Origin: an uncultured Acidobacteriota bacterium
GTDB taxonomy: Bacteria > Acidobacteriota > Thermoanaerobaculia > UBA5066
Direction of reading: 5' to 3'
NCBI GenBank assembly: GCA_963776915.1
Contig: CAVZPE010000013.1
Coordinates: 82,951-146,950, forward strand
DNA length: 64,000 nucleotides
A program made the position numbers and the translations under genes. Shown here one piece after another: positions 1 to 64,000 of this stretch (its first letter is position 1; each line of letters starts with the position of its first letter). Below the pieces are notes generated by a model. It saw nothing but the letters and a program-made list of their open reading frames with translations. It did not search any database and was not told the DNA's origin.

Positions 1-309
1 TCCTCGACAGGGGAACGTTCATCGCCGACCAGGAGTCCCTTGCGCTCCTCGATCCGAAGTACGGCTGGACGCTGAGCGGGGCCGGTTCCATCACGGGCGA
101 TACCGCGACGCTGAACTTCAAGGCGGGCTGGACCGACTTCGACGATTCCGGCGTCGCACAGGCCCGGCTGGACGCGGACGTGACCTGGTCCGGCACGCGC
201 CAGCCCGTGCCGCCCGAATCGGCGGCGCAGGGCGTGACGGAGTACTTCAAGGGGCCGTCGAACATCGTCTTCAGGACGTCGGCGCCGCACGCGCCGTGCA
301 CGACGACGT

Positions 310-2915
<2,606 letters not shown>

Positions 2916-2928
2916 TCATGAAGGCGTC

Positions 2929-2957
2929 ACGGTAGGGAAGCGACGGAGGCTTGTCAA
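2929..2957 (-). promoter_or_regulatory. sigma70-like promoter for the metY-metX leader
   Basis: On the minus strand, TTGACA (2957-2952), a 17-nt spacer, then TACCGT (2934-2929). It is positioned about 40 nt upstream of the leader ORF. Confidence 0.5.
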
Positions 2958-2995
2958 GCGCGGCGAATGCCGACCCGCGTCTTTCACGACCCCGA

Positions 2996-3030
2996 CGAAG
3001 AAAAAGAGGCCCCTCCCAGGAGAGGCCTCG
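2996..3030 (-). terminator. intrinsic terminator downstream of the RRM protein gene
   Basis: On the minus strand, a GAGGCC..GGCCTC hairpin is followed by CTTTTTCTT, about 40 nt after the TAG at 3068-3070. Confidence 0.6.
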
Positions 3031-3067
3031 GCAGTCTCTCGCCCCGAAAGAAAGGGGAAGGCGGGAG

Positions 3068-3374
3068 CTAGTAGCGCTCGCGGCCGTAGCCGCCGCCGTA
3101 GCTGCTGCGGCCGCCGCCGCCGCCGCGCGCGCGGCTCCTGCGGACGGGCCTCGTTCACGCGCAGCGTGCGGCCGTCGAGCTCCTGCCCGTTGAGGGCGCT
3201 CATCGCCTTCTGGGCGTCGGCGTCGGCCATCTCGACGAAGCCGAAGCCCTTCGACTGGCCGGTCTCGCGGTCGGAGATCACGCGGGCCGATTCGACGGCG
3301 CCGTACGCCTCGAACGTGGAGCGGAGGACGTTGTCGTTGACGGAGTAGGGGAGGTTTCCAACGTAGAGCTTCAT
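3068..3374 (-). CDS. RRM-type RNA-binding protein with Gly/Arg-rich tail (apparent 1-nt frameshift)
   Basis: RNP2 (KLYVGNLPYSV) and RNP1 (KGFGFVEM) motifs are present. After ..RVNEARP the annotated frame becomes Arg-rich nonsense, while the adjacent frame reads the canonical tail ..RGGGGGRSSYGGGYGRERY* ending at 3068. The envelope is 307 nt, one base more than a multiple of 3. Confidence 0.85.
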
Positions 3375-3597
3375 GAGAACGAGTCCTATTCTTACTTTCC
3401 GTTCGGATACGGTTAAGCGGACCGCGTGAGCGGCCAGCGGTCTGGAAGATGGTGGGGAGATCTCGGTGCGGCGGGTCCTCTGCGTGCTCTTCGGGTCCCC
3501 ACCGCCGGTTCAGGTCTGGGGGACGGACACGAATATGACAGCATCGGCCCGGTGAAAGTCAAATCGATCGTTCGTTCTGCGGCGTAGAAAAAGTGCC

Positions 3598-4043
3598 TTG
3601 CCGACCCTCGAATTCTGCGCTCGACCTGCCCGGTGTGACGCAGCGCACGCATCTGGGACTTCCACGGCGATCCCGGCGTTCTCGAGCGCCTCACGCCGCC
3701 GGAGAAAGAGCTTCGAATGGTCGGAAAGGCCCGCGACGATGGGGCCGAGCGGCGCGCGTCGTCCTCGAGCTGCGGCAGTTCGGAGTGCCGCTGCGCTGGA
3801 TCTCGACGTTCGCGGACTGGGAGCCCCCGGTTCGCTTCGTGGACGTGCAGGAGGAGGGGCCGTTCGCCTCCTGGCGGCACGAGCACCTCTTCGCGGACGG
3901 CCGCCTCGTGGATCGCGTGACGTACGAGGTCCCGCTCGCCGCCTTCGGCGGGCGCCTCGTGGACCTGCTTCCTCGTCCGTCCGGAGATCGAGCGGATGTT
4001 CGCGCACCGCCACCGCGTCACCCGGGAGGCGCTCCTCCGATAG
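3598..4043 (+). pseudogene. SRPBCC-family (cyclase/dehydrase-like) gene broken by at least 4 frameshifts
   Basis: Family-typical segments are scattered over all three frames in order: MPTLEF.. / ..WDFHGDPGVLERLTPPEKELRMVGKA.. / ..VVLELRQFGVPLRWISTFADWEPPVRFVDVQEEGPFASWRHEHLF..YEVPLAAFGGRLVDL.. / ..FLVRPEIERMFAHRHRVTREALLR*. Confidence 0.7.
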
Positions 4044-4052
4044 GATCGGCGC

Positions 4053-6077
4053 ATGATCGCCTCCACGCTCTTCGCGATGGCCCTCTCGGCGTCCTCCGTC
4101 TCGCAGGCCAAGACCGCTCTCCTCCAATCGCACGGCGAAGCCCAGCGCGCGCGCATCGAGCGCGGCGTCGACCAGGCCGCTTCGCTCTGGCGCGCCTCCG
4201 ACGGCGACGGAGACGCCTTCGTCGCCTTCGCGAAGGAGAACTTCGCGTCCGACCCGCAGGTCCTCGACGGCCTCCTCCAGCGCTTCGAGGAGAACCTCGA
4301 GTCGCTGGACGGACACATGCTCGAGATCGGCCGCGACCTCTCGCGTCGGACCGTCATCGAGATGGGGCCGATCCTGCCCGTGGACCGGCTGTTCGGCGCG
4401 TGGGAGCCCTCGGCCCACGTCGCCGAGGACCTCTTCGCGCAGAAGATCGCGTTCGTCGCCCTCCTGAACTTCCCGCTCTCGACGCTCGAGGAGCGCCTCG
4501 AGAAGGGCGGCGCCTGGACCCGTCGGCAGTGGGCGGAATCGCGCCTCGCGCGACGCTTCGAGACGCGCGTCCCGGCAGACGTCCAGCAGGGCCTCGCGAA
4601 GGCCTACGCCGACGCCGAGCTCTACATCGCCGAGTACAACGTCTGGATGCACCACGTCGTGGACGCGAAGGGAACGCGCCTCTGGCCGAAGGGCCTGAAG
4701 CTCCTCTCGCACTGGAACCTCCGCGACGAGATCAAGGCGAACTACGCGGCGAAGGACGGCCTGCCGAAGCAGCGCCTCGTCGCGAAGGTCATGGACCGCA
4801 TCGTGACGCAGACGATCCCGGCCGCGGTCGTGGACAACCCCGCGGTCGACTGGGACCCGGTGACGAACGTCGTCACGGCGGCGCCCCCGGCCGAGGTCGA
4901 GACGGGCGGCCGGCCGAAGCCCGCCTCCGGCGAGCGCGAGCCGGACACGCGCTACGCGCGCCTCCTCGCGTGCTACCGGGCCGCTCGCGCCGCGGACCCG
5001 TACTCGCCCACGGAGCCCACGCTCATGCGGCGCCGCTTCGACGTGGACCGCGAGATCCCCGAGGCGCGCGTGGAAGCCCTGTTCACCGGAATCCTGACGT
5101 CGCCGCTCGTCCCGCGCGTCGCGGCGGTGATCGAGAAGCGCCTCGGGCGGAAGCTCGAGCCCTTCGACGTCTGGTACGACGGCTTCCGCCCGCGCGCCGA
5201 CCACCCCGAGGCGGAGCTCGACGCGCTGACGCGGGCGAGGTACCCGACGGCCGAGGCGTACAAGGCCGACCTGCCGCGCCTCTTCGAGGGCCTGGGCTTC
5301 ACGCAGGCCAAGGCGCGCTGGCTCGCGGACCGGATCGTGGTCGACCCGTCGCGCGGCTCCGGGCACGCGCTCGGCGCGCAGATGAAGGGCGACTTTCCGC
5401 ACCTGCGCACGCGCGTCGAGCCGGGCGGGATGGACTACAAGGGCTACAACATCGCCGTCCACGAGATGGGGCACAACGTCGAGCAGCTTTTCTCGCTCTA
5501 CGAGGTGGACCACTGGCTCCTGGCCGGCGTGCCGAACAACGCGTTCACGGAGGCCCTCGCCTTCGTCTTCCAGGCGCGCGATCTCGAGCTCCTCGGCCTG
5601 AAGGGCCCCGGCGCCGGCGCGAAGAGGCTCAAGGCGCTGAACGAGCTCTGGCAGACGTGGGAGATCGCCGGGCCCGCGCTCGTCGACATGCGGGTGTGGC
5701 ACTGGATGTACGACCACCCCGACGCGACGCCCGCCGCGCTGAAGGACGCCGCGGTCGCGATCTCGCGGGAGGTCTGGAACCGGTACTACGCGCCCGTCCT
5801 CGGCGGGAAGGACGCGACGCTGCCCGGCATCTACTCGCACATGGTCGGCTACTTCCTCTACCTCCCCGACTACGTCCTCGGCCACCTCATCGCGAACCAG
5901 GTCGAGGAGCGCTTCGAGAAGTCGGGCCGGCCGCTCGGCGAGGAGTTCGAGCGCGTCGCGAAGTTCGGCTCCCTCACGCCCGACCTCTGGATGAAGAACG
6001 CGACGGGGGAGCCCCTCTCGGCCGGCCCGATGTTCCGGGCTGCCGAGGCGGCCCTCGAGGCCGAGGAAGGGAAATAG
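4053..6077 (+). CDS. secreted zinc metallopeptidase (HExxH..E gluzincin signature), family not resolved
   Basis: 674-aa intact ORF with an N-terminal signal-like segment MIASTLFAMALSASSVSQA. It has the ..AVHEMGHNVE.. motif with a downstream ..FTEALAFVFQ.. Glu. Confidence 0.8.
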   Translation: MIASTLFAMALSASSVSQAKTALLQSHGEAQRARIERGVDQAASLWRASDGDGDAFVAFAKENFASDPQVLDGLLQRFEENLESLDGHMLEIGRDLSRRTVIEMGPILPVDRLFGAWEPSAHVAEDLFAQKIAFVALLNFPLSTLEERLEKGGAWTRRQWAESRLARRFETRVPADVQQGLAKAYADAELYIAEYNVWMHHVVDAKGTRLWPKGLKLLSHWNLRDEIKANYAAKDGLPKQRLVAKVMDRIVTQTIPAAVVDNPAVDWDPVTNVVTAAPPAEVETGGRPKPASGEREPDTRYARLLACYRAARAADPYSPTEPTLMRRRFDVDREIPEARVEALFTGILTSPLVPRVAAVIEKRLGRKLEPFDVWYDGFRPRADHPEAELDALTRARYPTAEAYKADLPRLFEGLGFTQAKARWLADRIVVDPSRGSGHALGAQMKGDFPHLRTRVEPGGMDYKGYNIAVHEMGHNVEQLFSLYEVDHWLLAGVPNNAFTEALAFVFQARDLELLGLKGPGAGAKRLKALNELWQTWEIAGPALVDMRVWHWMYDHPDATPAALKDAAVAISREVWNRYYAPVLGGKDATLPGIYSHMVGYFLYLPDYVLGHLIANQVEERFEKSGRPLGEEFERVAKFGSLTPDLWMKNATGEPLSAGPMFRAAEAALEAEEGK

Positions 6078-6134
6078 CGGCGGGGCGGGAACTTTCCGCC
6101 CGGGGCGGGGTCGAACCCGGCAGGAGACGATGAC

Positions 6135-6787
6135 GTGCCGGCCCGTATCCTCGCCTTCGACGCCTCCCGGGGAGACGACGCCGGTGCGAGAATCGGCCCC
6201 GTGAGCGCGATGGTCCACGCGAGCGAACGGGACTGGCCGGGCGACGAGCGGGCGGTCAGCCGCTTCCTCTCGGGAGACGTCCTCGGGTTCGAGCAGATCG
6301 TGCGCCACTACTCGGGGATGGTCTTCGCGCTGGCGGCCCGGCTCGTGGGGCCCGCGGACGCCGAGGACGTCGTCCAGGAGACGTTTCTGAGGGCGTGGCA
6401 CGGCCTCGAGCGCTTCCGCGGGGACTCCAGCCTCAAGACGTGGCTCTACGCGATCGCGCTCAACCGCGCCCGCGCCCGGCACGGGACTCTCGCGCGCCTC
6501 AGGGCCGTCTTCACGCCCGGGAGGACGCGCGCGGACGACGCTTTCGCGTCCCTCGACGACGCGTCCGACCCCGCGCTCTCCCCCGAGGAGAACGCCGTCC
6601 TGACCGAGCGGCGCCGGCTGCTGCGCGCGGCCGTGCGGGCCCTGCCCGACGAGTTCCGCGTGGCCGTCGTCCTGCGCGACCTCGAAGGCCTCTCGTACGA
6701 GGAGGTCGCCGTCGTTCTCGCCGTGCCGGTCGGCACCGTGCGGAGCCGCCTCGCCCGCGGGCGCGCCCTGCTCAAGGAGAAGCTGTC

Positions 6788-6791
<4 letters not shown>
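6135..6791 (+). CDS. ECF-type RNA polymerase sigma-70 factor
   Basis: Region 2 (..DAEDVVQETFLRAWHGLERFRG..KTWLYAIALNRA..) and region 4 HTH (..LSYEEVAVVLAVPVGTVRSRLARGR..) are present. The true start may be an internal ATG (MVHASE..). Confidence 0.85.
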
Positions 6792-7948
<1,157 letters not shown>

Positions 7949-7972
7949 GCCCTTCAGCCGGCCGGGGCGATC

Positions 7973-8287
7973 TCAGGAGCTGCGGCGGGCGGGCAGGGGA
8001 CGGGCGTCGTCGATCCTGACGGGAAACGAGAGCAGGCGTCCCTCGGGCGGCGGCGTCTGCCAGAAGACGGGGATCTCGGGCAGCCGGAAGAGCTCCCGCA
8101 GGCGATCCGCGTCCACGCGGGCGCGCAGGAAGCCCGCGGCCTCGAGGCGCCTGGCCGCGAGGGTCGCGAGGACGGCGCCGGCGTCGGGGGGAGGCGGCGA
8201 AGGCATGCGGGCCGAGACGTTTCCGTCCTGCACGTGGAACCGCCAGCCCTTTCGCTCGAGCGTGCCGATGAGCTCGGTCATCGTCAT
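7973..8287 (-). CDS. hypothetical 104-aa protein
   Basis: Intact ORF MTMTELIGTLERKGWRFHVQDGNVSARMP..., convergent with the anti-sigma gene. It has a weak, from-memory resemblance to TubC_N-type docking domains (ELxxxLxxxGxxxxxxGxxL). No confident family assignment. Confidence 0.5.
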   Translation of the reverse strand: MTMTELIGTLERKGWRFHVQDGNVSARMPSPPPPDAGAVLATLAARRLEAAGFLRARVDADRLRELFRLPEIPVFWQTPPPEGRLLSFPVRIDDARPLPARRSS

Positions 8288-8364
8288 GGCGGCCCTCCCG
8301 GCGCGCGACGAGCGCGCTCGACCGGAACAACAGCAAGTCCCGCGCCAGGATTCCCGTCTCGTTC

Positions 8365-8393
8365 TTGACGCCCCACCCGCCTCCGCCTACACT
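8365..8393 (+). promoter_or_regulatory. sigma70-like promoter of tRNA-Thr copy 1
   Basis: TTGACG (8365-8370), a 17-nt spacer, then TACACT (8388-8393), 21 nt upstream of the mature tRNA 5' end. Confidence 0.5.
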
Positions 8394-8414
8394 CCCCGTC
8401 CCTTCGGAAAGCGA

Positions 8415-8490
<76 letters not shown>

Positions 8491-8666
8491 GTCTTTCTTG
8501 AGAAAACCCCCTCAATTCCCTACGTATAGGCGAAAGACAGCGCCGCAAGCGTTGAACCGCTGTGCGCCCCGGTTTCTCGCCGGTCGGGCAAGGAGCGGGC
8601 AAGGCAATGGCGAAGGCCAGGAAGCTCCTCGAAACCAATCACATCGAGCAGGCTCCGGCGAGCTGG

Positions 8667-8680
8667 CGAAGTAGCTCAGT
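8667..8680 (+). repeat. 14-nt fragment identical to the 5' part of tRNA-Thr (CGAAGTAGCTCAGT)
   Basis: Exact match to 8418-8431 and 15108-15121, located 177 nt downstream of tRNA copy 1 at the left edge of the insert. It may be a relic of a recombination junction or a chance match. Confidence 0.4.
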
Positions 8681-8789
8681 GCGCCCCTATCTCTAAGACG
8701 CTGCGTCCTCTTCCAGAACGTCCTCTTCCAGCCCCCGGCTCCCCGATCCCCGAAGTCGGGGTGCCCCGGGTCGCCCCGCCTCGCAAACG

Positions 8790-10283
8790 CTAGAAGCTAT
8801 ATCCCAGCTGCACGACCCATGCACCGAGGCCGCCACGTTTCGTGGTTCCGGGTTGACCGACTTGACCGTCGTCCGTGGGCACCGTGGCGAGCATGACGGC
8901 GTATCCGCCATTGATGCTCAGGCTACGAAAGTCGGGCCAGGGAAGGTGAATGCTCAGGCCGACGAAACCGCCCGGCTCGGGCGTGATCACCGCGCCGATC
9001 ACCCACCGGAACACTTCTGAAGCTTGGGGTGTCAGAGTTGTCTCGTCGTACCCGCCGAGAAACGGGAGATCGGCATAGGCATTCACCGACGTCATCACCC
9101 CGTTGAGCGGGTCGTCTACGAGGGTGGTTCCGGAGAGCTTCACCGGTTGATTCCAGTTGGGGTGGAAGACGGCACCGGCACCTAGCCCGAACGACCAGTG
9201 TCTGAGCGGACCAAATGTGTATGCAGTCGTGAGCGTCACGTTGGAAGGAGAGCCGCTGCCCGAGTTGCTCGCGAGCAAGGCGCCGTAGCCGTCATAGATA
9301 GCCCTGACGAGGCTCTTGTGCTCGGGGCGCGCAACTAACTTCACCCGGGTGCCCAGCAACGCCTCCATGTCGGCCTTGATCTTCGCGGTGTCGCCGTAGC
9401 CTATGTATGAATCGCAGGCGGAGGGGCCGCCGAGAGAGTTATTGAGGAGGGTGTCCTTCGTTTCGCCGTTGATCTTGTCGAGGAGTGTCCTGTCCTTATC
9501 GGTCAGGGTTGGGATGGCGGTCGCGATTCGTTTCTCCAGATTGTCGTGGACCGTGCAGGGCGTTACCTCGTTGATGGGTGTCTCGAGTGTGTCTTGCGCG
9601 GTCAGCTGCGCCCACTTGAAGGAAGATGGAAGCTTGGCCTTAGTAAGAACGCACGATGCCGCGCCGCGCGTTGGTCCTAACGCTGCAGGCCCTTTAGCGG
9701 CAGCCGGTGCGACGAGCTTTCCAAGTCCGCCGGCGACGGTAGAAAGTGCTTGTGACAGGCCTGCCGCGATGGGGGACGGTGAGGAGGCGGCGGTATATGT
9801 GGAGTGGATGCCGGACGTACTTCCGTGACGAAAGATGTAGACGGTATACAGTGCGTCGTGTCCGATGAGTCGGGTAGTTCCCAGCGCTGGCTTGGGGGAG
9901 TGACCGTAGAGAACGCGCGCGATTGTCCTTGGCGCGTCCTTGTCGTTGACGAAGACGACGGAAAGGCGTTGGACGTCGGCGGGCAGCTTGTCTCTTACAC
10001 GAGGGTTCGTCGCGGATCTGGTGGACCACGTTGCCGAAGGTGGCTTGTAGCTCGTCCCAGCGATTCTGACGATAATCCTCTATGAGCGTGTCGATATTGA
10101 TTCCTGTGCCGAGATCCAGTTTGCATTCTTCGGTTGGCAGGATCGTGATGCCCGCCGCGGCAGGAGTAGCCCCCGCGTCAGCGGCGGCAGTTCTTGAGCC
10201 GGCGCCGGAGAGTGGAAGGGCGAAGAACGTGGCACCGAGGGCCGTGGCAAGGGCGCGGGGTAATCCAGGGCTCCATCCAGCAT
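8790..10283 (-). CDS. secreted hypothetical protein with beta-barrel-like C-terminus (frameshifted near the 5' end)
   Basis: SD (GGAGAGG) plus an ATG at 10283. A signal-like ..LATALGATFFALPLSGAGS.. sits in an adjacent frame. From about 10030 a single open frame runs to 8790 and ends ..GAWVVQLGYSF* (terminal Phe, alternating pattern). No family was recognised. Confidence 0.55.
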
Positions 10284-10336
10284 GTGTTCCTCTCCTTCTT
10301 GGGGTGAGCGCGTGAACTCCTCGGAGCCCGTTCGAG

Positions 10337-10868
10337 CTACCTTCGAAGGACGACGACATCCACCTCCTCGGAGCGTTCTGTTCCGGACGTCGCCTTGTAG
10401 TGCAGCCAGGTCGCCCCTCCGGTGAGAAAGAGAGCAAGGAGAAACTGCCAGCGTGAGCCGGAGTGGCCCCCCGAGAGTGCTGCACGACGGGGAGGGTGCT
10501 GCAGACGGCGTCGAATGCGGAGAGCTTCAGCAGCATGGTCCAGCCGACGAAGGCAAGCGGAGGGATGAAGATGCGGATCCAGTCGAGCTTCTCCCAATTC
10601 CCGAGCCCTCCCGGCCCGCGGCGTACAGGAAGGCACTAGCGGCGATCAGCGCCCAGAACGCGAATCGCAGAACGGGGAACGCGCTGGTCTGCACACCGCC
10701 CGAGCCCGTGGGATCCGTCGTGAACGCGAGAATGGCGCCGTGGGCCGCGAGGATTTCGGCTGGAACGAGAGCGGCAAATATTTCCAGGATCTTCGGGAGG
10801 TCGTCCGAGCCGTTCTTTCTGAATCTGGTCGCGCTGACCCTGGTCGCGAGACCGTAGGCGAAACTCAT
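10337..10868 (-). CDS. hypothetical multi-pass membrane protein (2 apparent frameshifts)
   Basis: MSFAYGLATRV..ILEIFAALVPAEILAAHGAILAF..FAFWALIAASAFLYAAG / WEKLDWIRIFIPPLAFVGWTMLLKLSAF.. / WQFLLALFLTGGATWLHYK..*. The ATG overlaps the upstream gene's stop (ATGA at 10865-10868). Confidence 0.55.
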
Positions 10869-11101
10869 TTCGACCCTCCTGCCACCGCCCGGTGGCGACT
10901 CCCCGAGGTCCCCTGTGGCAGGAGCGCCAGCGCGCGGTCCCGCAGGAAGCGGAGATGCTTGACGGCGTTTTGGAAGCGAGTCTCGGCCTCTGTTTCCTTC
11001 TGTGCGTCGCCGAGGGCCGCCGTATACGCCTGTACGAAGACGTCATATGAATGTGCCAGCTCGGATTCATGCGCACGCTGGATCACGTCCTTGTCGTTCA
11101 T
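10865..11101 (-). CDS. hypothetical 78-aa helical protein
   Basis: GGAGG SD 4 nt before the ATG at 11101. Sequence: MNDKDVIQRAHESELAHSYDVFVQAYTAALGDAQKETEAETRFQNAVKHLRFLRDRALALL... Its stop overlaps the next start. Confidence 0.5.
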   Translation of the reverse strand: MNDKDVIQRAHESELAHSYDVFVQAYTAALGDAQKETEAETRFQNAVKHLRFLRDRALALLPQGTSGSRHRAVAGGSK

Positions 11102-12274
11102 GGAACCTCCTCGGGTGGGGCTCCTCTTGCTCACGAGTCGCTGAAGAATCTCGCGATGGGTCGCGAGGATGCGGTTCACGTCACAGTGAAACGCGGGGAC
11201 GCGGCCTCCGGCGAGGGCAATCGCGGCCGGGCAGACGAGGCACGCAGCGCGGGCGGGACACCGATGGCAGCGTCGATTCCAGCCCTTCCGGTCCGCGGGC
11301 GCGCGAAGGGAGCGCAGGGTCAATGCGCGGCGTTCGCGCCGCAGGAGCGCGTCTGGCAAGTCGGTGTCGAACACTGTCATGCCGCCGAGCGCGGCTGCGA
11401 TCCTCTCGTGCGTCGGGGCGCGGTCTGGAAGCGCGGACGGGATGAAAGCCGAGCACGGTGCGATGCGGCCGTCCACGTCGACGAAGAGCAGCCCGTGGCT
11501 CCCGCAGCCGCACGCGGGTCCACCTCTCTCGGGCGGTGGAGGGTCGTAGGGCCTCAGCGCGCGAAAGGGGATGCTGCCGGACCTTCGAAACTCGGCTGCC
11601 GAAAGACGAGCCACGGCGGTGAGCTGCGTTACCAGCTCCCTCGCCTGCCGTCTGCTCCACCGTGGCGTTCGTAGGGCGGCTGGCGCCATTTCCACCTCAC
11701 GGACACCGCGCGAGAGAAAGTAGCGGAACGAATCGGCCAAGTGAGACACGTTGGCGGGCGTCAGCGTCATCTTCACGGCAAACCGGTCCCGGAAATGCGC
11801 CGGGTGCTCCCGCCGCCAGCGAACCAGAAGTCGATCCAGCGTTTCGAAGCTCTCCGGGCCGCGCCGCTCCTGCGCGGCCTGGATTCCGTCGCAGGAAAGC
11901 GTGACGTGGACGGCCCGACTCACGAGGAGCCGGACCGTCTCGTCGTCGAGCCGGGTTCCGTTCGTCATGATCCGCACGTCGGGCTTCATCCAGGCGGGCG
12001 CCCACTCGCGGATTTGGCCCAGCGCGCGCCGCACGAGGGGTGCGGCGAGAAGAGGCTCGCCTCCGTAGAGTGTGAACACGGGGACTTTGCAGCCTCGACG
12101 AGACCAAACTTCGGACGGCGGCGTCCAGCACGCTGGCAGGCATCGTCCTCGGATTCCCCCGTTTCTGATAGCAGTACTCGCAGCGCAGGTTGCAGCGCGT
12201 CGCGTGAGCATCGCTTCCACGGCCTCGACTCCCGGATCGAGGAGAGCCGCAACGGCCCGAGAGCGGCTCCTCAT
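11102..12274 (-). CDS. radical SAM enzyme with SPASM-like C-terminal Cys clusters (at least 2 apparent frameshifts; 3' end uncertain)
   Basis: CNLRCEYCY (CxxxCxxC), ..VFTLYGGEPLL.., ..VRIMTNGTRL.., then ..ACGCGSHGLLFVDVDGRIAPCS.. and ..CHRCPARAACLVCPA... The ATG at 12274 overlaps the upstream stop (ATGA). Confidence 0.75.
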
Positions 12275-12556
12275 CGGCGTACGGGCTTTCGACCCTTCTT
12301 CTTGCCTCCCGTTTCGATTGTGTCGAGCACGAACACGAAGATCTCCGCGAGCGTTTGATCGTCGGCTTTGTGCTCGTCGCGGCGGCATTTGAAGCCGGGT
12401 TGGGGACCAATGCTCGGCAGCAGATGGGACGGAACCCACGACATTTACCGGGCCGTGAATGTCTTGCAGCCTTTTGATGGCGTCGGCGACACGGGTCGAG
12501 AGCCTCTCGAGATAATCGATCAGCTCCTTTGGGTCCACTCTGATCGTTGTCGGCAT
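12271..12556 (-). CDS. small ORF(s) upstream of the radical SAM gene (one ~95-aa frameshifted protein, or two ORFs joined at TAAATG)
   Basis: AGGAG SD 7 nt before the ATG at 12556: MPTTIRVDPKELIDYLERLSTRVADAIKRLQDIHGPVN... The adjacent frame has an ATG directly after a TAA and reads MSWVPSHLLPSIGPQPGFKCRRDEHKADDQTLAEIFVFVLDTIETGGKKKGRKPVRR*. Confidence 0.45.
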
Positions 12557-12597
12557 GGGAGTTCTCCTTTTGCCGGGTGTCACGTGGGGCCGCGCCG

Positions 12598-14835
12598 CTA
12601 CCGGCTGTCGCGGGCAGCCGTGGTCATCCAGATGTTTCCCTTCAGCTCGGTCGCGTCGGTCGCGACGAGCTGTCCGTCGCGGCTGAGACTGACGGAGCCC
12701 AAGGCGTTCCGGTCGCCGAGCGCGAGGGCCGGGATCAGCGGCTCCGACACAGCCGTCTCGAGGGTGATTCGGCGGAGGTGGAGGGTCGACGTCCCGTAGA
12801 GACCGGTCGCGAGGACCGCCGAGCCGTCGGGCTCGAATGCCATACCCTGTACTCCCGCCCCGCTTAGGACGGCACGCGGTTCGCCACCGGGTCGGGCATC
12901 GACGATCCAGACGTCCGTCCCATGCAGGTAGGCGATTTGCCGCGCGTCCGGAGACCAGGCCGGGAACGCGTCCGTACCGGCGCCCGTCGTTGCCGGCCAC
13001 GGGTCGCCGTCGGGCCGCCCGCCCTTCAGCGCCACCACCCACACGTTCAGATGGCCCGAGCGGTCCGAGACGAACGCGAGCCGCGACATGTCGGGCGCGT
13101 AGGACGGATGCAGGTTGTCCGCTCCGCTTCGAATCAGAGGAAACGCCGCGCCCGAGTCGAGAGGCACCGCCCAGATCTCGCGATGCCCTGATGGTATCGG
13201 CCTGAAGAAGGCGATCGTCCGTCCATCCGGCGAGAAGGCGGGCGTGGCCGCCTCGAAGGCCGTGAGCCGTCGTGGCGGCCCGACGACAAACCGCCCGTCG
13301 CGGACGTCCTGGATCCAGAGGTCCCACGGCCCGAGACGGTTCGACATCCAGACGACGGCGCTTCCGTCCGGGGCGAGTGCGGGGTGGACGTCGTCCTTGC
13401 TCGTGGCGATCCGGCTGATGGATCCCGTCTTGCGGTCGAGGAGGACGATGTCCACGTCGGACACGAAGCTCGCGAATACGAGACGGCGGCTGCCGTGCGA
13501 GAAAGACGGGTGTCTCGCGGTTCCGGTGCCCGAAATCACCTGCTCGGGCGTGCCGCCTCTCGCGGGGACACGCCAGATCGATTGGGCGCCGGAACGCCGG
13601 GACGAGAAGTAGACGTATTCGCCGTCGGGCGAGTAGACGGGCTCCGAGCCGTTGATCCCGTCGCGGGTGAGCCTTTCCGACTTTCCGCCGGCGGAAGGCA
13701 CGGCCCAGATATCCTGAAACGCGGCGTAACAAAGGCGCCTACCATCAGGGGACCAACCGGGGCTCATGTGCTCCCAAGGCCCGTCGTCGTCGCCGGTCAG
13801 GCGGACCGCTCTGGTCGGTTCGGCCATCGGCGCGACCCAGATTCGGTGCAGGCCACTCTCGGTCACACGAGAGAACGCAAGCGAGACTCCGTCCGGCGAG
13901 ACAGCAGGCGTGTCGGCGTTCTCCACGATCAGACTCGTGCTCCCGCCGAGGCGGGACACCTTTCGCACGCTTGACTCAGCGCCCTGTGTCGACACGAACG
14001 CGATCGTTCGTCCGTCCGGGAACCAGGTCGGGTTCCGGTTCTCGCCGCCGTTCGTCAGCCGAAGGGGCTCCCCTCCTTCCGTGTCCACGACCCAGATTTC
14101 CGCCTTCCCCGACGCGTTGGAGCTGTATGCGACGAGCGTCCCGTCCGGAGAGAGCGCCGGCTCGCCGTCCCATCCCGGCGAGCTCGTAATCTGTCGCGGC
14201 GGCCCCCAAGAACCTTCAAGCGACGTAGCGCGTGAGCGCACGGCCCGGCTCGCAAGAACCGCCGCTGCCGACGAGGGCGAGCGCGGCGACGAAGATCGCG
14301 GAGACGACGAGCGCCCTCCGCCGTGGTCGCGCCTCGGCGGGAGCGGACGCTGGCGTGGGCCCCGGAGGCGCGCGCAGGGCCGGTATCGCCGCCGACGACA
14401 GGCTCCGGAGCGAGAGCGCGAGGTCGTGCGCCGTGTCGTAACGGTCCTCCGGCCGTTTTTCGAGACAGCGGAGGACGATCCCGGCAAGTGCGGCGGGGAG
14501 GCCGAGAGTCTCGCACGTCGAGAGGGTCGGGCTCGGAACGGAGGATCGCCGAGAGGATGTCCGCCACGCGTCCCGCTGGAGAACGGACGCTTTCCCGGAG
14601 AGCATCTCGTAGAGGCGCAGCCCAGCGCGAAGATGTCCGTGCGGCCGTCGAGGCGCTGCCCACGAAGCTGCTCGGGCGCCATGTACGAGAGCGTTCCGAC
14701 GACCTCTCCATCCACCGAGATCGCGTCCGGCGAGGGGGACGTCTCGGATCACAACATCCGCGACGACCGTGCTCGACGAGCTTCACCAGCCCGAAGTCGA
14801 GAACTTTCACTCGGCCGTCGGTACGTGATGAAGAT
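12598..14835 (-). pseudogene. Ser/Thr protein kinase - TM - PD40/TolB-like beta-propeller gene, 5'-truncated and with a decayed kinase domain
   Basis: Only the kinase C-lobe is present, starting at ..IFIT.TDGRVKVLDFGL.. and followed by ..GTLSYMAPEQLRGQRLDGRTDIFALG.. and ..LRCLEKRPEDRY... It is spread over three frames with about 6 switches in about 600 nt. The TM segment (ALVVSAIFVAALALVG) and about 530 aa of SPDG-repeat propeller are in one intact frame. Confidence 0.75.
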
Positions 14836-15017
14836 CCTCTTGCCTTGCCGAGCACTCATCCCTAGCCGCTCAGCAGCCGCCACAACCGTCTGCCGCCCGG
14901 CCTTCACCTGCTCGAGCTCCACCAGCCGCGCCCTCTCCCTCAAGCTCAGCCCCACAATCCCCTCCATCCATGCCCCCTCTTCCAAGGGGACATTTCTATC
15001 GAGCTATCGGGGTGACA
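14830..15017 (-). mobile_element. IS remnant: terminal sequence plus N-terminal HTH of a transposase (IS481/ISNCY-like by resemblance)
   Basis: MEGIVGLSLRERARLVELEQVKAGRQTVVAAAERLGMSARQGKR.. (ATG at 14967) resembles transposase N-terminal HTH domains. It is preceded by a TGT-initiated end, TGTCACCCCGATAGCTCGATAGAAATGTCCCC (15017-14986). It breaks off where the kinase sequence begins, and no catalytic domain is present. Confidence 0.5.
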
Positions 15018-15054
15018 CTTTCATGGAGCTACGACACAGATTCCCGTCCCGTTC

Positions 15055-15083
15055 TTGACGCCCCACCCGCCTCCGCCTACACT
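15055..15083 (+). promoter_or_regulatory. sigma70-like promoter of tRNA-Thr copy 2
   Basis: Same TTGACG-17-TACACT arrangement as copy 1. Confidence 0.5.
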
Positions 15084-15104
15084 CCCCGTCCCTTCGGAAA
15101 GCGA

Positions 15105-15158
<54 letters not shown>

Positions 15159-15180
<22 letters not shown>

Positions 15181-16064
15181 GTCTTTTGTTCACCGAACCG
15201 GCGAAAGGTCCCCTCGTAGATCACGGGGCCACCCCGCGCCAGCTCACGGCCTGCCGGCGGGCGGTTGTACTCGGTGAGCGGCCCCGGCGGGTCCTTCTCG
15301 AACCCGACGCGGAGGAGCTCCTCCCTGAGCTCCGCCTCGGTCAGGAAGCACTGAGGTTCACCCGCGAACTGGGTGAACACGAACCGCTCGCCCGGGACGG
15401 GCCGGTCGTCGGGAGCAAGCGTGGCGCGGGAGAACGTGAAGACGAAGAGGCCGGCACCCGGCCGGGCGACGCGCGCCGCTTCGGCGATCGCGCGGCGGAG
15501 CTCGGCGTCCGACCGCGCGAGGTTCCAGATCCCGTGAGCGACGACGATGTCGACGCTCGCGTCGGGCAGCGGCAGTCGGTCCATGGTCGCGCGTGCGATC
15601 GCGACGCGTGCGGCGACACCCTCCGACGCGACCCGCCGGCGCGCCGCCGCGAGCATGGGCCAGGCGATGTCGGTCCCGATCACGGTGGCCCCTTCGGCCG
15701 CAACGGGTGCCGCGTTGCGGGCGGCTCCGCAGCCCACGTCGAGGACGCGCAGCCCCGGCCGGCGGGCAAGCCGGGCGCGGACGAAGGAAAGAAGAACCTG
15801 GTTGGCAGCTGCCGTCGAGAAACCCCGGACGACCCCGGCGTCTTCCCAGCGGCCCACCGCCGCGTCGGCGCCGCGAGGAGGGCGGGACGCGATGTCGGCG
15901 GGGAGCGTGGCTGCGCTGGTTTCCAAGAGCTCTCCCTCGTCCGGCCCGAACCGGGAGATCCCGGGGCCGACGCGACCATCATGCCGCGTCTTCAGGCGGA
16001 CGGGATGACGCCGGTCATACCCGCGCGACCATTTCCTCCCGATGCTGGGAACGGCGATAGACAT
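15159..16064 (-). CDS. class I SAM-dependent methyltransferase
   Basis: ..LRVLDVGCGAARNA.. (motif I) and ..VDIVVAHGIWNL... The start is uncertain (ATG at 16064 or 16109). The stop at 15159 lies 22 nt inside tRNA copy 2. Confidence 0.8.
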
Positions 16065-17409
16065 GGTCACCACGCCGGCGGCTGGCCGCCAACCGTTCTT
16101 CACGTTCATGGTCACCGCCGTCGTCCTCTCCGTCACGCTCGGCGTATCCACGGGCGGCTGGGCGATCTGGCAGATGGCCTTCGCCGCGGGAACGGTCCTG
16201 ACGTCCCACCTCCAGCTCCATGCGCACGTCCAGCTTTTCGGCTTCGCCTTCCTCTTCATCCTGGGCGTCGCATTCCAGACGCTGCCGCGCGATCCTCGCG
16301 ATTCCGCCGGCGCCGCGGCTCGTTCTCGACGCGTCGCTCATTGGCGTCGGCGGGGGTGCGCTCCTTCGTGCGATCGGCCAGCCGCTCGCTCCGTGGGCCG
16401 CGGGCCGGTTCGTGTCGCTCCTCTCGGGCGCCCTCGAGCTCGCGGGAGTCTTCGCGTTCGCGGCCTGGATCCTTCCCGTCCTCGTCTCGCGCGGCACGTC
16501 GCGCGACCCGTTCTCCCTGCACGTTCTCCTCGGGACCGTCTGGGCCGTCCTTGCCGCCGCCCTCTCCGCGGCGCAGGCCCTCTTCCTCGCGGGCCACGCG
16601 GAATCCGTGATTCCGGGCGACCTCGTCGAGCCCTTCTATGCGGTCGCGCTCTACGGCCTCTTTCTCTCGTTTGCGTTCGCCTTCTCCTCACGCATGGTCC
16701 CGTGCATTCCTCGGGCTGCCCGGCCCGACGGCGCGCAGCGCGCGGCCCCTCGCCGCGTTGCAGGCGGCGGGCGTCGTCCTTCTCGCGGCGGCGTGGTTCC
16801 CCTCCCTTTCTGCCGCCTGCGGCCCGCAGCCTCGCGCTGCTCGGCACTCTGTTCGTCGCGGGCGCCGTTCTCCTGTTCCTCGCGGCCTCGCGCCTCCTCG
16901 CCCCGTTCGCCGGGGGTCCGGGCGCGCTCTCCCTGAGGGCACCGTTCGCATTCCTCGGCCTCTTCGCGGCGCTCTCCATCGCGGCCTCCGTGGCGGAGAT
17001 CGGGGGCGACTCCATTCACAAGTTCGTGTGGGACGGCGCGCGGCACGTCTACACGATCGGGTTTCTCACCCTCCTCATCGTCGCGATGAGCCTGCACGTC
17101 GTCCCGGCGCTCACGGGCCGGACGCTCGCGCGGCGGCGCGAGGCGCGCGCGGCCTTCGCGCTCGTCGTCGCCACAGCCGCCGTGCGCGCCTTGCAGATCC
17201 CGGTCGCGCTGGGCTGGGGTGGCCTGCCCCTCTATCGTCTCGTCGGCACGACCGGGATCTTCGCGACGGTCGGGCTCCTGCTCTGGGCCCACGTGCTCTT
17301 CGCGGTCTTCGGACGAGAGGCCCCGAGGTCGGGATTCGTAATCGTGTTCCGGTTCGAGGGGCGCCCACCTAGAATCGGTCTCGAGGTCCACCGGTGCTCG
17401 CGATCCTGA
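16042..17409 (+). CDS. NnrS-like polytopic membrane protein (about 3 apparent frameshifts)
   Basis: ..HLQLHAHVQLFGFAFLFILGVAF.. (HAHxxxFGF as in NnrS, from memory). Further TM segments are read across three frames, ending ..ARHVYTIGFLTLLIVAMSLHVVPAL..LLLWAHVLFAVFG... Confidence 0.55.
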   Translation: MLGTAIDMVTTPAAGRQPFFTFMVTAVVLSVTLGVSTGGWAIWQMAFAAGTVLTSHLQLHAHVQLFGFAFLFILGVAFQTLPRDPRDSAGAAARSRRVAHWRRRGCAPSCDRPAARSVGRGPVRVAPLGRPRARGSLRVRGLDPSRPRLARHVARPVLPARSPRDRLGRPCRRPLRGAGPLPRGPRGIRDSGRPRRALLCGRALRPLSLVCVRLLLTHGPVHSSGCPARRRAARGPSPRCRRRASSFSRRRGSPPFLPPAARSLALLGTLFVAGAVLLFLAASRLLAPFAGGPGALSLRAPFAFLGLFAALSIAASVAEIGGDSIHKFVWDGARHVYTIGFLTLLIVAMSLHVVPALTGRTLARRREARAAFALVVATAAVRALQIPVALGWGGLPLYRLVGTTGIFATVGLLLWAHVLFAVFGREAPRSGFVIVFRFEGRPPRIGLEVHRCSRS

Positions 17410-17963
17410 TCCTCGCGCAGGCGGTTTCGTCGCCGACGGCCACGGCCGCGCCGGACGACGGACCGCCGCCGCCGTCGATCGTCGAGCGGATCGGAGCACC
17501 GCCCGAGCCGACTCCGTCGCCGTCTCCTCCCCTCCCGTCGCCCACGACTCGCCCTGCCGCGCCGCCCGGCGCCGCTCCCGGAGATCGTCCCGATCTCGGC
17601 TCCGCCGCTCCGACCCCCACGGCGCCGCATCCGAAGCCCATCGCGGTGCGCGGCTCCGGCGTCCGACCGCCCGTCCCCGTTCCGGCGGCGTCGCCGAAGG
17701 CAACCCGGGCTCGCGAGAGCCGCGGGAGCGCGTTCGGCGTGCACGTCAGCTCGTTCCGCAAGCGCGCGACCGCGGAGGCCGACGCGCGACGGTGGGGCGC
17801 CGAGCTGGCCCTGCCGGCGCGCGTCGTCGAGGTCGACCTCGGGACGAAGGGCGTGTGGTACCGCGTCGTCGTCGGCGAGACGGGATCGGCGGCCGAGGCG
17901 TCGGCGCTTCGCGAGCAGCTGAAGAAGAAGGGCGTTCCGGACGGCGTGGTCCAGAGGTTCTGA
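17394..17963 (+). CDS. SPOR domain-containing protein (Pro-rich linker + C-terminal SPOR)
   Basis: C-terminal sequence ..FGVHVSSFRKRATAEADARRWGAELALPARVVEVDLGTKGVWYRVVVGETGSAAEASALREQLKKKG.. fits the SPOR fold pattern. Confidence 0.8.
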   Translation: MLAILILAQAVSSPTATAAPDDGPPPPSIVERIGAPPEPTPSPSPPLPSPTTRPAAPPGAAPGDRPDLGSAAPTPTAPHPKPIAVRGSGVRPPVPVPAASPKATRARESRGSAFGVHVSSFRKRATAEADARRWGAELALPARVVEVDLGTKGVWYRVVVGETGSAAEASALREQLKKKGVPDGVVQRF

Positions 17964-17979
17964 GGGGGAGGCGGGTCGG

Positions 17980-18462
17980 ATGAAGGGAAGACTCGGGCGG
18001 CCCGCGGCGGAGGCTCGACGGCTCGCTCGTCGCCCCGCTCTGCTCCTTGCGGCCCTTGCCGCTCCGCTCCCGGTCTCGCGCGGAGGGCCCGGCGCCGACG
18101 CCGCGCGCCACGCCGGACACAGCGGCTCGCGGACGCGCACGCTCTCGTGAGAGGCGGCAAGGTCGCCGAGGCCCGGAAGATCCTCGCGGGCGTCGTCGCG
18201 TCCGAGCCGAAGAACCGCGACGCGCGAAAGGCGCTCCTCGAGGCCGCGGCGCTCATGAAGGACTGGAACGAGTGCAACGCGCAGACGGCGCTCCTCGAGC
18301 CCTTCGCCGACGGCGAGGAGGTCGACCATGTTCTACGCCGCGGTCGCCCTCCGCGAGACGGGCAGCGTCGCGAGCGCCCGGGCTCTCGTCACGCGCGCGC
18401 GGCCGTTCCTCGTGTCGAGCCGTTTCGTCGACTGGTACACGAAGGAGATCCTCGGAAACTGA
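17980..18462 (+). CDS. hypothetical secreted helical-repeat protein (two compensating frameshifts)
   Basis: ATG at 17980 with a signal-like ..RRPALLLAALAAPL... The middle part is in another frame (..GGKVAEARKILAGVVASEPKNRDARKALLEAAALMKDW..). The end returns to the first frame (..FYAAVALRETGSVASARALVTRARPF..KEILGN*). Confidence 0.45.
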
Positions 18463-18509
18463 CGGGCGCGGGAGCGTCGCGAGCTCGAGCGGACGGGCGC
18501 AGGCGACGC

Positions 18510-19080
18510 TCACGGGGTCTCCTCCAGGCAGCCGCGCAGGCGCGCGAGGGCGCGGTGGCGGACCACGCGCACGTTGCCCGGGCTCAGCCCGAGCTCGGAG
18601 CCGACCTCGTCGGAACGGCGCTCGGCGTAGAACGAGAGGACCACGACGCTGCGCTCGCGCTCGGAGAGGCGCTCGAGGCAGCGGGTCACCCGACGGAGGT
18701 CGACGGGCGGCTCGTCCGGGACCGCCACCGGCACGAGGTCCCCGCCGAAGCGTTCCAGCAGGCGCTGGCGTCGAGCCGCTCCGCGTCGCAGGTCCGCGAC
18801 GACCCGGCGGCAGGTCCCGAGGACGAAGGACGCGAGACGCTCCGATTCGCGCACCTTTCCCGCGCGGAGGCTCTCGAACGTCATGAGGAGCACGTCCTGG
18901 GCGAGGTCGTCCGCGGCCGCGGGGTCGCGGAGATGCCGCAGACCGTAGAGACGGACCCGGGGCGCCAGCCGGCGGTAGAGTTCCGCTTCCGCCGCGCGAT
19001 CCCCGCCGGCAACGCGCTCGGCGAGGTCGGAATCGCTCGTGCCGGGATGCGATCGGCGTCCGCCACGGATTCAAGAGCAT
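18510..19080 (-). CDS. ECF-type sigma factor (1 apparent frameshift near the 5' end)
   Basis: ..DLAERVAGGDRAAEAELYRRLAPRVRLYGLRHLRDPAAADDLAQDVLLMTFESLR.. and region 4 ..LSERERSVVVLSFYAERRSDEVGSELGLSPGNVRVVRHRALARLR... The ATG at 19080 is in a different frame. The 571-nt envelope is not a multiple of 3. Confidence 0.8.
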
Positions 19081-19158
19081 AGCCGAGACGTCCCACTCCG
19101 AACGGGATGTGTAACGGCGAGCCGGGTCGTTACACATCCACGGCGAGGAGGGAAGACC

Positions 19159-19911
19159 ATGATCACGAATCGCGAGGCCGGAACACGGGTCGACGAGGTC
19201 GCCGAGGGGATCTTCCGGATCAGTACCCCCGTGTCGGCCGTTCCGGGAGGGTTCACGTTCAATCAGTACCTCGTCGTGGACACGGAGCCTCTCCTCTTCC
19301 ACACGGGGCCCCGGCGGATGTTTCCGCTGGTCCGCGAGGCCGTGGCGGCGGTCCTGCCCCCCGAGAGCCTGCGCTACGTGGGGTTCTCGCACTTCGAGGC
19401 CGACGAGTGCGGGGCGCTCAACGACTTTCTCGCCGTGGCGCCGGGTGCCGTCCCGGTCTGCGGCCGGATCGCGGCCATGGTCTCGGTGGACGACGTGGCC
19501 GACCGCAAGGCCCGGGCGCTCGGCGACGGCGAGACGCTCGCCCTCGGGCGTCACTCCGTCCGATGGCTCGACGCGCCCCACGTCCCGCACGGCTGGGAAT
19601 GTGGCTTCCTCTTCGAGGAAGCCACCCGCACGCTACTCTGCGGCGACCTCTTCACGCAGGGGGGCGCCGAGCACGAGCCGGTCACGGAGTCGGACGTTCT
19701 CGAGCCCAGCGAGGCGTTCCGCGGGGCGATGGACTACTGGGCCCACGCGGCGAGCACCGGGGCGACGCTCGAGCGCCTCGCGTCGCTGGCGCCCGCGACT
19801 CTCGCCTGCATGCACGGCGCCGCGTGGCGGGGCGACGGCGGCGCGCTGCTCCGCGCCCTCGCAACCCGTCTCGGGAGCCCGGAGGCCGGCAGGCCGCGCG
19901 TCGCGGCGTGA
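19159..19911 (+). CDS. MBL-fold metallo-hydrolase-like protein
   Basis: Intact ORF with a GGAGGG SD. ..NQYLVVDTEPLLFHTG..YVGFSHFEADECGALN..WLDAPHVPHGWE.. is typical of beta-lactamase-fold/ODP-like proteins. The canonical HxHxDH motif is degenerate. Confidence 0.7.
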   Translation: MITNREAGTRVDEVAEGIFRISTPVSAVPGGFTFNQYLVVDTEPLLFHTGPRRMFPLVREAVAAVLPPESLRYVGFSHFEADECGALNDFLAVAPGAVPVCGRIAAMVSVDDVADRKARALGDGETLALGRHSVRWLDAPHVPHGWECGFLFEEATRTLLCGDLFTQGGAEHEPVTESDVLEPSEAFRGAMDYWAHAASTGATLERLASLAPATLACMHGAAWRGDGGALLRALATRLGSPEAGRPRVAA

Positions 19912-19926
19912 CGGCCGGGTGCGCCG

Positions 19927-20424
19927 TCAGAGCCCGAGCAGCCGCGCGAACTCCTCCGGGTTGCCGAGGAGCGCGCCGGCCTGCCGCTTCTTCACGCGGC
20001 CGTCCGGGCCCGTGACGAGAAAGTGCGGGACGCCCCGGATCCCCATCTTCCGGGCCCAGGCGCCGCTCGCGTCCACGAGGACCTCGCGACCGATCGCGCG
20101 GGCCATCTCCCGGCAGTTCGGCATGGCGTCCATCCCGACGACGAACGTCGTCTCGATCCCCCGTCCCTTCACGAGGTCCGCGAGCGCGCGGTCGTGCGGG
20201 AGCGACTGCCGGCAGGGCCCGCACCACGGCGCGACGTAGACGATCAGGCAGCCCTTCGCGCCGAGGCAGCGCCCGGCCGCCACGGTCTCGCCGGTGGGCG
20301 TGCCGTCCGCCGCGAGGCGCGGGAGGGCCGCGCTCGCGACCTGCTGCGGCCGGTGCGTGAGGAACCACCCGGCGCCCGCCACGAGCGCGAGGACGATGAG
20401 GATCGTCCTGCCCGAGGGACCCAT
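19927..20424 (-). CDS. membrane-anchored thioredoxin-family protein (TlpA-like)
   Basis: N-terminal TM segment ILIVLALVAGAGWFL and the active site ..YVAPWCGPCRQ... Confidence 0.85.
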   Translation of the reverse strand: MGPSGRTILIVLALVAGAGWFLTHRPQQVASAALPRLAADGTPTGETVAAGRCLGAKGCLIVYVAPWCGPCRQSLPHDRALADLVKGRGIETTFVVGMDAMPNCREMARAIGREVLVDASGAWARKMGIRGVPHFLVTGPDGRVKKRQAGALLGNPEEFARLLGL

Positions 20425-20510
20425 CGCGGGCGCGGGCCCGGCCGGGGAGAACCGGGACGGAGGAGCGGGCGGGGCCGTCCGGCCCGGGGGAGGGGTGACG
20501 GAGCCCACCG

Positions 20511-21119
20511 TCAGTGCGCGGGCGTCTGCGCCGCCGAGAACTTCGACTTCGCCGGCGCCTTCGGCGGCTTCTGCTTCTCGACGCGGTCGGCCGACTTTCC
20601 GTCGGCGGGCTTCTGGAGCGGGATCCTCACCGTGACCTTGTCGCCGACCGCGAGCCCCTCGGCGACGACGGCCTTCGCGGCGAGCGGGACGGTCCGGGTG
20701 CGGCCGTTCGCCTCCCTGATCGTGACCGAGACGCCCTTCTCGAACGCCGTCATGACGCCGCGTCACCGTGAGGTGCGCCGCCTCGACGACGGTCTTCCCG
20801 TGCGGCCCGGCGGCGGGGGTCGGGAGCGTCGCGGGAACGCCGATGCCCGGACCGGGCGCGGTCCCGCCGGTCGACGGCGGCGCGGCTGCGGAGGAGCTCG
20901 CGGGCTTCACGGCGTACGGGTCCTGTTCGTCTTCACCTAGCCGCCCTCGTCCGTCTTGCTCGGCGGCGCTCGGCCGAACGACGCCTTCCTTGTTCGTCTG
21001 GTCGGGGAGGGACGGGACGACGACGCGTCTGGGGAACGGGCGTGGGCGCGCGGCTGCTGCGAGAGGGCGGCGCCCGCGCCGCCAAGGGACAGGAGGAGGA
21101 GGACCGCGGCGCTTCTCAT
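20511..21119 (-). CDS. secreted hypothetical protein (about 2 apparent frameshifts)
   Basis: Signal peptide MRSAAVLLLLSLGGAGAALSQQ. It then continues in other frames (..KPASSSAAAPPSTGGTAPGPG..GKTVVEAAHLTVT / MTAFEKGVSVTIREANGRTRTVPLAAKAVVAEGLAVGDKVTVRIPL..). Confidence 0.45.
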
Positions 21120-21166
21120 GGCCGAATCTTACGCCGCGGTCCCGGCGACCCCGCGTGCGAGCCGCG

Positions 21167-22252
21167 TCAGCCGTGCTCTTCGGCGGCCAATTTCGCGAAA
21201 TCCTCGCGGCGAAGCTCCAGCGCCCAGCGCGCGTTGCCCGCGACGAACGCGTCGGCCGACGCCTGCAGCTCGACGAGCGTCTTCTCCACCTTCTCGCGCT
21301 GCGCGGACGTCCCCTTGAATCGGGCGAGGCCCAGCATCACGATCGCCTCGTTGCGGAAGCGGCGATCGGGAGAGATCTTTGCGACGGCGATCAGGTCGTC
21401 GACCTTGCCGTCGGCGAGTCCGTCCTTCCCGCCTGCGGAGACGTGCAGGCGCGTCGTGATCTCGGCCGTGCGCAGGCGCTGCGGGGCCGCCTCGCCCTGC
21501 ACGATGGCCGCGGCGAGCATGAGCGTGCGGTCGCCGCGCCGAGCCGCGAGCGCGTAGAGCTCTTCGGCGCCGAGCCGGATGCTCGCGAGCCCGACGAGGT
21601 CCTGGATGAGGGTCGCGTCCTCCTGTCGAAGGAGCCGGCCCCAGCGGATCGCCCGGCGGCAGTCCTCCATCGCCGAAGGCGCGTCCGGGTTCGCGGCCGC
21701 CCGCGCGGCCCAGGACTTCGCCAGGGAGAGCGCGACGAGAAGGTTGGGAATCGGCGTCGTCGCTCCCTGGCCGCTCCAGACGTCGGGATAGAACCGCATG
21801 GTCGCCTGGTCGGCCCAGGGCTCCGCCTCCGCGAGAAGCGGATCACCGGGAGGAAGGACGAGGCCGAAATCGCCGGGGCCTTCGATGCGGCGTTTCATCG
21901 CGGCTTCCGCCTCGGAGACCCGCGCGCCCCGGGGCTTCGCGAAGTCCTTGAGCCAGAGCGCGGCGTTCGCGGTGCCGTCGCCCAGCGGCGCGAGGACGTC
22001 GAGGTCCGTCTGGAATCGGACGGGCCACCTCTCGCTCTGGGGACAGGACCAGCACGGAACCGGCGGGACGTCGACCCGGACCGGGAGAGGAACGCGGGCG
22101 GCGGGAGCGCTCCGGTCGTAGCGCGGCAGCGCCGGCGCGGCGGGTCGCGCCGCGGGGCTCTGCGCGAAGACGACGAGGCGGGTTCCGAGCGTCGCGCCGA
22201 GAAGGACGACGAGAGCGAGAGCGGCGAGGACCATGGAGCGGGGACGGTTCAC
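21167..22252 (-). CDS. hypothetical exported protein with CWSC motif
   Basis: Intact 361-aa ORF with a signal-anchor MVLAALALVVLLGATLG and a ..VPCWSCPQSE.. motif. Its start overlaps the anti-sigma stop (ATGA). No family was recognised. Confidence 0.65.
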   Translation of the reverse strand: MNRPRSMVLAALALVVLLGATLGTRLVVFAQSPAARPAAPALPRYDRSAPAARVPLPVRVDVPPVPCWSCPQSERWPVRFQTDLDVLAPLGDGTANAALWLKDFAKPRGARVSEAEAAMKRRIEGPGDFGLVLPPGDPLLAEAEPWADQATMRFYPDVWSGQGATTPIPNLLVALSLAKSWAARAAANPDAPSAMEDCRRAIRWGRLLRQEDATLIQDLVGLASIRLGAEELYALAARRGDRTLMLAAAIVQGEAAPQRLRTAEITTRLHVSAGGKDGLADGKVDDLIAVAKISPDRRFRNEAIVMLGLARFKGTSAQREKVEKTLVELQASADAFVAGNARWALELRREDFAKLAAEEHG

Positions 22253-22584
22253 GAGCGGCCTCCTTCGAGGGACGGAAGGGTCTTTTCATCGACGTTCGGA
22301 AGACGGGCGATCGCGGCGAGATCGGCGTCCGGGCGGCCGGGGGCGGCCGACGCGGCGGGGGCGGGCCCGGGGACCTGCCGCGAAACGAGAAGGTTCGCGG
22401 CGGCCAGGGCGGCGACCGACGCCGCCCACGCGAGGCGGGCGGCGCGGCTCGCGAGGAGCCGCGCCCAGATGTCGGGTCGCGCGGGTTCGGCGAACGCCGC
22501 GCGCGCCGAAGACAGGGTCTGCTCGCGCAATCCCTCCGGTACGGGCGGAGGCGTGAATCCTCGAAGGACGGGGTCGTCGTTCAT
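22249..22584 (-). CDS. putative anti-sigma factor (small single-pass membrane protein)
   Basis: MNDDPVLRGFTPPPVPEGLREQ.. with a TM segment ..LAWAASVAALAAANLLV... It has ATGA overlaps with both neighbours. The call is positional. Confidence 0.55.
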   Translation of the reverse strand: MNDDPVLRGFTPPPVPEGLREQTLSSARAAFAEPARPDIWARLLASRAARLAWAASVAALAAANLLVSRQVPGPAPAASAAPGRPDADLAAIARLPNVDEKTLPSLEGGRS

Positions 22585-23163
22585 CGCGTCGCTCCCATGA
22601 GCTGCCGGAGCCGCGCGAGCGCGAGGCGGCAGCGGCTCGCGGCCGTGAAGGCGGGAACGCCGGTGATCGCCCCGATCTCGCGGAACGAGCAGCCGGCCAC
22701 GTGGTGCAGAAGGACGGCCTCGCGCTGCGGCGGCGGGAGCCGGTCGAGCGCGCGGGACGTCCGGGACGCGAGAGCCGCGCCTTCCGGGCCGGAGCCGGGC
22801 GCCGCGACGTGGGCGGCGCTGTCGAGCGGCTCCGCCCGGCGGCGGGCCCTTCGCCGCGCCACGTCCACCGCGGCGTTGTGGGTCACCGCGAGGAGCCAGA
22901 CGTGGGGCGCCCCGACGGCGCTCAACTCTCCGCGACGCGAGGCGAGACGCACGAAGACCTCCTGGACGACGTCGCGCGCGTCCTCCTCGCAGCCGGTGCG
23001 CCAGAGGGCGAGGCCGTAGAGCCGGCGCGACGCGATGTTCCAGACGGTCTCGAGCGCCGCGGCGTCGCCACCGGCGAGGGCGTGGAAGGGCGCGCGCAGC
23101 GCCTCGCCCCAGGAGACGTCCCGGGCGGGGAGGCCTCTCGAGCTGTCCGGCCACGGCGTGCAT
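22581..23163 (-). CDS. ECF-type sigma factor (1 apparent frameshift after the start)
   Basis: ..ALETVWNIASRRLYGLALWRTGCEEDARDVVQEVFVRL..HVWLLAVTHNAAVDVARRR.. and region 4 ..GCSFREIGAITGVPAFTAASRCRLALARLR... The ATG at 23163 is in a neighbouring frame, and the shift lies in a CCCCGCCCGGG run. Confidence 0.8.
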
Positions 23164-23259
23164 CCTAGGGAAGACGCACGGGAAGCGCGATCTGGTCAGT
23201 CCTTGCGGCGCGGCGGAGGTTGGCGTAGCTTGTGGCCGAGTCTGCGCGACGGCACGAAA

Positions 23260-25840
23260 ATGAGCTCCGAGACTGTTCCTCGGCCGGACGAATCCGAAAG
23301 CGGATTCTGGTCGGCTGCCGAGACGCTGAAGCGGCTGCAGGCCGCGGGTCCGCCCCTCCGCCGGGTCGAGCGCGAGGGGCCGCTCCCGCTTTCCTTCGCG
23401 GAAGAGCGGCTGTGGTTCCTGGGCAGGTCGCATCCCGAGAGCCCCGCCGACAACGTGTCCCTCGCATGGCGGCTCGAGGGCGCATGCGACGTCGCCGTGC
23501 TGGAAGCCGCCCTGAGAGCCGTCGTGGCGCGCCACGAGACGCTGCGTACGACGTTTCCGGTCCTCGACGGACGTCCGGTGGCCGTCGTGGGGGACGCCGC
23601 GGTCGCGCTCCGCGTCGAGGACGTCGCCCTCGCGCCGGGGGACGCGTCGGAACGCGAGGCCGTGAGGCGTGCCGGCGAGGAGGCCCGTCGCCCCTTCGAC
23701 CTGTTGCGCGGGCCGCTGCTTCGCGCCGTTCTCTACCGGTGGGGACCCGCGGAGGGCCTGCTCGTCGTCACCGTCCACCAGATCGTGTTCGACGGCTCGT
23801 CCGTCCGGCTGCTGGGCCGCGATCTGGCCGAGAGCTTCCGGGCCCTCGCGGCCGGCAGCTTCCCGTCGCTGCCGGAGCTCCCGGTCCGGTACACCGACTA
23901 CGCGGCGTGGCAGCGGTTGTTCGTGCAGCAGGACGTTCTCGCCGCCGACACGGGGCACTGGTCCGGCGCGCTCAGCGCCGCCTACGCCCCGCTGACCTTC
24001 CCCGGGACGTCGTCGCCGGCGGGTTCGATCGGCCCGGCGGCGCGGCGTCCGTGGTCGCTCGACGCGGCGGCCACGGCCCGCCTCAAGCGGGTCGCGCGGA
24101 GCGAGCAGGCGACGGACTTCATGGTCGTCGTCGCCGGACTGCAGGCGCTGCTGCGCCGCCGCACGCGGGCCGAGGACGCGATCGTCTTCGCCTCGACCGC
24201 GGGGCGGAACCGGCCCGAGGTGCGGAACCTGATCGGCCTCTTCGCGAACGTCCTGCCGCTGCGCGTCGACCTGGCCGGCGCCCCGAGCTTTCGCGAGCTC
24301 GTTCGCCGGGTTCGCGCGGTGGTCCTCTCGGGATTCGCGCACCAGGAGCTTCCCTTCCAGCGCATCGTCGAGCATCTCCGGCTGCGCGACGAGGACCGGA
24401 GTCACTCCGTGTTCCAGGCGATGGTGATCTTCCAGAACCTCGCGGTTCCGTCGCAGTCGATCCCGGGGCTGACGCTTCACGCCGGTGGACGGGATCGACA
24501 ACGGCGCATCGCGGTTCCATCTCCTCTTCGACATCGCCGACACGAAGGACGGGCTGCGGGGATTCCTGAAGGCCCGGACGGACGTCTTCGACGAGGGCGA
24601 CGTCGACCGGCTCGGGGGCGACCTGCGGTCCATCCTGGAGGCCGCGGGAGCGAATCCCGACGGAAGGATCGCGGACCTCCCGGTCTCGTCCGGCGGGGGG
24701 ACGGAGGCTCCGCCGCCGGCGGCGCCCCGTCACGCGTCCCGGAGCCGCGGAGCCGCGGTCGCGCCCCGGGACATGCTCGAACGCCAGCTCGTGAGCGTGT
24801 GGGAGGACGCCTTCGGATCCACGCCGATCGGCGTCCGGGACAACTTCTTCGATCTCGGCGGCGAGTCTTTCAAGGCCGTGCGCATCGTCGGCCGGATCGA
24901 GGCTCTCACGGGGAGGAGCCTGCCGCTCGTGACGCTCCTCGAGGCGCCGACGATCGAGCGCCTCGCCGCGCTCCTGAAGGACGAGGGCTGGAAGCCGCGC
25001 TGGTCGTCGCTGGTCCCGATCCGCCCCGGCGGCACACGACCTCCCTTCTACTGCGTCCACGGGGTCGGCGGGAACATCCTCGAGTTCGAGCACCTCGGCC
25101 GGTACCTGGACCCGGATCAGCCGCTCTACGGGATCCAGGCGCAGGGTCTCGACGGAAGGATGCCGCGCCTCGACTCGGTCGAGGAGATGGCCGCCCACTA
25201 CGTCCAGGAGATCCGCGAGCTCCAGCCCCACGGCCCGTATTTCCTCGGAGGCTCCTCCTTCGGCGGCACGGTCGCGTGGGAGGTCTCGCAGCAGCTCCGG
25301 GCCGATGGGGAGGAGGTCGGCCTCCTCGTCATGTTCGACACGCACGGGCCGGGGTTCCCGAGGTTCCTGCCGACGGCGACGGGCCTGCGCAAGAGATGGG
25401 GTGACTTCCGCTACCGCGTGGAGCTTCACGCCGGGAACATCCTCGCCTCGAAGGGACGCCGGTGGGAGTACGTCCGGACGAAGGCGGGGAGGCTCCGCCG
25501 GCAGCTCGTGCAGACGTACGGGCGGCGGCTCCGGGCGATGGTGGAGAGGCTCACGCTTCCCCGGGCGATCCGGGAGGTCGGCGAGTCGGGAGCCGAGGCG
25601 AGTCGCGGCTACGAGCCGCGGCCCTACCCGGGAAGGGTCGCGCTCCTCAGGGCGACCGAGCAGCCCTACGGGATCGTCCCGGATCCCACGAACGGCTGGA
25701 GCGCGCTCGCCGTCGGCAGCCTCGAGGTCCGAGACGTGCCGGGACACCACGGCGCGATCATGCGCGAGCCGCGCGTGCGCATCCTCGCGCAGGAGCTCGA
25801 CGCCTGTCTCCGCGAGGCCCAGGCCCTTCACGCACCCTGA
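23260..25840 (+). CDS. stand-alone NRPS-like protein: condensation - thiolation - thioesterase (C-T-TE), no adenylation domain (1 apparent frameshift near 24483)
   Basis: The C domain has ..LSFAEERLWFL.. and a core motif ..TVHQIVFDGSS... The carrier domain has ..DNFFDLGGESFKAVRIV... The TE domain has ..FYCVHGVGGN..FLGGSSFGG..VPGHHGAIM... Confidence 0.85.
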
Positions 25841-26763
25841 ACGGCGCCGGGACCCGCATGCGTCCGCGCGAGGAACGCCCGGATCTCGCCGGATTCGTCG
25901 GCGAGCGGCTCGACGCCGCGGTACGCCGCCGCTCTTTCGAGCATGCGCGCGATCGCCTTTCCCTGCCCGAGCCCGACCTCGAATCCGAGAAGGGAATCGG
26001 GTCTCAGGAATTCCGGCGCCTCGCGGATCAGCCGCGTCAGGAGCGTGACGCCGAAGGCGCCTCCGTCGAACGCGAGGCGTGGTTCGTGTGCGGCGACCTC
26101 GCGATCCATGAGGCCGACTTTCGCCGACGAGATGTAGGGGGGGTTGCAGGTCACGACGTCGAGCGTCCCGCGGTACGCCTCCTCGTGAAACGCGCCGAAC
26201 ATGTCCCCTTCCACGACGTGGACCCTGCCGGCGACGCCGAGGTGCTTCGCGTTCGCCCGTGCCAGCTCGACCGCCTCCGGAGCAAGATCCGAGGCGAAGA
26301 CGGTCGCGCGCGGCTCGTGCACGGCGATCGCCACGGCGATGTTGCCGGCGCCGGTGCAGATGTCGAGCACCCGGATCGGGCCGCGCGCGTCGGCGAGAGC
26401 GTTCGCGGCCGCCAGCACGGCTCGCGCCAGGATCTCGGTCTCCGCGCGCGGGATCAGGGCTCCCTCGCCCGCGAGGAGCTCGAGCCCCATGAAGTGCTGT
26501 CGTCCCGTGAGGTGGGCGAGCGGGGTCCCCGCAAGTCGCCGCTCGACGAGGCCGGCCAGCCTCGCGACGCCCGCGTCGTCCAGATCGGCAGGCGTCTCGA
26601 GAAGCGCACGGCGCGCCGACCGCGGGCTGCCGGCCGCGACGGACCAGAGCGCGCGCAGCGTCGCCTCCGGGGTCTCCTCGGGCTTGTCACGCAGGGGAAC
26701 GAGGGACGTGCTCAACCGGTCCAGGAGCGCCCGATAGGCCCCGGAGGCGGGATGAGCCTTCAT
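25828..26763 (-). CDS. HemK/PrmC-family N5-glutamine methyltransferase
   Basis: Intact 311-aa ORF with ..VLDICTGAGNIAV.. and ..DVVTCNPPYIS... Its 3' end overlaps the convergent C-T-TE gene by 13 nt. Confidence 0.85.
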   Translation of the reverse strand: MKAHPASGAYRALLDRLSTSLVPLRDKPEETPEATLRALWSVAAGSPRSARRALLETPADLDDAGVARLAGLVERRLAGTPLAHLTGRQHFMGLELLAGEGALIPRAETEILARAVLAAANALADARGPIRVLDICTGAGNIAVAIAVHEPRATVFASDLAPEAVELARANAKHLGVAGRVHVVEGDMFGAFHEEAYRGTLDVVTCNPPYISSAKVGLMDREVAAHEPRLAFDGGAFGVTLLTRLIREAPEFLRPDSLLGFEVGLGQGKAIARMLERAAAYRGVEPLADESGEIRAFLARTHAGPGAVQGA

Positions 26764-26798
26764 GCCGCGCCGCGAGTCACGTCGGAAAAAAGACTAGC

Positions 26799-27680
26799 AT
26801 GGTCCCGCCGATGCGCATGACCCGAAGGGCGGCGGCCGCGGCCGTCGTCACGATCACCCTCCTGTTCTCCCTCTCCTGCGAGGATTCGAAGATGCGTGCA
26901 GCGAAGAAGTCCGCGAGACTCTCCCCGCTTCCGGTCGACGCCCTGAGCAGGCTTTCGCGGGAGACGATCTACTTCGGCCATCAGTCGGTCGGCGCCAACA
27001 TCGTGGACGGAATCCGGGACGTCCTCAAGGACGACCCGCAGCCGGCGTGGAAGATCGTCGAGCTGGACGACTTCGGGACGGCCAGGACGCCCGCCCTCGT
27101 CCATTCGTGGATCGGCCGCAACGGCCTTCCGGTCTCGAAGCTCGACGACTTCTCGAGCATCCTCCGCCGGAAGACGACGCCGCGGTTCGACGTCGCGCTC
27201 ATGAAGTTCTGCTTCGTGGATTTCTCGGAAGAGACCGACGTGCAGGACCTGTTTCGACGTTACGTGGACACGTTCGCCGGCCTCGAAGAGTCGTTCCCGG
27301 GAACGACGTTCGTCCACGTGACGGTTCCGCTCACCGGCAGACCCGGCGGGCTGAAGTGGATGGCGCGGAACGCCGTGAAGCGGCTCATCGGACGCAAGGT
27401 CAGGGGCCCCCGGGACAACAGGACGATCAACGAGTTCAACGACCTCTTGAGGAAGAAATACCTCGGCCACGAGCCCCTGTTCGACCTGGCGGCCCTCGAG
27501 TCGACGCACGCCGACGGGTCGCGGGAGATGATCGAAGAGGGCGGGCGCACGCTCTATTCGCTCGCGCCCGAGTACACCTTCGACGGCGGACACCTGAACG
27601 AGACGGGCCGTCGGATCGTGGCGCTGGAGCTCCTGAGATACCTCGCGGAGCTTCCCGCGAAGGGCGCTCCCGGATCCTGA
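26799..27680 (+). CDS. lipoprotein, SGNH/GDSL-hydrolase-like (tentative)
   Basis: Lipobox-like ..LLFSLSCED... Block-like motifs ..IYFGHQSVGANI.., ..ALMKFCFVD.. and ..DGGHLNETG.. are present. The assignment is from pattern memory only. Confidence 0.55.
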   Translation: MVPPMRMTRRAAAAAVVTITLLFSLSCEDSKMRAAKKSARLSPLPVDALSRLSRETIYFGHQSVGANIVDGIRDVLKDDPQPAWKIVELDDFGTARTPALVHSWIGRNGLPVSKLDDFSSILRRKTTPRFDVALMKFCFVDFSEETDVQDLFRRYVDTFAGLEESFPGTTFVHVTVPLTGRPGGLKWMARNAVKRLIGRKVRGPRDNRTINEFNDLLRKKYLGHEPLFDLAALESTHADGSREMIEEGGRTLYSLAPEYTFDGGHLNETGRRIVALELLRYLAELPAKGAPGS

Positions 27681-27713
27681 CGAAGAGGTTCGAGCGCGTT
27701 TCCGTGCCCGCGA

Positions 27714-28691
27714 CTATCGCGGGCCGAGCGCCGCGGGGACCATCCGCAGGTACTCGGTCGTGCGGCGCTTGCGCTCGAAATCGCGGAAGGCCCGCCGCAC
27801 CTGCTCGGCCGTGAGGCCGGCCTCGCGGGCGACGTCCTCGACCGGGGCGTTTCGCTCCTGGGCCGACCACAGGACGTCCATGAGCGCGAACGGGAGCCGG
27901 AAGAAGAACTCCTCCTGCGTGCTGCCGGCTGCGTACGTGTCGCTCGTGGGCGGCCGCCGGCGAATCTCCTCGGGCACGCCGAGGAAGTCCGCGAGCCGGT
28001 AGACCTGCGTCTTGAACAGGTGGACGATGGGCTGGACGTCGGCGCCGCCGTCTCCGAACTTCACGAAGAACCCCTGGTCGTGCTCGTTCTTGTTCGCCGT
28101 CCCGACGACCGCGAGGTGCCTCGACTCGGCGTGGTAGTAGAGCATCGCCATGCGCGAGCGCTGCTTGAAGTTCGAGGCCGCGACCGTCTGGAGGTACTCG
28201 GAGCGCCCCGGCGGGCGGCTCGTGGTCTCTCCGTTTCGCGCGACGACCGTGAGGGAGAAGAGGTTGAAGCCGTCCTGCTCGAGGAGCCCTTCGGGGAGCG
28301 TGATCCGAGCCCTGTCCCCGGCGGCCGGGTCGTATCCGGGGAAGACGCGGCGAATCGCCTCGTCGCGCCGCCGGTAGCATCCGAAGCCCTCGAGAGCCGG
28401 CGTCATGTCCTCCCGCAGCGGCTCGACGCCGAGCCGGCCCGCGACTTCGCGCGCGAGCCGCTCGCTCTCGGGATCCGATTCGCGCTCCGGGAGCAGGAGG
28501 GCGACGACGCGTCCGGGGCCGAACGCTTTCACGGCGAGCGCGAGGACGACGGACGAGTCGACTCCGCCGCTGATGCCGACGACCGCTCCGTGGCGCCGCA
28601 TCGCGTGGTGCACGGTTTCGCGGAGGAAGGCGACGATCCGGTCCGTCTCGGCCGCGGGGTCGAGTTCGAGCGCGTCGGTCAGGTGGCTCAT
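27714..28691 (-). CDS. nadE: NAD+ synthetase-like PP-loop ATP pyrophosphatase (NadE family, no glutaminase domain)
   Basis: ..VVGISGGVDSSVV.. PP-loop, ..NKNEHDQGFFVKFGDGGADVQPI.. and ..TSDTYAAGSTQEE... The ATG at 28691 overlaps the AsnB stop (ATGA). Confidence 0.8.
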   Translation of the reverse strand: MSHLTDALELDPAAETDRIVAFLRETVHHAMRRHGAVVGISGGVDSSVVLALAVKAFGPGRVVALLLPERESDPESERLAREVAGRLGVEPLREDMTPALEGFGCYRRRDEAIRRVFPGYDPAAGDRARITLPEGLLEQDGFNLFSLTVVARNGETTSRPPGRSEYLQTVAASNFKQRSRMAMLYYHAESRHLAVVGTANKNEHDQGFFVKFGDGGADVQPIVHLFKTQVYRLADFLGVPEEIRRRPPTSDTYAAGSTQEEFFFRLPFALMDVLWSAQERNAPVEDVAREAGLTAEQVRRAFRDFERKRRTTEYLRMVPAALGPR

Positions 28692-30677
28692 GTCGCGTCC
28701 TCCGGGCCGCCGTGCGGCCCCGCATGGATCAACGGGGCTTCCGCCGCCGGGACGGGCGGCGGAGCCTCGAATCGGGTCACGAAACGCGCGAGCAGTATCT
28801 GCGTGGACAGGATTCCGGCGAGCGCCATCTCGTCCGTCTCGCTCAGGGCAACGCCGCTCCCGGCCTTCTCGACGAGCCCGGCGACCGCGCGCGCGTCGAA
28901 GAGCCCCGCCCTCGTGATCTCGGAAGGGGAGAGGAGGTCGCGGACGTACTCGGGCCGCCCGGCGCCGAAGAAGCTCCGGCCGATCGGGGCGCGATAGGGG
29001 CGCTTGGGCCTCGCCCGGATCTCCTCGGGGACCCAGCCCTTCACGGCCGTCCTCAGGAGCGCCTTCTCCTCGAGGACGCGGAGCTTCAGGTCGGAAGGCA
29101 GAGCGGCGCAGAACTCGAAGAGGCGGGTGTCGAGGAAGGGGTGCCGCCCCTCGACGGAGTGGGCCATCGCGACGCGGTCCCCCTGCGACGAGAGGAGGTA
29201 CTGGGGGAGAAAGAGGCTCGTCTCGAGGTACTGGGCTCTCTGGAGCGGGTCCCAGTTCGTGAAGTCCGGCGGGATGCCGAGCCGGGAGGTCGCGGAGCCG
29301 CGTCGCGAGAGGTCCCCCCGGAGCGCCTCGGCGAAGAATCGTTTCGTCCGCGCCGTGTTCCTCCAGCGGACCGCGTGCGAGTAGTCGGGCGACGCCGTGT
29401 CGGTCAGCGACGCTCCGAAGAACGCCCGCAGGTAGGAGTCGTTGACCCGGCCGAGCCCGGGGATGTCGGGGTAGAGCCGCCTCAGGAGCAGCGGGCGCCA
29501 GCGCGAATCGGGTCGGCGCGCCCAGAACCGCCGGATCATCGTCTCCTTGAAGATGTCGTAGCCGGCGAGGAGCTCGTCCGCTCCCTCGCCCGTGAGGACG
29601 ACCTTGAAGCCGTGGTCGCGCACGAGCTTCGACAGGAGGAACATCGGGACGGGGGCCGTGCGGAGCACGGGTGTCTCCGTGTGCCACACGACCTCGGGGA
29701 AGGCGCGGCCGATGTCCGCGTGAGTCGCCTCGAGGACGTGGTGGCGGGTCCCGAGCGCCTCGGCCATCCGGGTCTGGTGCTCCCGCTCGTCGAAATCGTC
29801 GTCCCGGAACGCGATGGAGAAGGTCTCGAGCCGGTCCGGAACCAGGCGCCTCGCGATCGCGGCGATCGTCGAGGAGTCGAGGCCGCCGCTCAGGTAGGCG
29901 CCGACCGGCACGTCGGCCCGCAGCCGGATCCGCGTCGCGTCGACGAGCAGCGCGCGGAGCTCCTCGGCGCAGTCCGCCTCCTCGCGGCGGCGCCCGCGCG
30001 CGTAGGTCGGCCGCCACCAGGATTCGAGCGACGCTGCCGCGCCGGCTCACGGTCAGGGTGTGGCCGGGCGGAAGCTCGGAGATGCCCTCGAAGGCGCTGC
30101 GGCCCGGAAGCGTGCTCCAGAAGGTGAAGATCTCGTCCAGGCCGAGCGGGTCGATCCGGGCCGTGAACCGGCCCTCCGCGAGGAGGGCCTTGATCTCGGA
30201 GCCGAAGCCGAAGACGCCGCCCGACCGCGCGTAGAAGAGCGGCCGGACCCCGAGGCGGTCCCGCGCGAGGAAGAGGGATTCCGCCTTCCGGTCCCAGATC
30301 GCCGCCGCGAACTGTCCGTTGAGGCGGTCGAGGCACGCGGGGCCGAGGTCCTCGTAGAGATGGAGCAGGACCTCGGTGTCGCTGCGCGTCCGGAACCGGT
30401 GTCCCCGCTTCTCGAGTCCGGCCCGCAGCTCGAGGTGGTTGAAGATCTCGCCGTTGAAGACGATCCAGAGCGACGCGTCCTCGTTCGGGATCGGCTGGCG
30501 GCCGCCCGCGAGGTCGACGATGCTGAGCCGGGCGCTTCCGAGCCCGACGTCGCCGTCGAGACAGATGCCCATCTGATCCGGTCCGCGGTGGCGGATCGTC
30601 GCGAGCATCCGCCTGAGGCTGGCCTCCTCGACCGGGGGCCCGTCGCCCAAGTTGAGGAGCCCGACGATGCCGCACAT
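28688..30677 (-). CDS. asparagine synthetase B-type glutamine amidotransferase (1 apparent frameshift near 30025)
   Basis: N-terminal nucleophile MCGIVG.., ..RGPD.., ..FNGEIFNH.., and the synthetase domain ..AYLSGGLDSS..LTGEGADELLAGY... Its start overlaps the ligase stop (TGATG). Confidence 0.9.
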
Positions 30678-32227
30678 CAGGTCAGGGCGGCCCGGTGGAT
30701 CTTCCCCGAGGGCGTCTTCGGAAGCTCGTCGCGGAACTCCACATCGCGCGGCACGCAGATGTCCTCGAGCCGGGCCTTGCAGTGCGCGAGGACTTCCGCC
30801 TTCGCCGGCCTCGGGCCGTTGAACACGACGAAGGCCTTGATCGCCTCGCCGAGGATCGGATCCGGAATGCCGACCACCGCGGCCTCGACGACGCCCGGCA
30901 TGTCGTACAGGGCGTTCTCGACCTCCTTCGGGGAGATTTTCTCGCCGCGGCTCTTGATGAAGTCCCCGCTCCGGCCGAGGAACGTGCAGTAACCCTCCTC
31001 GTCCATCCGGAAGATGTCGCCGGTGTGGCAGACCCTCTCGCCCGGCAGCGGGCCCGGCCTGAAGCGCCGCCGCGTCGCCTCCGCGTCGCCCCAGTAGCCG
31101 CGCATGACGTGGCGTCCGCGCACGACGAGCTCGCCCGGCTGGCCCGGGCCGAGCCTGGCGCCGTGCTCGTCCTCGATCCAGACCTCGGTCCCCGGGATCG
31201 CGATCCCGACCGATCCCGGCCTCTCGTCGAGCTGCTCGGGAGGGAGGTAGAGCGTCCGCTTCGTCTCGGTCAGCCCGTACATCGAGTAGACCGCGACGCC
31301 GGGCAGGCGTCGCCGGAGCTCCTGGATGTGGTGGACCGGAAACGCGGCGGCCGTATTCGTGACGTACCTCAGGCTCGAGAGGTCGTATGCGCCGAGGTCC
31401 ATCTGCAGGAGGAGCGCGAAGAGAGTCGGAACGCCGGGCAATCCGGTCACGCCTTCCTCCCGGATGCGCGTCAGGATCGCCGCCGGGTACGCGAAGGACC
31501 GCTCGAGGACGAGCGTGCCGCCGAAGGCGAACGTCATGAGGAGCTGGTAGAGGCCGTAGTCGAAGGACAGCGGGAGCGCGTCGAGCACGACGTCGCTCTC
31601 GACGTTCCGGAGGTACTCGATGATCGAGGACGCCGCGAACACGACGTTGCTGTGGTCCGACATGACGCCCTTGGGCTCGCCGGTGCTCCCCGATGTGTAG
31701 ACGAGGCACGCGAGGTCGAGGTCGACGCGCGGCGTCCCGGGGGGCGTCTCCGGAGAGCCGGCCTCGAGCGCCTCGCGCGCGAGGCCTCCCGGGAGGCGCC
31801 CCGCGGCCGCCTCGGCCCCGTTCCCGCAGACGGCCGTGAAGAGGAGCGAAGGCGCGTCCGACGGTCCGGGGACGAGGCCCCGGTCGACGGCGCCCGCGGC
31901 GACCCACAGGGCGGAGGCCGCGCAGTCGCGCAGGACGTACGCGAGCTTCTCGCGCTTCAGGGCCGGGTTCAGCATCACGAAGACGGCGCCGGCCTTCAGC
32001 GTCGCGAAGATGCCGACGACCGCGTCGGCCGAATTCGGGAGACACAGGGCGACGCGGTCGCCGCGGCCGACGCCGCGGGATCTCAGCCCGTGAGCGAGGC
32101 GGTCGGTCGCACGGTCCAGCTCCGCGTACGTCCAGCGGCGCCCGTCGCACACGAGGGCGACCTTGTCGGGGAGGCGCGACGCCGACCGGCGCAAAAAGTC
32201 GTGAACGAGCGTCGGGTGACCGCTCAC
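30677..32227 (-). CDS. AMP-forming acyl-CoA/acyl-carrier ligase (ANL superfamily)
   Basis: Intact 516-aa ORF with ..LVYTSGSTGEPKGV.., ..YGLTET.., ..TGDIFRMDEEGY.. and ..PKTPSGKIHR... The GTG start overlaps the ACP stop (GTGA). From memory it resembles the exosortase-A-associated ligase family. Confidence 0.9.
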   Translation of the reverse strand: MSGHPTLVHDFLRRSASRLPDKVALVCDGRRWTYAELDRATDRLAHGLRSRGVGRGDRVALCLPNSADAVVGIFATLKAGAVFVMLNPALKREKLAYVLRDCAASALWVAAGAVDRGLVPGPSDAPSLLFTAVCGNGAEAAAGRLPGGLAREALEAGSPETPPGTPRVDLDLACLVYTSGSTGEPKGVMSDHSNVVFAASSIIEYLRNVESDVVLDALPLSFDYGLYQLLMTFAFGGTLVLERSFAYPAAILTRIREEGVTGLPGVPTLFALLLQMDLGAYDLSSLRYVTNTAAAFPVHHIQELRRRLPGVAVYSMYGLTETKRTLYLPPEQLDERPGSVGIAIPGTEVWIEDEHGARLGPGQPGELVVRGRHVMRGYWGDAEATRRRFRPGPLPGERVCHTGDIFRMDEEGYCTFLGRSGDFIKSRGEKISPKEVENALYDMPGVVEAAVVGIPDPILGEAIKAFVVFNGPRPAKAEVLAHCKARLEDICVPRDVEFRDELPKTPSGKIHRAALT

Positions 32228-32490
32228 GGCCCGGCTGGAGCGCTCGACGCCTTGCGGGCGCGAATGAACCGGGCCAGGCGGCTCACGGAGTCGAAGTTCT
32301 CGGGGGTGATCTCGGTCGGCGCGATCTCGATGGAGAAGTGCTCGCCGACGAAGTTGACGAGCTCGAGAACGCCGACGGAATCGACGACGCCCTCGTCCAG
32401 GAACGAAGCGTCGTCGGAGTGGGGGTACCCGCCCTCGGCGTACAGGAGGTTGCGCGCGATGAAGTCGCGGATCTCGGCTTCGATCTCCAT
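32224..32490 (-). CDS. acyl carrier protein
   Basis: 88 aa: MEIEAEIRDFIARNLLY..FLDEGVVDSVGVLELVNFVGEHF.. (DSxxxLE phosphopantetheine site). Confidence 0.85.
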   Translation of the reverse strand: MEIEAEIRDFIARNLLYAEGGYPHSDDASFLDEGVVDSVGVLELVNFVGEHFSIEIAPTEITPENFDSVSRLARFIRARKASSAPAGP

Positions 32491-32501
32491 CGGGCCCGGC
32501 C

Positions 32502-33806
<1,305 letters not shown>

Positions 33807-33957
33807 GGGGTGCTCCTCCTCCGGGCGGTTCATCTCACTCCCAACATCGGGGCCGGCGGACATTACCGCAGGTGAGGCGTTTGCATCAGGTGGAAGCGCG
33901 CGGACCGGTCCACATTTTCGAAGGCTGTTTCTTCGACGGTCCAATAGAATTGTCGGC

Positions 33958-34629
33958 ATGAGCAGCCGCACGCTTCGCTACGCCGTCCTCGCCCCCTCGA
34001 TCGCGCTCCTCCCGGCCCTTGCGATCGCCCAGGGTCCGCCGACGGTTCTCGAGCGCGTCCAGCGCAAGTTCGCCGAGAACGAGGAGATCCGGAAGCTGGC
34101 GACGACACAGCCGGCGGCTCTCGCCGCCGTCGGCTGGCTGGCGGGCAACTGGGACGCCGTGGTCAAGACGCACGGCACCGGGAAGGACAGCGAGAAGGTC
34201 GAGAAGGCGACCCGGACGACGCGGTTCGAGCTCGGCGGGCGGTGGCTCATCTCGCGCAACAAGGGCGCGGGTCCGCTCGGCGAGGACGCGGTCGAGATCC
34301 TCGGCTTCGACCCCTTCCAGCGCATCTGGCGGTGGCAGTTCTTCTCGAGCGTCGGCCGCGGGACGAACGCCCCGCTCGTCTCGACCCAGGGCTGGGACGG
34401 GGAACGGCTCACGCTCTCCGGGACGTTCTGGATCTGGGGCGAGTCCGCCGACGTCTCGATGCGCCTCGTGAAGATGAGCGACGACGAGTACTACGAGATC
34501 TTCGAGGAGAAGCTCCCCGGCGACATCCGCCGGCCCTTCCTCGAGTACCAGTACACGCGCGCGAAGGCGGCCCCCGCGGCGAAACCGGCTCCGGCGGCGA
34601 AGCCCGCTCCGAAGCCCGCGGCGAAGTGA
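33958..34629 (+). CDS. secreted hypothetical protein (DUF1579-like, tentative) with Ala/Pro/Lys tail
   Basis: Signal peptide [26 protein letters not shown], then ..[23 protein letters not shown]..., and a C-terminal [17 protein letters not shown] tail. Confidence 0.55.
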
Positions 34630-34633
34630 GGGC

Positions 34634-34656
34634 GGCGGCCCGCGCCGCGGGCCGCC
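34634..34656. terminator. GC-rich palindrome between convergent genes (possible bidirectional terminator)
   Basis: GGCGGCCCGCG-C-CGCGGGCCGCC is a perfect 11-nt inverted repeat. No U-tract is present on either side. Confidence 0.4.
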
Positions 34657-34666
34657 GCGCGAGGCC

Positions 34667-35449
34667 CTAGAACCTGTAGAGGAGCGTGGCGATGAGGGCC
34701 GTGTCGGTGCTCTTGAGGGTGTCGGGTTTCGGCTCGTTCTTGTAGTCGACGAGGTACGAGACCTTCAGCTCGAAGGCCTTCGTGAGCGTGGCCGCGACCC
34801 CCAGCTCGAAGTGGTAGAAGGAGTCGGCCGTGTTGTCCATCTTCCACAGGCCGGACGCCTTCTGCGTGAGCGCGGCCGACGGCGAGAACTTCCAGAGGAA
34901 TGCCTCGCCCACCCCGAACGCGCCGCTCGAGGTCGCGTCGTAGCCCGAGTCCTTCTCGAACGCGCCGCCGATGGAGCCGTCGAGGGAGAGCTCGAGGGTC
35001 TTCTGCTTGACGACGTAGTACCCGGCGCCGACCATCGGCGAAATCAGGTAGGTCACGTTCTTGAACCGGTCGCGCAGGTAGGAGACCTGCCCGAACCCGT
35101 AGATGCGGTCCGTGATCTTGTACTCGTAACGGAGCGCGGCGGACGCCTTGTCGGAAGTCGCCTCGTCGCCCGACTTCGAGTAGAGCCAGAACGCGTCGGC
35201 CTTGAAGAGGCTGTGCGTCTTGGGGTCGTAGACGAGGCCGAACGCGAGGTTGAACGCGGTCGTGTCCGAGTTGCCGTTCGTGATCGAGAGGCCGGCGCCG
35301 AGGGAGCCCGTGAGGGGTGGCGGCGGCGGCTCGGGGCACGGGCACGGACACTTGCAGGGCGGCAGGGGCGGCGCATCGCTCTGCGCGAGCGCAGGAGCGG
35401 GAAGCACGAGGACGAGACACAGGAGGAGCAGAAGAGTTTTCGGATTCAT
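34667..35449 (-). CDS. DUF481-family outer-membrane beta-barrel protein with N-terminal Cys-Pro repeat
   Basis: Signal peptide MNPKTLLLLLCLVLVLPAPALA, then ..PPCKCPCPCPEPPPPP... The barrel portion (..ITNGNSDTTAFNLAF..YLRDRFKN..LKVSYLVDYKNEPKP..LIATLLYRF*) fits DUF481 from memory. Confidence 0.75.
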   Translation of the reverse strand: MNPKTLLLLLCLVLVLPAPALAQSDAPPLPPCKCPCPCPEPPPPPLTGSLGAGLSITNGNSDTTAFNLAFGLVYDPKTHSLFKADAFWLYSKSGDEATSDKASAALRYEYKITDRIYGFGQVSYLRDRFKNVTYLISPMVGAGYYVVKQKTLELSLDGSIGGAFEKDSGYDATSSGAFGVGEAFLWKFSPSAALTQKASGLWKMDNTADSFYHFELGVAATLTKAFELKVSYLVDYKNEPKPDTLKSTDTALIATLLYRF

Positions 35450-35548
35450 CGGGTCCCCTTCCGTAATGAGCGAAGGCTGCCCACGAGGGCGCCATCTCGG
35501 AGAATATATCTTCGAAGGCGTTCGTCGTCCGTTCGGTAGAGTGTCGCC

Positions 35549-35935
35549 GTGTCCCGATCGGCAGCGCCTTCCCGACCCTACACGCTCCTCTACGACGGCG
35601 ACTGCCGCTTCTGCGCACGTTCGGCCGACCTGATCGCCTCGTGGGACCGGGGCGGCGCGGTCGAGGTCATCCCGTTCCAGAGGAGCGGCGTCGCGGAGCG
35701 GTTCCCGCACATTCCTCCCGAGGCGTTCCGCGAGGCGATGCAGCTCGTCGGGCCGGGAGGGAAGACGTGGGCCGGCGCCGCGGCGGTCGAGCGGCTCGTG
35801 CGGCTCCTGCCGGGCGGGCGGCCGCTCGGGTGCCTCTTCGCCCTCCCGTTCGCACGGCCGCTCGCGGACTTCGGTTACCGGCTCGTCGCGCGCAACCGCT
35901 ACCGCCTCGGCTGCCGCGACCACTGCGCGCGCTGA
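35549..35935 (+). CDS. thiol-disulfide oxidoreductase DCC-family protein (DUF393)
   Basis: ..YTLLYDGDCRFCARSADLI.. N-terminal CxxC motif and a length of 128 aa. Confidence 0.8.
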   Translation: MSRSAAPSRPYTLLYDGDCRFCARSADLIASWDRGGAVEVIPFQRSGVAERFPHIPPEAFREAMQLVGPGGKTWAGAAAVERLVRLLPGGRPLGCLFALPFARPLADFGYRLVARNRYRLGCRDHCAR

Positions 35936-35947
35936 CCCGGCGCGCCG

Positions 35948-36629
35948 TCAGTCGGGGAGGATGACCTCCGTGCGCCGGTTGAGCGCCCGGCCCTCCGCCG
36001 TCGTGTTCGGCGCGACCTCGAACTGCTTGCCGAACCCCTCCGTCTTCAGGCGCGCGGGGTCCACGTTCTGGTTCACGAGGAAGTTGCGGACGGTCTCGGC
36101 CCGCTGGAGCGAGAGCTTGTCGTTGAAGGCGTCGCTTCCCGTCGAGTCCGTGTACCCGCACACGTAGACCTGCGCCTTCGGGAAGTAGTGGTTGAGGATC
36201 TCGGCCTGGCGCGCGAGGACCGGGATCGCGTCGGGCTTGAGGTCGGCCTTGGCCGAATCGAAGCAGACCTTCTCCGCGTACTCGAACACGAGCACGCGCG
36301 TCAGGTTGAGCTTCTTGGCGACGGGCGAGACGCCGCCCTTGCCGAGCCGGAACACGACGACCGCCTTGTCCGGGGCGAGGATCCGGATGCGCTTCTCGAC
36401 GACGTCGAGATCGGCCTTCGACGGCCGAGATCGAGGCCACGTCGTCGAACGTCGCGACGTCGAGGGATTGCGGCGTCTCGCCGATGACCTTCCCCTTGTA
36501 CGTGACCTCGGCCTTCTCGGGCTCCGACACGACGTCGAGGGCCATCTTCATCTGGACCGTCTTCGCGGTGCAGCCCGCGAGCGTGGCCGCGAGGGCGAGG
36601 AGCGAGAGGCGCGTGAGGGGTCGGCGCAT
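35948..36629 (-). CDS. OmpA-family lipoprotein (1 apparent frameshift near 36420)
   Basis: Lipobox ..LALAATLAGCTAK... The C-terminal OmpA domain is ..FDSAKADLKP..VCGYTDSTGSDAFNDKLSLQRAETV..GRALNRRTEVIL... Confidence 0.8.
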
Positions 36630-36673
36630 TCGTCACCTCCGTCGAGAGGCGCCAATTATTACGCGAGAAACCC

Positions 36674-38403
36674 CTAGAATTGCACGCTGAAAGCGAAACG
36701 CCCCTCGACGGGGGCACCCCGGTCGTCCCGGGCCGGCCGGAAGCGGTAACGCGCGAGCACCTCGAGGGCCAGGGCGTCGCAGGCCGGCGACACCGAGGAG
36801 ATCACGCGCTTGCTCTTGAGCGTTCCGTCGGCGCCGACGACGACGGACACGCCGACGATCTGGCCGCCGCAGGCCCGCTGCTGCTCCGCGGAAAGGGCGA
36901 CCGGCGCGATCTCGTCGACGTCGGGGGGCATCATGATGCGCCGGCCGGGCGCGACGGCGGCCGGCTCCCGCGAGACCGTCGGCCGTCTGGCGGGGCGCGG
37001 AGTCGTCGCGGCCGGGGCGGCGGCCACGGCCCTCGTCGGCGCGGGGGCCGACGTCGCGAGCGGAACCGGCGTCGCCAGCGGAACCGGCGTCGCCAGAGAC
37101 GGCCGGCGTTACCGCCGGGGCCGGCGCCGCCCGCGGAACCGACGTGGGTGGAGCCGGTGTCGGCGCGAGCGCGGGCGCCGTGGGAATCTGCGGCGAGGCG
37201 GCGACGGGAGCCGCGGCCGTCGGCTGCGGCGCGGGCGGAATCCGGGTTCTCGGGTGGCGTCTTCGGGCGCGCGAGGAAGTACGCGAGCGCGACGACGACG
37301 AGGCCGCCCGCGGCCGCGAGGCCGAGAACGGCGGCGCGCGCGCGGGCCGGAGGGGCGGGCGCCGGGGCGACCGGCGGGGGCGGCGCGGGAACGGCGACCA
37401 CGGCGGAGACGCGCCGGACGGGGCGCGGGGTCGCCGCCGCCATCGGGGTCGCCGGGGTCGGCGGCATGGGCGTCGCGATCGGCGGAAGCGTGAGGACGGG
37501 GACGGCCGCCGTGTCCTCCAGGGACGCGGGGTCGGGCGGCGGCACGGCGGGCGCCGCGCGCCGACCGTCGAGGAACTTCTCGAGGTCCTGGCGCATCTCC
37601 CGCGCCCCCGCGTAGCGCTCGTCCCGGACGCGCGCGAGCGCGCGGGCGACGATGCGGTCGAGCTCGGGGCTGACGCCGGGCATCCGCGTGGAGAGGCGCG
37701 GCGCGTCGATCACGAGCCGGTTCGCGAGGTCCGCGATCCGGTCGGACTTGAACGGGACGCCTCCCGAGACCATCTGGAAGAGCGACACGCCGAGCGAGTA
37801 CACGTCCGTCCGCCCGTCCAGGCGGTCGCCGCGGAGCTGCTCCGGCGAGATGTAGGCGGGCGAGCCGAGGACGAACCCCGTCTGCGTCTTCACGAGGCTG
37901 TCGTCCGTCTTCGCGATGCCGAAATCCATCAGGTAGGGCCGGTCCCGCCGGTCGAGGAGGATGTTGTCGAGCTTGATGTCGCGGTGGATCACGCCGCGCC
38001 CGTGGCTGTACTCGAGCGCGTCGAGGAGCGGGACGACGATCCGCGCCGCCGCCTCCTCCTGGAACGTGCCCCGCTTGCCCAGCTCGACGGTGAGCGTCGG
38101 GCCGTCCACGAAGGGCATCGAGTACCAGAGGATCCCGCCCACGTGGCCGAAGTCGTAGACCTTGAGGATGTTCGGGTGCTCGAGCGAGGCCGCGACGCGC
38201 GACTCCTGCTCGAACCGCTTGAGGAACTCCGAGCTCTCCTCGTGGGAGCCCGCCACGACCTTCATCGCCTCGAGCCGCTGCAGCCGGAGGTTCCGGACCT
38301 GGTAGACCGCGGCGAAGCCGCCCTTGCCGAGCAGGCCGAGGACCTCGTAGCGGCCCTCGAGGAGCCGGGAGACCTCCCGGCCTCTTTCGTCGACGGGCTG
38401 CAT
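36674..38403 (-). CDS. Ser/Thr protein kinase - TM - Pro-rich linker - TonB_C-like domain (1-2 apparent frameshifts in the linker)
   Basis: ..LGKGGFAAVY.., ..HRDIKLDNILL.., ..DFGIAK.., ..SPAYISPEQ.., and the TM segment LGLAAAGGLVVVALAYFL. The C-terminal frame ends ..GGQIVGVSVVVGADGTLKSKRVISSVSPACDALALEVLARYRFRPARDDRGAPVEGRFAFSVQF*. Confidence 0.85.
37061..37096. repeat. 2 x 18-bp perfect tandem repeat (CGGAACCGGCGTCGCCAG)
   Basis: Lies in the Pro-rich linker of the kinase gene and encodes LATPVP-LATPVP on the minus strand. Confidence 0.9.
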
Positions 38404-38407
38404 CCGG

Positions 38408-41174
<2,767 letters not shown>

Positions 41175-41218
41175 GAGGCTTCCTCCGGGGCGCGTCGGAG
41201 GCGCCCGCGGGAGGAAGT

Positions 41219-41441
41219 CTAAGCCGACCGCGACTCGCGTCGGATCAGGAGGACGGCGCCCCCGGCGAGGAACCAGGGGACGAGGATGAACGCGCCGACG
41301 ATCGGCCAGACGTTCGGTTCCTTCGGCGAGGACGACGCGGCGCAGGACGGGCACGCGGAGGCCGGCGGCGCGAGGAGGAGCCGGCGGCGCGAGAGCGGCG
41401 AAGGAGCGGCGAGGACGGCGGAGCGAAGGGAGCGTCTTCAC
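41219..41441 (-). CDS. possible small tail-anchored membrane protein with CPSC motif (frameshifted)
   Basis: The GTG is 8 nt after the coxIV stop. The downstream frame reads ..ASACPSCAASSSPKEPNVWPIVGAFILVPWFLAGGAVLLIRRESRSA*. This is a weak call. Confidence 0.3.
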
Positions 41442-41449
41442 GACGCGCC

Positions 41450-41797
41450 TCAGTGGTGGACCCACGGGACGGTCGTGGCCCGGAGGAGGGCCGCACCGTC
41501 CAGCATGAGGTAGGCCGCGTAGAAGCCCGCGAGCGGCAGCGGGAGGGCGGCGAGCCAGAGGAGGGAGCGCTTCTCGTACCTCAGGTGCATGTAGTAGAGG
41601 CCGACGAACGCGGCCTTCGACAGCGCCAGGGCGACCATGATCGTGGAGACGATCCGCTTGTCGATCTTCAGATACGACGTCGCGACCTCGACGATCGTGA
41701 GCGCGAGGAGGACCCAGAAGATCCGGAAGTAGTCCTTCCGGTGGTCGGCGTGGGGAGCGGCCGCCGCCGGTGCGTGGGAGGAATCGTGTTCCGTCAT
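41450..41797 (-). CDS. cytochrome c oxidase subunit IV (prokaryotic small subunit)
   Basis: 115 aa with three TM segments: ..YFRIFWVLLALTIVEVATSY..IMVALALSKAAFVGLYYMHL... It is the last gene of the cox set. Confidence 0.75.
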   Translation of the reverse strand: MTEHDSSHAPAAAAPHADHRKDYFRIFWVLLALTIVEVATSYLKIDKRIVSTIMVALALSKAAFVGLYYMHLRYEKRSLLWLAALPLPLAGFYAAYLMLDGAALLRATTVPWVHH

Positions 41798-41807
41798 GCC
41801 GTCCCTT

Positions 41808-42422
41808 TCACGGAATGAGATAGACGAGCGTGAAGACGAGGATCCAGACGAGGTCGACGAAGTGCCAGAAGAGACCGGTGATCTCCACGAAGTTGGCGCC
41901 GTTCTCGAGGTGCTTGCCGCGGAAGACGCCGATCGCCGTGACGAGGAGGTAGCACACGCCGGTGAAGACGTGGCCGCCGTGGAAGCTCGTGATCACGTAG
42001 AAGGTGGCCGGGAAGTTGCCGGACGGGAGCGTGAAGCCGTGTCGGATCAGGTGGGTGTACTCGTACGCCTGCCCGCACAGGAAGAACACCCCTCCGAGCG
42101 CGGTCAGGAGCAGCCACTTCACCGCGCCGAGGCGCTGGCCCTTCTTCGCGGCGTCGAGGGCGAGGACCATCGTGAGGGAGCTCACGATGAGGACGAACGT
42201 CATGACCGCGGTGAACGGGATCCCGAGAACGCTCGTCGGCGTGGGCCAGTGCGGGTTCCCGGCCCGCAGGATGCCGTAGGCGAGGAGGAGCCCCCCGAAC
42301 GTCATCGCGTCCGTGACGAGGAAGATCCACATCCCGACCTTCCCGGTCGTGGCCGTGCCGAAGGTCGGCGGGTTCTCCGCGGTCCGGGCGGGGGCGAGGG
42401 CGACGTCCGTGCCGATGCTCAT
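41808..42422 (-). CDS. coxC: cytochrome c oxidase subunit III
   Basis: Intact 204-aa ORF with ..MWIFLVTDAMTFGGLL.., ..SFHGGHVFTG.. and ..GLFWHFVDLVWILVF... Confidence 0.9.
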   Translation of the reverse strand: MSIGTDVALAPARTAENPPTFGTATTGKVGMWIFLVTDAMTFGGLLLAYGILRAGNPHWPTPTSVLGIPFTAVMTFVLIVSSLTMVLALDAAKKGQRLGAVKWLLLTALGGVFFLCGQAYEYTHLIRHGFTLPSGNFPATFYVITSFHGGHVFTGVCYLLVTAIGVFRGKHLENGANFVEITGLFWHFVDLVWILVFTLVYLIP

Positions 42423-43159
42423 CTAAAGCCCTTCCATGTTCGCGAGGAGTCCGATGTCGCGCATCATCAGGTCCACGTTCTCCGGGGTCGGCGGCTCCAC
42501 GCGCCTCACGCGCCCGTGCGCGTCGGCGAGGAGCAGGTAGCCGTAGAGCGGGACGTCCGCCCGGCCGCCGGCCGCCTTGCGGATCGCGGTCTCCACGGGT
42601 CCGAGGTCGCCCCCCGCGAGCGTCCAGCGCGGGGCGGCGGCGCCCGCGTGCTCGGCGAGGTCGGCGAGGGGCGGGGACCCGGGCGTCTCGTCCACGAAGC
42701 TGACGAGGCGCAGGGCCTGGCCGGTGTTGCGCACGCGCTTCTGGAGCTCGGCGAGCGGCGTCGGCCGGCCGGAGAGGCGGTCGGCGGAGACGAACTCGGC
42801 GAGGACGAGCGTCCCGCGCAGGGACGCGTCCGTGACCGGCCTGCCGTACTGGTCCGTGAGGGAGAACGCGGGCAGGACGCCGAGGGTCGGCGGCGCCGCC
42901 GGCAGCGGCCGGTTCAGCGAGCGGACGATGGGGAAGGCAAAAGCCAATGCCACGAAGACGAGCCAGAACCACGGGCTCCCCGTGAGCGCCGCCGCGACGC
43001 GCTGGGGGAGAAAGAAGAAGAAGAGGAGAAGAGAAAGATGAAGATTTCTTTGAAGGTGAAGAGGGGAGGGGAGGCGGTGCCGGCGCCCGGCGCAGCTCCG
43101 CCCGCCGCCATTGCGGGCGCGGCTGCGGGAACGCCACCGGAAACGGGAAGTGCTGTCAT
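42423..43159 (-). CDS. SCO1/SenC-like thioredoxin-fold protein lacking the CxxxC copper site (frameshift in the 5' part)
   Basis: ..LPAFSLTDQYGRPVTDASLRGTLVLAEFVSADRLSGRPTPLAEL..LRLVSFVDETP..PRWTLAGGD.. follows the SCO pattern, with Arg where the two Cys are expected. The 5' region runs through the polypyrimidine element. Confidence 0.55.
43007..43073. repeat. low-GC polypurine element, copy C (purine strand = plus strand)
   Basis: GGAGAAAGAAGAAGAAGAGGAGAAGAGAAAGATGAAGATTTCTTTGAAGGTGAAGAGGGGAGGG. It is inverted relative to copies A and B and shares the core GAAGATTT(T)C..GAAGGT. Confidence 0.85.
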
Positions 43160-43170
43160 TCGCCTCTATT

Positions 43171-43229
43171 ACCTTCTAAGAAAATCTTCTCTTCTCTTTC
43201 TTCTCTTCTCTTCTCTTCTCTTTTCTTCC
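43171..43229. repeat. low-GC polypurine element, copy A (purine strand = minus strand)
   Basis: On the minus strand: GGAAGAAAAGAGAAGAGAAGAGAAGAGAAGAAAGAGAAGAGAAGATTTTCTTAGAAGGT. It lies between the cytochrome c stop and the SCO-like ATG. Confidence 0.85.
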
Positions 43230-44172
43230 TAATTCACTTTCGCCGTGTCGTGAGACGGGACGGCGAGCGCCGCGATGAGGCTGGTCCCTTCGGTCGTCCG
43301 CCTCGCGCGTGCCCTTGAGGTCGATGAGGGAGCGGACGTAGTACGCCATCGCCCAGATGTCGTCGTCCGGCAGCGCGCCCTTCCAGGTGGGCATCGCGGT
43401 GCCGCCGATCCCGGACGCGATCGTCCGGTAGATGTCGGTGAGCGCCTCGCCCGAGCGCACGTGGTCGCGCGTGAAGTCGGGCGGCATGATCTTCACGCCG
43501 TAGTCGCTGTCCTTCAGCTCGGAGTGGTACGGGTCCGGCCGGAGCGTCGCCTCGCGCTTGGACAGCTCCATGCTCGCGTCGTCGATCGTCGCCTTCGTCT
43601 CGTACGCGGGGTGACACGAGAGGCACTGCGCGAGGCCGTGGTAGACCTTCATGCCGCGCGTGATGGCCTCGGCCTTCTTCGCGTCGCCCCACGGGTCCGG
43701 CCCCGGCACGATCGGCTCGCCGGGCGTCTTGTCGACCCACTTCGGCGAGAGCGTCTTGATGTACTGGACGATGTCCAGGATGTCGCGCTCCGGGACGTCG
43801 TTCCACGGGAGCATGGCGCTGCCGTGGAGGCCCTTCTGGATGATGCGGAGGAAGTCCTCGTCGTTCGGGAGCTGGCCGCTCGCGACGGCCGCGAACTTGA
43901 ACTGGCCCTGCTTGAAGTTGCGCGGCGGCGGGCGCAGGCCGACGGAGGCCGGCCCCTTGCCGTCGCCCTCGACGCCGTGGCAGGCGGCGCAGTACGTGAG
44001 GAAGAGCTCGTGGCCGTTGTTCAGGCGCCGCGCGGAGACGCGCTTGCCGCCGAGCGTCTGGGACTTCACGAAGTGCGTGCCGGGGGCCGAGCAACCCGGC
44101 GGAGGAGAGAAGGAACGCCGCGGAAAGAAATGCGCCGCCCCCACCTGCCGCGATCCGCTTTCCAACCTTCAT
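43229..44172 (-). CDS. membrane-anchored di-haem c-type cytochrome (about 2 apparent frameshifts)
   Basis: ATG at 44172: MKVGKRIAAGGGGAFLSAAFLLSSAGLLG... It then has ..LFLTYCAACHGVEGDG.. and ..LAQCLSCHPAY.. (two CxxCH motifs). The 3' end is ambiguous (43176, 43229 or 43234, depending on frame). Confidence 0.8.
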
Positions 44173-44207
44173 GGAAATCTTCTCTTCTCTTTCTTTCTCG
44201 TCTTCGG
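44165..44207. repeat. low-GC polypurine element, copy B (purine strand = minus strand)
   Basis: On the minus strand: CCGAAGACGAGAAAGAAAGAGAAGAGAAGATTTCCATGAAGGT. The embedded ATG is the cytochrome c start codon. Confidence 0.8.
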
Positions 44208-44210
44208 AAC

Positions 44211-44804
44211 TCAGAGCAGATACACCGCGACGAACATGACGACCCAGACAGCGTCGACGAAGTGCCAGAACATCGCCGAGAGCCGCACGGCGCTCTGCCG
44301 GCCCGAGCGGTACCGGCCCTTGCGGGCGCCCGGGACGAGGGCGAGGAGGACGACGAGCCCCGCGAGGACGTGGAGCGCGTGGAACACGGTCAGCCCGTAG
44401 AAGATCGACCCGTAGACGCCCGACGCGATCGTGAAGCCCGTCCGCCACAGCGGAACCCAGACCGCGAGCTGCAGGACGAGGAAGAGCGATCCGAGCGCGA
44501 TCGTCGCCCGGAGCGCCCCGCGGAGCGCGCCGAGGCGGGCCTCCGCCTCGGGACGCACGCCCCGGTGGAGCATGACGCTCGACAGGAGGAGCACCAGCGT
44601 GTTCACGAAGGGGAGGAGGCGCGGGAGCGGCGCGACGCCGTCGGGCGGCCACGTCCCGGCCTTCAGGCGAAGGATCGCGTACGCGAAGAACAGGCTGCCG
44701 AACATCATCGACCACGACGCGAGCGCCATGACCATCCCGACGAACGAGGTCCGGCGGGACTCCTCCCTCGCGGGGAAGCGCGCGGCCGCCGCCAGGCTCG
44801 TCAC
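44211..44804 (-). CDS. second, short cytochrome c oxidase subunit III-like protein
   Basis: 197 aa with ..MVMALASWSMMFGSLFFAY.., ..FHALHVLAG.. and ..AMFWHFVDAVWVVMF... The GTG start overlaps the coxA stop (GTGA at 44801-44804). Confidence 0.75.
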   Translation of the reverse strand: MTSLAAAARFPAREESRRTSFVGMVMALASWSMMFGSLFFAYAILRLKAGTWPPDGVAPLPRLLPFVNTLVLLLSSVMLHRGVRPEAEARLGALRGALRATIALGSLFLVLQLAVWVPLWRTGFTIASGVYGSIFYGLTVFHALHVLAGLVVLLALVPGARKGRYRSGRQSAVRLSAMFWHFVDAVWVVMFVAVYLL

Positions 44805-46596
44805 GATCCGGTGGCTCCGAGGGCGGCGGGCTCGGACGGGAGGGGCTCGTTCTGCGCGAGCCAGTCCTTGCCCTTCACGTCGGGGTGGCTGAACTCGTGC
44901 GGCCCGTTCACGACGAGCGGGATCTCGTCGAAGTTGTGGTGCGGGGGCGGCGAGGCGACGGTCCACTCCAGCGTGCCGACCTCCCACGGGTTCTCGGAGG
45001 CCTTCTTCCCGGCCACGAGGCTCGAGAGGAAGTTCACGACGAAGAGGAACTGGGACGCGCCGAGGAGGAGAGCGGCGCGCGTGATCCACACGTTCACGGG
45101 GTGCAGGTGCTGGAGGAACGCGTACGCGTCGGTGTTGTAGAGCCGGCGCTGCATGCCGCCGTAGCCGACGACGAGCATCCCGCAGAAGACGACCGTGATC
45201 GGGACGATCGTGAGCCAGAAGTGCCACTTCCCGAGCGTCTCGTTCATCATCTTCCCGAACATCTTCGGGAACCAGAAGTAGATCGCGGCGAACGCACCGA
45301 GGAGGACCGAGGCCGCCATCGTGAGGTGGAAGTGGCCGACCACGAAGTACGAGTCGTGGAGGTAGATGTCCGACGAGATCGCCCCGAGGTGCAGGCCCGT
45401 GAGGCCGCCGAGCCCGAAGACGAAGACGACGCCGACCGAGAAGAGCATCGGGGTCGCGAAGCGGATCGCGCCCCGCCACATCGTGCCGAGCCAGTTCAGG
45501 AAGAACACGGCCGACGGGATCGAGATGAGCATCGTGAGCGTCATGAAGCCCTGGGAGAGGAGCGGGCTCATCCCGACGACGAACATGTGGTGCCCGTAGA
45601 CGACCATCGAGAGGAACGTGATGACGCTCATCGAGATCGCGGTCGCCTTGTAGCCGAACGCGGGCTTGCGCGAGAAGAACGAGAGGAGGTCCGAGACGAT
45701 CCCCCACGCCGGGAGGATGAGGATGTAGACCTCGGGGTGGCCGAAGATCCAGAACAGGTGCTGGTAGAGGATCGGGTCGCCGCCGCCCTTCGTGATCGCC
45801 GCGCCCGCGAGGAAGAAGTGGCTCCCGAGCGTCCGGTCGAGGAAGAGGAGGAGCACGCCCGGCGGCGAGGACGGGGACGAAGAGCGCGTTCAGGATCGCC
45901 GTCAGCCAGATGCCCCAGACGGAGAGCGGCATCTGGAAGTAGCCCATGCCCGGGCGCCCTGAGGCGCACGACGGTCGTGATGTAGTTGACGGCGCCCATG
46001 ATCGAGGCGCTGCCCGTGAAGAAGATGCCCACGATCCAGAGCGTCTGCCCGGGGCCGGGCTGGCCGGCGAGCGTCGAGAGCGTCGGGTAGGCCTGCCAGC
46101 CGCCCGCCGCGGCGCCCATCGGGACGAAGAACGAGACGATCATCGCGGTGCCGGCGAGGACGTTCGTCCAGAACGAGAGCATGTTGAGCGTCGGGAACGC
46201 CATGTCCCGCGCGCCGATCATGAGGGGGATCAGCAGGTTCCCGAACGCACCGATCAGGATCGGCGTGATCGCGAAGAAGATCATGAGCGTCCCGTGCATC
46301 GTGAAGAACGACGCGTAGGCCTCCGGAGGCATGACCCCGCCGCTCTGCGGCCAGAGCAGCTCGCCCAGCACGGGGAAGGCCGTGCCCGGGTGCGCGATCT
46401 GCCAGCGGATCATCATCGCCATCGTCCCGCCGACGGCGAGGAAGAAGAGGCCGTACCAGAGGAACTGCTTCGCGATGACCTTGTGGTCCATCGAGAAGAC
46501 GTACCGCCTCACGAAGCTCGAGGGCTCGGGGTGGATGTGCTGCTCGGCGTGGAAGTCGGGCCCGGCGTAGAGGAGGTTCCGGCGCGCGTCGGCCAT
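44801..46596 (-). CDS. coxA: cytochrome c oxidase subunit I (2 apparent frameshifts, near 45950 and 45860)
   Basis: ..HKVIAKQFLWYG.., ..FFTMHGTLMIFF.., ..NYITTVVRLRAPG|MGYFQMPLSVW.., ..LFWIFGHPEVYILILP.. and ..VVGHFHLTM... One shift lies in the CCCGGG run at 45949-45954. Confidence 0.9.
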
Positions 46597-47348
46597 CACT
46601 GCATCCACTCCCAGCCCCACATCTGCTCGGTGTCCGCGGGGTCGTACCGGCGTCGGGCGTCGCCCTCGGCCTCCTTCATCCAGCGCGAGAAGTCGGCGTC
46701 GGAAAGGACGATCAGGTCGCCCTTCATCTTGTAGTGGGCCCAGCCGCACATCTGCGAGCAGGCGATGTCGTAGTCCCCGGTCTTCAGCGCCTTGAACCAG
46801 CTGCGCGTGATCGTGCCCGGGTTCGCGTCCTGCTTGAGGCGGAAGTTCGGGAGGTAGAAGCTGTGGATGACGTCCTTCGCCTTGAGGTTGAGCATCACGG
46901 GATGCCCGACCGGGACGCGCAGCTCGTCGAAGGTCACGACGTCGTCCGGCGTGTTGAAGACGCCGTCGGGGCCGGCGTAGCGGAAGTTCCAGGCCCACTG
47001 CTGGGGCATCACCTCGACGCGCAGGGTGTCCTTCGCCGTCGGCCAGTTGTACGTGGCCTCCCTGATGTCCCGCTGCGAGACGCGCACGAGGTTCATGTCG
47101 ATCGTGACGAAGACGAGCGCCGCGAGGACGCCCGTGACCGCGAAGCTCTTGCGGTCGGTTCCGTGCGTATACAGCGCCCGCACCCCGGGGCCCGCCCGGT
47201 ACTTCCACGCCGAGTACACGAGGGCGAGCACGACGAGCGTGAAGGCGATCACGCCGAGCGTCGTCGTGTACCAGAACAGGCCGTCGGCCCGCCATCCGTC
47301 CTGCGAGATGTCGGGAGCCGGAAGCCACGAGAAGGGCCACGTGTGCAT
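46596..47348 (-). CDS. coxB: cytochrome c oxidase subunit II (CuA)
   Basis: Two N-terminal TM segments, ..VMPQQWAWNF.., and the CuA site ..HSFYLP..CSQMCGWAHYKM... The start is taken at the ATG at 47348 (MHTWPF..). Its stop overlaps the coxA ATG by 1 nt. Confidence 0.9.
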   Translation of the reverse strand: MHTWPFSWLPAPDISQDGWRADGLFWYTTTLGVIAFTLVVLALVYSAWKYRAGPGVRALYTHGTDRKSFAVTGVLAALVFVTIDMNLVRVSQRDIREATYNWPTAKDTLRVEVMPQQWAWNFRYAGPDGVFNTPDDVVTFDELRVPVGHPVMLNLKAKDVIHSFYLPNFRLKQDANPGTITRSWFKALKTGDYDIACSQMCGWAHYKMKGDLIVLSDADFSRWMKEAEGDARRRYDPADTEQMWGWEWMQ

Positions 47349-47505
47349 GTCGGATCCTCGCTGGGCGCACATGATAGGGGAACCGAGACTGAGTTCAAGG
47401 CGCACCGGCCGGAAGGCATGGCCGGGCCGCAGCGCAACGCAGAAAGACATTGCGACTCAGTCACAGAAAATACTAGGATCTCGGCGCAGACAAAGGGAGG
47501 CGCCC

Positions 47506-47733
47506 ATGCACGAGGCGAACGGGAAGAAGGGCCACAAGGCCGTTCTGGTGCTGCTCCTCGCGTTCTGTCTCTACGCGCTCGTGCCGGTCTTCGGCGTCGG
47601 GCGTTACCGGAACGGTTCGGGCCAGGTGTTCTTCGAGAACTGGTACCTGCTCGGCTTCCTCGTCGTCTCCTTCTTCCTCATGCACGAGCTCATCACGCCG
47701 CTGCCGCCGAAGGGAGAGCGCCGGGAGGAGTAA
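47506..47733 (+). CDS. small two-TM membrane protein
   Basis: AGGGAGG SD 5 nt before the ATG: MHEANGKKGHKAVLVLLLAFCLYALVPVFG..WYLLGFLVVSFFLMHELI... It is divergent from the cox operon. Confidence 0.5.
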   Translation: MHEANGKKGHKAVLVLLLAFCLYALVPVFGVGRYRNGSGQVFFENWYLLGFLVVSFFLMHELITPLPPKGERREE

Positions 47734-47859
47734 GCCCCGACGCAGGACGCCCGGATCCCGGCCGGCCCCGGCGCTGACGCGCCGGACGGCCCGCCATAAG
47801 GCGGGCTCATCATGGACGCCGACCCGACGCCGCCTTAAAGAGTCCCGGAGGAGGTCCGG

Positions 47860-49212
47860 ATGGACTACCCGATCTGGGACCTGGCGTTCGGCGGAGGGGT
47901 GCTGATCGGAACGATCGCGATCCTCCACGTCTTCGTCTCTCACTTCGCGGTCGGCGGCGGGCTCGTCATGGCGTGGGCGGAGACGTCCCTCGGCCGCCGC
48001 CCCGATCCGGCCCTGCGCGCCCTCCTGAAGCGCGCGTCGCTGATGCTGATCCTCGTCTCGACCGTCTTCGGAGCCGTCTCGGGCGTGGGCATCTGGTTCG
48101 CCATCGGCCTCGTCCACCCGGCGGCCACCTCGGCGCTCATCCACACGTTCGTCTGGGGATGGGCGATCGAGTGGGCGTTCTTCCTGCTGGAGGTCGTCAC
48201 GGCCCTCGCCTGGTACGAGACGTGGGACCGCGTCCCACCGCGCACGCACCGGCTCCTGATCGTCCTCTACGCCTTCGCGGCGTTCATGTCGCTCGTGATC
48301 ATCCAGGGAATCCTCGGCTTCATGCTGACGCCCGGGCGGTGGCTCGAGACGCGCGGCTTCTGGGACGGCTTCCTGAACCCGACGTATCTCCCGGGCCTCG
48401 TCTTCCGGACCGGCGTCTGTCTCCTCCTCGCCGGGGCCTACCTGACGCTCGCGGCCCTCCGCGAGAAGGACCGCGAGGCGCGTGTACGCCTCGCCGGGTT
48501 CCTCGGCCGGGTCATGACGGCCGGCGTCGCCGTCGCGGCCGCGGGGCTCTTCTGGTGGAAGGCCGCGCTCCCGCCCGACGTGGCGGCCAACTTCCTCGGC
48601 GACAAGCCGCTGATCGCGTCGCTCGCGACGGGCTGGCGGCACCTCTTCTTCGCCCTCGGAGCCTCGGTCCTGCTCGCCCTTCTCGCCGCGCTCCTGCCGC
48701 GGAGCGTCCGCTGGCCGCAGGCGGTCCTCGCGCTCGTGGCGGCCTTCGGCCTCCTCGGCGGGTACGAGCGGATCCGCGAGGGGGTGCGCAAGCCCTTCGT
48801 CGTGCGGGGCTACATGTTCTCGAACGGGATCCTCGTTTCCGAGGTCGAGAAGCTGAACCGCGAGGGCGTTCTCTCGAAGGCCCGCTGGGCGGCGCACGAG
48901 GCGGGAGACGACCCGGTGTCGAAGGGCCGGGCCGTCTTCCGCGCCGAGTGCGCCTCCTGCCACACGCTCGACGGCTACCTCTCGATCCGCAGTCGGACGG
49001 CCGCCGCCGACGCGGATTACCTGGCGCTCTTCCTGACGGCGCTGCGCGACGACGGGGCGAAGTGGGCCGCCTCCCCGCCGCAGAAGCCGGACTACCCGTT
49101 CATGCCGCCGTTCGTCGGGACCGACGAGGAGATGCAGTCCCTCGTCGCCTACCTCGACTCCCTGAAGACCCCCGGGGCGGTGAAGACCGCGGAGGCGACC
49201 CGTGCGCGCTGA
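47860..49212 (+). CDS. polytopic membrane protein fused to a C-terminal mono-haem cytochrome c domain (possibly cytochrome bd subunit-I-like N-terminus)
   Basis: Intact 450-aa ORF with about 8 TM segments (..IAILHVFVSHFAVGGGL..) followed by ..GRAVFRAECASCHTLDGY... Confidence 0.7.
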   Translation: MDYPIWDLAFGGGVLIGTIAILHVFVSHFAVGGGLVMAWAETSLGRRPDPALRALLKRASLMLILVSTVFGAVSGVGIWFAIGLVHPAATSALIHTFVWGWAIEWAFFLLEVVTALAWYETWDRVPPRTHRLLIVLYAFAAFMSLVIIQGILGFMLTPGRWLETRGFWDGFLNPTYLPGLVFRTGVCLLLAGAYLTLAALREKDREARVRLAGFLGRVMTAGVAVAAAGLFWWKAALPPDVAANFLGDKPLIASLATGWRHLFFALGASVLLALLAALLPRSVRWPQAVLALVAAFGLLGGYERIREGVRKPFVVRGYMFSNGILVSEVEKLNREGVLSKARWAAHEAGDDPVSKGRAVFRAECASCHTLDGYLSIRSRTAAADADYLALFLTALRDDGAKWAASPPQKPDYPFMPPFVGTDEEMQSLVAYLDSLKTPGAVKTAEATRAR

Positions 49213-50290
49213 CCTGATCCCTGCCCTCGACCCGGCGCCGGTGCCGGGACCGCCGGCGCTCCTCGTCGTCCTCTGGATCGTGACGTTCTTCCTCCACCTG
49301 CTCGCGGTCAACGCCGCGCTCGGCGGAGCGCTCTTCGCCGTCCTCCAGCCGCCGTCGATGCCGACCGCATCGCGGAGGGCCGTCGCGCTCTTCTTCACGG
49401 AGATCAACTCGTGGGCGCTCTCGCTCGCGATCACGTTCGCGATCGCGCCCCTCCTCTTCATGCAGGTGCTCTACGGCCGCTTCTTCTACACGGCCTCGGT
49501 CCTCGTCGCCCCCGTCTGGCTCGGCCTTCTTCTCCTTCTCATGCTCGCGTACTACCTCAACTGGGTCGCGAAGTTCCGGCTCCGGGCGGGGAAGAGCGCG
49601 ACGGCGGCGCTCTCCCTCTCGGCGACCCTCGCCCTCGCGATCGCGGCCATCCAGACGTCGGTCCACCTCATCTCGGTCCAGCCCGCGCTCTGGAGCGCCT
49701 TTCTGGGCCGCCCGTCCCTCGTCCTCGGGGACCCGACGTTCTTCCCGCGCCTCCTCCACTTCATCCTCGCCGCGGTCTCGATGGCCGCGGTTCTCCCCGC
49801 CGCGTTTCCCCGTGCGCTCGAAAACGAGGCGCCGGGAGCGGCCCGCTTCGGCCTCTTCACGGCGCTCGTCCTGACCGGGGCGCAGTTCGTCGTGGGCCTC
49901 TGGCTCCTCCTGGCCCTCCCGAGGGCGGTCCTCCTCGACCTCGTGACCGGAGGGATCGCGAGGATGGCGCCGCTCGGCCTCGGAATCCTGGTGGGCCTCG
50001 CCCTCCTCGGCCTCCTCGTCCGCGCGGTCGGCGCGCCCGGAAACGTGCGCCTCGCACGTGTCGCCCTCGGCCACTTCGCGGCGGCGGCGCTGTTCATGAT
50101 CGTCACGCGCCACCAGGTCCGCGACCTCTACCTCGCCGCCGCGCGGGCCGGCGAACGGCTCGAGGTCGCCTCGCAGTGGGGCGTCCTCGCCCTCTTCCTC
50201 GCCGTCTTCGTCCTGTGCGCGGGGCTCTCCGTGTGGGCCCTCCATCGCGCCGCGACGGACCGGCCGGGCCCGGGGGAGGCGGCCGCCTAG
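49202..50290 (+). CDS. polytopic membrane protein, partner of the preceding gene
   Basis: Intact 362-aa highly hydrophobic ORF. The GTG start overlaps the upstream gene by 11 nt. No family was recognised. Confidence 0.6.
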   Translation: MRADLIPALDPAPVPGPPALLVVLWIVTFFLHLLAVNAALGGALFAVLQPPSMPTASRRAVALFFTEINSWALSLAITFAIAPLLFMQVLYGRFFYTASVLVAPVWLGLLLLLMLAYYLNWVAKFRLRAGKSATAALSLSATLALAIAAIQTSVHLISVQPALWSAFLGRPSLVLGDPTFFPRLLHFILAAVSMAAVLPAAFPRALENEAPGAARFGLFTALVLTGAQFVVGLWLLLALPRAVLLDLVTGGIARMAPLGLGILVGLALLGLLVRAVGAPGNVRLARVALGHFAAAALFMIVTRHQVRDLYLAAARAGERLEVASQWGVLALFLAVFVLCAGLSVWALHRAATDRPGPGEAAA

Positions 50291-50336
50291 TTTCTCGAGG
50301 GGCGCGTCCCGGCGCGGCGGCCGGCCAGCCGGCTCT

Positions 50337-50636
50337 CTATCGGGCCCGAGGCCGCCTTCCGTAGCGATCGATGTCGTCGTGCCTGACGACGTCGATGAAG
50401 AAGATCGTGCCTTCTTCGACGCGAAAGATGATGCGGTCGCCGCTGCTGATTCGAGCCTCGAAGTAGTATTTCTCGGGCTGAATCGGCTTCACGCGAAGAC
50501 CCGACGACGCTTCCCTCTCGAGGAGTGCGATCGCGGCGCGGTCACAGGATCGCTGCCGATCGACGGTCAAGTCCCTGTAGGACCGCTTCCAGCTCTCGGA
50601 CCAGACAGCCCTGAAAGGTTCGATCCTGCCGGCCAC
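50337..50636 (-). CDS. RelE/ParE-superfamily type II toxin
   Basis: 99 aa. ..GLRVKPIQPEKYYFEARISSGDRIIFRVEEGTIFFIDVVRHDDI.. matches the RelE/ParE beta-sheet pattern. It lies 14 nt downstream of an AbrB-type antitoxin gene. Confidence 0.7.
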   Translation of the reverse strand: MAGRIEPFRAVWSESWKRSYRDLTVDRQRSCDRAAIALLEREASSGLRVKPIQPEKYYFEARISSGDRIIFRVEEGTIFFIDVVRHDDIDRYGRRPRAR

Positions 50637-50650
50637 GTGATCGCGCTCGG

Positions 50651-50959
50651 CTATTTCCGCTTCCGCGGGTGCCGTTTCAGGCCGTCGAGAAACGCCGAGG
50701 CTTCCTCGGGGCTCTCGGTCGTCGTGCCGCGGCCGGAGACGATGCTCGCCTCGGCCTTCCGGATCCGCTCCTGCATCGCGGGGTGGTAGAACCAGAGCTG
50801 GTCCTTCGGGACGAGAGCGGCCGGGACGAGCTCGTAGGTTCCGCGGTCGGTGCGCTCCAGAATGATGAAATCTCCGGCCTCGACGCCGAGGGCCGCGCGG
50901 ACATCTTCCGGCAGCGTCGCGCGGCCTTTCTTGTCCAGGGTGACGAACGTCGAACTCAT
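50651..50959 (-). CDS. AbrB/MazE/SpoVT-family antitoxin
   Basis: ..TLDKKGRATLPEDVRAALGVEAGDFIILER.. is a swapped-hairpin barrel motif. Confidence 0.8.
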   Translation of the reverse strand: MSSTFVTLDKKGRATLPEDVRAALGVEAGDFIILERTDRGTYELVPAALVPKDQLWFYHPAMQERIRKAEASIVSGRGTTTESPEEASAFLDGLKRHPRKRK

Positions 50960-51001
50960 GGAAATCCCCGGGCCCTCAGACCCACAGTGGGATTATGCCA
51001 C

Positions 51002-54000
51002 TCAGTCGAACCGGACGCTGACGAGCTTCGAGACGCCCGGCTCTTCCTGCGTCACGCCGTAGAGGGCCTGGGCGGTCTCCATCGTCCTCTTGTTGTGCGT
51101 GATGAGGACGAACTGCGTCTCCTCGGACAGCTCGACGAGGAGGGAGGTGAACCGGTCGATGTTCGCCTCGTCGAGCGGCGCGTCCACCTCGTCGAGGATG
51201 CAGAAGGGCGACGGCTTGTACTTGAAGATCGCGACGAGGAGCGCGATCGCCGTCAGGGCCTTCTCGCCGCCGGAGAGGAGGCCGATCGTCTGGTTCCGCT
51301 TGCCCGGGGGCTGCGCCATGATCTCGAGCCCCGAGTCCAGCGGGTCGTCCTCGTCGAGCAGGTGCATCGAGGCCGTGCCCCCGTGGAACAGGCGCTGGAA
51401 GACGGCGCCGAAGTTCGCGTTGACGGACGCGAAGGCCTCCGCGAAGCGCGCCGACGACGTCTGGTTGATCGTCTTGATCGTCTCGAGGATCTGGGCGAGC
51501 GAGCTCTCGAGGTCGGCCTTCTGCGCGGAGAGCTCGACGAAGCGCGCGTGCTCGACCGTGTATTCCTCGAGGGCCGCGTGATTCACCGGGCCGAGGCGCT
51601 CGAGGGCGAGCGTCTTGCCGACGACGTCCTCGGCGAGCCGGGCCTCGAAGACGTCCTCGGCGAGGGCGATCTCCTCGTCGGCCTTCTCGAGGGCGGGGAG
51701 CTCGCCGGGCAGGCAGCCGAACTCGGTGCGGCACGTCTCGACGAGGTGGTCCTGGTCGGCGCGCCGGCGCTCGAGGCCGAGGTCCGCCTCGAACCGGGCG
51801 CGGCGGGCGGCGTCCAGGGCCTCGCGGGCGGCGGCGCTCCGGGTCTCGGCCTCGGTGCGCGCCTCGCGGCGCGCGGCGGAGGCGCCGTCCACCTCCGCCC
51901 GGCGGGTCTCGGCGGCCGTCGCGGCGGCGGCCGTCGCGGCGAGGGCGGCGGCGGTGGAAGCGCCCGACTCGAGGACGCGAGACCGGCGCGCCTCGACCTC
52001 GAGGAGCGCGTCCGCGAGCTCGGCGACGCGCCGGGCGGCCTCGCGCGAGCGCTCCTCGGCGGCGGCCGCCGCGTCGGCGAGCGCGCGCACGCGCTCGGCC
52101 AGGACGTCGCGGGCGTTGCGCGCGGTCGCGTCGCCCTCGGCGGCCTCGAGCCGCGCGGCGCGGGCCGCGTCCAGCGAGGTCTCGATCTCGGCGAGCGTCC
52201 GTTCGACGGTCGCCATCTCGCCCGCGCGGGCGGCCGCGAGGCGGGCGGCCTCGGCGCGGCTCTCGCGGGCCCGGCCGAGGTCGGACGCGAGCCCCCGCTC
52301 CTCGTCCTCGAGGACGGCGGTCTCCTTGCGGGCGCGCTCCTCCTCCTCGCGGGCGGCCTCGGCCTTCGCGAGGGCCTCGGAATGCTCGCGCTCGGCGGCG
52401 CGCGCTCCGGCGACCGCCTCGTCGAGCGTCGCGGCGAAGGAGCCCGCCTGCCGCGTCAGCGCCGCGATCGAGGCGTCGGAGTCGGCCAGCTTCGCCTCGA
52501 GCGTCTCGCGCTCGGCGGCGAGGCCCTTGAGGTCGCGCCGGACCGTGAAGAGGCCCTCGCCCGGCACGTCCGTGCCCGCGGCCTCGACGACGGCGCCGCG
52601 CACGACGACGCCGGACTCGGTGACGATGGTCCGCTCCGGGTGCACGGCGGCGATCGCGAGGGCGTCGTCCACGCTCGCGACGACGACGGCGTCGGGGAGC
52701 GCCGAGGCCGGAGCCTTCTCGGACTTCGGCGAGAGGAGGTCGCGGGCGATGCCCTTGACGCGCGGGTCGGCGGGCCGGAGCGGAAACGGCGTGTCCGGGA
52801 GGGGGTGGACGAACCGCGCCGTGCCGAGCTTGCCGTCGCGGACGGCGCGGAGCGCCGCGTCCAGATCCGCCCGGCCCGCGAGGACGGGGGCCTCGAGCGC
52901 GGCGCCCAGCGCGGCGTCGAGGGCCGTCTCGAAGCCGGAGGCGGCCTCGAAGTGGTCCGCGAGGACGCCGGCGGGGGAGACGCCCGCGCTCTCGAGCGCC
53001 CGGCGCGCCGACTCGCCTCCCGCCTCGCGCGTCGCGAGGGTCGTCTCGAGGGCCGCCGTCCTCACGGCGGCGGCGTGCAGCGCGGAGACGAGCGCGTCGC
53101 GGGAGACCTTCAGGACGGCGAGCTGCTCTTCGGCGGCCTTGCGCCCGTGCGTCGCGCCCTCGAGCCGCGCGCGCGCGGCCTCGAGCGTCGCGGACGCGGA
53201 CGCGACCTGGCGCGCGGCCTCCTCGACGGCGGCGCGGCGGCCCGCGAGGACCTCGCGCGCCCGGCCCTTCCGCTCCTCGAGCTTCGCGAGCGCGAAGGCG
53301 AGGCGGTCCTCGAGGAGCGCCGTCTCGCGCTCGCGGTTCGCGGCCTCGGCGGAGCGGCCCGACGCGGCGAGGAGATCGCGGCGCGCGCCCTCGCGGCGGA
53401 GCGTGACGTCCGTCTCCTTCGCGGTGGCGGCGGCGAGGGCCTCCGCGGCCGCGCGCGCGGCCTCGTCGGCCTTCGCGAGGTCGGCCTCGGCCTCCTCGCG
53501 CGCCCTCGCGCTCCGGCCGGCCTCCTCGACGAAGCGGACGTGGTCCGCCTCGGTCTCCTTCTTCTGGCCCTCGAGCAGCTCGCGGCGCGCCCCGGCCTCC
53601 TCGGCCTCGCGCACGGCCGCCGCCGCCGCCGCCTCGGCCGCGAGCAGGCCTTCGCGGGCGCGCGCGAACGCGTCGCCCGCCTCGCGCACGGCGCGCTCGT
53701 CCTCGTCCGCGAGGCGGCGCGCCTCCGCGAGCTCGGCCTCGAGGCGCCCGAGCTCCGCGAGCGCCACCGCCTCGGCGTCGGTCGCCGCGGCGAGGGCCTT
53801 CTCGCCCTCGGCGAAGCCGGACGCCAGGCGATCGGCGCGCAGGCGCGCGAGCCGCCGCTTCTGGGCCGCCAGGACGTCGGCCTGCTCCTTCCAGCGGGCG
53901 GCGCGCGAGGCCTGGCGCTTGAGGGACGCGCACGTGCGGTCGATCTCCGAGACGATGTCCGTGAGGCGCAGCAGGTTCCCGCGCGTCTCCTCGAGCTTGA

Positions 54001-54541
54001 CCTCCGCCTGGCGCTTGCGGATCTTGTATTTCGAGACCCCGGCGGCCTCCTCGATGAGACGGCGCCGGTCCTGCGGCTTCGTCGAGAGGATGAGGTCGAT
54101 CTTCTGCTGCTCGATGATCGAGTACGCGCGGACGCCGAGGCCCGTGCCGAGCAGGATCTCCTGCACGTCCTTCAGGCGCGAGCGCTTGCCGTTCAGGATG
54201 TAGTCGCTCTCGCCGTCGCGCGTCACGCGCCGGGCGATCGTGACCTCGCCGCCCGTTTCGGCCCACTCCTCGCCGCTCCGCGATTCGAGCGTGATCGTGA
54301 CCTCCGCCATCCCGAGCGGGCGGCGGCGGGCCGCGCCGTTGAAGATCACGTCCTCCATCGTCGTGCCGCGCAGGTTCCGCGCGGACTGCTCGCCGAGGAC
54401 CCACTGCACGGCGTCGCAGATGTTCGACTTGCCCGAGCCGTTCGGTCCGACGATGGCGGTGATGCGCGTCGGGAGCGTGAGCGCGGTCTTGTCCACGAAG
54501 GACTTGAAGCCCTGGATGTCGAGTTTCTTCAGTCGAAACAT
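51002..54541 (-). CDS. smc: chromosome segregation protein SMC
   Basis: Intact. It has MFRLKKLDIQGFKSF.., Walker A ..VGPNGSGKSNI.., a long coiled coil, a hinge, the signature ..LSGGEKALTAIAL.. and Walker B ..FCILDEVDAPLD... The start is chosen at the ATG at 54541. Confidence 0.95.
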   Translation of the reverse strand: MFRLKKLDIQGFKSFVDKTALTLPTRITAIVGPNGSGKSNICDAVQWVLGEQSARNLRGTTMEDVIFNGAARRRPLGMAEVTITLESRSGEEWAETGGEVTIARRVTRDGESDYILNGKRSRLKDVQEILLGTGLGVRAYSIIEQQKIDLILSTKPQDRRRLIEEAAGVSKYKIRKRQAEVKLEETRGNLLRLTDIVSEIDRTCASLKRQASRAARWKEQADVLAAQKRRLARLRADRLASGFAEGEKALAAATDAEAVALAELGRLEAELAEARRLADEDERAVREAGDAFARAREGLLAAEAAAAAAVREAEEAGARRELLEGQKKETEADHVRFVEEAGRSARAREEAEADLAKADEAARAAAEALAAATAKETDVTLRREGARRDLLAASGRSAEAANRERETALLEDRLAFALAKLEERKGRAREVLAGRRAAVEEAARQVASASATLEAARARLEGATHGRKAAEEQLAVLKVSRDALVSALHAAAVRTAALETTLATREAGGESARRALESAGVSPAGVLADHFEAASGFETALDAALGAALEAPVLAGRADLDAALRAVRDGKLGTARFVHPLPDTPFPLRPADPRVKGIARDLLSPKSEKAPASALPDAVVVASVDDALAIAAVHPERTIVTESGVVVRGAVVEAAGTDVPGEGLFTVRRDLKGLAAERETLEAKLADSDASIAALTRQAGSFAATLDEAVAGARAAEREHSEALAKAEAAREEEERARKETAVLEDEERGLASDLGRARESRAEAARLAAARAGEMATVERTLAEIETSLDAARAARLEAAEGDATARNARDVLAERVRALADAAAAAEERSREAARRVAELADALLEVEARRSRVLESGASTAAALAATAAAATAAETRRAEVDGASAARREARTEAETRSAAAREALDAARRARFEADLGLERRRADQDHLVETCRTEFGCLPGELPALEKADEEIALAEDVFEARLAEDVVGKTLALERLGPVNHAALEEYTVEHARFVELSAQKADLESSLAQILETIKTINQTSSARFAEAFASVNANFGAVFQRLFHGGTASMHLLDEDDPLDSGLEIMAQPPGKRNQTIGLLSGGEKALTAIALLVAIFKYKPSPFCILDEVDAPLDEANIDRFTSLLVELSEETQFVLITHNKRTMETAQALYGVTQEEPGVSKLVSVRFD

Positions 54542-54623
54542 GAACGCCTTTTTTCCGCAGTTCCCGACGTGGCTGACGTTTCTTCGGGGCGGCACGCTAC
54601 CACGCGCCCGAGGGCCCTAACCA

Positions 54624-55640
54624 CTACATTTTGAGGGTGCGACGGTGCCGGGACTCAACCGGCTGGGGTCTGGCGGGGCGCGTCTCCTCGGCGCAGGGGA
54701 AGCCCGGACCCGCGTCGAGCGCGCGCAGAAGGCCGCCGCGCGAGTTGACGCGGAGCTTGGAGAAGACGTGCTTGAGGTGGTCCTTGACCGTCCACTCCGT
54801 GATGAAGAGGCGGCGCGCGATCTCCGCATTGCGCAGCCCCTCGAGCACCGCCCCGACGACCTCGGCCTCGCGGCCGGACACCCCGCGCTCCTCGAGGCGC
54901 GCCCGCACCTCCTCGGGCGTGAGCGTCGACAGGAGCCGCAGCGTGAGGACGGCGACTTCCTCCTCGCCGTCGGAGAAGCGCGCGACGGAGGCCTCGAACA
55001 GGCGCCCGTCCCCGAGCGCGCCGCGGCGGCGCGTGCCCGCGGGCGCGCCCGCCGCGAGCCGCTGCAGGTATCCGGCCAGGGGGACCTCGCGCCCGCCGTC
55101 GGTCACGACGTGAGGCGCGGCGCGGGGCGTCGACAGCAACGCCGTCGCCGCGGCGTTCGCGTAGAGGACGGCGCCCGAGGCCCGGATGAGGAGGACGGGC
55201 GTCGACGCCGCGTCGGCGGCGCTCTCGAGGCGCCGCCGCGCCGCGGCGTGGATCTCGCACGCGGCCGCGAACTCGAGGAGCTGCGCGAGCATCGGCCGCA
55301 GGACCTCGAACCGGAGGGCCTCGGGATCCGTCCAGGGGCGCCGCGGCCCGCGGACCAGCGCGAGGACCCCGCGGACGAGGCCCGGCACCGCGAAGGGGGT
55401 CGACAGGACGCCCGGTCCGCCGGCGCGGATCGCGGTCCGGACCGCCCTCAGGGGCGAGATCTGGACGCCGGTCATCCGCCACCGGTATCTCTGGCCCTGG
55501 GGCTCGAAGACGTACTCGAGATCCACGACGTCGGGCTCGAGGACGGACCGGATCGTGTCGACGATCCGCTGCAGCGCCTGGGCGTTTCGGCCGCGAAAGG
55601 GCGGTCCGTCGAGGGGGGAAGCGGGCATATGGGGCGGCAA
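54624..55640 (-). CDS. LuxR-family transcriptional regulator (unknown N-terminal sensor domain)
   Basis: C-terminal HTH ..GREAEVVGAVLEGLRNAEIARRLFITEWTVKDHLKHVFSKLRV... Confidence 0.8.
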   Translation of the reverse strand: MPPHMPASPLDGPPFRGRNAQALQRIVDTIRSVLEPDVVDLEYVFEPQGQRYRWRMTGVQISPLRAVRTAIRAGGPGVLSTPFAVPGLVRGVLALVRGPRRPWTDPEALRFEVLRPMLAQLLEFAAACEIHAAARRRLESAADAASTPVLLIRASGAVLYANAAATALLSTPRAAPHVVTDGGREVPLAGYLQRLAAGAPAGTRRRGALGDGRLFEASVARFSDGEEEVAVLTLRLLSTLTPEEVRARLEERGVSGREAEVVGAVLEGLRNAEIARRLFITEWTVKDHLKHVFSKLRVNSRGGLLRALDAGPGFPCAEETRPARPQPVESRHRRTLKM

Positions 55641-55780
55641 TCAGCCTTCGCCCGCCATTCTACGGCCCGCCGGCCCGGCGGCGTTCAAATCGTGTCGTCG
55701 GCCTCTGGACAACGCGGTTCCAAGTGATAGTCTCGTGTTTGACCAAAGCACCCCCCTTCCTCTGTCGGAGGACACTTCCC

Positions 55781-57691
55781 ATGTTGAGCTTCGAGGTCCG
55801 CAAGACGGGCGGCGAATCGGAAATCCGCAAAGTCCATCGGGACGTCATCCACATCGGCGCCTCGACGGGGAACGACCTCGTCGTCCGCGCGCGCGGTGTC
55901 CTCGGGCGGCACGCCCGGATCTCGGTCGCGGGCGAGGAGCTCCGGCTGGAGGTTCTCGGGACCTCCCCGGGAGCGGACGTCACCCTGAACGGCTCGGTCG
56001 TGAAGACCGCGGCGCTCGCCGCCGGCGACCGGATCAGCATCGGCGAGGCGACGATCACGCTCCTGAACGGCCCGGCGCCGAACCCGAACCGCATCTCGGC
56101 GCCCCCGCCGCGCGGGCGCGACGCGTTCTCTCTCGCCCAGGCGGCTCTCGCCCCGGCCCCGCCGCAGCCCTCGCCCGTCCTCGTGGCCGCCGCGCCGGGC
56201 CGACAGGCCGTGCCGGCCCCCGTGCCCCGCGCCATCGCCGTCGCCGAGGTCCGCCGCGCCGAGGAGCAGCCGGCGGCCGACCCATGGGCCGGCTTCTACG
56301 CGGTCCTCCGCCGGCCTGTTCCGTTCGAGGAGGTCCTCCAGGACCTCGTGACGTACGTCGCCTCCGCGACGCCCCTCCACAGCCTCGCGTTCATCTCGCT
56401 GCAGCCCGCGAACGAGGGCGAGGCGATCGCCGCGGTCTGGAAGGGCACTCTCCCGAAGCTTTCGGCCAAGGCGCTCGCGGACGCGCGGGCGCTCCCGGGG
56501 CCCGGCGACGTCTTCGAGGGCGGCGCCCGCCTCAAGGTCTTCCCGGTCCCGCGCCCCGCCGCGGACCCGGTCGGGCTTCTCGTCCTCCCGCTGGACACGC
56601 TCTCGGACCCGGCGCTCTTCGACTTCGCGGCACACGCCGCGGCCGCGGTCGGGTTCGTGCACGCCGAGCGCAGCGAGGGCGCGTTCGGGGAGCGCGGGGC
56701 CGCCAGCGTTCCCGCCTCGCCGTCCGCCTCGGGTCTCGACGACCCGCTCGGCCTTCTCGTGGGGGCGTCGATCGCGATGCAGAACCTCAAGGCGTCGCTC
56801 TCGCGCGTCGCCTCGGCGCGCGCGCCGCTGCTCCTCGTGGGCGACGTCGGGTCGGGCAAGACGCTCGTCGCCGAGACGCTGCACGCACTGTCACCGCGGC
56901 GCAGTCGACCGCTCGTCCGCGTCGCGGCCACGGCCGCGAGCCCGCAGGCGCTCGAGGAGGACCTCATCGGTCTCGCGGCGACGGCGGGCGACCGCCGCCG
57001 GCGCACCGGCCGGCTCTTCGAGGCCGACGGAGGCACGCTCCTCATCGAGGAGGTCGGCGACCTGCCCGCGCCGACCCAGGCGCTCCTCTTCCGTCTCCTC
57101 GAGGCGCGCGAGGTCACGGCGCCCGGCGGGCGCACGGTGCCGCTGGACGTGCGGGTCATCGGGACCACGTCGCGCCCGCTCACGCGGGCCGTCGAGGACG
57201 GCCACTTCCGCGACGACCTCTACTTCCGCCTCTCGGCGCTCACGCTGCGCCTCCCGCCGCTCAAGGACCACAAGGAGGACATCCCCGCCCTTCTCGACGC
57301 GCTCGCGGCGCGGCACGGCGGCCCGACGGCGGCGCGCTTCGACGTCGAGGCGATGAACGCCCTCCTGAACTACCAGTACCCGGGCAACGTCCGCGAGCTC
57401 GAGAACGAGGTGCGCCGGCTCGCGGCCCAGGTCGGGTCGGGCGCGGTGGCGCTCGCCGACCTCGACCAGAAGTTCTCCGGCGAGCACGTCGAGCTCGCGC
57501 TCAAGGAGAGCGACGACCTCAAGGAGATCGTCGAGAAGGTCGAGCGCCAGGTCATCGAGCGCGTCATGCGAAAGGTGCGCGGCAACCAGTCGCTCGGCGC
57601 GCGGCTCCTGAACATCTCGCGCGGCAGCCTCATCGCGAAGATGAAGGAGTACGACATCAAGGACTTCCGGTACCTGAAGCGAGGGGACTGA
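55781..57691 (+). CDS. FHA domain - AAA+ (sigma-54 activator-type) - Fis-HTH transcriptional regulator
   Basis: N-terminal FHA-like ..VIHIGASTGNDLVV..RHARISV... Walker A ..VGDVGSGKT.., ..GGTLLIEEVGDL.., ..RVIGTTS.., ..GNVRELEN.. and a C-terminal ..GNQSLGARLLNISRGSLIAKMKEY... The GAFTGA loop is degenerate. Confidence 0.85.
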   Translation: MLSFEVRKTGGESEIRKVHRDVIHIGASTGNDLVVRARGVLGRHARISVAGEELRLEVLGTSPGADVTLNGSVVKTAALAAGDRISIGEATITLLNGPAPNPNRISAPPPRGRDAFSLAQAALAPAPPQPSPVLVAAAPGRQAVPAPVPRAIAVAEVRRAEEQPAADPWAGFYAVLRRPVPFEEVLQDLVTYVASATPLHSLAFISLQPANEGEAIAAVWKGTLPKLSAKALADARALPGPGDVFEGGARLKVFPVPRPAADPVGLLVLPLDTLSDPALFDFAAHAAAAVGFVHAERSEGAFGERGAASVPASPSASGLDDPLGLLVGASIAMQNLKASLSRVASARAPLLLVGDVGSGKTLVAETLHALSPRRSRPLVRVAATAASPQALEEDLIGLAATAGDRRRRTGRLFEADGGTLLIEEVGDLPAPTQALLFRLLEAREVTAPGGRTVPLDVRVIGTTSRPLTRAVEDGHFRDDLYFRLSALTLRLPPLKDHKEDIPALLDALAARHGGPTAARFDVEAMNALLNYQYPGNVRELENEVRRLAAQVGSGAVALADLDQKFSGEHVELALKESDDLKEIVEKVERQVIERVMRKVRGNQSLGARLLNISRGSLIAKMKEYDIKDFRYLKRGD

Positions 57692-57762
57692 GCGGTCTCG
57701 TCTTTGCCCGGGTGAGTCCCGCCGGTCTCGCGTCACTCCGAGACAGAGCGCCGGAGGTTGCG

Positions 57763-58227
57763 ATGAATGCTGGGCGTGCCTTCGCGTTCGTCCTGATGCC
57801 GCTGTTCCTGACCTCCTCTCTCGCCCTCGCCGAGGACGCGCCGCCCGCCGACCAAGGAGGCCGCCGCCGCGCGCGAGGCTCCCGCCTCCCCGGCCCCTCC
57901 CGCGAAGGGCCTCGTCGTCTTCGTCGACCCGGTGACGGGGAAGATCCGTCAGCCGGATCGCGGCCGAGATCGGCGCGCTGACGTCGCCGCCGCCGGGCAC
58001 GAAGACCGCCCCGCCCGCCCCCGAGGCTCCGCTCCTCATGACGTACGGCCCGGGCGGCGCCGTGGGCGTCGTCCTCGACAGCCGCTACGAGAGCTTCATG
58101 GTCGCGACGAAGGCCCCGGACGGGAAGCTCGCGACGGACGTGCGTCACGGGCGGCCGCAACGCGGACGCCGCCGTCGCGGCCGCCGCGAAGGCAGCCGGG
58201 AAGACCGGGATGACAGATAGGCGATAA
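57763..58227 (+). CDS. secreted hypothetical protein (about 2-3 apparent frameshifts; 3' end uncertain)
   Basis: GGAGG SD and signal peptide MNAGRAFAFVLMPLFLTSSLALAEDA. It then reads ..GLVVFVDPVTGKIRQPD.. and ..LLMTYGPGGAVGVVLDSRYESFMVATKAPDGKLATD.. in other frames. Confidence 0.4.
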
Positions 58228-58259
58228 GACAGCGAAGAAGGAGAGCACGGAGGCGGTCC

Positions 58260-59679
58260 GTGTTCCGTAAGGGCTTCGGCCTCGTCCTCCTCGTCGCGCT
58301 CCTCTTCCTTTCGGTCGCCCGCATTCGGCGCGGCCACGATCGTCATCCAGAACGGCGATCCCGCGGGCGTCGGCTTCAACGACGCGACCGTCGTCGCCCC
58401 GGTCGGGGGCAACACCGGCACGACGCTCGGCCAGCAGCGGCTGATCGCGTTCCAGGCCGCCGCCGACAAGTGGGGCGCCACGCTGTCGAGCGCGGTCACG
58501 ATCCGCGTCCTCGCCACGTGGGAGGCTCTCACGTGCAACGCGACGTCGGCCGTCCTCGGCAGCGCGGGGGCGACGTTGGTCTTCCGCGACTTCACCGGCG
58601 CCCCCGTCGGCGGGCATTGGTACGGAAAGGCGCTCGCGAACAAGCTCTTCGGGAACGACCTCAATAGCTCCACGGCGGACATCCGGGCGCGGTTCAACGT
58701 CAACCTCGGCCAGGCCGGATGCCTCGACGGCGTCTTCTTCTACCTCGGCCTCGACAACAACCACGGCGCGAACGTCGACCTCGTGACCGTCCTCGAGCAC
58801 GAGTTCGCGCACGGGCTCGGCTTCCAGACCTATACGAACGGCTCGACAGGCGCCCAGCTCGCGGGCTTCCCGTCGATCTGGGACGACTTCCTCCTCGACA
58901 CGACGACGGGGAAGGCCTGGTCCGACATGACGGACGCCGAGCGCGTGACCTCGGCCCTGAACACCCGGAGGCTCGTCTGGAACGGCGCGAACGCGACGGC
59001 GGCCGTGCCGACGGTCCTCCAGCCGGGCACGCCGCTCCTGACCGTGACGGCGCCGCCGTCCGTCGCCGGCGCGTACTCGATCGGCGCGGCGTCCTTCGGG
59101 CCCGCGCTGAACAGCCCCGGCGTCACGGGCGAGGTCATGCAGGTCGTCGACACGGCGCCGAACGCCGGCCTCGCGTGCGCGCCGCTCTCGGCCCTGAACG
59201 CCGCCGCCGTGAACGGGAAGATCGCGGTCGTGGACCGCGGGACGTGCACGTTCAACGTCAAGGTCAAGGCCGCCCAGGACGCGGGCGCCGTGGCCGCCGT
59301 CGTCGTGGACAACGTCGCCGGCTCTCCGCCGGCCGGGCTCGGGGGCACGGACGCGACCGTGACGATCCCGTCCGCCCGCGTCACGCTCGCGGACGGAAAC
59401 GCGCTGAAGGCGGCGCTCGCGACGCGCTCGCGCCTGCATTCCGGAATGTCCGCGAACCTCGGGATCAACCTCGCGATCCGCCAGGGCGCGGACGGTCTCG
59501 GCCGGGCGCTGCTCTACACGCCGAATCCCTACCAGGCGGGATCCTCCGTCTCCCACTGGGACACGATCGCCTTCCCGAACCATCTCATGGAGCCCGCGAT
59601 CAACGGCGACCTCACGCACGAGGTCGCGCCCCCGAACGACCTGACGTTCCCGCTCCTCGAAGACATCGGCTGGAACTAG
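58260..59679 (+). CDS. secreted zinc metalloprotease with PA (protease-associated) domain (1 apparent frameshift near 58320)
   Basis: Signal MFRKGFGLVLLVALLFLSVA, ..VTVLEHEFAHGLGF.. (HExxH), and a PA-like insert ..GKIAVVDRGTCTFNVKVKAAQDAGAVAAVVVDN... Confidence 0.75.
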
Positions 59680-59692
59680 GAAGGAGCCGCGC

Positions 59693-60979
59693 ATGCGAAA
59701 CCCGACCTCGCGCCTCCTCCCCGTCTTCGCCGCGGCGGCGCTCCTCGCGCCCGCGTTCGCGTTCGGCCAGCCCCTGACCGAGAACTTCGACTCCGTGGCC
59801 GGCCTCGGCGCGGCGGGCTGGGTCCAGGTCAACAACGGCAATCCCACGGGCACGACGGGCTGGTTCCAGGGGAACCCGGCCGTCTTCTCCGCGCAGGGCG
59901 GCTCGGCCGACAGCTACGCCGCCGCGAACTTCAACGGCGCGACGTTCGGCGGCAACGTGAGCACGTGGCTCCTCACCCCGACTGCTCCCGAACCTCCAGA
60001 ACGGCTCGGCGCTGTCGTTCTACACGCGCGCGGAGACGTCCGCGCCCGCCGCGGACAGGCTCGAGGTGCGCCTGAGCACGAACGGCTCGAGCACGAACGT
60101 CGGCGCCACGGACGCGAGCGTCGGCGACTTCACGACGCTGCTCCTCGACCGTGAACCCGTCCCTGACCGTGGGCGGGTACCCGACCGCGTGGACCCAGTT
60201 CACGGTCACGCTGTCCGGTCTTCCGCCGGGTCCGACGGCGGGGCGCATCGCGTTCCGTCACGTCGTTCCGGACAGCTCGACGAACGCGGACACGATCGGG
60301 CTCGACACGCTGGGCGTGTCGGGCACGTGTCCCATCCCGCCTCCTCTCGTCATGACGGCGCCCTCGGAAGTCGGCGCCGGCTCTCCGAACCGCGTCGCGA
60401 GCGTCGCGTCGATCGTCGGGGCGACGCTACGCCTGGTCGATCACGAACGGCACGATCACGGGCGGCCAGGGCACGAACCAGGTCACGTTCACGGCGGGCA
60501 CGCCCGGGACGCTCGTGCTGAACGTCAGCCTGACGAAGGACTTCTGCCCTTACGGCGGCGCGTTCGCGAACGTCACGGTGCTGCCGGTCGGCTCCGCCGT
60601 CCAGTTCTACGCGCTCACGCCCTGCCGTCTCATCGACACGCGCAACCCGACCGGGCCGCTCGGCGGGCCGGCGCTGCTGCCCGCGCCGTCGCCCGACCGC
60701 ACGTTCGCGATCGCGGGCGTCTGCGGCATCCCGTCGGACGCGCGGGCCGTCTCGCTGAACGTGACCGTCACGAACGTCCAGGCGGGCGGCACGCTCCTCC
60801 TGTACCGGGGCGACGGCGCGCCGTCTCTGGCGTCGTCGATCAACTTCCGTCCGGGAGTCACGCGCGCGAACAACGGCCTCACGCAGCTCGCCCTCGACGG
60901 ATCGGGGACCTTCAGGGTCCAGAACGCGTCCGCGGGCACGGTGGACCTCGTCGTGGACGTGAACGGCTACTTCCGCTGA
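59693..60979 (+). CDS. secreted protein, choice-of-anchor-J-like N-terminal domain (3 or more apparent frameshifts)
   Basis: Signal MRNPTSRLLPVFAAAALLAPAFAFG and ..ENFDSVAGLGAAGWVQVNNGNPTGTTGWFQGNP... Later segments are in other frames (..RLEVRLSTNGSSTNVG.., ..FYALTPCRLIDTRNP..VDVNGYFR*). Confidence 0.5.
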
Positions 60980-61068
60980 CCGGGGCCCGAAGCGCCGGCC
61001 GCCTCCTCTTTCGTGTTGAGACTCCGTCTCGCGAGAGGTAGGCTCCGCCCGCAACCCCGGGAGGAGTC

Positions 61069-64000
61069 ATGAAAATCGAAGCCGGTCGTCCGGTGGCTTG
61101 CCCGCGTCTGCGGCGCGGGTGCGAGCGCGTTCCTCTTCGTCGTCCTCACCTGCGGCGGCGGGCCGGCGGAGGCCCAGGCGATCGGCCAGCAGGCGGCCGC
61201 GCAGATCCAGGCGCTTCTCGCCGAGAAGGACGCGCGGACTCCCGTTCAGCGCAAGATCGACTCGAACCTCCTCTACGCGATCAGGATGAACCGGGGACAG
61301 GCGATCGCCGCGGGAGTCGGGACGCTTCAGACGACGGTCGACGTCGGAGCCGATTCCGCCACGGTCGTGGACATCGTCGCGCACCGGCCGGACACCCTGA
61401 CCGACACGATCCGGAGCCTGGGCGGCCAGGTCATCGAGCCTGCAGCCTGCCTACCGGAGCCTCCGGGCCCGCGTGCCGCTCCAGAAGCTGGAGACGCTGG
61501 CCGCGATCCCGTCGGTCGTCTTCATCCGGCCGAAGCAGGACGCGATCGTCTGGCGCGAGGTCCGGGAAGGCGAGCGCGTCGATCGCGTGCGATCCGCGCT
61601 CACGGCGGCGCTCGCGCGGAAGACGCTGGTGGGCAGCGTGACCTCGGAGGGCGACGTCACGCACCGGGCCAACCTGGTGCGGTCCACGCTCGGGGTGACC
61701 GGCGCCGGCGTGAAGGTCGGGGTCCTGTCGGACGGGGTCACGTCTCTCGGGCTGCTCCAGGCCTCGGGCGACCTGCCGGCCGTCACGGTCCTTCCCGGGC
61801 AGGCGGGAGAAGGCGACGAAGGCACGGCCATGCTCGAGATCGTCCACGACCTCGCGCCGGGCGCCGCGCTGTACTTCGCGACGGCGCTCCCCGACATCGC
61901 GAGCTTCGCCCAGAACATCAAGGACCTCCGCACCGCGGGCTGCGACATCATCATCGACGACGTCGGGTATTTCGTCGAGACGCCGTTCCAGAAGGGCCAG
62001 GCCCCGAGCGTCGTGTCCGACACGAACGGCGGCATCGTCACGCAGGCCGTCGTCGACGTGACCGCGGCCGGCGCCCTGTACTTCAGCTCCGCGGGGAACT
62101 CGGGCAGCAAGGACAAGAGCACCTCGGGCACGTGGGAGGGCGACTTCGTCGACGGCGGCGCCGTGGCGACCCCGGTCGCCGGGACGGGAAACGTCCACGA
62201 CTTCGGCGGCGGCCAGACCTACGACGTCCTCACGGCCGGCGGATTCGCGAACACGCTCCACTGGTCGGACCCTCTCGGGGGTTCCTCGAACGACTACGAC
62301 CTGTTCCTGCTGAACAGCACGGGCACGACGTCCGCGCGTCCTCGACGAACGTGCAGAACGGAACGCAGGACCCCTTCGAGATCGTCGGGTCCGAGAGCGC
62401 GAACGACCGCATCGTGATCGTCAGGAGAACGGGGGCGGCGTCCCGGTTCCTGCACCTCGACACCCTGCGCGGCACGCTCTCGATCTCGACCGCCGGAAGC
62501 ACGCACGGGCACAACGCGCCGCCCGGGCCCTACGCCTTCAGCGTCGCGGCCACGCCCGCGTCCGGGGCGTTCGGGCTCCCCCCGAACCCGACGGGCCCGT
62601 ACCCGGGCGTCTTCAACGCGTCGAACACGCTGGAGCTCTTCAGCTCGGACGGTCCGAGGCGCTTCTTCTACAACGCCGACTCGACGCCGATCACGCCGGG
62701 GGACGTCTCCTCGACGGGCGGCGAGGCGCAGCAGAAGCCGGATTTCACGGCGGCCGACGGCGGCGTCTGCGGCGCGCAGGGATTCAGCCCGTTCTTCGGG
62801 ACGTCGGCGGCGGCACCGCACGCCGGCGCGATCGCCGCGCTCGTGAAGTCGGCCGCCCCCGTGGCGACGCAGGCGCAGCTGAAGTCGTTTCTCCTGACGG
62901 GCGTCATCGACGTCGAGGGCGCGGGCGTCGACCGCGACAGCGGCGCGGGCATCCTGGACGCGCTCTCCGCCGTGCAGGCCACGGGCACCGCGGCGCAGGC
63001 CTCCTTCATCCCGGGGACTTCCGCCCTGACCGAGGGCAACGGAGACGGCAACGGCAGCGTCGAGCCCGGCGAGTGCGGGTCGCTCGTCGTTCCTCTCACG
63101 AACGCGAACGCCACCGTCGGCGCGACGGCGATCTCGGCCACGCTGACCACGTCCACCCCGGGCGTGACCATCGACACGGCCACGTCGGCCTACCCGAACA
63201 TCGGCGGCGGGGGAACGGCTTCGAACGCCACGCCGTTCACGTTCCATCTCTCGACCTCCGTCTCGTGCCCGCTCTTCATCGACTTCACGTTGACCGTGAC
63301 GTTCACCGGCGGGACCAGTCCCCAGGCGCTGACCTTCAGGCTGCGCGCGGGCCGGCCGGCCACCGTCGTGTCCGAGACGCTCGACGGCTCGACCCCCGTG
63401 GCGCCGGCGGGCTTCTCGGCCGCGACCGGCAACCAGACCGCGCGCATCTCGCGCGACGGCGTCATCGGAACGTGCGGGATCACGAAGACCGTGGTCACGC
63501 ACGGGGTCGGGAACCCGGCGCTACGACGCCTACACGTTCACGAACTGCTCGAACTCCGCAAGCTGCCTCACCGTCAGCCTGAATCACCCGGGGTTCCCCG
63601 GCGGGACGGGTCTCGTCCAGCTCTTCGCGTCGGCCTATGCCGGCTCCTTCAACCCCGCCAGCATCGCGTCCAACTACATTGCGGACTCCGGCTCGAGCGG
63701 TGTGCAGCGGGACTTCACATTCACGGCGACGCCCGGCCAGACGTACGTCGTCGTCGTGAGCGAGGTGAATTCGGGCGCCGCCGCTTCGTACCCTTACACG
63801 CTGACGATCGACGGTCTCTGCGCTGCGTGCCAGACCTACACGACCCCGTACACCTGCTGCCCGACCATCGCCCTGTCGCCCGCGGCCTTGCCGGACGGAG
63901 TCGCCGGGTCGCCGTACGCGCAGGTCCTGACGCCGACGGCCGGGACGGCGCCGTTCACGTTCGACGTCTCCGGGCTCCCGGCGGGGATGACGCCGACGAC
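61069..64000 (+). CDS. large secreted subtilase (S8)-like serine protease, partial at window end (several apparent frameshifts)
   Basis: Signal-like ..ASAFLFVVLTCGGGPAEAQA... The catalytic triad context is ..VGVLSDGV.. (Asp), ..EGTAMLEIVHDLAPGA.. (His) and ..FFGTSAAAPHAGAIAAL.. (Ser). It continues past 64000. Confidence 0.75.

Follow-up and report, generated by a model that had tools for sequence, protein, structure and literature searches.

On balance, we interpret the minus-strand genes described here as belonging to a conserved accessory module found in Acidobacteriota, whose radical SAM enzyme would modify a cysteine of a small partner protein, with the many frame breaks of this copy being mostly assembly errors. 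Pairs of a radical SAM/SPASM enzyme and a small, cysteine-bearing partner have proved fertile ground for new post-translational chemistry. The present pair is unusual in that neither enzyme nor partner has a curated model, in that the partner is a ~95-aa protein, predicted to be folded, with exactly one invariant cysteine, and in its invariable tie to a receptor-type Ser/Thr kinase. In the literature that could be searched, no such kinase link is reported for characterised radical SAM maturases, and our literature search found no description of this enzyme/partner family. With only two genes to co-express, the pair is a simple system in which to look for a new protein modification, in a phylum whose biochemistry has hardly been studied.

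Gene content and setting of the cassette

The following features of the window (i.e., the whole 64,000-nt stretch that was analysed) are relevant here:

8349..8496, plus strand: 148-nt direct repeat, left copy; includes an entire tRNA-Thr(CGT), 8415-8490
8790..10283, minus strand: ~497-aa exported protein; N-terminus resembling a signal peptide, C-terminal domain conserved and closing with GYSF; two frame changes
10337..10868, minus strand: small (~170-aa) membrane protein; 3-4 hydrophobic segments by hydropathy analysis; two frame changes
10865..11101, minus strand: 78-aa helical protein; GGAGG and ATG at 11101, stop overlapping the next ATG
11098..12274, minus strand: radical SAM/SPASM enzyme of ~390 aa (Pfam Radical_SAM); three frame changes as assembled
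12271..12556, minus strand: small (~95-aa) partner protein; a single gene interrupted by one frame change
12598..14825, minus strand: remnant of a Ser/Thr kinase-TM-PD40 propeller gene (tblastn, PD40/TolB and partial Pkinase matches); at least three frame changes
14752..14985, minus strand: transposase-type helix-turn-helix ORF remnant (weak HTH_23 match, E=0.009)
15039..15186, plus strand: 148-nt direct repeat, right copy; includes an entire tRNA-Thr(CGT), 15105-15180

An earlier sequence-only reading had listed five minus-strand genes, from the small gene to the exported protein. All of them are present with the ATGA overlaps and in the order that it described, and as assembled every one of them needs frame changes. 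The small gene runs from 12556 to 12271 and its TGA overlaps the ATG of the radical SAM gene at 12274, the 78-aa gene starts with the Shine-Dalgarno sequence and ATG that had been noted, and the membrane gene begins with an ATG at 10868 that overlaps the preceding TGA. The signal-peptide protein of about 500 aa, read from 10283 to 8790, ends in VVQLGYSF as had been seen.

This copy of the cassette lies within a 6.5-kb insert between the two tRNA-Thr copies. Its putative status as an island is based on the 148-nt repeats and on the tRNA trailer of relatives, which resembles the flank of the right repeat copy. Among the scanned island ORFs, neither Pfam nor NCBIfam gave a match to integrase families, and a search with the joined flanks as query found no contiguous empty site in 28 genomes of the genus. 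The helix-turn-helix remnant, for which a search of the genome gave no second copy, adjoins the truncated kinase. The cassette had been called island cargo, but it is not specific to this island: relatives have it at other chromosomal sites.

The proteins at the downstream end are less easily placed. The 78-aa protein has a homologue at one related locus (L120; 79 aa, 56% identity, dN/dS 0.35) that forms an ORF of its own, coupled to both neighbors by ATGA overlaps, while at another locus (L001) its C-terminal half is fused to the tail of the radical SAM protein. Homologues of the membrane protein, whose frame shifts at ~10600 and in a G6 run at 10472-10467, occur at the same two loci (152 aa in L001, 167 aa in L120). 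The gene for the exported protein shifts at ~10257 and ~10002. The sequence-only reading had called this protein beta-barrel-like. Its homologues have hydrophobic N-termini, and the terminal G-Y-x-F is invariant in seven sequences, five database homologues and the protein of locus L017 among them. Profile searches gave no Pfam or PDB match for this protein, and an AlphaFold2 model built on the seven sequences reached a pLDDT of 40.8, too low for a fold assignment.

Conservation and distribution of the module

The order kinase, small protein and radical SAM enzyme recurs on the same strand in all ~28 loci with upstream sequence, so that the cassette is conserved in other genomes, on which the sequence-only reading had staked its claim. 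That reading had mentioned the propeller kinase merely as adjacent. However, the kinase gene is found upstream in all of these loci, which by gene order makes it the module's most constant component rather than a chance neighbor. In the window, homology to the kinase starts only at residue 144 (~14822; tblastn with the kinase of L001 as query) and continues across three frames, so that residues 1-143 of the ~876-aa orthologue with the Gly loop, the VAIK Lys, and the HRD loop are missing. The remnant retains the part of the kinase domain that starts with the DFG subdomain, together with the TM helix and the complete propeller, with residues 320-876 matching at 69% identity and a dN/dS of 0.57 for the PD40 tail against the orthologue of locus L009.

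Downstream of this core, the small membrane protein usually follows the radical SAM gene in related loci, the 78-aa protein precedes it in some lineages, and a ~480-aa exported GYSF protein comes after it in several. The full downstream set occurs again in a JGI contig, in L090, and in L091/L092. A homologue of the exported protein lies beside the cassette in L017 and L010, the pair of 78-aa and membrane proteins recurs in L120, and most loci lack the exported protein. In the loci examined, neither a peptidase nor an ABC exporter was seen, and the same loci gave no sulfatase and no cytochrome gene.

The distribution of the module is patchy, with 28 of the 301 genomes of the class carrying it and 12 of the 17 genomes of the genus lacking it. 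Named records come from metagenome-assembled genomes of Thermoanaerobaculia or Holophagales, plus one bin labeled 'Acidithiobacillales'. Together with the position of the insert next to a tRNA, a GC content of the cassette behind the kinase that is lower than that of the flanks in most loci compared, and a weak, sub-threshold Phage_holin_2 match of the membrane protein of L001 (E=0.005), this patchiness would fit an anti-phage or conflict system composed of a sensor kinase, the radical SAM enzyme, and a holin-like membrane effector. However, the PADLOC matches were confined to the kinase domain and the radical SAM (viperin) core, both of them generic, with nothing for the small, membrane, or exported proteins, PHROGs gave no matches, and in several genomes the module is located among housekeeping genes (accA, recJ). 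Because PADLOC and PHROGs yielded nothing beyond this generic kinase and viperin-core similarity, we downgraded the defense interpretation and regard it as highly improbable.

The radical SAM enzyme

Pfam places the enzyme in the radical SAM superfamily (PF04055, E=3e-13, 50.6 bits versus a cut-off of 29.5), and with 88 homologues and a best E-value of 3e-202 its homology is, by these scores, far beyond chance. Its cysteine motifs comprise a CX3CX2C, which lies in a shifted frame, followed by CX13GX4C, CX2CX5CX2C, and a final C. The first three cysteines (C26/C30/C33) are present in at least 90% of aligned homologues, and C253-X13-G267-X4-C272, C334-X2-C337-X5-C343-X2-C346, and C362 are invariant across 12 homologues, which bears out the SPASM-type C-terminal clusters recognized earlier. 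The SPASM assignment is made because of this cysteine motif, whose last spacing is X2 in the enzyme versus X3 in the pattern CX9-15GX4C...CX2CX5CX3C...C, while the Pfam SPASM model did not match at E<=0.01. By motif, the enzyme is thus a SPASM-domain radical SAM protein with two predicted auxiliary clusters. The silent SPASM model counts against our preferred reading, as does the absence of an N-terminal RRE domain from the enzyme, in which the cluster motif begins at residue ~26.

As assembled, the gene changes frame on either side of the CNLRCEYCY motif: compared with its intact counterpart in L009 (86% identity), it has an inserted CG at 12202-12201 on one side and an inserted T at 12084 on the other. 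Neither of these indels is a homopolymer-length change. The sequence-only reading had not noticed the frame break in this gene. Programmed frameshifting around CX3CX2C was considered and rejected because intact homologues read straight through and essential genes of the assembly are broken too. Between the second and third breaks, a stretch of ~310 codons (12079-11150) is in frame with L009, and the frame then runs into the 78-aa ORF without a stop between them. Since the 79-aa gene of L120 is separate and ATGA-coupled, a third indel is inferred near 11140-11102. Compared with L009, the radical SAM gene has a dN/dS of 0.38, a value that is only moderately low.

Among curated families, the enzyme matches 54-72 NCBIfam models, all far under their cut-offs. 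The best of them is the ranthipeptide maturase PapB (NF047865, 94.6-99.1 bits versus 340), and the cut-offs for the SCIFF maturase (TIGR03974), MftC (TIGR03962), and other curated peptide maturases were not reached either. In a PDB profile search, the best solved structure is CteB (5WGG, E=1.9e-20), with structures of anaerobic sulfatase maturases (anSME) second (E=6e-15). On these profile scores, the enzyme fits no curated family. We regard its family as new but of a known kind, probably one of cysteine-crosslinking protein maturases.

The small partner protein

The sequence-only reading had left a choice for the small ORFs at 12556-12271 between one frameshifted protein of ~95 aa and two separate ORFs. 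The former is correct: the gene is broken by one extra G in a GGG run at 12438-12436 (versus L009), and the protein aligns end to end with proteins of 88-102 aa whose intact genes occupy the equivalent position in L001, L004, L005, L009, and L010. Rather than vanishing on closer inspection, the ORFs thus merge into one conserved gene. They had been described as unlike precursors such as SCIFF, MftA, PqqA, sactipeptides, and ranthipeptides, and the protein has no Pfam or NCBIfam match and neither resource holds a model of its family.

The family comprises 77 cluster representatives among 1.84 billion proteins. Its members are stand-alone proteins of 60-143 aa except for P0166 (159 aa), which reads through from the PD40 tail of the kinase. 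The protein consists of an N-terminal helix, a VPSHL motif, a loop with the invariant cysteine (..GFKCRRDEHKADDQ..), a C-terminal helix, and a K/R tail. In all 71 full-length members, Met1 and this one loop cysteine are invariant and nothing else is. The cysteine is followed by two acidic residues (D/E-D/E) in about two thirds of these members; the absence of the pair from the remaining third or so tells against our preferred reading. In P0162 the cysteine loop is triplicated and in P0107 duplicated, repeats that may be likened to the repeated cores of RiPP precursors. A structure model of the small protein is all-helical (pLDDT 76, pTM 0.60), with the helix-flanked cysteine loop as its least confident part (pLDDT 57), and a fold search with it gave no match below E=4. 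We found neither a leader-cleavage motif nor a C-x-P-x-R motif around the cysteine, and the family alignment contains no CX3D repeats.

Taken together with gene adjacency, the invariant cysteine makes the small protein the probable substrate of the radical SAM enzyme, a link that is circumstantial. Alternatively, the small protein could be an accessory factor for recognition, a chaperone, or a regulatory subunit, with the true target of the enzyme being the kinase/propeller, the GYSF protein, or something unlinked. PqqD and other RRE proteins that serve radical SAM enzymes as stand-alone partners have a comparable size, and an accessory role would suit a long protein (80-142 aa) that is predicted to be folded and has neither leader-cleavage motif nor protease. 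However, the all-helical model differs from the winged helix of PqqD and no PqqD match was obtained, the exported protein as a candidate target is missing from most loci, and a sole invariant residue besides Met1 that sits in a sometimes tandemly repeated loop fits a modified site better. We thus judge an accessory role to be distinctly unlikely.

The chemistry at the cysteine could also be different from crosslinking, i.e., formylglycine oxidation as by anaerobic sulfatase maturases or another non-thioether modification. JGI annotates many members of the enzyme family as AslB-type, anSME structures rank second in the PDB search, and a single target cysteine is also what sulfatases offer. Yet the enzyme scores only 44-46 bits against the anSME model TIGR03942 (cut-off 349), the thioether formers PapB and CteB score higher, and the C-x-P-x-R context as well as any sulfatase gene are lacking from the loci, making such chemistry quite improbable. 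The enzyme is thus not an anaerobic sulfatase maturase by profile, an identity that the sequence-only reading had named as one that would overturn its interpretation.

Frame breaks in the cassette and in the genome

An orthologue comparison across 116.6 kb of 91 conserved genes of the same genome found 40 of them broken likewise, with 61 frame switches or 0.52 per kb. They are 1-nt insertions of the type seen in the cassette, some of them outside homopolymers, and essential genes are not spared: priA, recJ, and an lptD-like gene are among those hit, and as many as 5 breaks fall within 2.2 kb. The assembly consists of only 34 contigs, at a genome completeness of 81.6%. We consider the breaks of the cassette to be probably mostly indel errors of an unpolished long-read assembly rather than decay. 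What look like pseudogenes, overlapping small ORFs, and gene fusions in the window would then largely be assembly artifacts, at about one indel per 2 kb.

In the cassette itself, however, ~11 frame breaks fall within 5.9 kb (~1.8 per kb), i.e., about three times the genome average. Given this density and the truncated kinase, some of the breaks could be real. The cassette might even be a decaying pseudogene array in which real frameshifts accumulated after decapitation of the kinase and no functional protein is expressed, in line with the transposase-type remnant that adjoins the truncated gene, with two radical SAM indels outside homopolymer-length changes, with dN/dS values of 0.38-0.57 against L009, and with the dispensability of the module within the genus. 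We consider this unlikely, though deserving of real weight: insertions of this type are also present in essential genes of the assembly, neither in-frame stops nor large deletions accompany the frame breaks in the small, radical SAM, membrane, and exported genes, and the compared ~310-codon stretch of the radical SAM gene stays in frame with its intact orthologue.

Proposed function

In our preferred reading, the three-cluster radical SAM/SPASM enzyme would act on the single invariant loop cysteine of the small protein. The likeliest reaction would be formation of a thioether to a nearby residue, e.g., of the following acidic pair, as in ranthionine or QhpC-type crosslinks. The modified protein, a predicted cytoplasmic helix-loop-helix, would then work together with the kinase, a putative transmembrane Hanks-type Ser/Thr kinase with a periplasmic PD40 propeller. 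It may do so as a cytoplasmic partner or substrate of the kinase, or it may instead be exported through the membrane proteins and serve as ligand of the propeller.

Taken further, the latter option would amount to a self-contained peptide-signaling circuit in which the stapled ~95-aa protein or a fragment of it is exported by the membrane protein and, where present, the GYSF protein at the outer membrane, and sensed by the PD40 propeller. We see this as a long shot. Such a circuit, for which no counterpart has yet been described, would couple a RiPP-like autoinducer to a eukaryote-like receptor kinase in Acidobacteria.

RiPP or cofactor maturation had been suggested from the neighborhood of radical SAM enzyme and small ORFs. 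This holds in part: the enzyme lies outside curated families, and a substrate-like candidate precursor with an invariant, sometimes repeated cysteine loop is present. However, with no peptidase or ABC exporter seen in the loci, the module does not look like a classic secreted RiPP system.

Comparison with known systems

PapB crosslinks cysteines to Asp/Glu side chains in PapA. As the best curated profile, with a match that covers the radical SAM core and the start of the SPASM region, it resembles the cassette enzyme in being short, in lacking an N-terminal RRE, and, if the small protein is the substrate, in having a target cysteine followed by acidic residues. The enzyme nevertheless falls outside this family by its score, and its ~95-aa helical partner with one invariant cysteine contrasts with the short peptide with repeated CX3D motifs that PapB modifies. 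Moreover, the cassette has no protease or exporter and has the kinase as an obligatory neighbor.

The thioether-forming SCIFF maturase CteB (5WGG/5WHY) matches over profile positions 16-277 and shares a SPASM domain with two auxiliary clusters. Unlike the cassette enzyme, CteB has an N-terminal RRE and acts on the six-cysteine SCIFF peptide of ~45 aa, and the cassette enzyme reaches only 43 bits against TIGR03974 (cut-off 425). The anSME enzymes (TIGR03942; PDB 4K36-4K39), which oxidize a single target cysteine or serine of a folded protein, are alike in the label that JGI applies and would be so in acting on a single residue, but the cassette enzyme is not a member by score and has neither sulfatase nor CxPxR motif at hand.

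QhpD makes thioethers between Cys and Asp/Glu in the small gamma subunit QhpC, which assembles with a beta-propeller subunit. As in the module, a radical SAM/SPASM gene lies beside genes for a beta-propeller protein and for a small protein (~80-110 aa), which is the substrate of QhpD and the candidate substrate in the module, and in the module too the modification would be internal to a protein rather than that of a secreted antibiotic. However, the cassette enzyme scores 41-55 bits against TIGR03906 (cut-off 453) and is thus no QhpD. The cytochrome subunit, CTQ context, and subtilisin-like QhpE of quinohemoprotein amine dehydrogenase are missing, and the propeller of the module is the periplasmic domain of a kinase.

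A final comparison, by description only, is with the radical SAM/SPASM enzyme CrpC, which in Methanococcus voltae introduces ranthionine crosslinks into the protein CrpA (PMC13692751). This archaeal system differs in that CrpA is cysteine-rich, that CrpC has an RRE, and that it has no kinase, but as described there it provides a precedent for a SPASM enzyme that modifies a neighboring protein rather than a short peptide (PMC13692751).

Gene order and conservation of the cassette

The sequence-only reading had described a minus-strand cassette built around a radical SAM/SPASM enzyme, and three-frame reading together with a GC3 frame plot confirmed its gene order and junctions once the gene models had been corrected as follows:

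14825-12598, minus strand: kinase/propeller gene, upstream of the small gene, spread over three frames
start at 12556, minus strand: small gene, ending in a TGA that overlaps the ATG (12274) of the radical SAM gene
start at 11101, minus strand: 78-aa ORF, opening with GGAGG and an ATG
start at 10868, minus strand: membrane protein gene, whose ATG overlaps the preceding TGA
start at 10283, minus strand: exported protein gene, with AAGGAGAGG before its ATG and the VVQLGYSF end at 8793

Every cassette gene of the window needs frame changes, with one switch in the small gene, two each in the membrane and exported protein genes, and the CNLRCEYCY motif of the radical SAM gene lying in a frame that differs from both the N-terminus and the remainder of the enzyme. 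The small ORFs had been read either as one frameshifted protein of ~95 aa or as two ORFs; their end-to-end alignment with the single small gene of relatives upholds the former and dismisses the latter. In a homologous locus, L120, the 78-aa ORF is a gene of its own that shares ATGA overlaps with the radical SAM gene on one side and the membrane gene on the other. The window, where radical SAM gene and 78-aa ORF run on in one frame as an apparent "fusion", therefore probably carries a third radical SAM indel, close to that gene's end (~11140-11102). In locus L001, half of the 78-aa ORF has become joined to the enzyme through a deletion.

For the reconstructed radical SAM protein, 88 relatives were found (best E=3e-202, 83% identity), nearly all of ~350-450 aa. 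We inspected about 28 of the corresponding loci (L001, L004-L006, L009-L026, L090-L092, L120, L122, and one JGI contig), and every locus with upstream sequence shows the same-strand order of kinase, small ORF (80-142 aa), and radical SAM gene, with the ~876-aa kinase comprising a Ser/Thr kinase domain, a TM helix, and a PD40 propeller. The cassette is thus found well beyond the window, and the kinase, previously noted as an adjacent gene, is best regarded as a member of the system. Additional Ser/Thr kinase genes or fragments, some of them in tandem, surround the cassette in several loci (L013, 1-3270; L017, 1486-2505 and 13881-14861; L019, 14770-15609; L090, 11920-12288; L091, 356-2404).

Named records of the cassette come from Thermoanaerobaculia, Holophagales, or unclassified Acidobacteriota MAGs and from one "Acidithiobacillales" bin. 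Its distribution is patchy: 28 of the 301 genomes and 13 of the 107 genera in the class carry the module, as do 5 of 17 genomes in the window's own genus, sometimes in two copies. In the related genome G001 (L001, 4689-9773) and in L120 (4175-9241), one of which belongs to the window's genus, the cassette is flanked by a methyltransferase gene and accA. This site is empty in the window's genome (contig C15, ~110,095-110,300), and the module therefore shifts its chromosomal location among relatives. The L009 cassette adjoins a tRNA-Thr, as does the window copy. Directly downstream of the cassette, three contigs carry a Trypco2-domain gene on the opposite strand (L005, 3500-4087; L006, 8985-9572; JGI contig, 11887-12513).

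A small membrane protein of varying type is usually encoded downstream of the radical SAM gene. The exported protein ending in GYSF belongs to a rare family with five database homologues; its gene comes after the cassette, in the window's order, in three independent contigs, lies beside it in L017 and L010, and is found away from it only in L093. In L004 (9854-11260), a different protein of 468 aa occupies the same slot and also has an aromatic last residue (..LKCFF), with no similarity to the GYSF protein detected.

Frame breaks and truncation of the window copy

To locate the breaks we used L009 as a reference, a short-read contig of a relative that is 86% identical and has intact genes. Against it, the small gene of the window has one extra G in a GGG run (12438-12436), while the radical SAM gene has CG inserted at 12202-12201 and T inserted at 12084; the same reading is uninterrupted in 12 homologues (VEAMLTTRCNLRC...SSRLQSPVFTLYGGEPLL). 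The two switches of the membrane gene fall at ~10600 and 10472-10467, those of the exported protein gene at ~10257 and ~10002, and the kinase gene has breaks within 14825-14200.

Such breaks could reflect assembly error or genuine decay. The error rate was estimated by searching long ORFs from 220 kb of G001 (~80-95% protein identity) with tblastn against the window's genome, G000 (contig C15), where 40 of 91 conserved genes were split, with 61 frame switches over 116.6 kb aligned (0.52 per kb); the worst gene has five within 2.2 kb. Among the broken genes are priA, recJ, and an lptD-like gene. Most of the switches are 1-nt insertions, and nucleotide alignments show them as isolated events of the type seen in the cassette, some of them outside homopolymers, e.g., gcgTccc. 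The assembly (4.49 Mb in 34 contigs) is 81.6% complete, compared to 88-99% for most listed genomes of the same genus, and such low completeness in few contigs is the look of an indel-ridden long-read bin. Cassette comparisons gave dN/dS values of 0.35-0.57, which show that the predicted coding frames were under selection for most of the divergence. The break density in the cassette, about 11 in 5.9 kb or roughly three times the genome average, does not exceed that of the assembly's hot spots but leaves room for some real decay; overall, we consider assembly error quite probably the main source of the cassette's frame breaks. Apparent pseudogenes, gene fusions, and overlapping small ORFs in this genome are all to be distrusted.

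The truncation of the kinase differs from the indels in being a structural lesion. The window kinase shows homology to its 876-aa orthologue from residue 144 onward (TDGRVKVLDFGL, window ~14822) and lacks the Gly loop, the VAIK lysine, and the HRD loop. A transposase-type HTH fragment (14752-15038, a weak HTH_23 match) abuts the cut-off point; no second copy of it was found elsewhere in the genome. The window's cassette is thus a truncated copy within a poorly polished assembly.

The insert and its tRNA-Thr flanks

The cassette lies on a 6.5-kb insert (8497-15038) of 60-69% G+C in a window of about 70%, all of its genes on the minus strand, bracketed by two direct repeats:

8349-8496: copy 1, 148 nt, a complete tRNA-Thr(CGT) with 66 nt upstream
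15039-15186: copy 2, 148 nt, a complete tRNA-Thr(CGT) with 66 nt upstream

In relatives, the first 10-20 nt past the tRNA match copy 2's flanking sequence, and upstream of the tRNA it is copy 1's flank that matches, as expected if a circle with a tRNA region of its own had inserted by a single crossover. A scan of the insert ORFs against profiles found no integrase, and no contiguous empty site was found among genomes of the window's genus. A methyltransferase ORF (15159-16259, minus strand) extends, as called, into copy 2; in same-genus genomes, homology to this gene begins ~15 nt past the repeat, and there it does not adjoin a tRNA-Thr.

The enzyme and its small partner protein

The radical SAM enzyme carries its CX3CX2C motif already at residues ~26-33 and therefore has no N-terminal RRE. 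Together with CX13GX4C, CX2CX5CX2C, and a final Cys, all of them invariant, this matches the previously proposed SPASM assignment: the Cys pattern is the SPASM-type set, predicted to hold two auxiliary clusters. The enzyme reaches no curated NCBIfam cut-off, its best match being the ranthipeptide maturase PapB (95-99 bits, cut-off 340), with anSME at 44-46 bits (cut-off 349) and QhpD at 41-55 bits (cut-off 453).

Searches of Pfam, NCBIfam, PADLOC, and PHROG returned no match for the small protein, in line with the earlier remark that the small ORFs resemble no known precursor. Searching 1.84 billion cluster representatives with a profile yielded a family of 77 members, which are stand-alone proteins of 60-143 aa matching over their whole length except for P0166 (159 aa), a read-through out of the kinase PD40 tail. 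One Cys is invariant in all 71 full-length members and is the sole invariant residue besides Met1. Also well kept in the 71-member alignment are, within the first helix, two Leu residues and Ala-x-x-Trp, then an (L/I)-E-(V/I)-P motif and, at the C-terminus, a hydrophobic helix that runs into a Lys/Arg tail; a D/E-D/E pair lies 6-12 residues past the Cys (47/71 and 49/71 at its two positions). An AlphaFold2 model of the L009 protein, built from 19 sequences, has helices at 9-31, 43-49, and 67-88 (mean pLDDT 76), with the Cys loop as its least confident internal segment. This loop occurs in tandem, three times in P0162 (RSQAGCIPPPTRP) and twice in P0107, which is typical of modified core motifs.

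A proposed maturase system and its relation to known ones

An enzyme bearing the hallmarks of a putative three-cluster SPASM maturase is thus paired with a dedicated protein in which, Met1 aside, nothing but an exposed Cys is invariant, and on these grounds we lean towards the small protein being its substrate. The enzyme would modify the invariant Cys. For the chemistry, our tentative first choice among several would be a Cys-Asp/Glu staple, ranthionine or QhpC-like, because the enzyme's nearest relatives form thioethers and most family members have an acidic pair past the Cys. The initial idea of RiPP or cofactor maturation is supported in part, as far as a maturase-type enzyme and a dedicated Cys partner are concerned, with the kinase to be added to the system. 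The simplest role for the kinase would have the small protein as kinase partner or substrate, since kinase domain, small protein, and enzyme are all cytoplasmic. A bolder alternative would be an export-and-sense circuit via the membrane and GYSF proteins.

By sequence, the nearest solved structure to the enzyme is CteB (5WGG, E=2e-20), followed by anSME. CrpC/CrpA offers a protein-level precedent for such a modification (PMC13692751). The cassette belongs to a family that is new and uncharacterised, within a kind of system that is already known.
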